Source: Anaeromyxobacteraceae bacterium | GTDB taxonomy: Bacteria; Myxococcota; Myxococcia; Myxococcales; Anaeromyxobacteraceae | NCBI GenBank assembly: GCA_047602405.1 | Contig: JASGHJ010000002.1 | Location: 640,001-704,000, forward strand | Length of the DNA stretch: 64,000 bases | Reading direction: 5' to 3' | Shown: one piece after another, positions 1-64,000 of the stretch | How positions within the stretch are numbered: the first letter of the stretch is position 1 | Layout of the letters: every line of letters begins with the position of its first letter | Made by a program: the position numbers and the translations under genes | Notes under the pieces: generated by a model | The model's input: the letters and a program-made list of their open reading frames with translations, nothing else | Databases searched by the model: none | What the model was told of the DNA's origin: nothing

Positions 1-282
1 GTTCTTCACGCCGGCGCCGTTGAGCTTCTTCTTCGCGTCGACGAGCGCGTTCGAGAGCCGCTTCATCTTGGCGTCGCAGCCCGGCTCGAGGACGTCGGTG
101 CCGCTCTTGAACGAGCACTGGTTCTTCTTGCCCTCGTCGAGGAGCTTCTTGTTGACCGACTTCTCGAGCTTTCCGACCGACGCATCGCCGGCGGCCTTCT
201 TGGCGACGTCCCAGGGCGTCTGGGCGCGGGCGGCGGCGGGGACGGAGAGCAGCAGGGCGGCGGCGAGGGCGAGGGTGCGCAT
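1..282 (-). CDS. Secreted protein, possibly OmpA-like domain; runs off the window edge
   Basis: Own translation: MRTLALAAALLLSVPAAARAQTPWDVAKK...CSFKSGTDVLEPGC; signal peptide; FxSGxxxL resembles the start of an OmpA C-terminal domain. Confidence 0.6.
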   Translation of the reverse strand, partial: MRTLALAAALLLSVPAAARAQTPWDVAKKAAGDASVGKLEKSVNKKLLDEGKKNQCSFKSGTDVLEPGCDAKMKRLSNALVDAKKKLNGAGVKN

Positions 283-338
283 GCCGGGGATGCTCGACCG
301 CGAGGGCGCCCCGGCGCAAGCGCCCTCGCGGGGGCGTG

Positions 339-1535
339 TCACTGTTGCCCGTGGTAGCCCTTCACGGCGTCCGCGCCGTGGCAGGTGGTGCACGCGTTCG
401 CCGCGGTCGGGTCCGCCACCTGCACCACGTGGTTGCAGTCGTCGAACGCGTTCCCGCCGGTCGCGCCGCACGTCTTCCCGGCCGACTGGTCGAACTTCAC
501 GTTGTCGTGGCAGGAGGTGCAGGCCGCCACCGACGGCTGCGACGCGAACCGGCCCGCGTCGTTCGAGCCCGTGTGGCAGATCGCGCAGTCGGAGACCCCG
601 CGGTACCAGGGGACCGCGAGGTCCGAGAAGTTCACCACGGACTGGTTGAACCCGACGATGTAGTAGGGCTTCCCCTGCTGCACGCTCGGGAGGTCCGCGC
701 CGGCGTGGATCTTGTGGACCATCACCTTGAAGTCGACGGTGCGGGAGGTCTCGGGGTCGGTCGTCGCGGGCGAGTGGCAGGTGGCGCAGAGCGCCACGCC
801 TCGCCGGGTCCCGTGGGCCTGCACGAACCCGTGGCAGGACGCGCACGCCGCGTCGCTCACCGCGAGCTGGTTCGAGGCGGTCCCGCCGCCGGACGGCACG
901 AAGTCGTGCGCGTCGTAGCCGATGAGGGCCTCGCCGCCCGACGCCTCGGTGCGGACCACCCAGCCCGCGACCGTGTGCGTGCGGGTCCGGTCGAGGCCGG
1001 TCACGTTCGTCGCCGGCATCGTGTACGTGTAGACACCGCCGCCCTTGTCCTGGAGGTCCGCCACCGGCCACGGCGCCGGGCCGGCCGCGGTGCGGGCCGG
1101 GGGCTCGTACTGGGCCTGCGGGAAGGTGCCGGTGGGCGGCAGGGCGCCGCCGCCGGCGGGCGGCGTGAACGCCTTCGGCGCGACGTCGGCGGAGTAGTAG
1201 CTCTTGTAGTCGCCGTGCTCGTCGAGCGCGGCGAGCGTGAAGCGCGGCACCGTGTTCGGGAACGTGGCCGGGGTCGCGTTCGCGTTCGCGAGCTCGGCGA
1301 GGAGCTCCACCGGCTTCCCGTCCGGGGTCGTCAGCTTGAAGGTGACGGTCGGGCGGCCGCTCTCCGGGACCTCCGCCGACTGGATGTCGAGGACGAGCGG
1401 CTGCTCGGGGACCGTGCCGCCGCCCCCGCCCCCGCCGCCACCCCCGCCGCCCCCGTCGTCGTCGTTCTTGCGGGAGCTGCCGCACGCCGCGAGCGCCACC
1501 GCGGCCGCCACACCGATCCACGCCCGGTAGGTCAT
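339..1535 (-). CDS. Multiheme c-type cytochrome lipoprotein, OmcA/MtrC-like, 5 hemes
   Basis: Lipobox LAAC, poly-Gly linker, five CxxCH (CASCH, CATCH, CAICH, CTSCH, CTTCH), VDFKVMVHKIHAG motif typical of MtrC/OmcA family. Confidence 0.85.
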   Translation of the reverse strand: MTYRAWIGVAAAVALAACGSSRKNDDDGGGGGGGGGGGGGTVPEQPLVLDIQSAEVPESGRPTVTFKLTTPDGKPVELLAELANANATPATFPNTVPRFTLAALDEHGDYKSYYSADVAPKAFTPPAGGGALPPTGTFPQAQYEPPARTAAGPAPWPVADLQDKGGGVYTYTMPATNVTGLDRTRTHTVAGWVVRTEASGGEALIGYDAHDFVPSGGGTASNQLAVSDAACASCHGFVQAHGTRRGVALCATCHSPATTDPETSRTVDFKVMVHKIHAGADLPSVQQGKPYYIVGFNQSVVNFSDLAVPWYRGVSDCAICHTGSNDAGRFASQPSVAACTSCHDNVKFDQSAGKTCGATGGNAFDDCNHVVQVADPTAANACTTCHGADAVKGYHGQQ

Positions 1536-1596
1536 GTGTTCACCTTGCGTCGCGAGGGCCGGGCGGGAAGGGGAGGGGCCCTGCGGGGTAGCGCTC

Positions 1597-1626
1597 TTGA
1601 CATAAAAATTATGACGGTGCGAGAGT
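1597..1626 (+). promoter_or_regulatory. Sigma70-type promoter with overlapping palindromic operator
   Basis: TTGACA at 1597-1602 overlapped by inverted repeat CATAA-AAA-TTATG; AT-rich island between divergent genes. Confidence 0.6.
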
Positions 1627-2212
1627 GGCGCCCGTGCCTGGTTCGCGCGCCGCCTTCTCCGCCGTCTTCCGGCCGACCCGCCTGAAGGTGCTCCGCGCGC
1701 TCGGCAGCCCGGCCACTGCCTCGGGCGTCGCCCGGGCGCTCGGCCTCCCGCGCCAGCAGGTCGCGTACCACCTGAAGGCGCTCCGCGCGGACGGGCTCGT
1801 CGAGGAGCTCGAGACCCGGCGGCGCGGCTCGGTCACCGAGCGGCTCCTGCGGGCCACCGCCCGGGCGTACCTCGTCGCCCCGGAGGTCCTGGACGCGCTG
1901 GGCCGCGAGCCCGACCAGGTCCGCGATCGCTTCTCCTCCGGCTACCTCGTCGCCGCCGCGGCCGACGCGATCCGCGACGTCGCGGCCGGCCGCGCCCGCG
2001 GGAAGGTCGCGACGCTCACGCTCCAGGCCGACGTGGCGCTCGCGACGCCGGCCGCGCGGAAGGCGTTCGCCGAGGAGCTCGCGAACGCCGTCGCGCGCGT
2101 CGTCGCGCGCCACCACGACGCCGCGGCGCCCGCGGCCGCACGCCACCGCCTGCTCGTCTCCGCCTGGGCCTCGCCCGGGCCTGCCCCAGCCCCCGAGGAG
2201 GATCCCGCATGA
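1625..2212 (+). CDS. ArsR-like winged HTH transcriptional regulator (start may be GTG 1634)
   Basis: PTRLKVLRALGSPATASGVARALGLPRQQVAYHLKALRADGLVE HTH signature. Confidence 0.85.
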   Translation: MAPVPGSRAAFSAVFRPTRLKVLRALGSPATASGVARALGLPRQQVAYHLKALRADGLVEELETRRRGSVTERLLRATARAYLVAPEVLDALGREPDQVRDRFSSGYLVAAAADAIRDVAAGRARGKVATLTLQADVALATPAARKAFAEELANAVARVVARHHDAAAPAAARHRLLVSAWASPGPAPAPEEDPA

Positions 2213-3000
2213 GTCCCGAGAAGAAGGCGAAGAAGCCGTCCGGCCGCATGGAGCGCAGCGTCACGCTGCGCGCGACGCCCGAGGAGGTCTGGAAGGCCGT
2301 CAGCGAGGCGGAGGGCATCGCCCGCTGGTTCGCGCCGGAGGTGAGCGTGAAGCCCGGCCCCGGCGGCGAGCTCTTCCTCGCCTGGGACGGGCAGGGCTTC
2401 CCGACGCCCATCACCATCTGGGAGCCCGGGCGCCGGCTCGTCTGCCGGGATCCGGACGCGGCGGACGGGGTGCACCTCGCGACCGAGTACGTGCTCGAGG
2501 CGAAGGGCGGCACGACGGTGCTGCGGGTCGTGCAGTCCGGCTTCGAGGAGGGCAGCGACATGGAGCAGGGGCTCGACCGCGGCTGGGCCGTGTTCCTCTC
2601 GAACCTCCGCCACGCGCTCGAGCGCGCGAAGGGGCTGCCGTGCGCGTACGGCTACGCGCAGATCCAGCCCGCGGCGGCGGAGGGCGCGTTCGCGCGGCTC
2701 CTCGGGCCGGGCCTGCTCGGCCTGGAGGGCGATCCGGGGGCGCTCGAGGCCGGCGCGCGGGTGACGCTCGCGCCGGGCGGCGAACGCTGCCAGGTGGAGG
2801 TCGACCTCTGGAAGCCGGGCCTCGCCTTCGGCGCGGCGCGGCTCGGCCGGAACGAGCGGTTCGCCCTCGTCCTCGAGCCCTGGGGCTTCGCGACGGCCTA
2901 CAGGCTCGCGTACGGGCTCGCGCCCGGCGAGGTCGCGGGTCACCTCGCGCGGTGGAAGGCGCTCGCCGCAGCGGCCGGCCCCGCCGCCTCCGGGGCTTGA
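2209..3000 (+). CDS. SRPBCC/AHSA1-domain protein
   Basis: ATPEEVWKAVSEAEGIARWF and GWAVFLSNLRHALE; ATGA overlap with regulator. Confidence 0.85.
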   Translation: MSPEKKAKKPSGRMERSVTLRATPEEVWKAVSEAEGIARWFAPEVSVKPGPGGELFLAWDGQGFPTPITIWEPGRRLVCRDPDAADGVHLATEYVLEAKGGTTVLRVVQSGFEEGSDMEQGLDRGWAVFLSNLRHALERAKGLPCAYGYAQIQPAAAEGAFARLLGPGLLGLEGDPGALEAGARVTLAPGGERCQVEVDLWKPGLAFGAARLGRNERFALVLEPWGFATAYRLAYGLAPGEVAGHLARWKALAAAAGPAASGA

Positions 3001-3031
3001 CGGAACGTCCGGGGGGTGGGCCCATGGCCGC

Positions 3032-3466
3032 ATGGCCCCGCAGTGGTCCGCCGCGCTCGCCGTCGGCGTCGAGGACATCGACGAGCAGCACCGGGAGCTC
3101 TTCCGGCGCGCGGGCGACCTCGTCCTCGCGCTGAAGGGCGGGCGGCGCGGCGACGTGGGCGCCCTCGTCGAGTACCTCGGCGAGTACGCCGACCGGCACT
3201 TCGCCGCCGAGGAGGCGCTCATGCGCGAGACGGCCTACCCGGACCTCGAGCGCCACCAGGCGCGCCACGAGGAGTTCCGTGCGGGGCTCCGCCGGTACGT
3301 GGGCGAGTACGAGCGGAAGGGCGCCACACCCCTCGTGACCCTGACGCTCCACAACTGGCTCTCCGACTGGCTCCGCGGCCACGTGTCGACGGCCGACGTG
3401 GACGTGGGCGCCCACGTGGCCCGGGTCCGGGCGGGAGGCACGTGTTCCTCGCCGCGCTCATCCTGA
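3032..3466 (+). CDS. Bacteriohemerythrin
   Basis: W..VGVEDIDEQHRELF, HFAAEEALM, HQARH, WLRGHVSTAD ligands. Confidence 0.9.
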   Translation: MAPQWSAALAVGVEDIDEQHRELFRRAGDLVLALKGGRRGDVGALVEYLGEYADRHFAAEEALMRETAYPDLERHQARHEEFRAGLRRYVGEYERKGATPLVTLTLHNWLSDWLRGHVSTADVDVGAHVARVRAGGTCSSPRSS

Positions 3467-3512
3467 GCGTAGGCCCCCGCTGCACTGCAGCGGGGGCCGA
3501 AGTCGAAGGACC
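3455..3512. repeat. Palindromic REP-like repeat, copy A
   Basis: cgctcatcctgagcgtaggcccccgctgcactgcagcgggggccgaagtcgaaggacc; homologous to 17620, 25081, 49523. Confidence 0.8.
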
Positions 3513-3562
3513 GCGGCCGCCCGCGTGCTAGATTCGGCCCGGTCACACCCCGGAAGCGCACC

Positions 3563-4365
3563 TTGGCCCGCGACCTCCTCGCCTTCCCCCGCGCCGTCGG
3601 CGGCGCCGTCGTCGACACGACGGCGTACGTGCTGCGCGTCTCCTCGATCATCGGCACGACGCTCGCCTCGCTGCTCGGCCGGCGCGGGCGGATGCGCCCC
3701 GCGGTGCGCGGGGTCTGGCGCGCGCAGGTCTACTTCACCGGCGTGCAGGCCATCCCGTTCGCGACGCTGCTCGCGCTCCTCGTCTCGATGATCGTCGTCG
3801 TGCAGGCGCGGCTCGCCGGTGCGGCGGCGGAGGGAGGGCCGCTCGGGCGGCTCCTCGTGATCGTGGTCGTGCGCGAGCTCGGGCCGCTCGCGGTCGCGAC
3901 CGTGGTCATCGCCCGCAGCTGCAGCGCCATCGCCGCGGAGCTGGGCGCGATGCGGGTCTCGGGCGAGGTGGACGGCCTCGCCGGCATGGGCATCGATCCC
4001 TTCGAGTACCTCGTGGTGCCGCGGGTGATTGGGGTCGCGACCGCGGTCGCGTGCCTGGGGGTCCTCTTCGCCACCGTCTCGGTGCTCGCGGGCGCCGCGA
4101 TGACCGCCTTCGTGGGCGCCAGCACCTCGGCCGACGCGGTCCTCGAGATCGTCGGCAGGAACCTCAGCCGGTGGACCACCTCGTGGTCCTCGCGAAGACC
4201 GCCGTGCCCGGGCTCCTCATGGCCGCGATCTCCTGCGAGGAGGGGCTCTCCGCCGCCCGCTCCATCACCGCCGTGCCGCCGTCGGTCTCGCGCGCGGTGG
4301 TCCGCTCCATGACCGCGGTCTTCGTCTGGGACGGGCTCGTCTCGGCCCTCGCCTACGCCCTGTGA
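3563..4365 (+). CDS. mlaE: MlaE-family ABC permease; apparent frameshift near 4168
   Basis: VRELGPL, AAELGAMRVSGEVDGLAGMGIDPFEYLVVPR; C-terminus (AVPPSVSRAVVRS) continues in another frame. Confidence 0.85.
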
Positions 4366-4369
4366 CCCC

Positions 4370-5035
4370 GTGAGCGCCGCCGTCCAGCTGAGCGGGGTCA
4401 CGCTCCTCGATCGCTCGGGCCGGCCGCTCGTCGAGGGCCTCGACCTCGAGGTCGCCGCCGGCGAGGCGGTCGTCATCTCCGCGCCGCCGGAGATCGGCTC
4501 GGTCATCCTGCGGTCGCTCGTGGGCCTCGAGGTGCCGGCGCGCGGCGCCGTGCGGCTCCTGGGGGAGGACGTCCTCGCGCTGAGGAAGGGCGCCGGCGAG
4601 CAGCTCCTCGCCGGCGTCGGCTACCTGCCGCGCCACGGCGCGCTGGTCTCGAACCTGCCCATCCGCGAGAACCTCGTGCTGCCCGTGCTCTGGCACCGGC
4701 ACGTCCCGCGGGCGCAGGCGCTCGAGGCGGCGGCGCGGAGCGCCGCGCGGTTCGGGCTCGAGGAGCTGCCCGCGGTCATCCCGCCGCTCGCGTCGGTGTC
4801 GGTCCGCCGGCGCGCCGCGCTCGCCCGCGCCGCGGTGCTCGATCCCTCGGTGCTGCTCCTCGACGACCCCACCGAGGACCTCGACCCCCACGACGCCGGC
4901 GACGTCGCCGGCCGCCTCGCCGCCACCGCGAAGGCGCTCGGCGCCGCGGTGCTCGCCACCTCGCACGAGTACGACGTGCCGATGGCGCTTCAGGCGCGCG
5001 TCCTCCACCTCCGCCACCCCCCGAGGCAGCCATGA
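4370..5035 (+). CDS. MlaF-like ABC ATP-binding subunit with degenerate motifs
   Basis: ABC scaffold (LVSNLPIRENLVLP, RRAALARA, LLLDDPT, TSH) but Walker A reads SAPPEIGS. Confidence 0.75.
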   Translation: MSAAVQLSGVTLLDRSGRPLVEGLDLEVAAGEAVVISAPPEIGSVILRSLVGLEVPARGAVRLLGEDVLALRKGAGEQLLAGVGYLPRHGALVSNLPIRENLVLPVLWHRHVPRAQALEAAARSAARFGLEELPAVIPPLASVSVRRRAALARAAVLDPSVLLLDDPTEDLDPHDAGDVAGRLAATAKALGAAVLATSHEYDVPMALQARVLHLRHPPRQP

Positions 5036-6078
5036 GCCTGCGCGAGCCCTTCCAGTTCCGCTACATGCGCGAGATCGTCGGCCTGTTCGTCCTCGGCTCG
5101 ATGCTCGTCGCGCTCGGCAGCATCGTCGTGCTCGGCAACGCGCAGCGCTGGTTCGAGCGGCGCGTGGAGGTCCAGGCGCTGTTCGCCGCCGAGAAGGCCA
5201 CCGTGATCCACCCGGGCGTCCCGGTGCGGCTCGCGGGCGAGAGCGTGGGGCAGGTCGAGGAGGTGAAGAACGAGAAGGACGGCCACGCCCGGGTGCGCAT
5301 GCGCGTGCGGCACGCCGCGCGCACCTCCCTGCGCGCCGACTCGAAGGCGATCCTGCGCGTGCCCATCGCCGGCCTCGTCGGCGACCTCGCGATCGAGCTC
5401 ACCCCGGGCGGCGACGCGCCGGCGGTGCCCGACGACTTCGAGCTCCCCGGCATCACCCAGGGCGACCTCCTCGCCGAGCTCGAGGGCGTGCTCCGCGAGC
5501 TCGGCACCGACCTGCCGGCGCTCACCGCGGAGGTGACCGAGCTCCTCCACCACACGAACGCGCTCCTCGCCCAGGCCGAGCAGGGGAGGGCCGGCACGCA
5601 CGCGGCCGCCCTGCTCGCGCGCGGCTCCGCGCTCGCCGCGCAGGCGGAGGACGCTCGCGTCATCGCCCGCGCCGCCGGCGTGGTGGGCGAGCTCGAGGCG
5701 CTGCTCGCCTCGGTGCGCAAGGGGGAGGGGACGGCCGGCAAGCTCGTCAGCGACCCCGCGATGCACGAGCGGGTGACGCGCCTGCTCGACGACGTCCACC
5801 ACAGCTGGGGCGACGTCCAGAAGCTCCTCGTCGCGGCGGGGAAGATCGGCGACGACGGCTCGGTGGTCTCCGCCGAGCTGCGCAAGCGCGCCGACGACCT
5901 GCCGGCGATGCTCGACCAGACGCAGCGGCTGCTCCTGCGGACCAACCAGACGCTCGAGGCCGTGCAGCGCCACTGGCTGCTCCGCGGCAACGTGGAGGAC
6001 CCGGCGCCGCTCCCCGAGCCGCCCGCAGTCCTCGATCGCGCAGAGCCCGTGCCCGCGAAGGGCGAGGTGAAGCCGTGA
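5032..6078 (+). CDS. MlaD/Mce-domain protein
   Basis: N-terminal TM, PGVPVRLAGESVGQVEEV, LVGDLAIELTPG, helical tail with GEGTAGKLVSDP. Confidence 0.85.
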   Translation: MSLREPFQFRYMREIVGLFVLGSMLVALGSIVVLGNAQRWFERRVEVQALFAAEKATVIHPGVPVRLAGESVGQVEEVKNEKDGHARVRMRVRHAARTSLRADSKAILRVPIAGLVGDLAIELTPGGDAPAVPDDFELPGITQGDLLAELEGVLRELGTDLPALTAEVTELLHHTNALLAQAEQGRAGTHAAALLARGSALAAQAEDARVIARAAGVVGELEALLASVRKGEGTAGKLVSDPAMHERVTRLLDDVHHSWGDVQKLLVAAGKIGDDGSVVSAELRKRADDLPAMLDQTQRLLLRTNQTLEAVQRHWLLRGNVEDPAPLPEPPAVLDRAEPVPAKGEVKP

Positions 6079-6969
6079 GGCCGCTCCTCCTGGCGGGCTG
6101 CCTGGCCGCGGCCGCCTGCGGCGCCCCGCAGCGGCCGCCGTCGCCGGTCGAGCAGGCGCGGCTCCTCGGCGCCTCGGGCGACGAGGCCCGCGCGCTCGGG
6201 GACCCGGGCGGCGCCGCGCGCTCGTACGCCCGGGCGCTCGCCTCCGCCCGGGCGGGCGACGACCGCCGGCTCGCCGCCGACCTCGGCTACCGGCTCGGGA
6301 TCGCGTACCTCTCGGCCGGGCTCGCCCGCGAGGCGGCGGTGGCGCTCGACGACGCGGCCCGCACCGCCGCCGCGGTCGGCGAGGCGAAGCTCGAGGTGAG
6401 GGCGCTCCTCGCGCTCGCGCGCGCCCGGCAGGACGCGGGCGACGCGGCGGTGGGGGCCGCGCTCGATCGCGCCCTCCTGGCCGCTCGCTCGTCGGGCGAC
6501 CGGCCGGGCGAGGCGCTCGCGCACGTGGGCCTCGCCGCGCTCGGCGACGACGCCTCCGCGCGCGGCCACCTCGACGCCGCCCAGGCCCTCGCCGGCAAGG
6601 AGCCGGCGGTCGCCGCGCCGCTCGCGCTCAACCGCGCGCGCCGCGCCGAGCGCGCGAACGACGGGGCTGCCGCGGGGCTCTACCGGACCGCGGCCGACGG
6701 CTTCCGCGCCCTCGAGGACGGCGCCGGGCTGTACGAGGCGCTCGCCGGGGCCGCCCGCGCCGCGGATCGCACCGGCGGTGCGCCCGGGGAGGCCGCCGAG
6801 CTCCACCGGCGGGCGGCCGACGCCGCGGTGCGGATTCGGGGCCATCCCGCGGGCGGCGGCCGAGCTGCGCCTCGCCGCCGCAGCCCACGCGCGCGCCGGC
6901 GAGCCGGGGCAGGCCGCCCGCCGCGAGGAAGAGGCCCGCCGGCTCGAGGCCGACGCCGCGGCGCGGTAG
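6075..6969 (+). CDS. TPR-like lipoprotein; apparent +1 frameshift at about 6835
   Basis: Lipobox AAAC, Ala-rich helical repeats; restoring GATTC to GATC gives a stop at 6967-6969. Confidence 0.65.
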
Positions 6970-7034
6970 CGCACGGACGTCACGTCCGGGCCCCCCTCGT
7001 GACTTCGGGGGAACCCGCCGTTAGAACCCGGGCC

Positions 7035-8825
7035 GTGCCTTCCATCAACGATCTGTCGATCCAGGTGGCGACCGCGAACGGGTCGGGCTCCCAGAGCTCG
7101 AACTCCGTCCTCCTGCGGGCCCTGTTCCAGATGGGCATCCCGGTCTCCGGGAAGAACCTCTTTCCCTCCAACATCGCCGGGCTCCCGACCTGGTACACGA
7201 TCCGCGCGTCGAAGGACGGGTGGATCGCGCGCAAGAAGGAGATCGACGTCCTCGTCGCGATGAACCCCGACACCGCGAAGGAGGACGTCCGCGGCCTCGC
7301 GCCCGGCAGCGCCGTCGTCTACGACGCGCCGCTCGCGCTCGAGGCGGTGCGCGACGACGTGGTCCTCTACCCCGTCGCGTTCGACAAGGTGGTCGACGGG
7401 CTGGGGGCCGACGCCAAGGTCAAGAAGCTCCTGCGCAACATGGCGTACGTGGGCGTCCTCGCGCGCCTGCTCGGCATCGAGATGGCCGAGGTCGAGAAGG
7501 CCATCGGGCGGGCCTTCGAGAAGAAGGTGAAGGCGCGCGACCTCAACGTCGCCGCAGCGCGCGCGGGCTTCGAGCACGCCGGGAAGCTCGAGAAGAAGGA
7601 CCGCTTCGCGGTCGAGCGGATGGACCGCACCGCCGGCAAGATCATGGTCGACGGCAACGAGGCGTGCGCCCTCGGCGCGCTCTTCGCGGGCGTGACGGTC
7701 GTGACCTGGTACCCCATCACGCCCTCCTCGTCGCTCGTCGAGCGGCTCATCGGCCACCTCCGGCGGCACCGCACCGGCCCCGACGGCAAGGCGACCTACG
7801 CGGTCGTGCAGGCCGAGGACGAGCTCGCCGCGATCGGCATGGTGCTCGGCGCCGGCTGGGCCGGCGCGCGCGCGATGACCGCGACGAGCGGCCCCGGCAT
7901 CTCCCTCATGTCCGAGTTCGCCGGCCTGGGCTACTTTGCCGAGATCCCGGCCGTCGTGTTCGACGTGCAGCGCGTCGGCCCGTCCACGGGCCTGCCGACC
8001 CGGACCGCGCAGGGCGACCTCCTCTCCACCGCGTTCCTCTCCCACGGCGACACCCGCCACCCCATCCTCCTGCCGGGCTCCGTCGAGGAGTGCTTCTCGA
8101 TGGGCACGCAGGCGTTCGACGTCGCGGAGCGGCTGCAGACGCCGGTGTTCGTGCTCACCGACCTCGACCTCGGCATGAACGTCTGGATGGGCGAGCCGTT
8201 CGAGTACCCGGACCGGCCCATGGACCGCGGCAAGGTGCTCGACGCCGCGGCTCTCGAGAAGGCCGGCGGGTTCGCCCGGTACCGCGACGTGGACGGCGAC
8301 GGCGTCGGCTGGCGCACGCTGCCCGGCACCCGCCACCCGAAGGCCGCGTACTTCACGCGCGGCACCGGCCACGACGACGCGGCGGTGTACTCGGAGAACC
8401 ACGAGATCTTCGAGCAGAACATGGCCCGCCTCGCGAGGAAGCTCTCCGCCGGGCGCGCCCACCTGCCCGCGCCGGTCCGGAGCGGCGCCGGCGCCCGGGT
8501 CGGCGTCATCTCCTACGGCTCCTCGCAGTTCGCCGTCGACGAGAGCCGCGCGCAGCTGCGCGCCGAGCGAGGCCTCGAGACCGACCACCTGCGCGTGCGG
8601 GCCTGGCCGTTCCACGACGAGGTCGAGGCCTTCGTGCGCGAGCACGACCGCGTCTACGTGGTCGAGCAGAACCGCGACGCGCAGCTCGCCGCGCTCCTGA
8701 AGATCGACCTGCCGGCCGCGCTCGTGGTGCGCCTCAGGCCCGTGGCCCACGTCCACGGCCTGCCGCTCGACGCGCGCAGCGTGACCGACGAGATTGCCGG
8801 CCTCGAAGCGAAGGAGGGGAAGTAG
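7035..8825 (+). CDS. korA: 2-oxoacid:ferredoxin oxidoreductase alpha subunit
   Basis: ATANGSGSQS, WYPITPSS, QAEDELAA, ATSGPGISLM, QRVGPSTGLPT. Confidence 0.9.
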   Translation: MPSINDLSIQVATANGSGSQSSNSVLLRALFQMGIPVSGKNLFPSNIAGLPTWYTIRASKDGWIARKKEIDVLVAMNPDTAKEDVRGLAPGSAVVYDAPLALEAVRDDVVLYPVAFDKVVDGLGADAKVKKLLRNMAYVGVLARLLGIEMAEVEKAIGRAFEKKVKARDLNVAAARAGFEHAGKLEKKDRFAVERMDRTAGKIMVDGNEACALGALFAGVTVVTWYPITPSSSLVERLIGHLRRHRTGPDGKATYAVVQAEDELAAIGMVLGAGWAGARAMTATSGPGISLMSEFAGLGYFAEIPAVVFDVQRVGPSTGLPTRTAQGDLLSTAFLSHGDTRHPILLPGSVEECFSMGTQAFDVAERLQTPVFVLTDLDLGMNVWMGEPFEYPDRPMDRGKVLDAAALEKAGGFARYRDVDGDGVGWRTLPGTRHPKAAYFTRGTGHDDAAVYSENHEIFEQNMARLARKLSAGRAHLPAPVRSGAGARVGVISYGSSQFAVDESRAQLRAERGLETDHLRVRAWPFHDEVEAFVREHDRVYVVEQNRDAQLAALLKIDLPAALVVRLRPVAHVHGLPLDARSVTDEIAGLEAKEGK

Positions 8826-8827
8826 CC

Positions 8828-9877
8828 ATGGCCGACCCGACCACCCCCGCGGGGCCCGCCCTCAAGGTGAACCGCCTCGGCCTCGCGGTGCTCGACTACC
8901 GCGGCGGCAAGACCACGCTCTGCGCCGGCTGCGGCCACAACGCCATCTCCGAGCGGATCGTCGACGCGTTCTACGACCTCGGCGTCCAGCCGGAGCGCGT
9001 GGCGAAGCTCTCCGGCATCGGCTGCTCGTCGAAGAGCCCGGCCTACTTCCTCTCGCGCTCCCACGCGTTCAACTCGGTCCACGGGCGCATGCCGTCGGTC
9101 GCGACCGGCGCGGTGCTCGCGAACACGGGCCTGCTCGCCCTCGGCGTCTCCGGCGACGGCGACACGGCCTCCATCGGCATCGGCCAGTTCGTGCACCTGA
9201 TGCGCCGCAACGTGCCGATGATCTACGTCGTCGAGAACAACGGCGTGTACGGCCTCACGAAGGGCCAGTTCTCGGCCACCGCCGACGTCGGCTCGACGCT
9301 GAAGGGCGGGGTGGCGAACGATCTCCCGCCCATCGACGTCTGCGCGATGGCGATCCAGCTCGGGGCCACCTTCGTGGGCCGCAGCTTCTCCGGCGACAAG
9401 CGCCAGCTCTCGGCGATGCTGAAGGGCGCCATCGCCCACCGCGGCACCGCGCTCCTCGACGTGGTCTCGCCCTGCGTGACCTTCAACGACCACGAGGGCT
9501 CGACGAAGTCCTACGAGTACATGAAGGACCACGACGCCCCGCTCCAGGAGCTGAGCTTCATCCCGGCCTACGAGAACATCGAGGTCAGCTACGAGCCCGG
9601 GACGACCATCGACGTCGACATGCACGACGGCTCGAAGCTGCGCCTCAAGAAGCTCGAGGAGGGCTACGACCCCACCGACCGCATCCGCGCCGTCGCGCGG
9701 CTCATGGAGGCGGGCAGGAAGGGCGAGGTCCTCACCGGCGTGCTCTTCGCCGACACGAAGGCGCCCACGTTCGTCGACGGCCTCAAGCTCGTGGACGCGC
9801 CGCTCGCGACGCTGCCCGAGTCCGCGACGCGGCCTTCGCGCGCGGCGCTGGACGAGATTGTGGCGCGGCTGAGGTAG
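8828..9877 (+). CDS. korB: 2-oxoacid:ferredoxin oxidoreductase beta subunit
   Basis: LCAGCGH, SGIGCSS, HGR, GDGD..NNGVYGLTKGQ TPP-binding motif, SPCVTFN. Confidence 0.92.
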   Translation: MADPTTPAGPALKVNRLGLAVLDYRGGKTTLCAGCGHNAISERIVDAFYDLGVQPERVAKLSGIGCSSKSPAYFLSRSHAFNSVHGRMPSVATGAVLANTGLLALGVSGDGDTASIGIGQFVHLMRRNVPMIYVVENNGVYGLTKGQFSATADVGSTLKGGVANDLPPIDVCAMAIQLGATFVGRSFSGDKRQLSAMLKGAIAHRGTALLDVVSPCVTFNDHEGSTKSYEYMKDHDAPLQELSFIPAYENIEVSYEPGTTIDVDMHDGSKLRLKKLEEGYDPTDRIRAVARLMEAGRKGEVLTGVLFADTKAPTFVDGLKLVDAPLATLPESATRPSRAALDEIVARLR

Positions 9878-10757
9878 CCGCGGCCGTCCCGACCCCGGCC
9901 GCCAGCGTGTCCGCGAGCCAGCGCACGAGGTGCGGCGCCGGCTGGCCGGCCCCCCACAGCGCCCAGTAGCGGCGCGGCCCGTCCACGGTGAGGGCGAACG
10001 GCGCGACGAGCGCGCCGCCCTCGACGAGCGGGCCGTAGAGCACCGGGCACAGCAGCGCCACGCCGACGCCCGCCACCGCCGCCGCGGCCTCGAGCTCGTA
10101 GCTCGCGAAGCGGGCGGCCGCGGAGCGTGGGGCGCCGCCCCGCAGGCCGGCGCGGGTGAACCAGCCCGGCCACCGATCGTCGGCGAGCAGCGGCAGGTCG
10201 AGGAGCCTGCGCGGCGACGGCGTACCCGGGGTCGCGCGGCGAGGGGAGCCCCACAGCGCCGGCGAGAGCATGGGCGTGCCCCGATCCTCGAGGAGGGCGA
10301 GCGCGGCGTACCCGGGGGGTGGCGCGACGGCGCTCCGGATCGCGACGTCGAAGCGATCGGGCGGCAGCGCGGCGTCGGTGGCGTCGAGCGCGATCGGGAC
10401 GGCGCCGGCCGTCGCGTCGTACGCGGAGAGGCGGGGCACGAGCCAGCGCGTCGCGAACGCCGGCGCGCACGTCACCCGGAGCGCACGGCGCAGCGTGCGG
10501 GCCCGATCGACGGCGGTGCGCACGGCGGCGACCGCCTCGTCGACGGTGCCGGCGAGCAGGCGGCCCTGGGCCGTCGCCGTGAGGCGCGGCCCGCGGCGCT
10601 CGAACAGCGACACGCCGAGGAGCGCCTCGAGGTTGCGGATCCGCGCGCTCACCGCGCTCGGGGTCAGGCACAGCTCCCTTGCCGCGCGCGAGAAGCTCCC
10701 GTGGCGCACGCAGGTCGCCAGCACGTGGAGGGCGTCGAGGGGAGGTGGGGGCGCCAT
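9783..10757 (-). CDS. LysR-family regulator (GcvA-like)
   Basis: GSFSRAARELCLTPSAVSARIRNLE..LGVSLFER; WLVPRL. Confidence 0.9.
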   Translation of the reverse strand: MAPPPPLDALHVLATCVRHGSFSRAARELCLTPSAVSARIRNLEALLGVSLFERRGPRLTATAQGRLLAGTVDEAVAAVRTAVDRARTLRRALRVTCAPAFATRWLVPRLSAYDATAGAVPIALDATDAALPPDRFDVAIRSAVAPPPGYAALALLEDRGTPMLSPALWGSPRRATPGTPSPRRLLDLPLLADDRWPGWFTRAGLRGGAPRSAAARFASYELEAAAAVAGVGVALLCPVLYGPLVEGGALVAPFALTVDGPRRYWALWGAGQPAPHLVRWLADTLAAGVGTAAATSAAPQSRPAPRAKAASRTRAASRAARPRA

Positions 10758-10831
10758 TTCAAGCCCGGTTCACGATCACGTCGAGAAGTCCTCGTTTTGA
10801 GCCGGCGGGCGGGGCGCCCAGGATGCGCGCC

Positions 10832-11446
10832 ATGAACCACCTACCACACCTCCTCGCAGCGCTGACCCTCACGCTGGCCGCCTGCAGCCACGCCGGCACC
10901 CCCGCCGGGGCCTCCGCCCCCGTCCCGCCCGGCTTCACGATGGAGCGCCAGGGCGCCATCGACGACTTCGCGTACTTCGAGGGCGGGTGGCAGACCGTCC
11001 AGCACCGGCTCGCCGCGCGCGGCGTCGGCAGCAAGGACTGGAACGACTTCCCCGCGACGCTGTGCGCGACCCCGTACCTCGACGGCGCGTCCACCATCGA
11101 CGAGCTGTACATGCCCACCCAGAAGCGCGCCGGGCTCACGGTGCGCACCTTCGATCGCGAGCGCCGCCAGTGGTCGATCTACTGGGTCAACGGCGCGAGC
11201 GGTCGGCTCGACCCGATCCCGACCGTCGGCGGCTTCCAGGGCGACCGCGGCGAGTTCTACGCGCGCGATCGCGACGGCGATCGCCCGGTCGAGGTCCGCT
11301 ACCTGTGGACGAAGCTCGACCGCGACCACGCGCGCTGGGAGCAGGCGTTCTCGTACGACCACCGGACCTGGGAGACCAACTGGAGCGCCGACTTCACCCG
11401 CGGCGACGCCGCGGCGCTGTGCGACCGCGGCCGGCCGAGGAGGTGA
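10832..11446 (+). CDS. Hypothetical lipoprotein (DUF1579-like beta barrel)
   Basis: Lipobox LAAC; DFAYFEGGW, WSIYW, RWEQAFSYD..TWETNW; divergent from LysR. Confidence 0.7.
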   Translation: MNHLPHLLAALTLTLAACSHAGTPAGASAPVPPGFTMERQGAIDDFAYFEGGWQTVQHRLAARGVGSKDWNDFPATLCATPYLDGASTIDELYMPTQKRAGLTVRTFDRERRQWSIYWVNGASGRLDPIPTVGGFQGDRGEFYARDRDGDRPVEVRYLWTKLDRDHARWEQAFSYDHRTWETNWSADFTRGDAAALCDRGRPRR

Positions 11447-11459
11447 GCGGCGGGCGGAG

Positions 11460-13463
11460 TCACCACCCGCCACCTCCGCCGCCGCCGGAGCTCGAGGAGG
11501 ACGAGCTCGAGGAGAAGGAGCCGGACGAGCCGGAGGACGAGCTCGACGGCGCGGAGACGCCAGCGGACACCGACGCGAGCGCGCTCCAGGTCCCGCTCGC
11601 GCCGCCGCCCGAGAACGCGCCGCCGCCGCCGGTCCAGGTGGAGCCGAGGCCGCCGGACGGGCCAGCGCGGTTGCCGAGGGTGTCGCTCCCGATCCCGGTG
11701 TTCGGGACGATCCGGGTCGCGGACGCGCCGCCGTAGGCGCGCAGCCAGCGGTCGATGCCCGGCCCGAGCCCGAGGGCGATGAGGTACGGCAGCGCCTGGT
11801 CGGTGAGGGCCGGCTGCGGCTTCGCGAGCTCGGCGGCGAGCCACGCGCGCGCGGCGGACAGCCGGCTCCGCACGGTGACCTCGCCCGGGAGGAGGCGCGA
11901 GCGGGCGGCGCCGGCGGTGGCGAACACGGCCGCCGCCCAGAAGAGCGCGCTCTCGAGGACGGCCCAGCGGCCCGCCACGAGGCCGCCCTCCTCGTCGAGC
12001 ACCGGGTTCCAGGCGATGGACAGCACGAAGGCCAGGAACAGGAGGAGCGGGAGCGCGGCGAGGAAGAGGAGGGTGCCGCGCCGGGTGACCGCGCGCGCGT
12101 GCGCGCTCGCGCCGAGGGCGGCGAAGGTCACGAGGAAGGCGCCCACGAACGGCGGGCCGAAGACCAGCACGGGGTGCTCGCCGGCGAACAGGCCCACGCC
12201 GGCGGCGACGACGCCTGCCGCCGTGAGCGCAGCGGCGACCCAGCGGGGCCAGCGGGCCGGCTTCGTGGTGGTGCCCGGCGCCGGCGAGCCGCCCGCGCGC
12301 GCGTACATCGCGTGGACCTTCGACGCGAGGTCGCTCGAGATGCGCGTGGAGGGATCGAAGCCGCGGCTCGAGTAGTGGGAGCGGATGGCGGCCGAGCTCG
12401 TCTCGTCGCCGTTCGGGAAGAGCCCCGCCACGAGCGCGTTCTCGTAGCCCGGGAGCTTCCTGCGGTCGACCTTGAGCTTCATGCGGACGTCCTGCACGAG
12501 CCCCATCAGCTTCGAGGTCGAGCTGACCTCGATCTTGCCCTCCGCGGCCATGCGCGCGAGCACGGCCGAGACCTCCGGCGAGCCGACCTTGTCGTCCCAC
12601 GCGGCGCCGACGACCTCGGGCGGCAGCGACCAGACGTGCTGGTCCAGGAAGGCGGCGTCGACCGGGCCGGCGGGCGCGCCGCCGAGGCCGCGCAGCCCGG
12701 CGTCGCGCCGCAGCCAGCCCCACGCGCCCACGAGCAGCGCCGCGGCGAAGCAGAGGAGGGGCAGCCTGAAGCGCGGCTCGAACGGCGGCGCGGGCTCCGG
12801 GGGCGGCGGTGGCGTCCAGACGTCCGGCGCGACCGACCCGTCGTGCACGAGCACCTGGGAGAGCGTCACGCTCTGGCCGGGCGAGACGTTCTCGGTCTCG
12901 TAGGTGATCGGGCCGGCGTCGCCGCCCTCCGTCTTCCAGGCGGGGTCGAGCACGAGGCGCAGCGTGAACGCCTCGATGACGCCGCTGCGGTCCGGCATCC
13001 CGAAGTCGTGCTCGAGGTAGAGGAGCCCGGGCTCGTTCCGCTCGGACGGCCGGACAACGCGCGTGAGCACGTAGCGGAGCTCGTAGGTGAGTTCGGTGCC
13101 GGAGAACGGCGGATCCGACGCCTTCCGCGCGCGCCAGCGCACGGTCGAGGCATCGGTCATCCTGAAGTGATCGACCGCGTCGAGGTCGCCCTCGACCAGC
13201 GGCACCGCCCGGGAGGGCCCGTCGAGGCGCGCCATCCCCTCGAACAGCACCGCACGGCCCTCCTGCAGCGTCCACCTCCGCTCGCCGCCGTTCCAGTCGC
13301 CGGTGAGGACCATCACCTGGCGTTCCTTCACGTGCAGGAGCCCCTTCGCGTCGAGCGTCGCCTCGACGTCGAGCCGCTTCCAGTGGAGCTCCTTCCCGGC
13401 GGCGCGGGCCGTGCCGGGGAGGGAGAGGAGCGCCGCCAGGATCGCCGTGAGACGGAGCGTCAT
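11460..13463 (-). CDS. DUF2207-type membrane protein
   Basis: Signal peptide, LDVEATLDAKGLLHVKE, several TM helices, LPYLIALG, Ser/Gly tail ending GGGGGGGW. Confidence 0.8.
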   Translation of the reverse strand: MTLRLTAILAALLSLPGTARAAGKELHWKRLDVEATLDAKGLLHVKERQVMVLTGDWNGGERRWTLQEGRAVLFEGMARLDGPSRAVPLVEGDLDAVDHFRMTDASTVRWRARKASDPPFSGTELTYELRYVLTRVVRPSERNEPGLLYLEHDFGMPDRSGVIEAFTLRLVLDPAWKTEGGDAGPITYETENVSPGQSVTLSQVLVHDGSVAPDVWTPPPPPEPAPPFEPRFRLPLLCFAAALLVGAWGWLRRDAGLRGLGGAPAGPVDAAFLDQHVWSLPPEVVGAAWDDKVGSPEVSAVLARMAAEGKIEVSSTSKLMGLVQDVRMKLKVDRRKLPGYENALVAGLFPNGDETSSAAIRSHYSSRGFDPSTRISSDLASKVHAMYARAGGSPAPGTTTKPARWPRWVAAALTAAGVVAAGVGLFAGEHPVLVFGPPFVGAFLVTFAALGASAHARAVTRRGTLLFLAALPLLLFLAFVLSIAWNPVLDEEGGLVAGRWAVLESALFWAAAVFATAGAARSRLLPGEVTVRSRLSAARAWLAAELAKPQPALTDQALPYLIALGLGPGIDRWLRAYGGASATRIVPNTGIGSDTLGNRAGPSGGLGSTWTGGGGAFSGGGASGTWSALASVSAGVSAPSSSSSGSSGSFSSSSSSSSSGGGGGGGW

Positions 13464-13512
13464 GGCGGGAGGATAGCGGAAACGGGCGATGCGGGGGCGG
13501 TACGCGCCGTGC

Positions 13513-14415
13513 TCACGCGAGCCGCGCGCGCGCGTACCGGCCCGGTGGCTGGCCCACGTGGCGGCTGAACGCGGTGCTGAACGCGCTCGCCGAGCCGTAC
13601 CCGACCCGCTCGGCCACGTCGCCGAGGGCGAGTCCGTCACGCCGAAGAAGCTCCTTCGCGACGGCCATGCGCCACGCGAGCAGGTACTCCATGGGCGGCA
13701 GGCCGACCGTGCGCGCGAAGCGCTCGAAGAAGGCCGAGCGGGACATGCCCGCGGCCTTCGCGAGCTGCGCCACGGTCCAGGAGCGGGCGACCTGGTCGTG
13801 CAGCTGTCGCAGCGCCCTCGCCAGCTGCGGGTCGGCCAGCCCGCGGACGAGCCCCGGCGGCGCGTCCTCACCCGTCACGGTCCGCAGCGCCTCGACGAGC
13901 AGCACCTCCACCAGGCGGGTGAGCACGAGCTCTCGCCCGGGTCGCCGCGCTCGCGCCTCGTCGCCGACGAGCCGCGCCAGGAGCGAGAGGCGCTCGGCGC
14001 CGCGCACGTGCACCACCGCGGGCAGGAGCGAGACCAGCAGCTTCGCGTCGGGTGTGGCGAACTCGAAGTAGCCCCCGAGCATCCGGACGTCGGGCGGACC
14101 GGTGCGGGTCCCGTGGCGGACCTCGCGCGCCGGCGCGGGATTCGCCCTCGGGTCCAGGCGGTCGGGCGTCACCGGCTGGAAGCCCGAGAGGGTGAAGCCC
14201 GGCGTCGCGGGGAGGAGCAGGAAGTCGCCGGCCTCCAGCGTGAGCGGGGGCTGGCCCTCGACGGCGAGCCGGCAGCGGCCCTCGAGCACGAGGCAGAAGC
14301 TCGGCTCGCCGAACTCCGAGTACCGGACGCCCCAGCGGCCCGCGCCGCTGATCAGCTTCGACGCGACCGCGCGGGGGCGCAGGAGCGCGATGACCTCCTC
14401 GAGTGGATCGCTCAT
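13513..14415 (-). CDS. AraC-family regulator with cupin domain
   Basis: MSDPL start, WTVAQLAKAAGMSRSAF..F...VG.PPMEYL..WRM, VGYGSASAFSTAF. Confidence 0.92.
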   Translation of the reverse strand: MSDPLEEVIALLRPRAVASKLISGAGRWGVRYSEFGEPSFCLVLEGRCRLAVEGQPPLTLEAGDFLLLPATPGFTLSGFQPVTPDRLDPRANPAPAREVRHGTRTGPPDVRMLGGYFEFATPDAKLLVSLLPAVVHVRGAERLSLLARLVGDEARARRPGRELVLTRLVEVLLVEALRTVTGEDAPPGLVRGLADPQLARALRQLHDQVARSWTVAQLAKAAGMSRSAFFERFARTVGLPPMEYLLAWRMAVAKELLRRDGLALGDVAERVGYGSASAFSTAFSRHVGQPPGRYARARLA

Positions 14416-14488
14416 CCTGGACGCTCGCGAATGAAACGTGGACTGTGCATGATAGCGAGTCCAGAGACCGGCCGCTAACGTCTCCCGC

Positions 14489-15244
14489 ATGAAGAACGTG
14501 CTCATCACCGGTTGCTCCTCCGGCTACGGCCTCGAGACCGCGCGGCGCTTCCTCGCCGAGGGGTGGAACGTGGTCGCCACGATGCGGACGCCGCGGGAGG
14601 TCGCGCTGCCCCGGTCGGAGCGGCTGCGGGTCGTGGCGCTCGACGTGACGAGGCAGGGCAGCGTGTCCGCCGCGCTCGAGGCGAGCGGCCCGGTCGACGT
14701 GCTCGTCAACAACGCCGGCATCGGGGTCGTCGGCGCCTTCGAGGCCACCCCGATGGCGACGACGCGGGAGCTGTTCGAGACCAACACCTTCGGCGTCATG
14801 GCCATGGTGCAGGCGGTGCTGCCCGGGTTCCGCGCGCGCGGGTCGGGCGTGGTGGTGAACGTGACCTCCAGCGTCACGCTCGCGCCCATGCCGCTCGCGT
14901 CCGTGTACACGGCGAGCAAGATGGCCATCGAGGGCTTCACCGCCTCGCTCGCCCTGGAGCTCGAGGCGTTCGGGGTGCGGGTGAAGCTGGTCGAGCCCGG
15001 GTACTGCCCGACCACCCGCTTCGCGAGCAACGGCGGGGAGCGGATGCAGGGGCTGATCCCGGCGGCCTACGCGCCGTTCGCGGAGCCCATCTTCGCCGCG
15101 TTCGCTCACCCGGCCGCCGTGACCACCGAGGCCGACGTGGCCGAGGCGGTCTTCCAGGCTGCCAACGACACCTCGGGCCGGCTCCGCTTCCCGGCCGGGC
15201 CCGACGCCGTGGCCCTGGCGCAGGCGGCGTCGCCGGGGCGGTGA
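14489..15244 (+). CDS. SDR family oxidoreductase
   Basis: ITGCSSGYG, LVNNAG, YTASK, VEPG. Confidence 0.93.
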   Translation: MKNVLITGCSSGYGLETARRFLAEGWNVVATMRTPREVALPRSERLRVVALDVTRQGSVSAALEASGPVDVLVNNAGIGVVGAFEATPMATTRELFETNTFGVMAMVQAVLPGFRARGSGVVVNVTSSVTLAPMPLASVYTASKMAIEGFTASLALELEAFGVRVKLVEPGYCPTTRFASNGGERMQGLIPAAYAPFAEPIFAAFAHPAAVTTEADVAEAVFQAANDTSGRLRFPAGPDAVALAQAASPGR

Positions 15245-15264
15245 GGCTGCGGGCGAGGGGTGCG

Positions 15265-16899
15265 TCAGCGCTCCGGCTCGCCCGGGTGCGGCTTCACGAG
15301 CAACAGGTCCCCACCCTCGTCCGCGATCCGCTTCTGCCAGTGCGCGGGGTAGGGCGGGTGCGTGACCTTGCCCTGGGCGTCCCGGACGTTGCCGTCGAGG
15401 TACTTCCAGACGAGCCGCTCGCCGAGCTTCCGCCACCGCGCGGTCACGAGGTCGCCCTGCGCGACCGAGTACGCCGTGAGGTGATCGCGCGCGAGCCCGG
15501 GCGACTGCGCCCAGAGCGCGAGCGCGGCCTTCTCGAGCTCGGCCTGCCGGGCGACGAAGCCGCCCTCGAGCTCCTGCTGGACGGCCTTCACGTCCTGGAT
15601 CACGTCCACGTACCGGCTGCCGTAGGCCCAGTTCGCGACGAAGTTGAAGACCCAGAACGCGGAGTCCCAGGAGAACTCCTCGAAGCTGCCGGCGCCGACC
15701 GCGAAGGTCCTCGGGGCGGAGCGGTTGCCCGCGTACTGCGGCACGTAGACCGTGGAGTAGGTGTCGTCGAGGCCGAACCAGAGCACGCCGCCGATCGGCC
15801 CCGGCAGCGCGGCGCGCGCCTGCGCGACGAGCGAGTAGCCGGTCTGCTGCGTCGAGATGGCGCGCTCGTGGACGTACTTCTTCCCGTCGACGGCGAAGTT
15901 CATCGGCCGCCAGCGGTAGGGCAGCTCGAACGGCCCCGCGCCGACGCCCTTCGAGAGGTCGAGCGGCGTGCCCTCGAAGTGGTCGCGCATGAGCGTCATG
16001 ACGTCGCGCACGCCGAGCGGCTTCTCCGCCTTCACCCACAGCGGCAGGCGGGGCGCGCCGGGGGCGCCGAGCGCGTACTCCGGCCCGAGGGCCAGGGACG
16101 GCGCGACGCGGCGGAACACGCTCCACACCCGCGCCTCGCAGCCGCGCAGCGCGCCGAACGAGAGCGGCGCGTAGGCGTCGGCGAACGAGAACTCGGCGTC
16201 GGGGCCCTTGAAGAAGCCCTTCTCGCGCGCGAAGGAGATGACATCCTTCGCGTAGAGGGTGTTCCTCGCGTCGTCGAGCGGGAACTGGCGGATGCGGGCG
16301 TAGTTCGCGTGCGCGAGCACGTGGCCGTCGGGGAGGCGGCGGGCGACCCAGACCGCGCCCTTCCGGTCCGGGCCCTTGCCGATCATCTCGAGGACCCAGG
16401 CCTCCTTCGGATCGGCGATCGAGAAGGACTCGCCGGTCGAGGCGTAGCCGTGCTGCTCGACGAGCGACGTCATCACCTGGATCGCCTCGCGCGCCGTCCG
16501 GGCGCGCTCGAGGCCGAGCCACATCAGGCTCCCGTAGTCGACGCCGCCCTTCGGGTCCTGGAGCTCCTTGCGGCCGGTGAACGTGGACTCGGCGATCGAG
16601 ACCTGGTGCTCGTTCATGTGGCCGACGACGTTGTAGGTCACCGGGGCCTGCGGGATGCGGCCGAGCGACCTCCCGGAGTCCCACTCGATGATCTCCCGCG
16701 TCTCGCCCGGCTGGTGCGCGCCGGCCGGGGTGAGGACGAGCTCGCCGTAGAGCTCGTGCGAGTCGGCCGCGTAGGTGAGGTACGAGGAGCCGTCGGTGGT
16801 CGGGCCCGGCGCGACGACGATGCTCGTGCAGGGGACGGCCGCGGCGGGCAGGACGAGGGCGGCGGCGGCGAGGAGGTGGGCGAGGGTCTTCAGGCGCAT
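15265..16899 (-). CDS. C69-family dipeptidase (Ntn hydrolase), secreted
   Basis: Signal peptide then nucleophile CTSIVV; MNEHQVSIAESTF, IADPKEAW.LE, ERAIS. Confidence 0.85.
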   Translation of the reverse strand: MRLKTLAHLLAAAALVLPAAAVPCTSIVVAPGPTTDGSSYLTYAADSHELYGELVLTPAGAHQPGETREIIEWDSGRSLGRIPQAPVTYNVVGHMNEHQVSIAESTFTGRKELQDPKGGVDYGSLMWLGLERARTAREAIQVMTSLVEQHGYASTGESFSIADPKEAWVLEMIGKGPDRKGAVWVARRLPDGHVLAHANYARIRQFPLDDARNTLYAKDVISFAREKGFFKGPDAEFSFADAYAPLSFGALRGCEARVWSVFRRVAPSLALGPEYALGAPGAPRLPLWVKAEKPLGVRDVMTLMRDHFEGTPLDLSKGVGAGPFELPYRWRPMNFAVDGKKYVHERAISTQQTGYSLVAQARAALPGPIGGVLWFGLDDTYSTVYVPQYAGNRSAPRTFAVGAGSFEEFSWDSAFWVFNFVANWAYGSRYVDVIQDVKAVQQELEGGFVARQAELEKAALALWAQSPGLARDHLTAYSVAQGDLVTARWRKLGERLVWKYLDGNVRDAQGKVTHPPYPAHWQKRIADEGGDLLLVKPHPGEPER

Positions 16900-16955
16900 G
16901 GCGGCGCAGGATAGCCGAAAGTCGGGCCGGGACGGTGGTCCCGGGGACCGATCCG

Positions 16956-17014
16956 GCGCAGACGTCTGCGCTCGGGGCCTTGGGGGCCGGTCCTGACGGC
17001 GCAGACGTCTGCGC
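16956..17014. repeat. Two identical perfect 16-bp palindromes GCGCAGACGTCTGCGC
   Basis: At 16956-16971 and 16999-17014, intergenic. Confidence 0.9.
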
Positions 17015-17019
17015 ACGGC

Positions 17020-17460
17020 TCACTTCGCCTTGGGCTTGCGCTCCCAGAGGACGTTCACGATCACCCAGCGCCCGTCGAACTTCGCGAGGTGCAGGTAGTC
17101 GATCCAGTCGGAGGCGACGACCTTCACGCTCGCGGCGTTCTCGAAGCGGTCCAGGAGGGTGACGTCCTTCTGTCGCCGCTCGGCTGGCGTGTCCTTCCCG
17201 CCGCCGCGGCGGACGCTGGCGACGAGCTTCGAGGCGCCCATCTGCTCGACCCGGCTCGCGCCGTCCTCGGTGACCACGATGCGCTTCGCGAGCTCGGGAT
17301 GCACCGCGCGCGCCATTCGCGCGGGGTCCGCCTCGTACCAGCCCTCGATGTAGTCGAGCGCCGCGCGCCGGATGGCCTCGGCCTCCGGGTCGGCCTCGGC
17401 CCGTGCGGGCAGGGCGGCGGTGGCGAGCGCGAGGGCGAGCAGTGCGGGGAGGGGGCGCAT
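17020..17460 (-). CDS. Secreted NTF2-like (lumazine-binding 2 type) protein
   Basis: AIRRAALDYIEGWYEAD, ASVKV...WIDYLHLAKFDGRWVIVNVLW. Confidence 0.85.
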   Translation of the reverse strand: MRPLPALLALALATAALPARAEADPEAEAIRRAALDYIEGWYEADPARMARAVHPELAKRIVVTEDGASRVEQMGASKLVASVRRGGGKDTPAERRQKDVTLLDRFENAASVKVVASDWIDYLHLAKFDGRWVIVNVLWERKPKAK

Positions 17461-17619
17461 GGGGACTCCGGGCGGGGGTTCTCGGAGGGAGGCGGGCCGG
17501 GTCCGGGCGTGACCGCGGGACCCCAGAGGTCCGCCGTTCAGAGGTCCGCCGTTCGGCCGCCCCCGTCCGTCCCTCTCCCCCCGCCCGTCCCTCTCCACCC
17601 CGGGTCCGTCCCTCTCCCT

Positions 17620-17669
17620 CCGTCCGTCCCGAGCGTAGCCCCCGCGCAGCGGGGGCGGAGACGAGGGAC
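17620..17669. repeat. Palindromic REP-like repeat, copy B
   Basis: ccgtccgtcccgagcgtagcccccgcgcagcgggggcggagacgagggac. Confidence 0.75.
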
Positions 17670-17725
17670 AGGGGCCCGGGGGCTCAGATTCCTCCCTGAG
17701 CCCCAGCCGGATCCTGCGATTTCAC

Positions 17726-17747
17726 TGTCAGACCGGGGTGGCAGGAT
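17726..17747 (+). promoter_or_regulatory. Putative PafBC/RecA-NDp-like promoter
   Basis: TGTCAG-N10-CAGGAT, 7 nt before ATG 17755. Confidence 0.5.
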
Positions 17748-17754
17748 CGCGGGC

Positions 17755-19578
17755 ATGGACGCGTGGGCGGCCAGCGAGATTCGTCGGCGGAGTGGCACCG
17801 GAGCTCGCCCCGGCGGCTGCCTCGAACGACGCCGTCTCCGCGCAGGCCGCGAGCAGCATCGCCCGCCGCGACCCGCTCGGCGACCGCTGGGACCTCCGCG
17901 CGCCGCGGTGGGATCTCCCGACCTTCACGCTGTTCGAGCTGCGCGAGCTCTGGCTGCGCGGCGACGGCGGCCTCGAGAAGTACGAACGCGCTCTCGCCCA
18001 GGGCGCTCGCATGCTGCGGGCGCTGCAGGTCAGCCGCGCCGCGGTGCTGGCCAAGTTCACGGAGGGTGACCGGCTCGCCCGGCTGGGCTTCTCGAGCCTC
18101 GGGGACTTCACCGAGAACCTCCTCGGCACCCGCCGGCGCGCCGCGCAGGTGGAGGTCCAGCTCTCGAAGGCGCTACGGGAGCGGCCGCTCCTCAGGGCCG
18201 CGGTGCACGCCGGCACGGTGAGCCCGTCGGCGGCGCTCGCGGTCCTGCCGGTCACGCCCGGAGACGACGAGGCGCGCTGGGTCGAGCGCGCGGCGGAGCT
18301 GCCGGTCCGCAGGCTCAAGCAGGAGGTGAAGCGGGCGCTGAAGGAGCGGAAGGCGCTGCCCGGGCCCGACGCCGCGGAGGAGAAGAGGGAAGAGGACGAG
18401 GCACCCTGGGTGCACCTCGACGTGCCGATCTCGGACCGGGCCAGCGAGCGGCTCCACAAGGCCCTCGCCCTCGCCGGCGAGCTCGTCGAGAGCCCGCACC
18501 GGTTCGTCCAGCTCGAGGCGCTCGGGCAGGAGTTCCTCTCCGAGCACCCGGGGGACGAGTGGGACGTGAAGGGCGCCGAGCTCGCCCTCGATCGAACGCT
18601 GCATCCCCTCGACGTCCCGACGAAGCGGAACGCCGCGGAGGCGAAGCTCGAGTCGGAGACCTCCTCCTGGGAGTTCCTCGACCCGGTCGTCCCGGTCCCG
18701 GCCGTCGAGCTCGACCCGCTCGACGCCGCGACGGACGACGACCTGTACGGCACGGCGCTCGGCCTCTCCCTGGAGATCAAGAGCTGGGAAGACCTCATCG
18801 GCTTCTGCTCGGCGGTCGTGAAGGGCGCCCGGCTCCACAAGGAGGCCGGCTTCGTCGACTTCCGTCACTACGCGACCGAGCGGCTCGGCGTCCCGGCCCG
18901 CACCATCGAGACCCGCGCCGCGCTCGAGAAGCACCTCTGGGAGAAGCCCGAGCTCAAGGTCGCCAAGGAGATGGGCCTCAGCTACTCGAAGCTGCTCCTG
19001 AGGTCCCGCAGGACCAGATCCTGGAATTCGCGAAGCGGGCCGAGACCCTGACGGTGGTCGAGCTCAAGGAGGCCGTCCAGGCGCGGACGGACGCGCACAT
19101 GTCTGCGTCGAAGCGATTCCGGGTGTGGGTCCCCCGCCGGGTCGCCTTGCTGCTCCACCAGGCGTTCCTGGCCTCCTTGGCGCTTCCGGTTCCGCCGGAG
19201 GAGGCGCAGACACCGCAATCCTGCACCCTGGACGGCGCCTTTCTCGGGAAGCTCGCGGACCACTTCATCGCGGTCTGGGGCGGCGACGTGATGGAGCCGA
19301 AGACCGTGTCCCAGAAGCAGCGCGCGAAGTACCCGCGCTGCTGCTTCCCGGGCTGCAGCCGCCGCAGCGACCACGGCCACCACATCGAGTTCCGCAGCCA
19401 CGGCGGCTCGGAGGACGCCTGGAACCGCATGCCGCTCTGCGCCTTCCACCACCACGTCGTCGTCCACGGCGGCCACGCCACCATCACCGGCATCTTCCCC
19501 GACGCCGTCGAGTTCCGCGTGAACGGCGTCGTCTGGAAGGACGGGCAGTTCGGCCGAACGCGCGCGGAGCGGGTGTGA
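17755..19578 (+). CDS. HNH endonuclease with long helical N-terminus (DUF222-like); apparent frameshifts near 17780 and 19000
   Basis: C-terminal CCFPGC..HGHHIEFRSHGG.....NRMPLCAFHH..VH HNH/zinc motif; two helical repeats (GFSSLGDF..LG / GFVDFRHY..ERLG). Confidence 0.8.
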
Positions 19579-19588
19579 GCCTCGCCTC

Positions 19589-20776
19589 CTACCCTCCGTG
19601 CACCTTCACCCTCGCCGCGACGGCCTGCGCCTGCGCGACGAGCGCCTTCGGGTCCGTCCCGACCGGTGCGTTCACGAGCGCGACGCCCATCCGGCGGTAG
19701 GGCCGCGTCGTCGGCTTCCCGAAGATGCGGACGTCCACGCCCGTCCCCGCGGCGCCCGGCACGGGCGCGAGCGCCTCCTCGAGCCCGCTCACCTCGGGCA
19801 CGCCCTCCTTCGACGCGAGGATGACGGCGCTCGCCCCCGCCCGCAGCAGCTCCGGCTCCGGGATCGGCAGGCCCAGCACGGCGCGCGCGTGCAGCTCGAA
19901 CTCCGAGAGCGGCAGCGTCCCGGCGAGCGTCACCATCCCGGTGTCGTGCGGGCGGGGCGAGAGCTCGGAGAAGGTGACGCCGTCCTTCTCGGAGAGGAAG
20001 AACTCGACGCCCCAGAGCCCGGCGCCGCCGAGCGCGGCGGTGACCGCGCCCGCCATCCGCCGCGCCTCCGCGAGGTGCGCCGCGCTCATCGCGTGCGGCT
20101 GCCAGGACTCCTGGTAGTCGCCGCGCTCCTGCCGGTGGCCGATGGGCGGGCAGAAGAGCGTGGGGCGGCCGTGCTGCTGCGTCACCGTGAGGAGCGTGAT
20201 CTCCGAATCGAAGTGGACGAAGGCCTCGACGATGACCTCGCGCAGGTCCCCGCGCGTGCCGCTCATCGCGTAGCTCCAGGCCTTCTCGACGCCGGCCTCG
20301 TCCCGCACGACGGACTGGCCCTTCCCGGACGAGCTCATGAGCGGCTTCACCACGCAGGGGAGGCCGACCTCCTTCACCGCGGCGCGGAACGCCTCGAGCG
20401 TCGAGGCGTAGGCGTAGGGCGCGGTCTTGAGGCCGAGCTCCTTCGCCGCGAGGTCGCGGATGGCCTTGCGGTTCATCGTGAAGTTCGCGGCGCGCGCGCT
20501 CGGCACGACCTGGATGCCCTGCCGCTCGTGGGCGTGGAGCCGCTCGGTCCGGATGGCCTCGATCTCGGGCACGATGAGGTCCGGCCGGTGCTTCGCGACG
20601 ACGGCGTCGAGCGCGTCCCCGTCGAGCATGTTCACGACCTCGCGCCCGTGCGCGACCTGCATCGCCGGGGCGTCGTCGTAGGAGTCCACCGCGATGACGC
20701 GCTGCCCGAGCCGCTGGCAGGCGATGACGAACTCCTTGCCGAGCTCGCCGGAGCCGAGGAGCAGGATGGTCTTCAT
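19589..20776 (-). CDS. purT: Formate-dependent phosphoribosylglycinamide formyltransferase
   Basis: [58 protein letters not shown]. Confidence 0.96.
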
Positions 20777-20838
20777 GGGGGGCGTACGCTACCGGAGGGC
20801 GCCGGCCCCGGCCAGCCGGAACCGAGGGGGCGACCCCG

Positions 20839-23512
20839 TCACTGCCAGCGATCGAGGCGTCGGGCCCGGGGCGTGAAAGTCGCCGAGAACGCCCGCGCCC
20901 GCGCCCGGAGGAGGAGCTGGCGGCCTTCGGCCGTGCGGGTCGGGTGCAGCCGCCCAGTCCCGATCCGGCGTCGGAACGCCTCGAGGAGCAGCCTCGCCGT
21001 CTCCTCGCGGGCGCCGAGCACGGCCGGGACCGCGTGGAAGTCGCTCCGGGCGCCGACGAGCGGGAGGTCGCCCTCGCGCTCCAGGAGGAAGCGCGGGTTC
21101 TCGATCTGGCCAAGGAGCTCGTCGAGGCAGTCGGCGTACACCGAGGAGTCGCGGTAGGACGCCCCGGCGAGGCTGACCGCGAACTCGCCGGGGGCGACCT
21201 CGTTCACCCGGAGCGCGCCATCCCCGACCTCGTGGAGGACGCCCGCCTCGACGAGCGCGTCCCGGAGCGCCAGGGCCAGCTCCCGGACGCTCCCGTCGAC
21301 CGGGAGGTGCCGGGCGAGACCGACCGCCGCCCGCGCGAGGGCGGGGAGCGAGAAGGCGAGCCCGATGGCGCAGGCACCGCCCAGAAAGAGGAGCGTGGTC
21401 CTCAGGTCCGCCCCCTGGGGCGCGCTCCGCATCACGAGCGACCAGCCCGCGCCGAAGGCGGTGGCCGCGGTGGCGAGGAGGTAGGTGAGCGTGTTCCGGA
21501 AGAAGCGGCGACGGAAGCGGGGCGGGTCGAGAGGCTCCACCGCGGGCAGCACGCGCCCGAAGTGTCCCTCGCCGACGGCCCGCCGCCAGCGAGCGCGGAC
21601 GTCATCGAGCCTCCGGAGCCGAAGCGCCGAGGTCTCGTCGACCGCGGCGATCCAGCCCGCCCCGGGCGGAGGCAGCCGCAGCCTCGCGAGGCCGCTCTCG
21701 AGCACGGGCTCCTCCGCGTCGAGCCCGACGAAGGAGTCGAAGCGCCGCGAGAGGTCGTCGAGGTCGTGCCAGCCGGCGCGGGCGCGGGGCGCGATTGCCA
21801 CGAGGTGCCAGATGCTCGCGACCTTGTCGGGTGAGGCCGCGTGGTGACGGATGGCCCGGCCGCGGAGTTGGTTGGTGAGCACGAACGACCCCGCGTAGGT
21901 GGCGAGCACCAGCGAGTTCACCGCGGGCGCGTCCCAGCCCTCGCCGAGCAGCGCGCGGGTCCCGACGAGCACCCGCAGGGCGCCGTCCTCGAGCGCGAGT
22001 GTGAGCGGGTGCACCGCCGCGCTCCCCGGGGCGGAGAGCCGTACGAAGCCCTCCGGCAGGTCTCCACCGGTGACCCACTCCGACGCGGCGGAGCCGAGGA
22101 GCGGCAGGAGGGCGCGGTGGACCACCGTGAGACGGCCCGTCACGAGGGCCAGGTACGGGTGCTCCTCGGGCGACACGGCCGCTGCGAGCGCGCGGAAGAT
22201 CGGCCACGCGCCGAGCCGTGGCGCCGCAGCGGGTTCCTCCTCGCGGATGTGGTCGGCGAGGAAGACCTGCCGCAGCGCGGTGCCGCGTGCCGCGGCCTCG
22301 AGCGTGTGGATCCGCACGCACGCGTCGAGCTTCGAGGGCGATGCGGAGAGCTCGGCCTCGGCGGTGGCCGGGCGTTCCATGCGAAGGCTCCGGCCGTGGA
22401 GGAGCCGTTCCGCGCGCAGGCGTCGCGCGAGCGCGTCGCGGCGGGCGAGCCGCGCCGGATTGGGGGCCCAAGCCTCGCCGTGCAGGTGATGGTCGAGGAG
22501 GGCGGTCCAGGTGCGCAGATCGAGGGCGGGGACCTCGGCGGGCGCGACGCCGAGCAGCGCCAGGAGTGGGCCGTCGCCGGCGAGGACGCCGCGGGCCCGG
22601 CAGTAAGCAAGGAGGGCCACCGCCGCCTCGACGTCCTCGAGCACCTCCGCGGGGTCCGGGGCGACGAGCCAGGGGTGAACGCGCACCGCCTGGAGCAGCC
22701 CCTCGTCGCGGAGCAGCTCGGCGAAGAGGGCCCTCACACGCGCCTCGTGGCGCTCGAGACGTGCGGCCGCCTCCGCGGTGGCCTCGACCGCCCACACGAG
22801 GTCGAGGTGCGGGCAGAGCGCGCCGGAGCGCACGAGCTCGGGCGCGGAGATCTCCTCGTCGATCGGGCCGCACAGCGCCTCGTAGCGGCGCCACTCCCGT
22901 GCGGTCACGTCGTAAGGCGGCGTCGCGGTGAGCGACACCACGGTCACGTTCTCTCCGAGCGCCTCGGCGAGGGACGTGAGCGCCTTCCACCAGGCTTGCC
23001 GGAGGTGGTGCGCCTCGTCGAGCACGAGCGTCCCGACCCCGGCCGCGCGGAGCTGGGCGGCGAGCGCCTCGAGCTCCGCTCCGGTCGGGAGCTCGGGGTC
23101 ATCCCCTCCCGCGCCGGCGTCGGCTGCCTCTTCGTCTCCCGGCTCGCCGGCGGCCGCCAGGCCCGCGCCGCGGTGAAGCGCCTGGTAGGTCACCGAGGTG
23201 AGGACGCCCGGTGCGCGCAGGTCCGTCGTCGCCCACGCGGGCGGCGGGGCCCCCTCGGGCAGGAAGTCACCGAGCCGTCGGAGCCACTGGTCCCGGATGG
23301 CCGTCGTGGGCGCCAAGACGAGCGCGGGCTTCCCGATGCGGCGGAGGATTCTCGAGCCCGAGGATTGTCTTGCCGGAGCCCGGCGCGGCGACGACGTGCA
23401 CCCGCCCATCGGCGAGGTGCGCGTCGAGGGCCTCGAGAACGCGCGCCTGGTAGGGCCGCCACGCGTGCCGGAACCGCAACGTGTCGGAGATTGAGGGAGC
23501 GGACGCGAGCAT
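20839..23512 (-). CDS. Superfamily II DEAH helicase with C-terminal TM pair; apparent frameshift at about 23349
   Basis: WRPYQ, APGSGKT, LAPT, DEAHH, LTATPP, LLGEGWD, QLRGRAIR. Confidence 0.85.
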
Positions 23513-23557
23513 CCTTGGGCCATCATCTCCGGGAAGGGCCCGGCCGGCCAGCGCCCA

Positions 23558-23579
23558 TGTCCGACCCGCCGTCTAGGAT
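23558..23579 (+). promoter_or_regulatory. Putative PafBC/RecA-NDp-like promoter
   Basis: TGTCCG-N10-TAGGAT, 7 nt before GTG 23587. Confidence 0.55.
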
Positions 23580-23586
23580 GCACCCC

Positions 23587-25076
23587 GTGGAAACCCTCGT
23601 CCTCGCTGGCCTCCTCGTCGTCGCCGCCCTCGTGGCCTACGTCGCCTTCGCGGTCTCCCGCAGGCCCGCGGGGAGCTCTCCGCCGAGGCCTCGGCCGAGC
23701 TCGCGGCGGCGCTGACGGCGCAGGTGACCGCCCAGGTGACCGCCGCCCTCGCCCCGCGGCTCGACGCCCTCGACCGCTCCGTCGAGCGGCTCGAGCGCGA
23801 GATGCGCGACGAGCTCGCCCGGGGGCGCGGCGAGGCGACCCGGACGGCCCAGGCGCAGCGCGAGGAGCTCCGGGAGGCGCTCGCCGAGTCGTCGCGCGCC
23901 ACCGCCGAGCGGCTCGACCGCGGCCGCGACGAGGCGGGCCAGGCCTCGAAGGCGCTCGCCGACACGGTCTCGAAGCGGCTCACCGAGACGCAGGCGCTCC
24001 TCAAGCACGAGCTCGAGGCCGCCGGCGCGCGCATCCAGCAGCTCTCGCAGTCGAACGAGAACCGGCTCGACAAGCTCCGGGTCGCGGTCGACGAGCGCCT
24101 GCAGAAGCTCCAGGCCGACAACGCCGAGAAGCTCGAGCAGATGCGCGCGACGGTCGACGAGAAGCTCCAGGGCACGCTCGAGAAGCGGCTCGGCGAGTCC
24201 TTCAAGCTCGTCTCCGAGCGGCTCGAGGCGGTGCAGCGCGGCCTCGGCGAGATGCAGACGCTCGCCACCGGCGTCGGCGACCTCAAGAAGGTGCTCTCGA
24301 ACGTGAAGGTCCGCGGCACGCTCGGCGAGGTCCAGCTCGGCGCGCTCCTCGACCAGATCCTCGCGCCCAGCCAGTACGCCGTGAACGTCGCGACGCGTGG
24401 CGAGGGCGGCGAGCGCGTCGAGTTCGCGATCCGCATGCCCGGCCAGGAGGACGGCTCGGGCGAGGTCTACCTGCCCATCGACGCGAAGTTCCCCATCGAG
24501 GACTACCAGCGGCTCGTCGACGCCTCCGAGCGCGGCGACGCCGCGGCGGTCGAGGTGGCCTCGAAGGCGCTCGAGGTCCGCGTGAAGGGCTGCGCGAAGG
24601 ACATCCACGACAAGTACCTCGGCCCGCCGCGCACCACCGAGTTCGGCATCCTCTACCTGCCGGTGGAGGGGCTCTTCGCCGAGGTCGTGCGCCGGCCCGG
24701 GCTCGTGGAGGCGCTGCAGCGGGATTTCAAGGTCCTCGTGGCCGGGCCGACCACGCTCACGGCGATCCTCTCGTCGCTGGAGATGGGCTTCCGCACGCTC
24801 GCCATCACGAAGCGCTCGAGCGAGGTCTGGAAGGTGCTCGGCGCGGTCAAGACCGAGTGGGGCAAGTTCGGGGACGTGCTGCAGAAGGTGGAGAAGAAGC
24901 TCACCGAGGCTTCGAACACCGTCGCCGAGGTCCACAAGCGCCAGCGCGTCATCGGGCGGAAGCTCCAGTCCGTCGAGGAGCTCCCCGCGGCGGGCCCCGA
25001 GCAGCCGCTCCTCTTCGCGCCGGTGGACGCGGGGGACCCGGACAAGGACGGCGACGAGTCGCGGCGGCCGGCGTAG
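23587..25076 (+). CDS. rmuC: DNA recombination protein RmuC; apparent frameshift near 23672 after the TM anchor
   Basis: N-terminal TM, coiled coil, NVKVRGTLGEVQL, LPIDAKFP, FGILYLPVEGLFAE, GPTTL. Confidence 0.92.
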
Positions 25077-25080
25077 GGCC

Positions 25081-25105
25081 CCCTCGACATGCTCGGGGTG
25101 AGCGG
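25081..25105. repeat. Short REP-like repeat, copy D (no inner hairpin)
   Basis: ccctcgacatgctcggggtgagcgg matches both ends of copy C. Confidence 0.6.
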
Positions 25106-25144
25106 GGCCTGGCGTCCGGCCGTGGGCTGGGCTAACCCATGCGC

Positions 25145-26117
25145 ATGCCCAGGGCCATCAGGATCCACGAGACCGGCGGGCCGGAGGTGCTCCGGCTCGA
25201 GGACGTCCCCGTCGGCGCGCCGGGCGCGGGCGAGGTCCGCCTGCGCCACACCGCCATCGCGGTGAACTTCGTCGACACCTACCACCGCACCGGGCTCTAC
25301 CCGATGAAGCTCCCGCTCATCATGGGCGTCGAGGCGGCGGGCGTGGTCGAGGCGGTCGGGCCGGGCGTGCAGGGGCTCTCGCCGGGCGACCGGGTGGTCT
25401 ACCTCACCGCCTCGGGCGCCTACGCCGAGGTGCGGCTCGCCCCCGCCGACCGCTGCATCCGGCTCCCGGACGGCGTCTCCGACCTCACGGCCGCCGCCAC
25501 CTTCATGAAGGGGCTCACGGTCGACGCGCTCGTGCGCCGCACCCACCCGGTGAAGGCGGGCGAGACGGTCCTCGTGCACGCCGCGGCCGGCGGCGTCGGG
25601 CTCCTCATGGTGCCGTGGCTGAAGTCGCTCGGCGCGACCGTCATCGGCACCGCGGGCTCCGACGAGAAGGCGGCCACCGCCCGCGCGGCCGGGTGCGACC
25701 ACGTGATCGTGTACTCCCGGGAGCCCTTCGCACCGAAGGTGCGGGAGCTCACCGGCGGGGAGGGCGTCCCGGTCGTGTACGACGGGGTGGGGAAGGCGAC
25801 GTTCGAGGGTTCCCTCGACAGCCTCGCGCCCTTCGGCCTCCTCGTCGCCTACGGCAACGCCTCCGGGCCCGTGCCGCCCTTCGATCTCCGCACGCTCGCT
25901 GCGAAGGGGTCGCTGTTCGTCACGCGCCCGACGGTCTTCGGCTACGTCGCGAAGCGGCCCGATCTCGAGCGCGGCGCGAAGGAGCTTCTTCGACCGGCTC
26001 CTCGACGGACGCGTGAAGGTGCCGGCGCCGCGCACGTGGCCGCTCGACGGGGTGGCGGACGCACACCGCGCGCTCGAGGCGCGCGCCACGACCGGATCGG
26101 TCGTGCTCGTTCCCTGA
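25145..26117 (+). CDS. qor: NADPH:quinone oxidoreductase (zeta-crystallin type); apparent frameshift at about 25986
   Basis: HETGGPEVL, HAAAGGVG, VVYDGVGK, YGNASG, KGSLFVTRP; tail AHRALEARATTGSVVLVP in shifted frame. Confidence 0.92.
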
Positions 26118-26318
26118 GCAGCGCGCCCGCCCGGCCGGCATCACCAGCACCCTCCGTCAGGCTGCGCCCCGCTGGCGCGCTGCGCGCGGGCGCACGCGAC
26201 GGGATCGCAGAGAGGCCGTGTCGCAGAGAGACGGTGTGGCAGCGGCGCCCGTGTCGCAACGGGGCGCGTCACCTCGCCGCGCGGGCGTTGACGGTTCGTG
26301 ATGGCAGGATTGCCGGTC

Positions 26319-26753
26319 ATGAAGCCGGGTATCGCGTCGTTCCTGGAGTGCCATCGCATCGCGGTCGTCGGCGTGTCGCGCACCTCGGGGTTCGCGAACG
26401 TCGCGCTCAAGGAGCTGCGCGAGCGCGGCTACGAGGCGTTTCCGGTGAACGAGGTCGCCGACGCCTTCGAGGGCGAGCCCTGCTACCACTCGGTGGCGCA
26501 GGTGCCGGGGCCGGTGGACGGCGTGCTGTGCGTGGTGCCGCCCGCAGAGGCGGTGCGGGTGGTGGAGGACTGCGCCCGCGCGGGCGTGAAGCGCCTCTGG
26601 CTGCAGCGCGGGAGCGAGTCCGACGAGGCGGTCGCGCGGGCGCGCGCCGCCGGCATCGAGCCGGTCGCCGGCGCGTGCATCCTGATGTACGCGCGGCCCC
26701 GGGGCATCCACCGGTTCCACGCGCTGGTCGAGCGCGCGCTCGGGCGGCTGTAG
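26319..26753 (+). CDS. CoA-binding domain protein
   Basis: IAVVGVS, GYEAFPVN, WLQRG, GACILM. Confidence 0.88.
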   Translation: MKPGIASFLECHRIAVVGVSRTSGFANVALKELRERGYEAFPVNEVADAFEGEPCYHSVAQVPGPVDGVLCVVPPAEAVRVVEDCARAGVKRLWLQRGSESDEAVARARAAGIEPVAGACILMYARPRGIHRFHALVERALGRL

Positions 26754-26757
26754 TTTC

Positions 26758-26804
26758 GGAGGGGGCTCGGAGCCCCCCTCCCCGCGGAGCGGAGCTCCGC
26801 GGGG
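26758..26804. terminator. Tandem GC-rich hairpins between convergent genes (terminator or REP-like)
   Basis: ggagggggct-cgg-agcccccctcc and ccccgcggagc-gga-gctccgcgggg. Confidence 0.55.
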
Positions 26805-26825
26805 CCCCACCCCGGCAGCACCGCC

Positions 26826-28214
26826 TCAGGCCTGCTTCATCTCGTGCACGAGGTTCGCGAGGCTGGCCTTCGCGTCGCCGAAGAGCATCGAGGTGTTCTC
26901 CGCGTAGAAGAGCTCGTTCTCGATGCCCGCGAAGCCGGGGTTCATCGAGCGCTTCATCACGATGACCTGCTTCGACTGGTCCACGTTGAGGATCGGCATG
27001 CCGTAGATCGGCGAGCTCTTGTCGTTGCGGGCGGCCGGGTTCACGACGTCGTTCGCGCCGATGACGAGCGCCACGTCGGCGTTCTTGAACTCGTCGTTGA
27101 TCTCCTCCATCTCCTTGAGCTTGTCGTAGGGGATGTCGGCCTCGGCGAGGAGCACGTTCATGTGGCCGGGCATGCGGCCGGCCACCGGGTGGATGGCGTA
27201 GAGCACCTCGCCGCCGTTCTTCTCGACGAGCTGCGCGAGCTCGCGGACCTGGTGCTGGGCCTGGGCGACCGCCATGCCGTACCCGGGCACCACGATCACG
27301 AGGCGGGCGAAGCCGAGCTGGATGGCCGCGTCCTCCGGCGTGATGGAGCGGGTGGTGAGGTTGGCGGCGGACTTCGTGCTCGCCTCGGGCGCCGACCCGA
27401 ACGCGCCGAAGAGCACGTTCGTGAAGGACCGGTTCATCGCCTTCGACATGATGATCGAGAGGATGAAGCCGGAGGCGCCGTCGAGCGCGCCCGCGATGAT
27501 GAGCACGTTGTTGTTGATCGCGAAGCCGGTCGCGCTCGCGGCGAGGCCCGCGTACGAGTTGAGGAGCGAGATCACGACCGGCATGTCGGCGCCGCCGATG
27601 GGCAGCACGAGCGAGACGCCGAACACCAGCGCGAGCGCCACCATGGCGTAGAAGGCGTGCGCGTTCGACGGGTCGTAGACGAGCCAGCCGAAGAGCCCCG
27701 CCGCGGCGGCGAACATGCCGACCGAGACGAAGTTCTGGCCCTTGAAGGTCAGCGGCTTCGAGGGCAGGAACTCCTGCAGCTTCCCGAACGCCATGAACGA
27801 GCCGGTGATGGTGAGCGCGCCGAAGAGGACCTCGAAGCCGATGGCGCCCATCACCGAGCGGGGCACGCCCCCGGTCTCGTGGAGGTGGCCGTACTCGGCG
27901 ACGCCGACGAGGGTCGCCGCGACGGCGCCGAACATGTGCGAGATGGCGATGCGCTGGGGCATCGCGGTCATGGGCACGTAGACGCCGAGCGGGTAGCCGA
28001 TGACCGTGCCGAGCACGAGCCCGCCCAGGATCCACTGGTAGGAGACGATCTCCTCCTTCACGAGCGTCCCGGCGATGGCGACCACCATGCCCATCGCGGC
28101 GAGCTGCATGCCCCGGCGCGCCTTGTCCGGGATGGTGAGGGAGCGCAGGCCCAGGATGAAGAGGATGGAGGCGAGGAGGTACGCCGCCTCGATGAACACG
28201 ATGCGGGCGTTCAC
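26826..28214 (-). CDS. pntB: NAD(P) transhydrogenase beta subunit
   Basis: MTAMPQ, IGGADMPVVISLLNSY, VPGYGMAVAQAQH, HPVAGRMPGHMNVLLAEA, GANDVVNP. Confidence 0.96.
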   Translation of the reverse strand: MNARIVFIEAAYLLASILFILGLRSLTIPDKARRGMQLAAMGMVVAIAGTLVKEEIVSYQWILGGLVLGTVIGYPLGVYVPMTAMPQRIAISHMFGAVAATLVGVAEYGHLHETGGVPRSVMGAIGFEVLFGALTITGSFMAFGKLQEFLPSKPLTFKGQNFVSVGMFAAAAGLFGWLVYDPSNAHAFYAMVALALVFGVSLVLPIGGADMPVVISLLNSYAGLAASATGFAINNNVLIIAGALDGASGFILSIIMSKAMNRSFTNVLFGAFGSAPEASTKSAANLTTRSITPEDAAIQLGFARLVIVVPGYGMAVAQAQHQVRELAQLVEKNGGEVLYAIHPVAGRMPGHMNVLLAEADIPYDKLKEMEEINDEFKNADVALVIGANDVVNPAARNDKSSPIYGMPILNVDQSKQVIVMKRSMNPGFAGIENELFYAENTSMLFGDAKASLANLVHEMKQA

Positions 28215-28514
28215 TTGGCGGCCCCCTTCTTCTCGTTGCGCTTGAACATCTTGAGCATGCGGTCGGTGATGATGAAGCCGCCGACCACGTTGATGGTCGC
28301 GCAGGTCACCGCCACGAAGCCGAGGACGCTCGCGAAGAGCGAGTAGCCGGCGCCGGCGATCACGAGCGAGCCGACGAGCGAGATTGCCGAGAGGGCGTTG
28401 GTGGCCGACATGAGCGGCGTGTGGAGGAGGGCCGGCACGCGGGTGATCACGAAGAACCCGACGAAGCCGGCGAGGATGAAGACGTAGAGCTGGATGATTC
28501 TCGAGGGAGGCCAT
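28211..28514 (-). CDS. pntA: NAD(P) transhydrogenase alpha subunit part 2; apparent frameshift at about 28498
   Basis: VPALLHTPLMSATNALS, NVVGGFIITDRMLKMF; ATG 28514 joins frame when GAATC is read as GATC. Confidence 0.9.
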
Positions 28515-28532
28515 GGTGGTTTGTGGTTCCCC

Positions 28533-29630
28533 TTACGCGCGGACCTTGCCGTCGTGGACGACCAGCATCGGGCCGGCGATGTCGTCCGCCGGGTCCACGA
28601 GCTTCCCGTCCTTCCAGAGGTGGGTGAGGAGCGTCACGACGTTGCGGCCGTACATCTGGCTCGCGTGGAACGCGACCGAGGACGGCACGTTCACGGCGCC
28701 GATGATCTGCACCCCGTGCTCGACCACCGTCTCGCCGGCCCTCGTGAGCTCGCAGTTGCCGCCGGTCTCGGCGGCGAGGTCCACGATGACCGAGCCGGGC
28801 CGCATGGTGCGGACCATGTCCGCCGTGACGAGCCGCGGGGCGGGCTTGTTCGGGATCTGCGCGGTGGTGACCACGAGGTCCATGTCGCGGATGTGGCCCG
28901 CGATGGCGCCGAGCACGCGCTCCTGCTCGGAGGCGCCCAGCTCCTTCGCGTAGCCGCCCTGGCCCTCGGCGGCGACCGCCGGGACCTCGACGAACGTCGC
29001 GCCGAGCGACTGGACCTGCTCCTTCACGACCGGGCGCACGTCGAAGGCCGACACGACCGCGCCGAGGCGGCGCGCGGTGGCGATGGCCTGCAGGCCGGCG
29101 ACGCCGGCGCCCATGATGAAGGCCTTCGCCGGCGCGAGCGTGCCCGCGGCGGTGGTCATCATCGGCAGGATGCGGGGCAGGGCGCTCGCGCCCATCAGCA
29201 CCGCCTTGAAGCCGGCGAGCGTGGCCTGCGAGGACAGCACGTCCATCGACTGGGCCCGGGTGGTGCGGGGCACCCGCTCCATCGAGAGCGCCGAGACGCC
29301 GCGGGCGGCGATCCGATTGAGGAGCGGCCCGCTCTGGGCGGGCGCGAGGAGCCCGAGCAGCAGCGCCCCCTGCGGGAGGAGGCCGAGCTCGGCCTCGGTG
29401 GGCTTGCCCACCTTCGCGAGCAGGTTCACGCCCTCGAGGGCCGCGGCCGGGGTGGGGGCGAGGGTCGCGCCCGCGGCCTCGTAGGCCTGATCGGCGAAGC
29501 CGGCCGACAGCCCGGCGCCGCGCTCCACCCTGACCTCGTGCTTCGCCTTGACCAGCCGGGCGACGTTCTCCGGGACGAGCGCGACGCGGCGCTCGCCCGG
29601 GGCGGTCTCCTTGACGACTCCGATGCGCAT
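28533..29630 (-). CDS. pntA: NAD(P) transhydrogenase alpha subunit part 1
   Basis: KETAPGERRVAL, RAQSMDVLSSQ, GAGVAGLQAIATA, VDLAAETGGNCE. Confidence 0.96.
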   Translation of the reverse strand: MRIGVVKETAPGERRVALVPENVARLVKAKHEVRVERGAGLSAGFADQAYEAAGATLAPTPAAALEGVNLLAKVGKPTEAELGLLPQGALLLGLLAPAQSGPLLNRIAARGVSALSMERVPRTTRAQSMDVLSSQATLAGFKAVLMGASALPRILPMMTTAAGTLAPAKAFIMGAGVAGLQAIATARRLGAVVSAFDVRPVVKEQVQSLGATFVEVPAVAAEGQGGYAKELGASEQERVLGAIAGHIRDMDLVVTTAQIPNKPAPRLVTADMVRTMRPGSVIVDLAAETGGNCELTRAGETVVEHGVQIIGAVNVPSSVAFHASQMYGRNVVTLLTHLWKDGKLVDPADDIAGPMLVVHDGKVRA

Positions 29631-29706
29631 GCAGGCTCCCTGGGGGTGATCCCGGGGAGGATACGGGCAAATCGGGGTCGAGCGTGGGAAAAAGCCCCGC
29701 CCTGAC

Positions 29707-30144
29707 TCAGGCGGGGCGGTCCGCGGTGGGACCGCCGGTGATGTAGTCCTCGAGCTGGCGGGCCGCCCACCGCTGCTCCTCGAGCATCAGCCGGAGGATG
29801 TGACGCATGGTGACGATGCCCACCACGCCCCCGGCGTCCTCCACGAGCAGGTGGCGGGTCCGGTGGTCCCGCATGAGGGCCTGGCAGCGCTCCACGGTCT
29901 CGTCGGCGTCGACGTACGGCACGGCCCGCATGGCCTGGGTGATGGGCGCGTCGGGCGACTCGCCCTGGACCAGCACCGCCCGCACGAGGTCACCCTCCGT
30001 GACGAGGCCGACGAGCTCGCCGTCCTCGAGGACCCCCACCGAGCCGACCTTGCGCTCGTCCATCACCAGCGCCGCCGCGCGCATGCTCGCGGAGCCGTCC
30101 AGCGCCACCACGTCACGGGCCACTTCGGAGCGAATCGAGGTCAT
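29707..30144 (-). CDS. Tandem CBS-domain protein
   Basis: LVGLVTEGDL, RHLLV....VVGIVTMRH. Confidence 0.88.
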   Translation of the reverse strand: MTSIRSEVARDVVALDGSASMRAAALVMDERKVGSVGVLEDGELVGLVTEGDLVRAVLVQGESPDAPITQAMRAVPYVDADETVERCQALMRDHRTRHLLVEDAGGVVGIVTMRHILRLMLEEQRWAARQLEDYITGGPTADRPA

Positions 30145-30259
30145 GGCGTCCTCCGGGGGGTGAGCACTGACCGTAGGGGCCGGCGCGGACGATCCGGAAG
30201 GGGCCCGGGCGGGGCGCCCGCGGGGCGGTCGCTCGCGATCCGATCGCCGCCGTGCGTCA

Positions 30260-30790
30260 TCAGAAGCGGTCCGGGGTCACCGCCCAGACTCCGCTCGTGA
30301 TGCCGCGGAAGCGGGCGCACGCTGGGGCCGCGTCGGGCCGGTCCCACACGATGCCCGCGAACATCCCGTCGACGTCCTGCCAGCGGGGCGCCGAGTGGAT
30401 CGGGTCGCCGAGGCGGTAGTGCCCGAGCTCGTGCAGGAGCTCGGCGGCCTCGAAGCAGGCCGGCGCGGCGTCGGGCACGTGCACCGACAGCGTCTTCTCG
30501 AGGTAGTCGGTGCAGCCCTCGTTCCGGCTCGCCATGTAGCAGAGGTACTCGGTCGTGTCGCGGTACTGGATCCGCCAGCCGTCCAGGTTCGAGAGCCCCC
30601 AGAACGGGAGCTCGACCGCGAGCACCTTCTCGACCCGCGCCCTCGCGGCCTCGAGGTCGGGCGGGTCGGTCTCGAACTCCACGCACGCGCCCCGCACGTG
30701 GAAGTCGCAGCGCCACGGCTCGCAGCCGGTCCAGAGCCCCGCACCCGCACACCACGCGAGCGCGAGGTACAGCCTCGCCTTCCGTCCCAC
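30260..30790 (-). CDS. Hypothetical Cys-rich lipoprotein with HExxH motif
   Basis: Lipobox-like [13 protein letters not shown]. Confidence 0.6.
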
Positions 30791-30894
30791 GTCTCCCCCC
30801 ACCCACTGCGAACGTGGGCACGGGCGGTGGCCGGCCGGAACGACCCCAACGCGCCCTGCCACGGCGGCGCGCGGAGCCTTACTCGATGGGACTC

Positions 30895-32553
<1,659 letters not shown>

Positions 32554-32564
32554 GCTGCCGCCCC

Positions 32565-32903
32565 ATGGCGCGCCACCTCCTCGCGTTCGTCCTCCGCCTC
32601 GTCCTCTCCGCCGCCGTCCTCTGGGTCGCGGTGAGCTTCGTCACCCCGGGGAACCCGGCGAACACGTTCGGCACCGCGGTGTTCGTCTCGGTGGTGCTCT
32701 CGGTCGCCTACTACGTCACCCTCGCGAAGTTCCTCTGGTTCCTGCTCCTGCCCTGGCTGCTCTACGTCCTCGTCTGGCTCGCGGTCGTGATGGGGACGTA
32801 CGGGCTCGGGTTCGGGCGAGCGCTGCTCGTGGCGATCGCGATGACGATCCTGTCGTGGGTCGCCACCGCGATCTCCGGGGTCAAGACCTTCCGGTCGGAG
32901 TAG
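32565..32903 (+). CDS. Small four-TM membrane protein
   Basis: MARHLLAFVLRLVLSAAVLWVAV...; four hydrophobic segments. Confidence 0.7.
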   Translation: MARHLLAFVLRLVLSAAVLWVAVSFVTPGNPANTFGTAVFVSVVLSVAYYVTLAKFLWFLLLPWLLYVLVWLAVVMGTYGLGFGRALLVAIAMTILSWVATAISGVKTFRSE

Positions 32904-32908
32904 CCGGG

Positions 32909-35734
<2,826 letters not shown>

Positions 35735-35776
35735 GGGGCGAGAAGGAAAGCACGGCCCCGCGCCGAGCGGAAGGGC

Positions 35777-37319
35777 TCAGCCCGTCCGGTCGAAGAAGCT
35801 CCGCGAGCTCCCGGAGCCAGGCCGCGGCGTCCGCCCCCGGCGCGCCCGGCTCGAGGCGCCAGGTCCAGTTGCCGCCCAGCGTCGACGGCACGTTCATGCG
35901 CGCGCCCGAGCCCAGCCCGAGCACGTCCTGCATGGGGATTACCACGTCGTCCGCCACCGAGCCCTCGAGGGCCCGGATCATCGCGAGGTGGATCTCCCGC
36001 CCGCCGCCCGGGCCGAGGCCGAGGTACGCGCCCGCGAACGCCTTCTCCCGCGCGACGTCCTCCGCGCTGCGGACGCTCGCGCCCGCGCCGCCCTCCCACC
36101 AGCCGACCACGGTGTCGTTGTCGTGCGTGCCGGTGTACGCGACCGTGTCCGGCGCGTACGCGTGCGGCCGGAAGGAGGGGGCCTGGGGATTGGCGCCGAA
36201 CGCGAACTGGAGGATGGCCATCCCGGGCAGCCCGGACCCGCGGCGCAGCGCCTCCACCTCCGGCGTCACGACCCCGAGGTTCTCGGCGACGAGCGGCAGC
36301 GCCCCGCCCAGCCCGGCCCGCAGCGCCTCGAAGAACGGCGCGCCGGGGCCGGGGACCCAGCGGCCGGAGGACGCGTCCGGCGCGGCCGCGGGGATCTCCC
36401 AGTACGCCTCGAAGCCGCGGAAGTGGTCGAGCCGGATCCGGTCCACCCGCGCGAGCACGCCGCGCACCCGCTCGATCCACGTCCGGTGCCCCTCCGCCGC
36501 CGAGGCGGCCCAGTCGTGCAGGGGGTTGCCCCACCGCTGACCGGTCGCGCTGAAGTAGTCGGGCGGCACGCCCGCCACCGCCACCGGGGCGCCCGCGCCG
36601 TCGAGGCGGAAGAGGTCGGGGCGGGCCCACACCTCGGCGGAGTCGTGGGCGGGGTAGAGCGGCAGGTCGCCGAGGAGCGCGACGCCACGGGCGCGGCAGC
36701 GCTCGCGCAGCGCGAGCCACTGCCGCTCGAAGCACCACTGCACGAACGCCTCCTCGAAGCGGGCGCCGTCGAGGGCGTTCCGGGCGTCCCGGAGCGCCGC
36801 GGGGTCCCGCCGGGCGAGCGGCGCGGGCCAGAGGGGCCAGGCGGCTCCGCCGTGCGCGTCCTTGAGCGCGCGGAAGAGGGTCCAGTCGTCGAGCCAGGCG
36901 GCCTCGCGCGCGCGGAACGCGGCGAGATCGGCGGCCCGCGCCGCGGGGGCGGCGGCGCGGAACCGGGCCGCGGCGAGCGAGAGCCGCGCCCGTTTCCAGC
37001 GCTCGGCCTCGGCGAGCGCCGCGTGGCCGGCGGCCCCCTCCGGCGCGCCGGCGAGGTCGGAGGGCGCGAGCAGGCCCTCCTCCCGGAGCGCCTCGAGGGA
37101 GACCAGCACCGGGTTCCCGGCGCGGGCCGAGAGCGCCTGGTACGGCGACTCGCCGTAGCCGGTCGGGCCGAGCGGCAGCACCTGCCACAGCCGCTGCCCG
37201 GCCGAGGCGAGCCACTCGACGAACCGGTGCGCGCCGGCGCCGAGGTCGCCCGCGCCGTGGGGCCCCTCGAGCGAGGTCGGGTGCAGGAGCACGCCGCTCT
37301 TGCGGTCGCGGAGGCTCAC
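35777..37319 (-). CDS. malQ: 4-alpha-glucanotransferase; apparent frameshift close to the 3' end (about 35796)
   Basis: SGVLLHPTSL, WQVLPLGPT, GVPPDYFSATGQRWGNP, RLDHFRG, YTGTHDNDT, RMNVP...GNWTWR. Confidence 0.95.
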
Positions 37320-38026
37320 AGGTGCTGGATCCGGTCCTCGGGCTCGGCGCCGTCGCCGTCCGCCTCGGGGCGCCCGAGCCGGTCGATGGCCCGCGCCACC
37401 GCGTCGCGCGCGCCGAGGCCGACCGCGAGCGCGCAGGCGAGCGCGAAGGCCCCCACCACGATGGAGAACCCGATGGCGGGCAGCTGGCCCCCCACGCCCA
37501 CGTGCTGCAGCGCCATCGCCGAGGCGAGCGCGGCGATGACCACCTTCGCGGCCGAGGCCGCGAGGCGCGCCTGGCGGAACCCGGCGTTCACGAGCGCGAT
37601 GAGCACGTTGCGCTCGATGAGCCGGGCGATGCCCACGCCGGCGAGGAACACGAGGAGGCCGATCACCAGCCGGGGCAGGAGGGTGAGGAGCGCGAACCCG
37701 AAGGAGGAGACGCTCGTGCCGAGCACCTCGAGCGCGAGCGCCACCCCGCCCGCCGCCACGAGCCAGAACGCACCCGCCGCGACGAGCCGCGACGGCTCGC
37801 GCGAGGGCTCGAGCTCCATGCCGCTCGTGAGCCCCCACTCCCGGGCCCGCCGGTCGAAGCCGATGCGGGAGAGCCCGGCCCGGAGCGCCACGCGCAGCGC
37901 GGCGCCGAGCAGGACCGCGCCGAGGATCACGATCAGCATCGCCACCACCCCGGGCAGGTCGGCGGCGATGACCACCTGCAGGCGCGCGAAGGCCTCGGCG
38001 AGGACGGCTCGGATCTGGTCCAGCAT
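37316..38026 (-). CDS. CmpX-like TM-helix repeat / mechanosensitive-channel-associated membrane protein
   Basis: LPGVVAML..., LPRLVIG, ALAVGLGARD. Confidence 0.75.
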   Translation of the reverse strand: MLDQIRAVLAEAFARLQVVIAADLPGVVAMLIVILGAVLLGAALRVALRAGLSRIGFDRRAREWGLTSGMELEPSREPSRLVAAGAFWLVAAGGVALALEVLGTSVSSFGFALLTLLPRLVIGLLVFLAGVGIARLIERNVLIALVNAGFRQARLAASAAKVVIAALASAMALQHVGVGGQLPAIGFSIVVGAFALACALAVGLGARDAVARAIDRLGRPEADGDGAEPEDRIQHL

Positions 38027-38035
38027 GCGAGGCTC

Positions 38036-39246
38036 CTATGGGCTGAACCGATCCGGCCAGCGCCAGCGGGTGATGAGGTAACGCTTCTCCAGCTCGAAGG
38101 CGGTGCACAGCCGCTCCACCCGCGCGTCGGCCTCGCCGGGCGCGAGCGGGCCCACCTCGTTCGCGAACCCGGCGAGCCAGCCGAGGTAGAGGGGCGTCAT
38201 CGAGCGCAGCAGCTGGGAGCGGTCCATGACCTTGAGCCGCCAGCCGACCGCGAAGTCGTAGACGATGCGCGCCCAGAGCGCGTCGGGCATGCGGAACGCC
38301 TCGGGCGGCTCGGTGGCGAGGCGCCCGAGCGCGTAGAGCGTCTGCGGCGGCAGCACCGCGCTCCAGAGCGGCCGGAGCTCGCGCGAGGCGAGCGAGAACG
38401 TCTCGAGCAGCGGCCGCGGCGCCGGGACCGCCTCGTGGCCGCCGGCGTCCGGGCGCGGTGGCGGGTGCTCGTCCCCCCAGGTCGCGACAGGCCGGGAGCC
38501 TTGCACCCGCTGCCAGGCCGGCGCATGGGTGTTCATCTCGTGGAACACGAGCCCGAGCACGTCCGCGATCGCGCGCGAGACGTCGGGCGGCTGCTCGGGC
38601 GGGACCGGGCGGGGGCCGAGGAACACCTGGGCCACCCGCGCGTCGGCCACGAGCGCCTTCGTCACCACCCAGAGGTCGGCGCCCGCGTGCCCGGGGTCGG
38701 TGCGCCAGTCCACCGAGGCGAGCAGGTGCTCGCAGAGCCGCCGGGAGAGCACGAGCTCGCGGCCGAGCGGCTGGCGCAGCCGGTGGCCGAAGAGCGCCGG
38801 GTGAGCGGGTAGACGATGCCGGTGACGAGCACGCCCTCGAACCGGCCGCGCGCGTAGCTCGGCGCCACGAGGTCGTAGTGCTCGTCGAGCACCGGCTGCA
38901 GCAGCGCGCGCAGCCAGCCCGGGTCCGCGGGCCGCGGCAGGGGCTCGAGGAGCGCGCACGCGGGGGCGCCGCGCGAGACGGCGAGCTCGAGGAGCGCCGG
39001 CAGCGCGGCGTCCGGGCCGCCATGACCCCCCGTGTAGACGACCGCGGGGTGGTCGCGCTCCTCCGCGTGCGGCGCGGCGCCGTCGAGCACCACCGCGAGG
39101 GTCGGCCGGTCCGGGAAGGCCTGGCGCAGCACCCCCTCCGCGGCGAGCGCCGAGCGCCGCGCGCCGCCCCCGTCGGGCGGCACGGTCGGGATCCCGACGA
39201 CGACGTCGACCGCCGGGGGCTCGCCGGTCCGGGAGGGGTCGAGCAC
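38036..39246 (-). CDS. GT-A-like glycosyltransferase homolog (glucosylglycerate-synthase-like); apparent frameshift at about 38797
   Basis: DVVVGIP, YDLVAPSYAR, YPLTRALFGHRLRQPLGRE, WARIVYDF, PLYLGW, FELEKRYL. Confidence 0.75.
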
Positions 39247-39304
39247 GCTCCGGAAGGTAATGCGCCCGCCTGGCCCGGGTGAGCGGCCAGGCGGGCAGGC
39301 ACCC

Positions 39305-42600
<3,296 letters not shown>

Positions 42601-42675
42601 GACTCACATGGTTGTCATGATTTGGATCAAGCGTGAAGACATTCCGGAATCCGCACAGTTACGTTGTTCAAGGTG

Positions 42676-42712
42676 TGTCAACCCGCTTTGGTCAATCTGT
42701 AAATCTTGAAAA
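42676..42712. promoter_or_regulatory. Putative RamB/ScfR operator repeats
   Basis: TGTCAA, GGTCAA, TGTAAA, TGAAAA in AT-rich spacer between divergent aceBA and regulator. Confidence 0.45.
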
Positions 42713-42765
42713 TGACGTGCTGCGTCCGTACCTTGTGAGCCTCCTGGAGGGCAGCACCCCCGGTC

Positions 42766-44214
42766 ATGCCCGAGCCCGTCCACCTCGGCGCCCGCGTGCG
42801 CGCCCTCCGCCGCGAGCGCGGCCTCACCCAGGCCCAGCTCGCGGAGCGGCTCGGCATCAGCGCGAGCTACCTGAACCTCATCGAGCACAACCGGCGCGGC
42901 CTCTCCGCGCAGCTCCTCATCAAGCTCGCCGACGTCCTGCAGCTCGATCTGCGCGCGCTCTCGCAGGACGGCCAGGATCGAACGGTCGCAGACCTGATGG
43001 AGGCGTTCGGGGACCCGGTCTTCCGGCCGCACGACCTCACGAACGCCGAGGTCAGGGAGCTCGCGAACGGCACGCCGTCCGCGGCCCGCGCGGTGCTCAC
43101 GCTCTACCAGGCGTACCGCGCCGCCCGCGAGGCCGCCGACATGCTCGCCGCGACGCTCTCCGACGGCGACCTCGGCGGGATCGACTCGACCCACCTCCCC
43201 ACCGAGGAGGTCTCGGAGCTCCTGCAGCGCCACGGCAACCACTTCCCGGAGCTCGAGGAGGGCGCCGAGGCGTTCGGACGGGACGCGCGCGGGGCCGAGG
43301 ACGTCGGGACCGCGCTCGTGCGCGCGCTCGGGAACCAGGGCGTGGAGGTCCGGGTGGCGCGCGCCTCGGCCATGGGCGGCGCGGTGCGCCGCTACGACGC
43401 CGAGGCGCGGGTCCTCTCGCTCTCCGAGGTGCTCCGCCGGGGCAGCCGGAACTTCCAGCTCGCGTACACGCTCGGGCTGCTCACCCAGGGCCCCGTGCTC
43501 GACCGGCTCCTCTCCGGCCCGCACCTCACGAGCGGCGCCTCGCGCGCGCTCGCGCGGGTCGCCCTCGCGAACTACTTCGCCGGCGCGGCGCTCATGCCGT
43601 ACCGCCCCTTCCTCGAGGCGGCCCGCACCGAGCGCTACGATCTCGATCTGCTGGGCCACCGGTTCCGCACGAGCTTCGAGCAGGTCTGCCACCGCCTCAC
43701 GACGCTCCGGCGGCCCGGCGCCGAGGGCGTGCCGTTCCACATGGTGCGGGTCGACATCGCCGGGAACATCTCGAAGCGCTTCAGCGGCTCGGGCCTGCGC
43801 TTCGCGCGGTTCTCCGGCGCCTGCCCGCGGTGGGCGGTCTTCGAGGCGTTCACGACGCCCGGCCTCTTCCGCACCCAGCTCTCCCAGATGCCCGACGGCG
43901 CCACCTACTTCTCGGTCGCGCGCACGGTGCGCCGCGAGAGCGGCGGCTTCCACGCGCCGCGCTCGGTGGTCGCCATCGCGCTCGGCTGCGAGGCCTCCCG
44001 CGCGCGGGAGCTCGTGTACGCCGACGGCGTCGACCTCGACTCGCGCGAGGCGGTCGTGCCGGTCGGCGTCACCTGCCGCCTCTGCGAGCGGATGGACTGC
44101 GAGCAGCGGGCGTTCCCGCCGCTGCAGCACCCCCTCGAGGTGAACGCGGACGTCCGGGGCGCCTCCTTCTACGCACCACCCGGACCCAGGGGAGGGCCTC
44201 GCCAGGGGCCGTAA
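42766..44214 (+). CDS. ramB: RamB/ScfR-family XRE regulator (short-chain fatty acyl-CoA regulator)
   Basis: LGISASYLNLIEHNRR, ANYFAGAALMPY, SFEQVCHRLTTL, RVDIAGNISKRFS, GACPRW, CRLCERMDCEQRAFP. Confidence 0.88.
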   Translation: MPEPVHLGARVRALRRERGLTQAQLAERLGISASYLNLIEHNRRGLSAQLLIKLADVLQLDLRALSQDGQDRTVADLMEAFGDPVFRPHDLTNAEVRELANGTPSAARAVLTLYQAYRAAREAADMLAATLSDGDLGGIDSTHLPTEEVSELLQRHGNHFPELEEGAEAFGRDARGAEDVGTALVRALGNQGVEVRVARASAMGGAVRRYDAEARVLSLSEVLRRGSRNFQLAYTLGLLTQGPVLDRLLSGPHLTSGASRALARVALANYFAGAALMPYRPFLEAARTERYDLDLLGHRFRTSFEQVCHRLTTLRRPGAEGVPFHMVRVDIAGNISKRFSGSGLRFARFSGACPRWAVFEAFTTPGLFRTQLSQMPDGATYFSVARTVRRESGGFHAPRSVVAIALGCEASRARELVYADGVDLDSREAVVPVGVTCRLCERMDCEQRAFPPLQHPLEVNADVRGASFYAPPGPRGGPRQGP

Positions 44215-44247
44215 TAACCCTCCACCCCCGGCGTAGTCGGGGGTGTC

Positions 44248-44427
44248 ATGCGCACCGGCATCGCCATCGTCGTCCTCGGTCTCACGCTGCAAGCCGGCTT
44301 CCTCCTGGCCTCCGGCAGGCCGCCCCCGCCTCCGCCGCCGCCGAAGGCCGAGTCGCTCCACGTGAACGAGGAGATCGTCGTGCAGGGCCACCGCCCGGCC
44401 CGGCACGTCGCCGCGAACGCGCGCTGA
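44248..44427 (+). CDS. 59-aa exported or membrane-anchored protein with TonB-box-like motif
   Basis: Own translation MRTGIAIVVLGLTLQAGFLLASGRPPPPPPPPKAESLHVNEEIVVQGHRPARHVAANAR; GC3-rich; fills intergenic gap. Confidence 0.65.
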   Translation: MRTGIAIVVLGLTLQAGFLLASGRPPPPPPPPKAESLHVNEEIVVQGHRPARHVAANAR

Positions 44428-44452
44428 CCTGGCTCGCCCGGCTGCGGCCGAC

Positions 44453-45803
44453 TCAGCTCGCCGCGACGCCGAGCGGGTGCGCGTAGGGCGGCTCGAGCCG
44501 CACCGGCGCGCGGCCCGCCGCCCGGGCCCGCAGGAACAGGAACCGGTCGCGCTCGAGCGCGCCCCCGAGCGCCTCGGCGAGGCGGTCGAGGCGGGCCGCC
44601 TCCGTGCGCGCGGCGCGCGCCACCGCCTCGTCGAGGGCCACCCCCCGCCGCACGAGCGCGGCGAGCCGCGCGGCCATGCCGTCGCGCTCGCGCTCGAGCG
44701 CCGCGAGGTCGTCCCGGGCGCGGCCGATCGCCTCGAGCCGCCGCCCGTACGCGGCGGCCTCGCCGGCGCGGACGCGGTCCCAGGCGAGCTGCGCCTCGAG
44801 CGCGCCCTCGCGCCCCGCGAGCCGGCGGCCCGCGAGGTCGAGCGCGAACGCGGCCGCGAACGGCGCCGCGGCCACGAGCACCCCGGCGGTCCACGGGCCC
44901 GGGAGGGCCGAGGCGACCGCGAGCAGCGTCGCCGCGAGCGCCGCGAGCGCCGAGCCCGCGGCGTCCCTTCGGGTCGAGCCCTCGCCGAGCGCGCGGCCCG
45001 CGCGCCGGAGCGCCGCGAGCGCGAGCGCGACCGCGCACGCGGTGATCCCGCCGGCGAAGGCGACCGCGGCCCCGGCGGCGATGGGGGCCTCCGCGGCGGC
45101 GAGGACGAGGTCGCCGGGCGCGCCGAGCGCGCCGAGCGCGGGGAGGGCGAGGCGCCAGGCCTCGGCGAGCCCCACCAGGGCGGCGAAGCCCTGCAGCGTG
45201 CGGGCCGGCAGCGGATCGGGGACCTCCGGCCGCCCGAGCTGCTCGGGCGTCGCGAGGATCCGGGGCGGGGTGACCACCGCGCCGCTCGCGACGTCCGCCT
45301 CGAGCGCGCGCACGAGCCGCTCGGCGCGGTCCCGCGCGGCCTCGACCCGGCCGTCGAGCTCGGAGATGCGCTCCTCGGCGTCGCGCACCGCCGCCGCCGC
45401 GTGCGGCCCCTCGCGCTCGGCGAGCGTGCGCAGCCAGCGCGGGCGGCTCTCGCCCACCGCGGTCGCCGCGGCCGAGCGCGACGCCGCCGGCCGGGGCCGG
45501 GCGACCGCCTCGCCGTCCGCGATTCTCGATCGTGGCGGGCAGCTCCCTGAGCGGGACGGGCAGGCGCGCCGCGTACCCGGCCAGGCGGTCCCGCAGGAAG
45601 TCGTCGACCGCGACGCCGGCACGCACCGCGTCGCGCGCGGCGAGCCGCGCCGCGAGCTCGGAGCGCGACACCCGTGCGGGCGGGGCGGAACGCGGCAACT
45701 TGACGGTGGGTCGCCCGAACCGCTCCCGGACCGCCGCCACGGCACGTGCCGCGAGGATCCTCAGACCGTTACGCCCCACCACCGTCGCACGCGATTCGCC
45801 CAT
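44453..45803 (-). CDS. Hypothetical coiled-coil membrane protein; apparent frameshift at about 45523
   Basis: Two ORF halves join at GAGAATC to GAGATC; central hydrophobic helices flanked by coiled coils. Confidence 0.55.
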
Positions 45804-45965
45804 TTGAACCGTCCCTCCCGTCCAAGGGCGAACCTAGGGAGCGGCGGGAGGGCCGGGGAGCGGCCCTGCGGAGGGTGAGCGGCCCTCCCCCTTCGAGCCT
45901 GTCCCGAATCCGTCCACGGGCCACGGGATAGCCCCATCGAATCCGGCGGACCTAACCTCCTCGAC

Positions 45966-46331
45966 GTGCCGAAGCGCATCCTCATCGTCGACGACAACGA
46001 CGTCCTCCGGAACCTGCTCGCGCAGTGCCTGGAGTACGCCGGCTACACGCCCATCGGGGCGGAGTCGGGCGAGGCCGCGCTGAAGCTCATGGCCGAGGAC
46101 CCGCCGGACCTTTGCGTCGTCGACCAGGTGATGCCGGGCATGACGGGCGCGGAGCTCATCCGGGCCCTGCGCGCCTCGCAGGACGAGCGGCTCCGCGCGG
46201 TCCCCGCCATCGGCCTCTCCGGCTGGGAGGAAGGCGAGGAGGCGCTGCTCGAGGCCGGCGCCGCGCGCGCGCTCAAGAAGCCGTGCGGCGTCGAGCCGCT
46301 GCTCGAGCACGTCCGCGAGCTCGCCGCTTAG
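45966..46331 (+). CDS. Single-domain response regulator
   Basis: ILIVDDN, DQVMPGMTG, LSG, KP. Confidence 0.92.
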   Translation: MPKRILIVDDNDVLRNLLAQCLEYAGYTPIGAESGEAALKLMAEDPPDLCVVDQVMPGMTGAELIRALRASQDERLRAVPAIGLSGWEEGEEALLEAGAARALKKPCGVEPLLEHVRELAA

Positions 46332-47515
46332 CCCCTCGCGTAGCTCTCCATCGCCCCCGCGACCGCGGCGCCCGGCTTCGGGCCCTTGCCCTGTTTCGCG
46401 AGCGCCTGCTCGAGCGCGGCGAGCACCGCGAGCACGTTCTCCTGCCGCGCCGACTCGCCCATGAGCCCGACGCGCCAGACCTTCCCGGCGAGCGGGCCGA
46501 GGCCGCCGCCGATCTCGATGCCGTGCTCGAGGAGCAGGGCCTTCCTCACCGCGGCCTCGTCGATCCCGGCGGGGACCTTCACGCAGTTGAGCGTCGGGAG
46601 CCGGCGGCCCTCCTGCGCCTGCGGCGCGCAGCCGAGCGCGCCGAGGCCGGCCATGAGCGCGGCGGAGTGGCGGCGGTGGCGCGCGAAGCGGGGCTCGAGC
46701 CCCTCCTCGAGCACGAGCCGGAGCGACTCGCGCAGCGCGTAGGCCATCGAGATGGGCGCGGTGTGGTGGTACACGCGCTTCCCCTCCGCCCAGTAGTCCG
46801 CGACCATGCCGGCGTCGAGGTACCAGCTCTGCACCTTCGTCTTCCGCGCGCGGACCGCGTCGAGCGCGCGCTGCGAGAGGCTGAGCGGCGCGAGGCCGGG
46901 CGGGCAGGAGAGGCACTTCTGCGTGCCGGAGTAGCAGGCGTCGACCTCCCAGGCGTCGAGCTCGACCGGCACGCCACCGAGGGAGGTGACGGCGTCGACG
47001 ACGAGGAGCGCGCCGTGCGCGTGGCAGAGCTTGCCGAGCCCGGCGATCGGCTGGTGCGCGCCGGTCGAGGTCTCGGCGTGCACGAGCGCGACGAGCTTCG
47101 GCTTCTCCTTCGAGAGCGCCTCCTCGATGCGCGCGTGCTCGATGGTCTCGCCCCACGGGACCTCGAGCTTCACGACCTTCGCGCCGGCGCGGCCCGCGAT
47201 GTCGACCATGCGGGTGCCGAACACGCCGGCCACCACGATCACCGCCGTGTCGCCGGGCTCGAGGAGGTTGACGAGCGCCGCCTCCATGCCCGCCGAGCCG
47301 GTGCCGGAGACCGCGATCGTGAACGGGTTCGCGGTGCCCATCACGTACCGGAGCGCGGCCTGGATCTCGTTCATGATGACGAGGAAGGCCGGGTCGAGGT
47401 GGCCGACGAGCGGCGTCGACATCGCGCGCAGCACGCGCGGGTGGACCTGGCTCGGGCCGGGACCGAGGAGGAGGCGGGACGGGGCGGCGAGCTCGGGCAG
47501 GGTGGGGGCGGGCAT
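46328..47515 (-). CDS. Alanine-glyoxylate / serine-pyruvate aminotransferase family (class V PLP)
   Basis: LLLGPGPS, GHLDP, SGTGSAGME, HAETSTG, DAVTSLGG, SGTQKCL, YHHTAP; GGAGG RBS. Confidence 0.93.
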   Translation of the reverse strand: MPAPTLPELAAPSRLLLGPGPSQVHPRVLRAMSTPLVGHLDPAFLVIMNEIQAALRYVMGTANPFTIAVSGTGSAGMEAALVNLLEPGDTAVIVVAGVFGTRMVDIAGRAGAKVVKLEVPWGETIEHARIEEALSKEKPKLVALVHAETSTGAHQPIAGLGKLCHAHGALLVVDAVTSLGGVPVELDAWEVDACYSGTQKCLSCPPGLAPLSLSQRALDAVRARKTKVQSWYLDAGMVADYWAEGKRVYHHTAPISMAYALRESLRLVLEEGLEPRFARHRRHSAALMAGLGALGCAPQAQEGRRLPTLNCVKVPAGIDEAAVRKALLLEHGIEIGGGLGPLAGKVWRVGLMGESARQENVLAVLAALEQALAKQGKGPKPGAAVAGAMESYARG

Positions 47516-47670
47516 GTCGACCTCCAGTCGAGGCGTTCGCGGCAAGGGAGTGTCGCACACCCGCGCAGTGAATGGACCGCGACCTTGCGCCGTCCCCGGC
47601 CGGGCGGGGGTTGACCCGCCCGGGCCCGCCACGCGAGCCTGGCCACGAACGCCGCACCGGGGAGCCCACG

Positions 47671-49506
47671 ATGACCCTCAGACTGCTCGCGCTCGCCGTC
47701 CTCGCCTCCCCGCTCGCCTACGCGCCGCCGGCGGCCGCCCAGGCGCCCGGCGCCGCCCACCTGCGGGACGAGGCCGACCGCGGGCTCATCGCCTCCTATC
47801 CGCTCGCCGGGGATGCCGTCGACGAGGTCACCCGCGCGCCCGCCATGAGCTACGGCGTCGTCCCGGCCGAGGGGCGCGACCGCCGTCCGGCGGGGGCGCT
47901 CCGGTTCGACGGGCGCCGCTCCTACGTGAACCTCGGCGACCGGCTCGCACCCCAGACCTTCACGGTGGCTGCGTGGATCCGGCCCGACGCGGTCGGCCCG
48001 GTGCAGGTGATCCTCTCCCGCATCCGGAACGCCCCCGGTCACTACCAGAAGAACCTCGAGCTCCGGCTCGACGCGGGCGGCGTCCTGTTCCTGCACGTGC
48101 CGAGCGGCCAGGGCTGGGAGGCGGTGCGGGGCGACCGGCCCATCCCGGCGGGGCGCTGGACGCACGTCGCGGCCACCTACGACGGCCGCCGCGCGCAGCT
48201 CTGGGTCGACGGGCAGGCCGACGGCCAGCCCCTCGACGTCGCCTACGAGCAGACCCGCACCGAGACCTTCATCGGCGCGCGGCCGGAGGGCGGGAACCCG
48301 CGCGGCCCGACGTTCTTCTTCGGCGGCCTCCTCTCGGACGTGAAGGTGTGGGACCGCGCGCTCGGCGCCGGCGAGCTCGCCCGGGTCGCGGGCCGCGCGG
48401 AGGCCCAGCCGCCGCGCTGGCCGCCGCAGCCCGGCCCGGGCCCCGGCTACCCGGGAAACCCCGGCTACCCCGGCGGCGCCGCCCAGCCGGTCGCCTCCTG
48501 GCCCCTCGACCGCGGTGACCTCCGCGACGCGGTGGGCGGCGCCGAGGGGCACGCCTCCGGCCCGCTCCGCGCGGCCGAGGATCGCCGCGGCGACCCGCAG
48601 GGCGCGATCGGCCTCGCCGGCCGCGCGTGGATCGACGCGGGCGCCGTCGTCGAGCCGGAGACCCTCACGATCACCGCGTGGGTGCGCCCGGCGCGGGTGG
48701 ACCGCGACATGGCGATCCTCTCGAAGCTCTCGAGCGCCTACGGCCCCCGCGACCGCTGGCTCGAGCTCCGGCTGGAGCGCGGTGGCAAGGTCGCGCTCGG
48801 CTTCCCGTCGCCGCTCGGGCGGGAGCCGGTGGTGCGCTCGACGCGCCCCATCGCGCCGAACCGCTGGACCCACGTCGCCGCCACCTTCGACGGCGGCCGC
48901 GCGAGGATCTATCTGGACGGCCAGGCCGCCGGCGAGGCCGTGCTCGCGCCGTTCGACGCCTCGCGCGGCCCGCTCTTCCTCGGCGCGCGCCCGGACGCCT
49001 CCGGCCGCCGCCCGCGCCTCGGCTACGACCTCGAGGGCCGCCTCGACGACGTCGGCCTCTGGCGCGGCGCGCTCGACGCCGCCGAGGTGGCGCGGCTCGC
49101 CGACCGGACGCCCACGCCTCCTCCGCCGAATCCCTACGAGCCCCCGCGGCCGGGCCACCCGCCCGGCCAGGGCGGCGGCTGGGACGACGAGCCGGTCGGG
49201 CCGCTCGCCCCGGTGGCCCGGGCGCTCGCGCGGTTCGAGTCGGCCGTCGCCCGCCGCGACGCCGCCCGCCTCGCGGCCGCCGAGGACGCCGCGCTCCGCG
49301 CGCTCGAGGACGCGGCGCAGGCCTACCGCGGCCAGCGCGACGCGGGCGCCGTGGTGCAGCGTCTCCGCCAGGCGACCCAGGAGCTCTCGGCGCAGCGCGG
49401 GCGCACCGACGCGATGAGCCTCGACCGCAAGCGCTCCGCGCTCGTCGGCGCCGCCGACGTCCTCTGGGACGACCTCGCGCACGAGGTGGACGAGCGGCCG
49501 TTCTGA
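47671..49506 (+). CDS. Secreted protein with two LamG-like (Laminin_G_3) domains and helical tail
   Basis: Signal peptide; two repeats of T..AW.RP...RWTHVAAT.DG.RA..Y/W.DG...F.G. Confidence 0.85.
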   Translation: MTLRLLALAVLASPLAYAPPAAAQAPGAAHLRDEADRGLIASYPLAGDAVDEVTRAPAMSYGVVPAEGRDRRPAGALRFDGRRSYVNLGDRLAPQTFTVAAWIRPDAVGPVQVILSRIRNAPGHYQKNLELRLDAGGVLFLHVPSGQGWEAVRGDRPIPAGRWTHVAATYDGRRAQLWVDGQADGQPLDVAYEQTRTETFIGARPEGGNPRGPTFFFGGLLSDVKVWDRALGAGELARVAGRAEAQPPRWPPQPGPGPGYPGNPGYPGGAAQPVASWPLDRGDLRDAVGGAEGHASGPLRAAEDRRGDPQGAIGLAGRAWIDAGAVVEPETLTITAWVRPARVDRDMAILSKLSSAYGPRDRWLELRLERGGKVALGFPSPLGREPVVRSTRPIAPNRWTHVAATFDGGRARIYLDGQAAGEAVLAPFDASRGPLFLGARPDASGRRPRLGYDLEGRLDDVGLWRGALDAAEVARLADRTPTPPPPNPYEPPRPGHPPGQGGGWDDEPVGPLAPVARALARFESAVARRDAARLAAAEDAALRALEDAAQAYRGQRDAGAVVQRLRQATQELSAQRGRTDAMSLDRKRSALVGAADVLWDDLAHEVDERPF

Positions 49507-49522
49507 ATTTCACGGGGGGCTC

Positions 49523-49572
49523 GTCCCTCGACTCCGGGCCCGCTGCGCGGGCCCTATGCTCGGGATGAGCGG
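49523..49572. repeat. Palindromic REP-like repeat, copy C
   Basis: gtccctcgactccgggcccgctgcgcgggccctatgctcgggatgagcgg (reverse orientation to A and B). Confidence 0.8.
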
Positions 49573-50319
49573 GTCGTGGGGGAAGCGCCTCCCCGGAGCC
49601 ACAGCTCGGCCTGCCCCACCGCGAACGGGACCGCCGCGTCGACGCGCAGCGGGCGCGGGCCGAGCGTCACCGGGCGAAAGCCCTTCTCGACGAGCCGGCC
49701 GGCCTCGTAGGCGGTCCAGCCGCCCTCCGGGCCGATCGCGACGACCGCGCGCAGGCCGGGCGGCGGCGGCACGGCCTCGAGCGGCGTCGCCCCGACGAGG
49801 TGCGCGAGGAGCCGGGCCGGCTCCGGGAAGAGCGCGTCGAGCCAATCCTCCAGGAACGGCTTGAAGAACCGATCGACGGTGACCTCCGGCAGCACCGTGT
49901 CCCGGCCCTGCTCGAGGCCGAGCAGGAGCTCCTCCCGGATCGCGGCGGGCTCGAGCGCGGGGGAGCCGAAGTAGACTCTTCTCGACCCGGTAGCTCCCCG
50001 AGAGCGCGATCCGCTTCACGCCCATGGCCGCCGCGGCCTGCAGCACGCGCCGCAGCATCTTCGGGCGCGGCACCGCGAGGAGCAGCGACACCGGCGAGGG
50101 CGGCGGCGGCTCGCGATCGAGCCGGGGCCGGAGCACGAGCTCCGCGTCGGTCGCGGCGAGCACCTCGGCCTCTCCGAGGCGCCCGCCGACCACGCCCGCG
50201 AGGACGACCTCGCCGGGCGCGGCGCGGAGCACCTCGCGCACGTGGAGCGCGCGCCGGCCGTCGAGGCGCGCGGTGCCGTCGGCGCGGAGCTCGCCGGGCT
50301 CGAGGAGGAGCACGTTCAT
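49554..50319 (-). CDS. rsmE: 16S rRNA m3U1498 methyltransferase; apparent frameshift at about 49975
   Basis: HVREVLR, LAVPRPKML, RVEKSY, GLEQ, AIGPEGGW, LGPRPLRVD. Confidence 0.9.
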
Positions 50320-50346
50320 CGGCGGAGAGGTTACAATCTCCCCCCG

Positions 50347-50709
50347 ATGGCCACGAGCGAAACGGGCTGGACCCTCATCTCGGTCCTCTTCTCGTCGATC
50401 CCGCTGACGTCCTCGCTCGCGGGGATGCTGCACGCGACGGCGCTCGAGCTCTACCGCACCGACGCCGCGATGAGCCCGGTCGGCGGCGACCTCGTCTCCG
50501 GGCGCGTGGTCAACCTGAAGCGCTCGATGGCGCTGGGTGGGATCGCCGGGCCCGCCTTCGAGGCGAAGCTCGAGACGGAGCGCGGGAGCGGCACCGTCCG
50601 GTACCTGCTCACGAACGACGGGCTGCAGCTGATGGGCCTCGAGGGGCCCCGGGCGGCCCCGCCGCCGGCGCGCCGGGCGCCCGCCGGGAAGCCGCCCCTG
50701 CTCAACTGA
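50347..50709 (+). CDS. Hypothetical protein
   Basis: MATSETGWTLISVLFSSIPLT...; clean codon bias, TACAAT shortly upstream. Confidence 0.7.
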   Translation: MATSETGWTLISVLFSSIPLTSSLAGMLHATALELYRTDAAMSPVGGDLVSGRVVNLKRSMALGGIAGPAFEAKLETERGSGTVRYLLTNDGLQLMGLEGPRAAPPPARRAPAGKPPLLN

Positions 50710-50768
50710 CGGTGGCAGGCTTGTTCGGGGCCACCCCCGATTGGCACCGTACCCGCAGGGAGGGGACG

Positions 50769-53036
50769 GTGACCGAGACGGCCGGTGGACGGGGCAGGGG
50801 GGCGCTCGCCCGCTTCGCCCTCGTGGGGGCGAGCGGCGCGGCGGTGAACCTCGCGGTGCTGCACCTCGCCGCGGAGCGCCTCGGCGCGCCGGAGGTGGCC
50901 GCGTCCGCGATCGCGATCGAGGTGAGCATCCTCTGGAACTTCCTCTTCCACGAGGTCTTCACCTTCCGTGGTGGGTTGCCGCGCGTGCCGGGCCCGCTCG
51001 GGAGGCTCTGGCGCTACCACGCGGTCTCGTTCGCGGGCGCGCTCGTCCAGCTCGGGGTGTTCTCGGCGGCGGTCGCGGCCCTCGCCCACGGCGGCGCGCT
51101 CGCGCCGATGGCGCGGATCGCCGCGCAGGGCGCCGGGATCGCGGCGGCCTTCGCGCTCACCTGGCTCGGCAGCTCCCGCTACGCCTGGGCGGAGCGGCCG
51201 AGCGCCGGCCCGGCCGCCACGGAGGAGCGCTCGCTCGCCGACCGGCTCGCGCCGCTCGCGTTCGTCGTCGTGCTCGCGCTGCACGTGGTGCCGATCTGGG
51301 CGGTCGCGTACTTCCCGACCCAGGATGGCCCGCTCCACGTCGAGAACATCCTCGCGCTCCTGCGCTTCGACCGCTCGCCGTTCCTGCAGGGCTGGTACCT
51401 CGCGAACTGGGGCGCCCAGCCGAACTGGCTGACCCAGTTCCTGTTCGCGGGGCTCCTCCCGTTCGTCTCGCCCGTCGTCGCGGAGAAGCTCGTCCTCACC
51501 GGCTACACCGTGCTCCTCCCGCTCGCGTTCCGGTCGGTCCTGCCGACCGGGCGGCTCGGGTGGTGGGCCGCGCTCGCCGTGTTCCCGTTCGTGCACGGCT
51601 TCCCGTTCCACATGGGCTTCTGGAACTTCTGCTGGGGGCTCGCGCTCGCGTTCCTCGCGGTGGGCTTCTGGCTGCGCACGCGCGGCCGGCTCGGCCCGGT
51701 GCGGTTCCTCGCGCTCTCGGTGCTCTCGGCGCTGCTGTTCCTCGCGCACTCGGTGGCGTTCGCCTCGGCGATGGCGGCCATCGGGACGCTGCTCGCCTGG
51801 CGGGCGGGGCTCGCGCTGCGCCGCGCGCGCGGGCGGCCGGAGCGGCGGGCGAGGGTGCTGCGCGGGTGGGGGCTCCGCGCCGCGGCGGTCGTGCTCGCCG
51901 GCGCGCCGGGGCTCCTCCTCCTCGCGGCGTGGCTCGGCGCGCACGCCGACCGCGCCGTGGCCCGCATCCCGCTCCTCGAGCTCGTCGCCAAGTTCGCGGC
52001 GGGCTACGCGATGGTCTCGATCGACCGCCGCGAGCTCTTCCTCGGGCCGCTCGTGACCCTGCTCCTCTTCGTCGGGGCGGCGCACCTCGCGCTCCACCGC
52101 GCCGCGACCTCCTCCGCGGCCTCGTGGCCCGCGCGCCTGCGCCCGCAGGACGGCTGGCTCGCGGCGGCGGTGCTGTTCGGGGTGCTCTACCTCGCGGTGC
52201 CGGACGTGGTCTCCGCGGGCGCCCACGTGTCCGACCGCTTCGCGCTCACCTCGTTCCTGTGCGCCGCGGCCTGGCTCGGCTCCGGGGCGCGCGCGCCGGT
52301 CCGGCGCCTCGCGGTCGCGCTGGCGGCCGTCGCGGTGGTGGCGCTCGGGGTGCGGCTCGACAAGCAGCGCGTGCTCTCCGACCACCTCGCCGAGTACGTC
52401 TCCGGGGTCGCCGCCATCCCGGGCGAGCGGGTGCTGCTCCCCATCGCGGTCGAGCCCGCAGGCCCGCGCGACGAGCACGGGCGGAACCTCGGCTACCGCG
52501 TGAAGCCGTTCCTGCACGCGACCGGCTGGATCGTCGCGGAGAAGGGCGGCGTCGACCTCAAGAACAGCCAGGCGCACACCGACCACTGCCCGGTGAAGTT
52601 CCCGCCCGGCCGGGATCCCTTCCTCACCATCGCGAGCTCGCTCGACAAGATGGAGGGCGTGCCGCCGTGCCTGGACCTCCGGGCCGCGGCGCGGGCGCGG
52701 GTGGACTACCTGCTCCTGTACGGCGGGCTCTCCGACGAGCTCCCCACGTCCTGCGGGCGCGAGATGGCCCGGCAGCTCGCGGAGCAGTGGCGCCCGGTCT
52801 GGCGGTCCGCGCCCCGCGGGCTCCTCGAGGTGTGGGCGCCGCAGGGCGGCACGGCCGCCTACGGCCCCTCCTCCTCCGGCGCGAACGCGCCCGTCCTCCA
52901 GCCGAGGCGGATCGACAGGAGCCGCACGACGAAGGAGACCGCGATCGCCGGGAACGCGGCGAGCTCGCCCGGCACCCCCAGGCGCCCCGCGAGGAGGAGG
53001 AAGAGGGCCACGCCCGCCATGGCCGCCAGGGCGTAG
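50769..53036 (+). CDS. GtrA-like flippase domain fused to a polytopic GT-C-like membrane protein (3' end uncertain)
   Basis: RFALVGASGAAVNL..AIEVSILWNF...FTF (GtrA), then YFPTQDGPLH, PNW, MGFWNF and about 11 TMs plus periplasmic tail. Confidence 0.75.
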   Translation: MTETAGGRGRGALARFALVGASGAAVNLAVLHLAAERLGAPEVAASAIAIEVSILWNFLFHEVFTFRGGLPRVPGPLGRLWRYHAVSFAGALVQLGVFSAAVAALAHGGALAPMARIAAQGAGIAAAFALTWLGSSRYAWAERPSAGPAATEERSLADRLAPLAFVVVLALHVVPIWAVAYFPTQDGPLHVENILALLRFDRSPFLQGWYLANWGAQPNWLTQFLFAGLLPFVSPVVAEKLVLTGYTVLLPLAFRSVLPTGRLGWWAALAVFPFVHGFPFHMGFWNFCWGLALAFLAVGFWLRTRGRLGPVRFLALSVLSALLFLAHSVAFASAMAAIGTLLAWRAGLALRRARGRPERRARVLRGWGLRAAAVVLAGAPGLLLLAAWLGAHADRAVARIPLLELVAKFAAGYAMVSIDRRELFLGPLVTLLLFVGAAHLALHRAATSSAASWPARLRPQDGWLAAAVLFGVLYLAVPDVVSAGAHVSDRFALTSFLCAAAWLGSGARAPVRRLAVALAAVAVVALGVRLDKQRVLSDHLAEYVSGVAAIPGERVLLPIAVEPAGPRDEHGRNLGYRVKPFLHATGWIVAEKGGVDLKNSQAHTDHCPVKFPPGRDPFLTIASSLDKMEGVPPCLDLRAAARARVDYLLLYGGLSDELPTSCGREMARQLAEQWRPVWRSAPRGLLEVWAPQGGTAAYGPSSSGANAPVLQPRRIDRSRTTKETAIAGNAASSPGTPRRPARRRKRATPAMAARA

Positions 53037-53521
53037 AACTGGCCCGGCTTGAAGATGAGCGGCTCCTCGCGCACGAGGATGTCGCGCAGCACGCCGCCGC
53101 CGACCGCGTTCACGGCCCCGACGAGGAGCGCCGAGAGGAACGGCAGGCCGGCGGCGATCGCCTTCTGCGCGCCGACCACGCCGTAGACCCCCAGCGCGAC
53201 CGCGTCGAGGATCACGATCGCGAGCCTGAGCCGGTGGAGGTGGCGCGCGAACCAGACGGCGAACGCCGCGCCGGCGATCACCGCGCCGAGGTACCGGCCG
53301 TCGAGGAGCACCGCCGGGACCGGCGACTGGAGGAAGAGCCCGTCGCGGAGGAAGGCGCCGCCGAGCCCGGTGGCGAGCGCGAGCACGCTGATGCCGATGA
53401 CGTCGTAGCGCTTGTGCACCCCGGCGAGCGCGCCGGAGGTCGCGAACAGGAACGCCGCCGCCATGTCGAAGGCCGCCGGGAGCTGGAAGGGGCCCTCGGG
53501 GATGTGAAGGAAGCCGCTCAC
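52859..53521 (-). CDS. TRIC / UPF0126 family membrane protein
   Basis: FATSGAL, GLGGAFLRD, LDAVALG, AVGGGVLRDIL. Confidence 0.88.
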   Translation of the reverse strand: MSGFLHIPEGPFQLPAAFDMAAAFLFATSGALAGVHKRYDVIGISVLALATGLGGAFLRDGLFLQSPVPAVLLDGRYLGAVIAGAAFAVWFARHLHRLRLAIVILDAVALGVYGVVGAQKAIAAGLPFLSALLVGAVNAVGGGVLRDILVREEPLIFKPGQFYALAAMAGVALFLLLAGRLGVPGELAAFPAIAVSFVVRLLSIRLGWRTGAFAPEEEGP

Positions 53522-53546
53522 GCGGCGGGGAAGCTAACATGGCGGG

Positions 53547-54281
53547 GTGCCAAGCCGCTCGCCCCCGCCTCCCGGCGTACCTCCGGTCCGCCTGGTCCTC
53601 CTGAAGCCCTCGAACCCGCAGAACCTCGGCGCGGTCGCCCGGGCCATGAAGAACATGGGGCTCGCCGACTGGGCGGTGGTGGAGCTCGGCACGCACGACT
53701 TCGCGACGGCGCGGCGGGTGGCGGTCCACGCGGAGGAGCTCCTCGACCGGCCGCGGATCGCGCGCACGCTCGAGGAGGCCGTCGCCGACTGCGCGTGGGT
53801 CGTCGGCACGACGCCGCGCAGGGTCCGGGGGCGGCGCACGCTCGCGCCCGCGGAGGTCGCCGCGGGCGTCCTCGCCCGGGCGCCCGGGCGGACCGCGATC
53901 GTGTTCGGCGAGGAGCGGAGCGGCCTCACGAACGAGGAGGCGCTGCGCTGCCACGACCTCTCGGCGATCCCGTCCGACCCGGAGCAGCCGTCGCTCAACC
54001 TCGCGCAGGCCGTGCTGCTCTACGCCTGGGAGGTCCGCCGGGCCGCGCTCTCGGCGGCCGCGCCCGCGCCCGCGCGAGGGCAAGACGGAGGGGCGGCGAC
54101 CGACGCGGAGGTCGCGGGGCTCGAGCAGCTCCTGCGCGAGCTGCTCCGGGCCTCTGGCTTCCTCGCCGGGCCCGAGCGGCACGCGGTGCGGGACCTCGCC
54201 GACGCCTTCCGGCGCGCGCGGCTCACGCGGCGCGAGGCGCGGCTGTGGAACGCGGCGCTGCGGACGCTCTCGCGGAGGTGA
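53547..54281 (+). CDS. trmJ: TrmJ/LasT-family RNA methyltransferase
   Basis: PQNLGAVARAMKNMG, VFGEERSGLTNEE, SLNLAQAV. Confidence 0.88.
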   Translation: MPSRSPPPPGVPPVRLVLLKPSNPQNLGAVARAMKNMGLADWAVVELGTHDFATARRVAVHAEELLDRPRIARTLEEAVADCAWVVGTTPRRVRGRRTLAPAEVAAGVLARAPGRTAIVFGEERSGLTNEEALRCHDLSAIPSDPEQPSLNLAQAVLLYAWEVRRAALSAAAPAPARGQDGGAATDAEVAGLEQLLRELLRASGFLAGPERHAVRDLADAFRRARLTRREARLWNAALRTLSRR

Positions 54282-54285
54282 GCGC

Positions 54286-54325
54286 CCCCTCACCCTGTCC
54301 CTCTCCCCCGCAGGGCGGGAGAAGG
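54286..54325. repeat. CCCTCTCCC-type palindromic intergenic element
   Basis: cccctcaccctgtccctctcccccgcagggcgggagaagg between convergent genes. Confidence 0.55.
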
Positions 54326-54327
54326 CG

Positions 54328-55350
54328 TCACGCGAGGTCCTCGCGGCTCGAGCCCGGGATCGACTGCGCGACGTCCGCGCCGTAGGCGCTCGACGGCGTC
54401 TGCCAGCCGCGCTTCGCGTCGCCCGCGAGCGCCCGCCGGGCGAGCTCGACGGCGGCGAGCGCGGTGAACCGGTAGGCCTCGACGTGCTGCGACCGGGAGA
54501 CGATCCGCCGGCCGTCCGGGCCGGAGGCCTCGCCGACCACGATGGACCGCCCGCGCTCGCGGGCGGCGGCGTCCGGGCCCGCCTTGCCGCGGGTGAGGAG
54601 GGCGACCGCGGCCGGGCCCACGAACGGCAGCCGCAGCGCGGGGGCGAGGTGCGGCATGAGGCGCATCGCGAGCCGCTGCTGCCGGGGCGCGGCCATGTAG
54701 GTCGCGACGTCCTTCACGCCCGTCGAGTGCGGCGCCGTCACGAGGTCGCCCCAGGCGATCGAGAGGCACGGCGCCGGGCCCCTCCCGAAGTCGAAGGTGC
54801 GGCTCGCCGGGTGGCGCCGCGGGTCGGCGGGCGCGGAGTCGGAGAGCGCCATCGCGGTCTTCGCGGTGCCGCGCGAGACGCCGCCGGTGGTCTTGAACGC
54901 GAGCACGATCGTGGTCGCGTCGGGCATGCGCCGCACGAGGTGGGCGGCCATCGCGTCGGTCGGCACGACGTCGAAGCCGGCCCCCGGGAGCAGCATCACG
55001 CCGGCCCGGCCGGCCTCGCCGGAGAGCGCCTGCGCGGCCCGGAAGACCGGGCCCTCGCCGGTGATGTCGAGGTAGTGCGCGCCCGTCGCGATGCAGGCCC
55101 GGGCCATCGCGTCGAAGGTCGCGAAGAAGGGGCCGGCGCAGTGGAGGACCACCCTCGCCCCGGCGAGGCCGCGCTTCACCTCCACCGGATCCCGGAGGCC
55201 GAACACCCGCGCGTCGAGCCCGAGCTCCTTCGCGAGCGGCTCGAGCTTCGAGGGATCGCGGCCGGCCACCACCGGCCGGATCCCGCGCTCGAGCGCGTGC
55301 CGGACGATGAGCTCGCCGGTGTAGCCGTAGGCGCCGTAGACGAGGAGCAT
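54328..55350 (-). CDS. Saccharopine-dehydrogenase-like NAD(P)-binding oxidoreductase
   Basis: VYGAYGYTG, AGR, HCAGPF, HYLDITGE, GFDVVPTD, SRGT. Confidence 0.88.
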   Translation of the reverse strand: MLLVYGAYGYTGELIVRHALERGIRPVVAGRDPSKLEPLAKELGLDARVFGLRDPVEVKRGLAGARVVLHCAGPFFATFDAMARACIATGAHYLDITGEGPVFRAAQALSGEAGRAGVMLLPGAGFDVVPTDAMAAHLVRRMPDATTIVLAFKTTGGVSRGTAKTAMALSDSAPADPRRHPASRTFDFGRGPAPCLSIAWGDLVTAPHSTGVKDVATYMAAPRQQRLAMRLMPHLAPALRLPFVGPAAVALLTRGKAGPDAAARERGRSIVVGEASGPDGRRIVSRSQHVEAYRFTALAAVELARRALAGDAKRGWQTPSSAYGADVAQSIPGSSREDLA

Positions 55351-55361
55351 CGGCTCCTTCT

Positions 55362-56270
55362 TTACCCTCCCCGGAGCGTCCGTTCGGCGGCCGCGAGCGC
55401 GGCCTTCTGGGGCGGATCGAGGGTGGGGTAGGCGAGGTCGAGCCCGCCGAGCGCGTCGACCACCGTCGCGGCCACCACGAGCCGGGTGAACCACTTGTTG
55501 TCGGCCGGGACGACGCTCCAGGGCGCCTCGGGGGTGGCGGTCTCGCGGATGGCGTCCTCGTAGGCCGCCATGTAGGCCTTCCAGTGCGCGCGCTCGGCCA
55601 CGTCACCGGCCGAGAACTTCCAGTTCTTCTCCGGCTCCCGGATCCGCTCGAGGAAGCGCCGCTTCTGCTCGCCCTTCGAGACGTGCAGGAAGAACTTCCG
55701 GATGCAGACCCCGTTGTCGGTGAGGTAGCGCTCGAAGGCGCGGATGTCGCGGTGGCGGCGCTTCCAGAGGTCGTCGCCGAGGAGCTTCTCCGGCAGCCGC
55801 TGGCGCCCGAGGAACTCCGGGTGCACCCGCACCACGAGCACCTCCTCGTAGTGCGAGCGGTTGAAGATCCCGATCCGCCCGCGCTCCGGGAGGTGGCGCT
55901 GGCAGCGCCAGAGGAAGTCGTGGTCGAGCTCCTCGGCGGAGGGGACCTTGAACGACGCCACCTGGCAGCCCTGCGGGTTCACGCCGGACATGACGTGCTT
56001 GATCGCGCCGTCCTTGCCGGCCGCGTCCATCGCCTGGAAGACGAGGAGCACCGCCCAGCGGTCCTGGGCGTAGAGGAGATCCTGCAGCGTCGCGAGCGCC
56101 TCGACGCCCTCCCGGAGCGCCGCCTGCGCCTCCTCCTTGCCGTCCTTCCCGAGGTCGCCGGTGTCGCCCGGGTCGACGTCCTTCAGCCGGAACTTCGACC
56201 CGTCCTCGACGAGGTACCGCGAGGCGAGCTTCCGCGAGCGCTTGAGGACGGCCTTCAGGTCAGTGGGCAT
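55362..56270 (-). CDS. ppk2: Polyphosphate kinase 2 family (class III-like)
   Basis: QAMDAAGKDG, VNPQG, HDFLWR, FNRSHYEEVLVVRVH, KNWKF. Confidence 0.93.
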   Translation of the reverse strand: MPTDLKAVLKRSRKLASRYLVEDGSKFRLKDVDPGDTGDLGKDGKEEAQAALREGVEALATLQDLLYAQDRWAVLLVFQAMDAAGKDGAIKHVMSGVNPQGCQVASFKVPSAEELDHDFLWRCQRHLPERGRIGIFNRSHYEEVLVVRVHPEFLGRQRLPEKLLGDDLWKRRHRDIRAFERYLTDNGVCIRKFFLHVSKGEQKRRFLERIREPEKNWKFSAGDVAERAHWKAYMAAYEDAIRETATPEAPWSVVPADNKWFTRLVVAATVVDALGGLDLAYPTLDPPQKAALAAAERTLRGG

Positions 56271-59106
56271 GCCCCGAGACTACGGCATGGGCGTGCGGCT
56301 GCGCGACCTCCTCGGCGCGCGCCCGCGTGCACCGGTCCACGAGGAACGCGATGGAGCGGTACGGCCGGTCGGCGTGGTGCGTGAGGCCGAGCTCGCAGGT
56401 GCGCGAGTTCGAGAAGCCCTCCTTGCACTCCGGCGGCAGCGCGCTCGCGAGCCCGGCGAGGGCCGCGGCGTTGAGCTCCGGGTGGCTGAACCCGCGGTCG
56501 CCCGCGAAGCCGCAGCAGCCGATGCCGGCGGGGACGACCACCCGCTCCGCGCAGCGGCGGGCGACGGCCTCCAGCTTCGGCGCGAGCCCCATCTTCGTGG
56601 ACGAGCAGGTGACGTGGAGCGCCACCGGCCCGGGCTCCTTCGTGAACGCGAGCCGGTCGAGGCAGTGGTCGTGGATGAACTCGGCGGGCTCCATCATCAC
56701 GAGGCGCGGGTCGAGCGTCTTCTTCATCCGCTGCAGACACGGGGAGGTGTCGCAGAGGATCGGGAGCGCGCCGTCGTCGCTGGCGGCGAGGAGCGCCCGC
56801 TCGAGCTCGCGGGCCTTGCGGTCGCCCTGCTCCGGGAAGCCCTTCGACTCGAACGCGAGGCCGCAGCAGAGCGTCTCGAGCCGGTCGGGGAAGACCACGT
56901 CGAACCCGGCCTTCGCGAGGATCGAGCGGACCGCGTCCGGGAGGGCGCGGTCGTCCGGGTCGGCGGCCGTGGCGCCGAAGGTCCGCGAGACGCAGGCCGG
57001 GAGGTACACGACCTTCCGGCCCCGGCCGGCCGCGACGTTCAGGTAGGGCGCCGCCTTCGCGGGGCCGGGGTAGGGCGGGCGCGCGCCGGGGCCGCCGCCG
57101 GAGAGCCCCGTGGCGCGCAGGCCTCCGAGGCCGAGGCGGACCAGGCCGGAGACGACGCCGAGCTCGCCGGCGATGCCGTCGGCGACGGTGTTCGCGAGCC
57201 CGCCGCGGTCCCGGGCGCGCAGCCCCTTCACGTAGACGCCGGTGTCGATGCCGACCGGGCAGGCCATCGCGCAGAGGCCGTCGGTCGCGCAGGTCTCCTC
57301 GCCCCACCACCGGAAATCCTCCTCGAGCCGCGCGAGCCGGGCCGGGTCCTCGGCGGAGCGCCGGAGCCGGGCCATCTCCCGCGTCACCACGATGCGCTGG
57401 CGCGGCGTCGCCGAGAGCGTGCGGGACGGACAGCGGGGCTCGCAGAAGCCGCACTCGATGCAGCGGTCGACGATCGGGTCCGCCGCGGGGAGCGGCTTCA
57501 GGCTCGCGAGGTGGGCCCGCGGGTCGTCGTTGAGGATCACGCCGGGGTTGAGGATGCGATGCGGGTCGAGGAGCGCCTTCACCCGCCGCATGAGCCCGTG
57601 CGCCTGCGGGCCCCACTCCTTCTCGACGAACGGGGCCATGTTGCGTCCGGTGCCGTGCTCGGCCTTGAGCGAGCCGTCGAAGCGGTCCACCACCGCCTCG
57701 CAGACGTCGTCGAGGAACCGCGCGTAGCGGTCGACCTCGCGCGGGTCCCCGAAGTCCTGCGTGAAGGTGAAGTGGAGGTTCCCGTCGAGCGCGTGGCCGA
57801 AGATGATGCCCTCGGCGTACCCGTGGCGCCGGAAGGCCTCCTGCAGCGCGACGGTGCCGGCGGCGAGGTGCTCCATCGGGAAGGCGACGTCCTCGATGAC
57901 CACCGTGGTGCCGATGCGGCGGGCGGCGCCGACCGCCGGGAAGAGCCCCCGCCGCACGTCCCAGAGCCGGTCGGCCGCGGCGCGGTCGGTCGTGAACACG
58001 GCGGGCGCGAGCGTCGGCACGCCGGCGAGGCGGTCGGTCGCCGCCGCGATCGCCGCGGGCAGGCCCGCCGCCGTGCCGCTGCGGACCTCGACGAGGAGCG
58101 CGCACGCGTCGGGGCCGAGCGCGGCGAGCCCGGGCGGCATGCCCGGCTTCGCCTCGACCGAGCGGATCGAGGCGCGGTCCATGATCTCCGCCGCGGACAC
58201 CACCTGCCGGTCGAGGGCCTGCACCGCGCGGGCGGCGTGCGCGATGTCGGCGTACAGGACGAGCGCGCTCGCCTTGTGCGCGTGCTCCTCGACCGTGCGG
58301 AGCGTGAGCTCCGAGATGAAGGCGAGGGTGCCCTCCGAGCCGATGAGGAGGTGGGCGAGGATGTCGATCGGGTCGTCGAAGTCGACGAAGGCGTTGAGGC
58401 CGTAGCCGGTGGTGTTCTTGATCCGGTACTTCCGGCGGATGCGGTCGGCGAGCGCGGCGTCGGCGCGGACCTCGTCCTTGATCGCGGCGAGCCCGGCGGG
58501 GATCTCCGGGTGGGCGGCGGCGAAGGCCGCGCGGGAGGCGGCGTCGCCCGTGTCGAGCACCGTGCCGTCCCAGAGCACGAGCCGGAGCGCGTCGAGGGTC
58601 TGGTAGCTGTTCTGGGCGGTGCCGCAGCACATGCCCGAGGCGTTGTTCGCGGCGATGCCGCCCAGCATCGCGGCGCCGATCGAGGCCGGATCGGGGCCGA
58701 GCTTCCGGCCGAGGGGGGCGAGGAGCGCGTTCGCCTCGGCGCCGATCACGCCCGGCTCGAGCCGCACCCGCGCGCCGCCGTCGAGCACCTCCCGCCGGGT
58801 GAACCCGCCCGCGAGCACGGCCAGGATCGAGTCGGACACCGCCTGCCCGGAGAGGCTCGTACCGGCCGCCCGGAACGTCACCGGGAGCCGCCGCTCCGCG
58901 GCGAGCCTGAGGAGGCCCGCGACCTCGGCCTCGCTGCGCACCTTCACGACGACCTCCGGCGTCAGCCGGTAGAAGCTCGCGTCGGTCCCCATCGCGAGGC
59001 GGCGGAGGGGATCGGTGACGATCCGCTCGGCGGGGAAGGAGCGACCGAGGTCGGCGACGAGCGCGGCGTAGGCGGCGGCGGGGCTGCTCGGGGCGGCGGC
59101 GGGCAT
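56260..59106 (-). CDS. FAD-binding and Fe-S-binding oxidoreductase (Dld-II-type D-lactate dehydrogenase-like)
   Basis: TDASFYRLTP, FRAAGTSLSGQ, GSEGTL, GHALDGNLHF, KAEHGTGRNM, CIECGFCEPRCP, CCG domains. Confidence 0.9.
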   Translation of the reverse strand: MPAAAPSSPAAAYAALVADLGRSFPAERIVTDPLRRLAMGTDASFYRLTPEVVVKVRSEAEVAGLLRLAAERRLPVTFRAAGTSLSGQAVSDSILAVLAGGFTRREVLDGGARVRLEPGVIGAEANALLAPLGRKLGPDPASIGAAMLGGIAANNASGMCCGTAQNSYQTLDALRLVLWDGTVLDTGDAASRAAFAAAHPEIPAGLAAIKDEVRADAALADRIRRKYRIKNTTGYGLNAFVDFDDPIDILAHLLIGSEGTLAFISELTLRTVEEHAHKASALVLYADIAHAARAVQALDRQVVSAAEIMDRASIRSVEAKPGMPPGLAALGPDACALLVEVRSGTAAGLPAAIAAATDRLAGVPTLAPAVFTTDRAAADRLWDVRRGLFPAVGAARRIGTTVVIEDVAFPMEHLAAGTVALQEAFRRHGYAEGIIFGHALDGNLHFTFTQDFGDPREVDRYARFLDDVCEAVVDRFDGSLKAEHGTGRNMAPFVEKEWGPQAHGLMRRVKALLDPHRILNPGVILNDDPRAHLASLKPLPAADPIVDRCIECGFCEPRCPSRTLSATPRQRIVVTREMARLRRSAEDPARLARLEEDFRWWGEETCATDGLCAMACPVGIDTGVYVKGLRARDRGGLANTVADGIAGELGVVSGLVRLGLGGLRATGLSGGGPGARPPYPGPAKAAPYLNVAAGRGRKVVYLPACVSRTFGATAADPDDRALPDAVRSILAKAGFDVVFPDRLETLCCGLAFESKGFPEQGDRKARELERALLAASDDGALPILCDTSPCLQRMKKTLDPRLVMMEPAEFIHDHCLDRLAFTKEPGPVALHVTCSSTKMGLAPKLEAVARRCAERVVVPAGIGCCGFAGDRGFSHPELNAAALAGLASALPPECKEGFSNSRTCELGLTHHADRPYRSIAFLVDRCTRARAEEVAQPHAHAVVSGHAH

Positions 59107-59209
59107 GGGACCCCGAGTCTAGCGGAGCCGGTGCCTCCGGCGGCGGGGCTCCGGGCGAACGGTCGTCCCCCGGGTGCGATCGGCCGCCGCGCCGCGGCGC
59201 GTCGGGCCG

Positions 59210-60091
59210 TCAGCCCAGGACCGGCACCGCGCGGGCGCGCTCCCTCGCCTCGCCCATGCGGCCGAGCGTCGCGCCCCCCACGCCCTCGACGGCGATCGAC
59301 CCGGCCGCCGCGCCGAGGCGCGCGGCCTCCACCGGATCGGCGCCCTCGGCCGCCGCGAGGAGCCAGCCCGCGGCGAAGGCGTCGCCGGCGCCGGTCGGAT
59401 CGACCTCGCGCGCGGGGAACGCGCCGACGCGCACGGCCCGGCCACCGGCGTGGACCTCGCAGCCGCGCGCGGCGCGGGTGAGCACGACCACCGGCACGGC
59501 GGCCCGGAGCCGCTCGACGAGGTCGCCCTGGCCGGCGAGGTCGTCCTCGCCCACGAACGCGACGCCCACGCCGTCGAGGTCGCGCGGCGCCCACGCCGGC
59601 TGCAGCACCGTGCCGTCCGGCGCGAGCCGCCGCAGGAGCCCCTGGACCCCGAGGCCGACCACCCGCGCCTCGACGGCCTCGACCCAGCGCGCCGGCACGA
59701 GCTCGTCGAGCACCGGCGCGAGGTGCAGCACGTCCACGCGCCGCCACCCGGGCTCCGGCGGGAGCGCGCCGGGCGAGAGCGGCGGGGCGGTGGCGAGCAC
59801 GCGCTGGCGGCGCCGGCCGTCCGGGCCGTGCACGTTCTCGAAGATCGTGGTCGCAGGCGAGGCGGCGACCGCGGCGGGCACGCCGAGGAGCGCGTCCGCC
59901 GGGTGGTCGGGGCCGGCGGCGGTCGCGAGGCGCGGGGACGCGCCGAGCGCGAGGAGCGCGCGGGCGGCGAACCAGGCCGAGCCGCCGGGGACGAGGCCGT
60001 CGCCGCGCCGGTCGAGCGTCACGTGGCCCACGTGCAGGCTGGTGATGGGCGCGCCGGTGATGGACAGGCCGGTGATGGACACGGTCGTCAC
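59210..60091 (-). CDS. PfkB-family carbohydrate kinase
   Basis: VGHVTLD, PGGSA, VDPTGAGDAFAAG. Confidence 0.88.
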   Translation of the reverse strand: MTTVSITGLSITGAPITSLHVGHVTLDRRGDGLVPGGSAWFAARALLALGASPRLATAAGPDHPADALLGVPAAVAASPATTIFENVHGPDGRRRQRVLATAPPLSPGALPPEPGWRRVDVLHLAPVLDELVPARWVEAVEARVVGLGVQGLLRRLAPDGTVLQPAWAPRDLDGVGVAFVGEDDLAGQGDLVERLRAAVPVVVLTRAARGCEVHAGGRAVRVGAFPAREVDPTGAGDAFAAGWLLAAAEGADPVEAARLGAAAGSIAVEGVGGATLGRMGEARERARAVPVLG

Positions 60092-60747
60092 GGCAGGAAC
60101 CTCAGCACCCGCGCGGCGCGGACGTCGGCGTCCTCGATGGCGGTCGTGGTGGGGACCTCGTAGGTGGCGAGCACCTCGAACCCGTCCGCGGGCGCGTAGT
60201 GCCGGCCGGCGTCGCCCGCGAGCACGAGCACGCCCGCCCCGGCGAGCGCGCGGAACCACGCCGCCGACCGCTCCGCGAGCGGCCGCTCGTAGAAGACGTC
60301 GCCCGCGAGCAGCACCTCGCAGCCGGGGAGCGGCGCGCCGATGGGGTCGCCGCCGCGGAACTCGAGCGCGAGGCCGTTCAGGGCGGCGTTCACCGAGAGC
60401 ACCGCCTCGCAGGCGGGGTCGTGGTCGAGCGCGATCACCGAGGCGGCCCCCGCCCGCGCCGCCGCGAGCCCGCAGAGGCCCGAGCCGGCCGCGAAGTCGA
60501 AGACCGCGCGCCCGCGCACGAGCGCCGGCCGGTCGAGCACGAGCCGCGCGAGCGCCTGCCCGCCGGCCCAGGGGAACGCCCAGAAGGGCGCGTCGTCCCA
60601 CCCCGCGAGTTCCTCGGACGTCGCGTGCCAGAGCGCGGTCGCCTCGGTCGCCTGCTGCACGAGGAGCTCGGGGCAGAGCGGGACCGGCGCGGGCGCCGTG
60701 CGGCGCCTGACGAACTCGACCAGCTCCTCGCGCGTGCGCGTGGTCAC
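60088..60747 (-). CDS. Class I SAM methyltransferase (protein lysine / nicotinamide N-methylase-like)
   Basis: PFWAFPWAGGQALAR, DFAAGSGL, AGDVFYE. Confidence 0.88.
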   Translation of the reverse strand: MTTRTREELVEFVRRRTAPAPVPLCPELLVQQATEATALWHATSEELAGWDDAPFWAFPWAGGQALARLVLDRPALVRGRAVFDFAAGSGLCGLAAARAGAASVIALDHDPACEAVLSVNAALNGLALEFRGGDPIGAPLPGCEVLLAGDVFYERPLAERSAAWFRALAGAGVLVLAGDAGRHYAPADGFEVLATYEVPTTTAIEDADVRAARVLRFLP

Positions 60748-60812
60748 CGGAGGGAGTGTAGCCTTGCGCCCGCCCCGGCGGCGATGGAGGATGCCCCCGG
60801 GAGGGATGCCAC

Positions 60813-61190
60813 ATGCCCAACGGAAACGAGCGCCGACGCTTCTCCCGGATCGTCTTCCACCGCCCGGCCGAGGTGGAGGTGCGGGGGCGGCACGTGCGGG
60901 GTGAGCTGCTCGACGTGTCGCTGAAGGGCGCGCTCGTGCAGGTCGGCGCCGGGGTCGGCCTCCCGGTCGGCACCTCCTGCTCCGTCTCGATCCACCTCGA
61001 CGACGGCGGCGCCATCATCCGCATGGAGGGCGAGGTCGCCCACGTGCAGGGGCTGCACGTCGGCATCCGCTGCGACGAGATCGACCTCGAGAGCATCGGC
61101 CACCTGCGCCGGCTCGTGGAGCTCAACCTCGGCGACGACGAGGTGCTGCACCGGGAGCTCGGCGCGCTCGTCGCCGAGCGGGACTTCTGA
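60813..61190 (+). CDS. PilZ-domain c-di-GMP receptor
   Basis: ERRRFSR and DVSLKG motifs; HLRRLVELNLGD. Confidence 0.92.
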   Translation: MPNGNERRRFSRIVFHRPAEVEVRGRHVRGELLDVSLKGALVQVGAGVGLPVGTSCSVSIHLDDGGAIIRMEGEVAHVQGLHVGIRCDEIDLESIGHLRRLVELNLGDDEVLHRELGALVAERDF

Positions 61191-61191
61191 G

Positions 61192-62235
61192 CTACTTCGC
61201 GGGGGCGGGCTTCGGCTTCGGGTGCATCTCGCGCAGCTTCGCGCAGGGATCCGGGCGCTCGGCCCCGGGCGTGAAGATGACGTAGTCGAAGGGCAGGCCG
61301 CCGGCGGTCCCCCAGTCGACGACGTAGTCCTTCGGCTGCGGGCGGCCGGACTCGACCTCGAGGATGCCGACCGAGACGACCCGCCGCCCCGGCGCGTCCT
61401 TCGCGAGGACCGCCGGCACGCCGCGGTCGTTGCGGGCGTGGCCGTTGCCGGTCACCAGGATCGCGCCCGCGGCGCCGGTGGCCTCGAGCGTGAGCGCCAT
61501 CTGCGCGTCGCGCGCGCGCTGCGCGAGCGCCATCGGGTCGAGCAGCGGCTCGGGCAGCACGTTGCAGTGGCTCGTGCGCATCTCCTCGCGGAGCTCCTTC
61601 ACGACCGGCTCGGGCAGCGGCTCGTCGCGGGAGAGCCGCGCGCGGATCGCCTCCGGGAGCCCGTCCTTGCCCTGCTTCACGGCCGCCTTGGCGAGCGGCT
61701 TCGGGAGGTTCGCGGCCTTCACCGGCATCCCGGCGTCGAGCGCGGCGACGAGGATCGGGCGGTACATGACGAACTCCGGCCAGCCCGACTCGTCCCACTT
61801 CACGGCCTTCGCGAACGCGTCGGCGCTCCGCGGGTCCGCCGCGAGGGCGCGGTCCACCTCCGGCTGCACGTCGGCGTCGAGCATCTCCATCGCGAGCGCC
61901 GGCTTCTTCCCGGCCGCCGAGGCCGCGCGCACGAGGCGGGCCTGCAGGAGGTGCGCGTCCGGGTTGTCGTGCACCTCGCCGAGCAGCACGAAGTCCGAGC
62001 CCGCGACCGCCGAGGCGAGGAACCCCTCGTCGGCGAAGACCTGCCGCTTCACGTCCCAGATGCGCCCCGCGAGCGGGTGCGAGCGCTGGCGGGTGGCGAG
62101 CCACTCGCGCCCCGGTGCGATGGGCTGGGCGACGAGCTGCGCGATCGGCGGGTGCGCCGCGGGGTGGGCCCCGGCGCAGGCGGTGACGAGCGAGCACAGC
62201 AGGAGCGGGAGCGCGGGGGCGGGCGTGCGGGTCAC
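61192..62235 (-). CDS. ChaN-family lipoprotein
   Basis: Lipobox VTAC; VLLGEVHDNP, LAMEM, YRPI, SHC, QRARD..MA, GNGH. Confidence 0.85.
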   Translation of the reverse strand: MTRTPAPALPLLLCSLVTACAGAHPAAHPPIAQLVAQPIAPGREWLATRQRSHPLAGRIWDVKRQVFADEGFLASAVAGSDFVLLGEVHDNPDAHLLQARLVRAASAAGKKPALAMEMLDADVQPEVDRALAADPRSADAFAKAVKWDESGWPEFVMYRPILVAALDAGMPVKAANLPKPLAKAAVKQGKDGLPEAIRARLSRDEPLPEPVVKELREEMRTSHCNVLPEPLLDPMALAQRARDAQMALTLEATGAAGAILVTGNGHARNDRGVPAVLAKDAPGRRVVSVGILEVESGRPQPKDYVVDWGTAGGLPFDYVIFTPGAERPDPCAKLREMHPKPKPAPAK

Positions 62236-62282
62236 GTCCCGACCTTAGCGCAGGTCGGGCCGGCGCGCCGCTCCCCGGAGCA

Positions 62283-63365
62283 TCACCGCGCGAAGCGGAT
62301 CGGCATCGTCACCCACATGCGCGCGGGCTTGCCCTGGGCGTCGGCGCCCGGGGTGAACGCGCACTTGCGCACGGCCGTCTCGAGCATCTCCGGCAGGCGC
62401 GGGTCCGGGACGTCGCCCATGATCTGGAAGAGCGACACGTCGCCGTCCGGCCCCACCGCGAAGCGGATCGTCACCGGTCCGTCGAGGCGCTCGGCGAGGT
62501 CGCGGGGCGGCCGGATGGACCGCTGCACGCAGCCGGGCTCGGTCATGGTGGGCCGGCGGTAGCCCTCGGTCGCGTAGCGGGGCGCGTCCTCGATGGCCGA
62601 CGGCGCCGAGGAGACCGCGGGCGGCGGGGGCGGCGAGGTGATCGCGGCGGGCGCGCGCTGCGGAGGCGCCGCCGGGATCGCCGCGGGCTGCGCGGCGGGC
62701 GCCGGCGTGGGCGCGGGCGGCGCGGCGGCGACCTGGACGGCGGGCTCGCGGCCGCGGGTCGGGCGCGGAGGAGGGACGGTGCGCCGCTCGGCGCGGGGCT
62801 CGGGCTTCGCGCTGACGGTGCGGGCCTGGGTCTCCGGAGTGGCCGCGGCCGCCGGCACGATGGGGGCCGGCTCGGGGGCGGCGGCGGGCGCGGGCGGCTG
62901 CTGGGCCGGGGCGGGGGCGGCCGCGACCGGCGGGGACGCGGGCGCGGACGCCGCCGTCTCGTCGCCGCCGCGGGAGAAGAAGACGCCCACGAGGATCAGC
63001 ACGACGCAGGCCACGCCGACCCAGAGGACGATGGGCAGGATCGACTTCGCCGAGCCCGGCACCTCCTTCGGCGCGACCGCCGCGAACGCGGGGGCGCTCT
63101 TCGACGTCGTCCGGCGGCGCGGCGCCCCGGGGGCGGGGGTCGCCTGCGGGGCGCCGACGTCCTTGCCGGCGTCGCCGAGGTCGAGGTCGAGGTAGCCGCC
63201 GGGCGGGGCCTCGGCGGAGGGCTCCACCTCGGTCGCGACCTGGCCCGCCGGCGCGGGGAGGGGCGGCACCCGGAAGCCCGCCGGCACGTGGCCGCACCGG
63301 GGGCAGGCGCCGCTCGCCAGCCGCTCTCCCGTGAAGCCACAGTTGTCGCAATTGAAGGATGCCAT
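62283..63365 (-). CDS. TonB-C-terminal-domain protein with N-terminal zinc ribbon
   Basis: CDNC..CPRC, TM, Pro/Ala linker, GPVTIRFAVGPDGDV...AVRKCAFTPG...GKP. Confidence 0.8.
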   Translation of the reverse strand: MASFNCDNCGFTGERLASGACPRCGHVPAGFRVPPLPAPAGQVATEVEPSAEAPPGGYLDLDLGDAGKDVGAPQATPAPGAPRRRTTSKSAPAFAAVAPKEVPGSAKSILPIVLWVGVACVVLILVGVFFSRGGDETAASAPASPPVAAAPAPAQQPPAPAAAPEPAPIVPAAAATPETQARTVSAKPEPRAERRTVPPPRPTRGREPAVQVAAAPPAPTPAPAAQPAAIPAAPPQRAPAAITSPPPPPAVSSAPSAIEDAPRYATEGYRRPTMTEPGCVQRSIRPPRDLAERLDGPVTIRFAVGPDGDVSLFQIMGDVPDPRLPEMLETAVRKCAFTPGADAQGKPARMWVTMPIRFAR

Positions 63366-63570
63366 CGCTGCCCCTGGGCCCGGGACGCGCGCGCCTTCCC
63401 AGCGGCGCGTTCGCCTGTCCGTGTACCTCAACGTTCTACCGGATCGCGCAGGCCGTTGCGATGTGGGCAGCCGGGTGCCTGGATACGGCCGATACCGGCT
63501 TTTGCTGCCGCGTCCCTCGACCGTGTGGCAGAATCCGCCCCCGTCTCTTGAGACCAAGGAGCATCAGACC

Positions 63571-64000
63571 GTGAACCGGAACGTCGTCATCGCCCTCGTG
63601 GCCGGCCTGCTGGCAGGCCTCGCCGTCGGCTACTCCATCGGCAGCAGCGTCTCCCAGTCCTCCGCTCCGGTGGTCGCGGCGCCGACCGCGGCGCCGATCC
63701 CGAACCCCCCGCCGCCCGGCATGGGCGGCGGCATGGGCCAGATGCCCCCGGGCATGCCCGGGCAGGGCGGCCAGCCCGACCTCCTCGCGCGCATCGCGCA
63801 GCACGAGGGGATCGTGAAGCAGGATCCGAAGAACGCCTCGGCCTGGATCCAGCTCGGGAACGACTACTTCGACACGCACCAGGCCCAGAAGTCGATCGAC
63901 GCCTACGCGAAGGCGCTCGCGCTGCAGCCCAACAACCCGGACGTGCTCACCGACCAGGGGATCATGTACCGGGAGGCGAAGCAGTTCGAGCAGGCCGCGA
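63571..64000 (+). CDS. Membrane-anchored TPR protein; runs off the window edge
   Basis: Own translation: TM, Pro/Gly/Met linker, DPKNASAWIQLGNDYFD..KSIDAYAKALALQPNNPDVLTDQGIMYR; AAGGAG RBS. Confidence 0.85.
   Translation, partial: MNRNVVIALVAGLLAGLAVGYSIGSSVSQSSAPVVAAPTAAPIPNPPPPGMGGGMGQMPPGMPGQGGQPDLLARIAQHEGIVKQDPKNASAWIQLGNDYFDTHQAQKSIDAYAKALALQPNNPDVLTDQGIMYREAKQFEQAA

Follow-up and report, generated by a model that had tools for sequence, protein, structure and literature searches.

The closest described system is the actinobacterial activator PafBC, which in Mycobacterium smegmatis and Arthrobacter aurescens serves RecA-NDp promoters of the form tGTCgg(N10)tA(N3)T by sigma adaptation (PMC8635444, PMC11804915, PMC6789036; PDB: 7P5X, 9FND, 6SJ9); in the portions of the literature available to us, sigma adaptation is shown only in mycobacteria. 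A Myxococcus xanthus pafBC was named by Sheng 2021 (PMC9705874), the accessible text of which states in one sentence that 24/51 genes have a PafBC-binding sequence, and Jung 2025 (PMC12288472) set the pafB/pafC pair aside on the ground that it is LexA-regulated. The accessible M. xanthus reports describe an induction of ddiA, sbcCD1, dinB, and priA that does not depend on LexA. In the published work on M. xanthus, as far as it is accessible, DdiA acts on dnaE2, directly or indirectly, and does not regulate itself, and the way in which ddiA is induced is stated to be unexplained. The accessible text of the two papers holds no motif definition, PafBC test, or ddiA link (Sheng Fig. S3 may list the genes), and our literature search found no pafBC mutant data.

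Here, we describe a PafBC-type promoter class in an Anaeromyxobacteraceae genome (G000; other G-numbers denote comparison genomes), two members of which lie in the window, that is, the whole 64-kb stretch of DNA analysed. The relevant features of the window are as follows:

17560..19581, + strand: dispersed ~2-kb element, one copy (HNH gene preceded by a PafBC-type promoter and a hairpin-rich 5′ part)
17726..17731, + strand: PafBC-type -26 element TGTCAG of site 1 (PWM score of the whole site, 19.0)
17742..17747, + strand: CAGGAT, the site 1 -10 element, separated by 10 nt from the -26 element and by 7 nt from the ATG
17755..19578, + strand: HNH-domain gene, ~600 aa, with two frame changes (intact paralogs, 600-658 aa)
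23558..23563, + strand: PafBC-type -26 element TGTCCG of site 2 (TGTCCG-N10-TA also stands before rmuC in G010 and G015)
23574..23579, + strand: TAGGAT, the site 2 -10 element, separated by 7 nt from the GTG
23587..25076, + strand: rmuC, DNA recombination protein (PF02646, E = 2.1e-74)

Site 1 reads TGTCAG-accggggtgg-CAGGAT (17726-17747) and is followed after 7 nt by the ATG (17755-17757); site 2 reads TGTCCG-acccgccgtc-TAGGAT (23558-23579) and is followed after 7 nt by the GTG (23587-23589). The motifs, the N10 spacing, and the 7-nt gap to the start codon are present as described in a first-pass annotation of this DNA, and we infer a leaderless start at each site. Sites 1 and 2 are the sole matches to TGTCNG-N10-YANNNT in the window, shuffled versions of which contain 0.72 matches on average and two or more in 12/100 shuffles. 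The pair of sites is by itself not beyond chance, and window-only statistics were rejected as proof of the motif because they are not significant.

On the scale of the genome, N10 accounts for 24 non-coding occurrences of TGTCAG-Nx-TA, and each of the other spacings between 5 and 16 accounts for 0-5. A PWM trained on sites from other genomes and then run on G000 gene starts matched 9/41 repair genes (a set from which rmuC, dnaB, xth, ruvC, and the second ssb were left out and to which recG and imuA, the latter already known as a match, were added) vs. 47/5127 others (OR 30, p = 3e-10), 0/41 repair genes at N8, 9, 11, and 12, and 5/36 repair genes after removal of the five training gene families. 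A first enrichment test (14/44) took in rmuC, dnaB, xth, and ruvC, chosen after the matches had been seen, plus the second ssb. Repair genes were chosen by short protein motifs and a custom gene caller, with 7 then checked by Pfam/NCBIfam, in part within a set of 40 proteins; the Fpg, RecQ, MutY, RecO, and DinB families were not picked up by the protein motifs. GTC.G at N10 precedes 13/548 leaderless -10 boxes, 9 of the 13 belonging to nucleic-acid enzymes and 0 having a -35 match. The G000 genes with the motif upstream are recN, radA, ruvC, recJ, uvrA, uvrB, uvrD, and addB, as well as ssb (2 copies), polA, dnaE, imuA, dnaB, xth, and rmuC; recA has the variant TGTCGT-N10-TAGAGC, and non-repair matches include carD/cdnL, carB, and a phosphoribosyltransferase. 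The bipartite promoter tGTCgg-N10-tA(N3)T, lacking a -35 element, is found at repair genes, recA among them. It is a directional motif, not a palindrome, with a geometry identical to the PafBC consensus; the last T of the -10 element is relaxed (18/41), and the consensus tends to TGTCAG. Both window sites belong to this genome-wide, spacing-locked promoter class, YGTCRG-N10-TA. Among sequencing runs, no close RNA run was found for G000 (best share, 0.24).

The two window sites had been read as lying before two DNA-metabolism genes; rmuC is confirmed (PF02646), and site 1 belongs to the dispersed HNH element and is not an ordinary repair-gene promoter. By blastn, the ~2-kb element has 11 similar copies in the genome (64-100% identity), the similarity between copies stops at the stop codon, and inverted repeats are found in the 5′ part. 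The HNH match of the window copy is weak (E = 0.029, under the cut-off), and a paralog reaches the cut-off (21.6 vs. 21.4 bits). Against an intact paralog, the window gene has one extra base, going out of frame just past the ATG, and a second frame break near 19051, the frame changes being due to assembly error or decay. HNH subfamilies are <35% identical to each other, and the motif is kept in each; it is also borne by dispersed TnpB-like elements, and the raw motif count in the genome is inflated because ~17 HNH-family and 6 TnpB-like loci carry it. The association suggests that expression of these mobile elements may be timed to host damage. The DUF222/13E12-type HNH repeat genes of mycobacteria, likewise dispersed, multicopy, and under promoters linked to damage, may resemble this family; a weak DUF222 match (E = 0.0035) occurs in one HNH gene of G000, and the window's HNH family has none. 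HNH genes of M. tuberculosis are listed as RecA-dependent in the accessible part of PMC8151990. At site 2, rmuC has one base fewer near its 5′ end than the intact G010 ortholog and is out of frame just past the GTG. The gene was found in one of five genomes tested, and a DNA search of 40 relatives with the rmuC promoter gave a true match in G010 only, the others being rejected as GC-rich noise.

A search for pafB/pafC-like genes found two tandem pairs in G000, with WYL and WCX domains in all four proteins, and one of these is the candidate reader of the promoter class:

Contig C1, 2006840-2008896: pafB1/pafC1 (pair 1), proposed reader of YGTCRG-N10-TA

HTH_PafC scores 97.6 bits in PafC1 and 31.4 bits in PafC2 (cut-off, 32). 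The best PDB matches are PafBC (pair 1 to 6SJ9, E = 3e-24 and 5e-30), with E values of 1e-17 to 1e-30 vs. ~1e-3 for CapW/BrxR, which matched in the WYL region only; DriD was not among the matches. In PafB1 helix 3 (AAIRKFERDK aligned to EAFSRMFERDK), the GTC-reading R46 and R50 are kept, as are K5, R8, E42, A43, K52, and Y76 in pair 1. Among the ssDNA-binding residues of the PafB1 WYL domain, R181, R204, R208, and R214 are kept, and two are altered (Y196L and R211H); further PafB changes are S40T and R56L. At the PafC-sigma-4 contacts, PafC D62 and sigma-70 R416 and R442 are kept, and sigma-70 S446 is Ala (S446A); modelling of the PafC HTH in complex with sigma-4 was uninformative (score, 0.03). 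These best-hit and residue comparisons point to kinship with actinobacterial PafBC. Pair 2, with K at position 46 in its altered helix, tracks a TGTCCG-N9-TA class; rmuC, which has TGTCCG at N10, is ambiguous between the classes of the two pairs. The genome has two more, single WYL genes, one of which adjoins a TGACAG/TGTCAC palindrome. A separate palindrome, TGTCTGACA, upstream of pafB1 was rejected as an autoregulatory site, being present only in G000 and G010.

Across Myxococcota, where radA, recN, uvrA, and recJ were the loci tested in each genome, the motif lies upstream of 32/63 loci (14/17 genomes) with pafBC and of 1/46 loci (1/13 genomes) where pafBC was not found, in genomes that are kin, so that p values overstate. 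In the single exception, G049, a divergent pair of tandem WYL genes is present, the helix of which reads RTFERDK, and 3/17 pafBC genomes have no motif at the four tested genes. G086 has neither pafBC nor the motif, though its family members carry both. The proposal of PafBC-type promoters outside Actinobacteria is supported in that the class is enriched at repair genes, pafB/pafC pairs are present in the genome, and motif and pafBC co-occur.

In M. xanthus, the motif lies upstream of recA2, recN, recJ, sbcD1, dinB, priA, and ddiA, and 4/5 LexA-independent, mitomycin-induced units tested (sbcD1, priA, dinB, and ddiA) have it at N10. Relative to the published ddiA start site, the -10 box spans -13..-8 and TGTCAG spans -29..-24 (PafBC expectation for the -26 element, -28..-23), in a comparison between different strains and with a one-base ambiguity in the paper's coordinates. 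The ddiA motif is found in 6/6 orthologs and 0/25 paralogs. The correspondence is incomplete: uvrA, lhr, ruvA, and recA1 are induced yet have no motif, imuAB has it at N11, and ssb, nth, and ligA have it and are absent from the changed proteins in the published Table 1 and, by word search, the accessible Table S1. A search of the M. xanthus assembly for RecD2 found none.

We conclude that YGTCRG-N10-TA is likely read by the PafB/PafC heterodimer of pair 1, which would also explain the induction of ddiA in M. xanthus. By analogy with mycobacteria, ssDNA arising on damage would bind the WYL domains, the helix of PafB, in which the R46/R50 equivalents are kept, would read GTC, and the HTH of PafC would substitute for the contact that sigma-70 region 4 makes at the -35, so that the housekeeping RNA polymerase would fire -35-less, mostly leaderless promoters, a subset of which are overlaid by LexA half-sites. 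In M. xanthus, LexA likely represses pafBC, which would activate recA2, recN, recJ, sbcCD1, dinB, priA, and ddiA, with DdiA acting on dnaE2 as the last step. On balance, though with much less assurance, we also favor a wider reading, in which sigma adaptation by PafBC would act as master switch of the damage response in Myxococcales and supply the missing ddiA inducer (in M. xanthus, a three-tier cascade from LexA-repressed PafBC through DdiA to DnaE2 mutagenesis), a duplicated PafBC with an altered recognition helix would run the one-base-shorter promoter class in Anaeromyxobacteraceae, and HNH/TnpB-like mobile elements would be wired to the host sensor.

It is quite unlikely that the motif, while real and damage-linked, has a different reader, be it a single WYL protein, an XRE protein like DdiA, or an alternative sigma, with pafBC only travelling along. 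The two single WYL genes, the palindrome beside one of them, and the altered Y196 and R211 of PafB1 would fit such a factor; the non-palindromic, directional motif with PafBC geometry would not, and three genomes with other WYL genes (G027, G050, and G071) show no counted motif, G086 lacks motif and pafBC together, and no DdiA ortholog was found in G000 at E = 1e-25, DdiA itself being free of autoregulation. We consider it hardly credible that the motif has no damage-specific activator and is either a housekeeping sigma-70 promoter variant of GC-rich myxobacteria or noise carried by repeats: the mobile loci do raise the raw count, some non-repair genes have the motif, and in M. xanthus the relaxed 18-mer is common and not specific (111 matches vs. 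204 for the reversed control, most of ~62 inspected matches preceding genes with no evident repair role), but the motif stands at just 13/548 leaderless -10 boxes, is enriched at single-copy repair genes at N10 only, and is nearly absent where pafBC was not found, despite a sigma-70 region 4 that is 91-98% identical across the compared genomes.

Also very unlikely, albeit overlapping our preferred explanation for part of the regulon, is that PafBC reads the promoters with LexA as the dominant switch (through overlapping boxes and pafBC itself) and PafBC basal or amplifying. In the accessible M. xanthus reports, pafBC is LexA-repressed, its box is bound weakly by LexA, and PafB/C are up 3.4 log2 in a lexA mutant; recN and recA2 are among the genes not further UV-induced in a lexA mutant (Sheng 2021, PMC9705874). 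LexA half-sites are found at 15/74 non-coding N10 sites in G000 (background, 127/5000) but not at the other 59, the two window sites, or M. xanthus ddiA, and the LexA-independent induction of ddiA, sbcCD1, dinB, and priA speaks against dominance of LexA. The genus pafBC1 promoter is of TTGAC type, with no LexA half-site before pafBC1 in G000 and GTTCAG within 110 nt upstream in 1/23 genus loci listed (one contig-cut locus being uninformative). The label "LexA-independent" for the regulon is therefore only partly right: it suits both window sites and the genus pafBC1 promoter but not the 15 sites with a half-site or M. xanthus pafBC. Nor is the regulon wholly new, M. xanthus pafBC and the 24/51 genes being stated already in the accessible text of Sheng 2021; the proposed link of the PafBC motif to ddiA would offer a specific answer to the question, open in print, of how ddiA is induced without LexA. 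Such a regulon could also account for the dispute over whether recN depends on LexA.

Compared with actinobacterial PafBC, the myxobacterial system shares the tandem pafB-pafC arrangement and wHTH-WYL-WCX architecture, the arginines that read GTC, most of those that bind ssDNA, and PafC D62, the motif with its N10 spacing, a regulon covering recombination and excision repair, and a recA with a PafBC-type site plus LexA boxes. It differs in its Gram-negative host, in the Ala at sigma-70 S446 and the PafB changes Y196L and R211H, in a consensus leaning to TGTCAG with a relaxed last -10 T, in the second pair with its TGTCCG-N9-TA class, and in the LexA control of M. xanthus pafBC; the link of the actinobacterial paf locus to the Pup-proteasome system (pafA) is also missing, Pup ligase (PF03136) being found in 0/7 genomes searched with a positive Corynebacterium control. 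If our reading is true, sigma adaptation would operate in a Gram-negative lineage with no Pup system and a changed sigma-4 contact, which would make the mechanism portable. DriD (Caulobacter), DdaA-type proteins (Acinetobacter/Moraxellaceae), SiwR, and CapW/BrxR are, in the accessible sources, likewise WYL-domain ssDNA sensors of damage or defence genes. DriD is described there as a homodimer, and, unlike what a single WYL activator of the DriD/DdaA/SiwR type would read, the motif here is non-palindromic and tracks a tandem pair rather than single WYL genes. In M. xanthus, pafB/pafC (MXAN_1359/1360) are close homologs of pair 1 with the same ERDK helix.

The two window sites have the layout proposed for them in the first-pass annotation, resembling promoters of the mycobacterial WYL-domain activator pair PafBC: a TGTC element, a 10-nt spacer, a -10 box and 7 nt to the start codon.

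17726-17757, + strand: site 1, TGTCAG-N10-CAGGAT-N7-ATG, before the HNH gene
23558-23589, + strand: site 2, TGTCCG-N10-TAGGAT-N7-GTG, before rmuC

They are the sole matches to TGTCNG-N10-YANNNT in the window and, because 12 of 100 shuffles of the window contain two or more, the case for them depends on the whole genome (6.16 Mb, GC 74%; contigs C1 and C2, with the window at C2:640001-704000). The GTG after site 2 is the true start of rmuC, judged by the intact ortholog in another Myxococcota genome, G010, relative to which one base is missing shortly after the GTG; TGTCCG-N10-TA is also kept before rmuC in G010 and G015. The gene after site 1, of a type encoding ∼600 aa with a weak C-terminal HNH signal, is present as a broken copy. 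Single-base frameshifts affect several window genes (17755-19578, 23587-23724, 25139-26200) and, elsewhere in the genome, recG, ligD and hrpB; they are likely long-read assembly errors. A DEAD/ResIII-type helicase gene (20839-23583, - strand) is transcribed away from rmuC, with site 2 in the intergenic region that the two genes have in common.

Across the genome, non-coding TGTCAG-Nx-TA occurs 24 times at N10 versus 0–5 times at other spacings. The suggested genome-wide scan did reveal enrichment at repair genes: a PWM built from 41 sites in other genomes matched 9/41 repair genes at N10, compared with 47/5127 of the remaining called genes (p 3e-10; 5/36 repair genes without the five training families), and 0/41 at N8, 9, 11 and 12. 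N10 sites lie upstream of ssb (2 copies), polA, uvrA, uvrB, uvrD, radA, ruvC, recN, recJ, addB, dnaB, dnaE, imuA, xth and RNase H genes, genes for a PolB-like exonuclease, a PD-(D/E)XK nuclease and an MBL-fold exonuclease, six TnpB-like genes, carD/cdnL (C2:1252664, TGTCCG-N10-TATGTT), carB and unknown genes. The recA site (TGTCGT-N10-TAGAGC) falls just below the PWM threshold, and the same promoter scan gave no motif at lexA, uvrC, mfd, mutS, lhr and others. An ATG or GTG follows 5–11 nt downstream of 44/80 sites at N10 versus 4–6 of 25–34 at N8, 11 and 12. GTC.G at N10 is rare among leaderless -10 boxes (13 of 548) and in none of these cases comes with a -35 match, which sets this motif class apart from the housekeeping promoter.

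Six WYL genes, including two tandem pafB/pafC-like pairs, were found in the source genome, so that the predicted HTH-WYL-WCX genes are present. Pair 1 (C1:2006840-2008896) has PafBC structures as its best matches and also matches HTH_PafC. Compared with the M. smegmatis residues named in the available text of PMC8635444 and PMC11804915, PafB1 retains K5, R8, E42, A43, R46, R50, K52, Y76, R181, R204, R208 and R214 and is altered at S40, R56, Y196 and R211; PafC1 retains D62, and sigma-70 retains R416 and R442, with Ala in place of S446. PafB matches are found in 38/41 near relatives (E 1e-25) and 31/71 genomes of the phylum (E 1e-20). The similarity of PafB between M. xanthus and genomes of the same order suggests a placement of the source genome near Myxococcus. 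At C1:541292-542055, a single HTH-WYL gene has a TGACAG-gaac-TGTCAC palindrome downstream, ahead of a gene for 127 aa, an arrangement that resembles a local WYL regulator and its target.

C1:232518-234514: pair 2, second tandem pafB/pafC, recognition helix changed

Here the PafB2 helix reads KKFTRDK. Pair 2 is tracked across the family by a promoter class one base shorter, often clustered near it: the median count of TGTCCG-N9-TANNNT is 6 where pair 2 is present (17 genomes) and 0.5 where it is absent (8 genomes), and in the source genome non-coding TGTCCG-Nx-TA occurs 19 times at N9 versus 1–9 at other spacings, with sites (e.g., C1:77359-166183, C2:388242-392028) before island genes for an ARPP-1 domain protein, an AddB-like nuclease and unknown products. 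As rmuC lies directly upstream of pair 2 in G015 (L341, C1:4541986-4544568), site 2 may be read by either pair.

In 30 chosen genomes, the PafB search and PafC profile agree, with pafBC in 17 and not in 13. YGTCnG-N10-TA precedes radA, recN, uvrA or recJ at 32/63 loci in pafBC genomes (one locus without upstream DNA scored as a miss) versus 1/46 in the others, and in 14/17 versus 1/13 genomes, counts that are not independent because the genomes are kin; other spacings gave 4 and 0 hits. The one motif-bearing genome of the second group, G049, carries two tandem WYL genes of divergent sequence (RTFERDK) that the PafC profile overlooked, and G041, G042 and G078 have pafBC and no motif at these four genes. 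TGTCAG-N10-TA is found at the main recA in 5/5 other genomes and at the second recA in 0/5 (one alignment truncated).

Independence from LexA, as originally claimed, fits both window sites, which have no nearby GTTCAG/CTGAAC, and the pafB1 promoter of the genus, TTGAC-type without a conserved SOS box. It is nevertheless partial and lineage-dependent, given that half-sites lie near 15/74 non-coding N10 sites (background 127/5000), mainly at TnpB-like genes and some HNH genes, imuA and uvrD, and that the available M. xanthus literature describes weak LexA binding at the pafBC box and higher PafB/C in a lexA mutant. At two small genes with no Pfam or NCBIfam match (C1:165595-166146, C2:3448757-3449275), the PafBC-type -10 overlaps a GTTCAG half-site.

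Site 1 and its HNH gene form one of 11 similar ∼2-kb copies. Because the similarity begins in the promoter region (among the closest copies, ∼190 nt 5' of the ATG) and continues to the stop codon, the unit is most likely a mobile element carrying its own promoter. The motif precedes nearly all 16–17 HNH-related loci (tblastn), including subfamilies that share <35% identity and differ in spacer and -10 box. GC hairpin-rich sequence (window 17560-17700) marks the element's 5' end, and parts of it stand alone at C1:1579773 and C2:894425.

C1:600290, 645872, 1538103; C2:800010, 2144411, 2703461: six TnpB-like genes, each 645-aa with a weak TnpB-like C-terminus

Each has a CTGAAC half-site directly 5' of the PafBC-type promoter, then a leaderless GTG.

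In M. xanthus AM003, we located the pafBC locus named by Sheng 2021 (PMC9705874) with a probe from that paper's available text. Among the induced proteins in the available Tables 1 and 3 of Jung 2025 (PMC12288472), minus RecQ, UvrC, DnaE2, RecX and RecD, the motif lies upstream of recN, recJ (GGTCAG), recA2, sbcD1, dinB, priA (CA-type -10) and ddiA, an XRE-type damage regulator gene, and is not found at uvrA, lhr, ruvA and recA1. Upstream of the imuAB/imuB operon in M. xanthus (L438) and G036 (L437), the spacer between TGTCAG and the -10 box is 11 nt instead of 10. We identified ddiA through its 119-aa XRE protein, a primer in the available text of PMC12288472 and a divergent neighbor cluster with a 319-aa ParA-like ATPase. 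Its TAATCT ends 100 nt 5' of the ATG, which that text places at +94; counted from the published start, which is for a different strain and ambiguous by one base, the -10 spans -13..-8 and TGTCAG spans -29..-24, a 1-base offset from the mycobacterial element (-28..-23). Its promoter has no SOS half-site, and 6/6 orthologs and 0/25 paralogs carry the motif. The cluster beside ddiA is presumably pomY/Z/X, names partly taken from PMC12288472. The available text says that ddiA induction "remains to be determined" and that ddiA is slightly up in a lexA mutant (PMC12288472), as expected if PafBC is more abundant there.

Against this reading, the motif is present at ssb, nth and ligA, which are not among the changed proteins in the available M. 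xanthus data; UV gave no further induction of recN and recA2 in one lexA mutant (PMC9705874, available text); and a relaxed 18-mer gave 111 M. xanthus matches, below the reversed control (204), with no evident repair role for most of ∼62 inspected.

Taken together, motif, spacing, targets, regulator genes, residue conservation and co-occurrence, all read from sequence, point to a real regulon, which PafBC likely reads. PafBC would bind YGTCRG-N10-TA promoters, ssDNA would activate it, sigma adaptation would then fire these promoters, and ddiA would be induced in a M. xanthus cascade. The claim of a WYL-driven damage regulon outside Actinobacteria is partly supported, by motif, repair targets, pafBC genes and co-occurrence, with LexA independence reduced to a partial one and pafBC already named in M. 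xanthus in 2021. In its available text, Sheng 2021 assigns a PafBC binding sequence to 24/51 genes; that text gives no motif and no test of PafBC, although Fig. S3 may bear on the point. Our search of papers open without subscription found no PafBC test in myxobacteria and no PafBC-ddiA link. In Actinobacteria, mechanism and motif are known (PMC8635444, PMC11804915, available text), and the Pup ligase linked to the actinobacterial paf locus was not found in the 7 genomes searched here; the myxobacterial regulon is very probably a variant of this known PafBC type.
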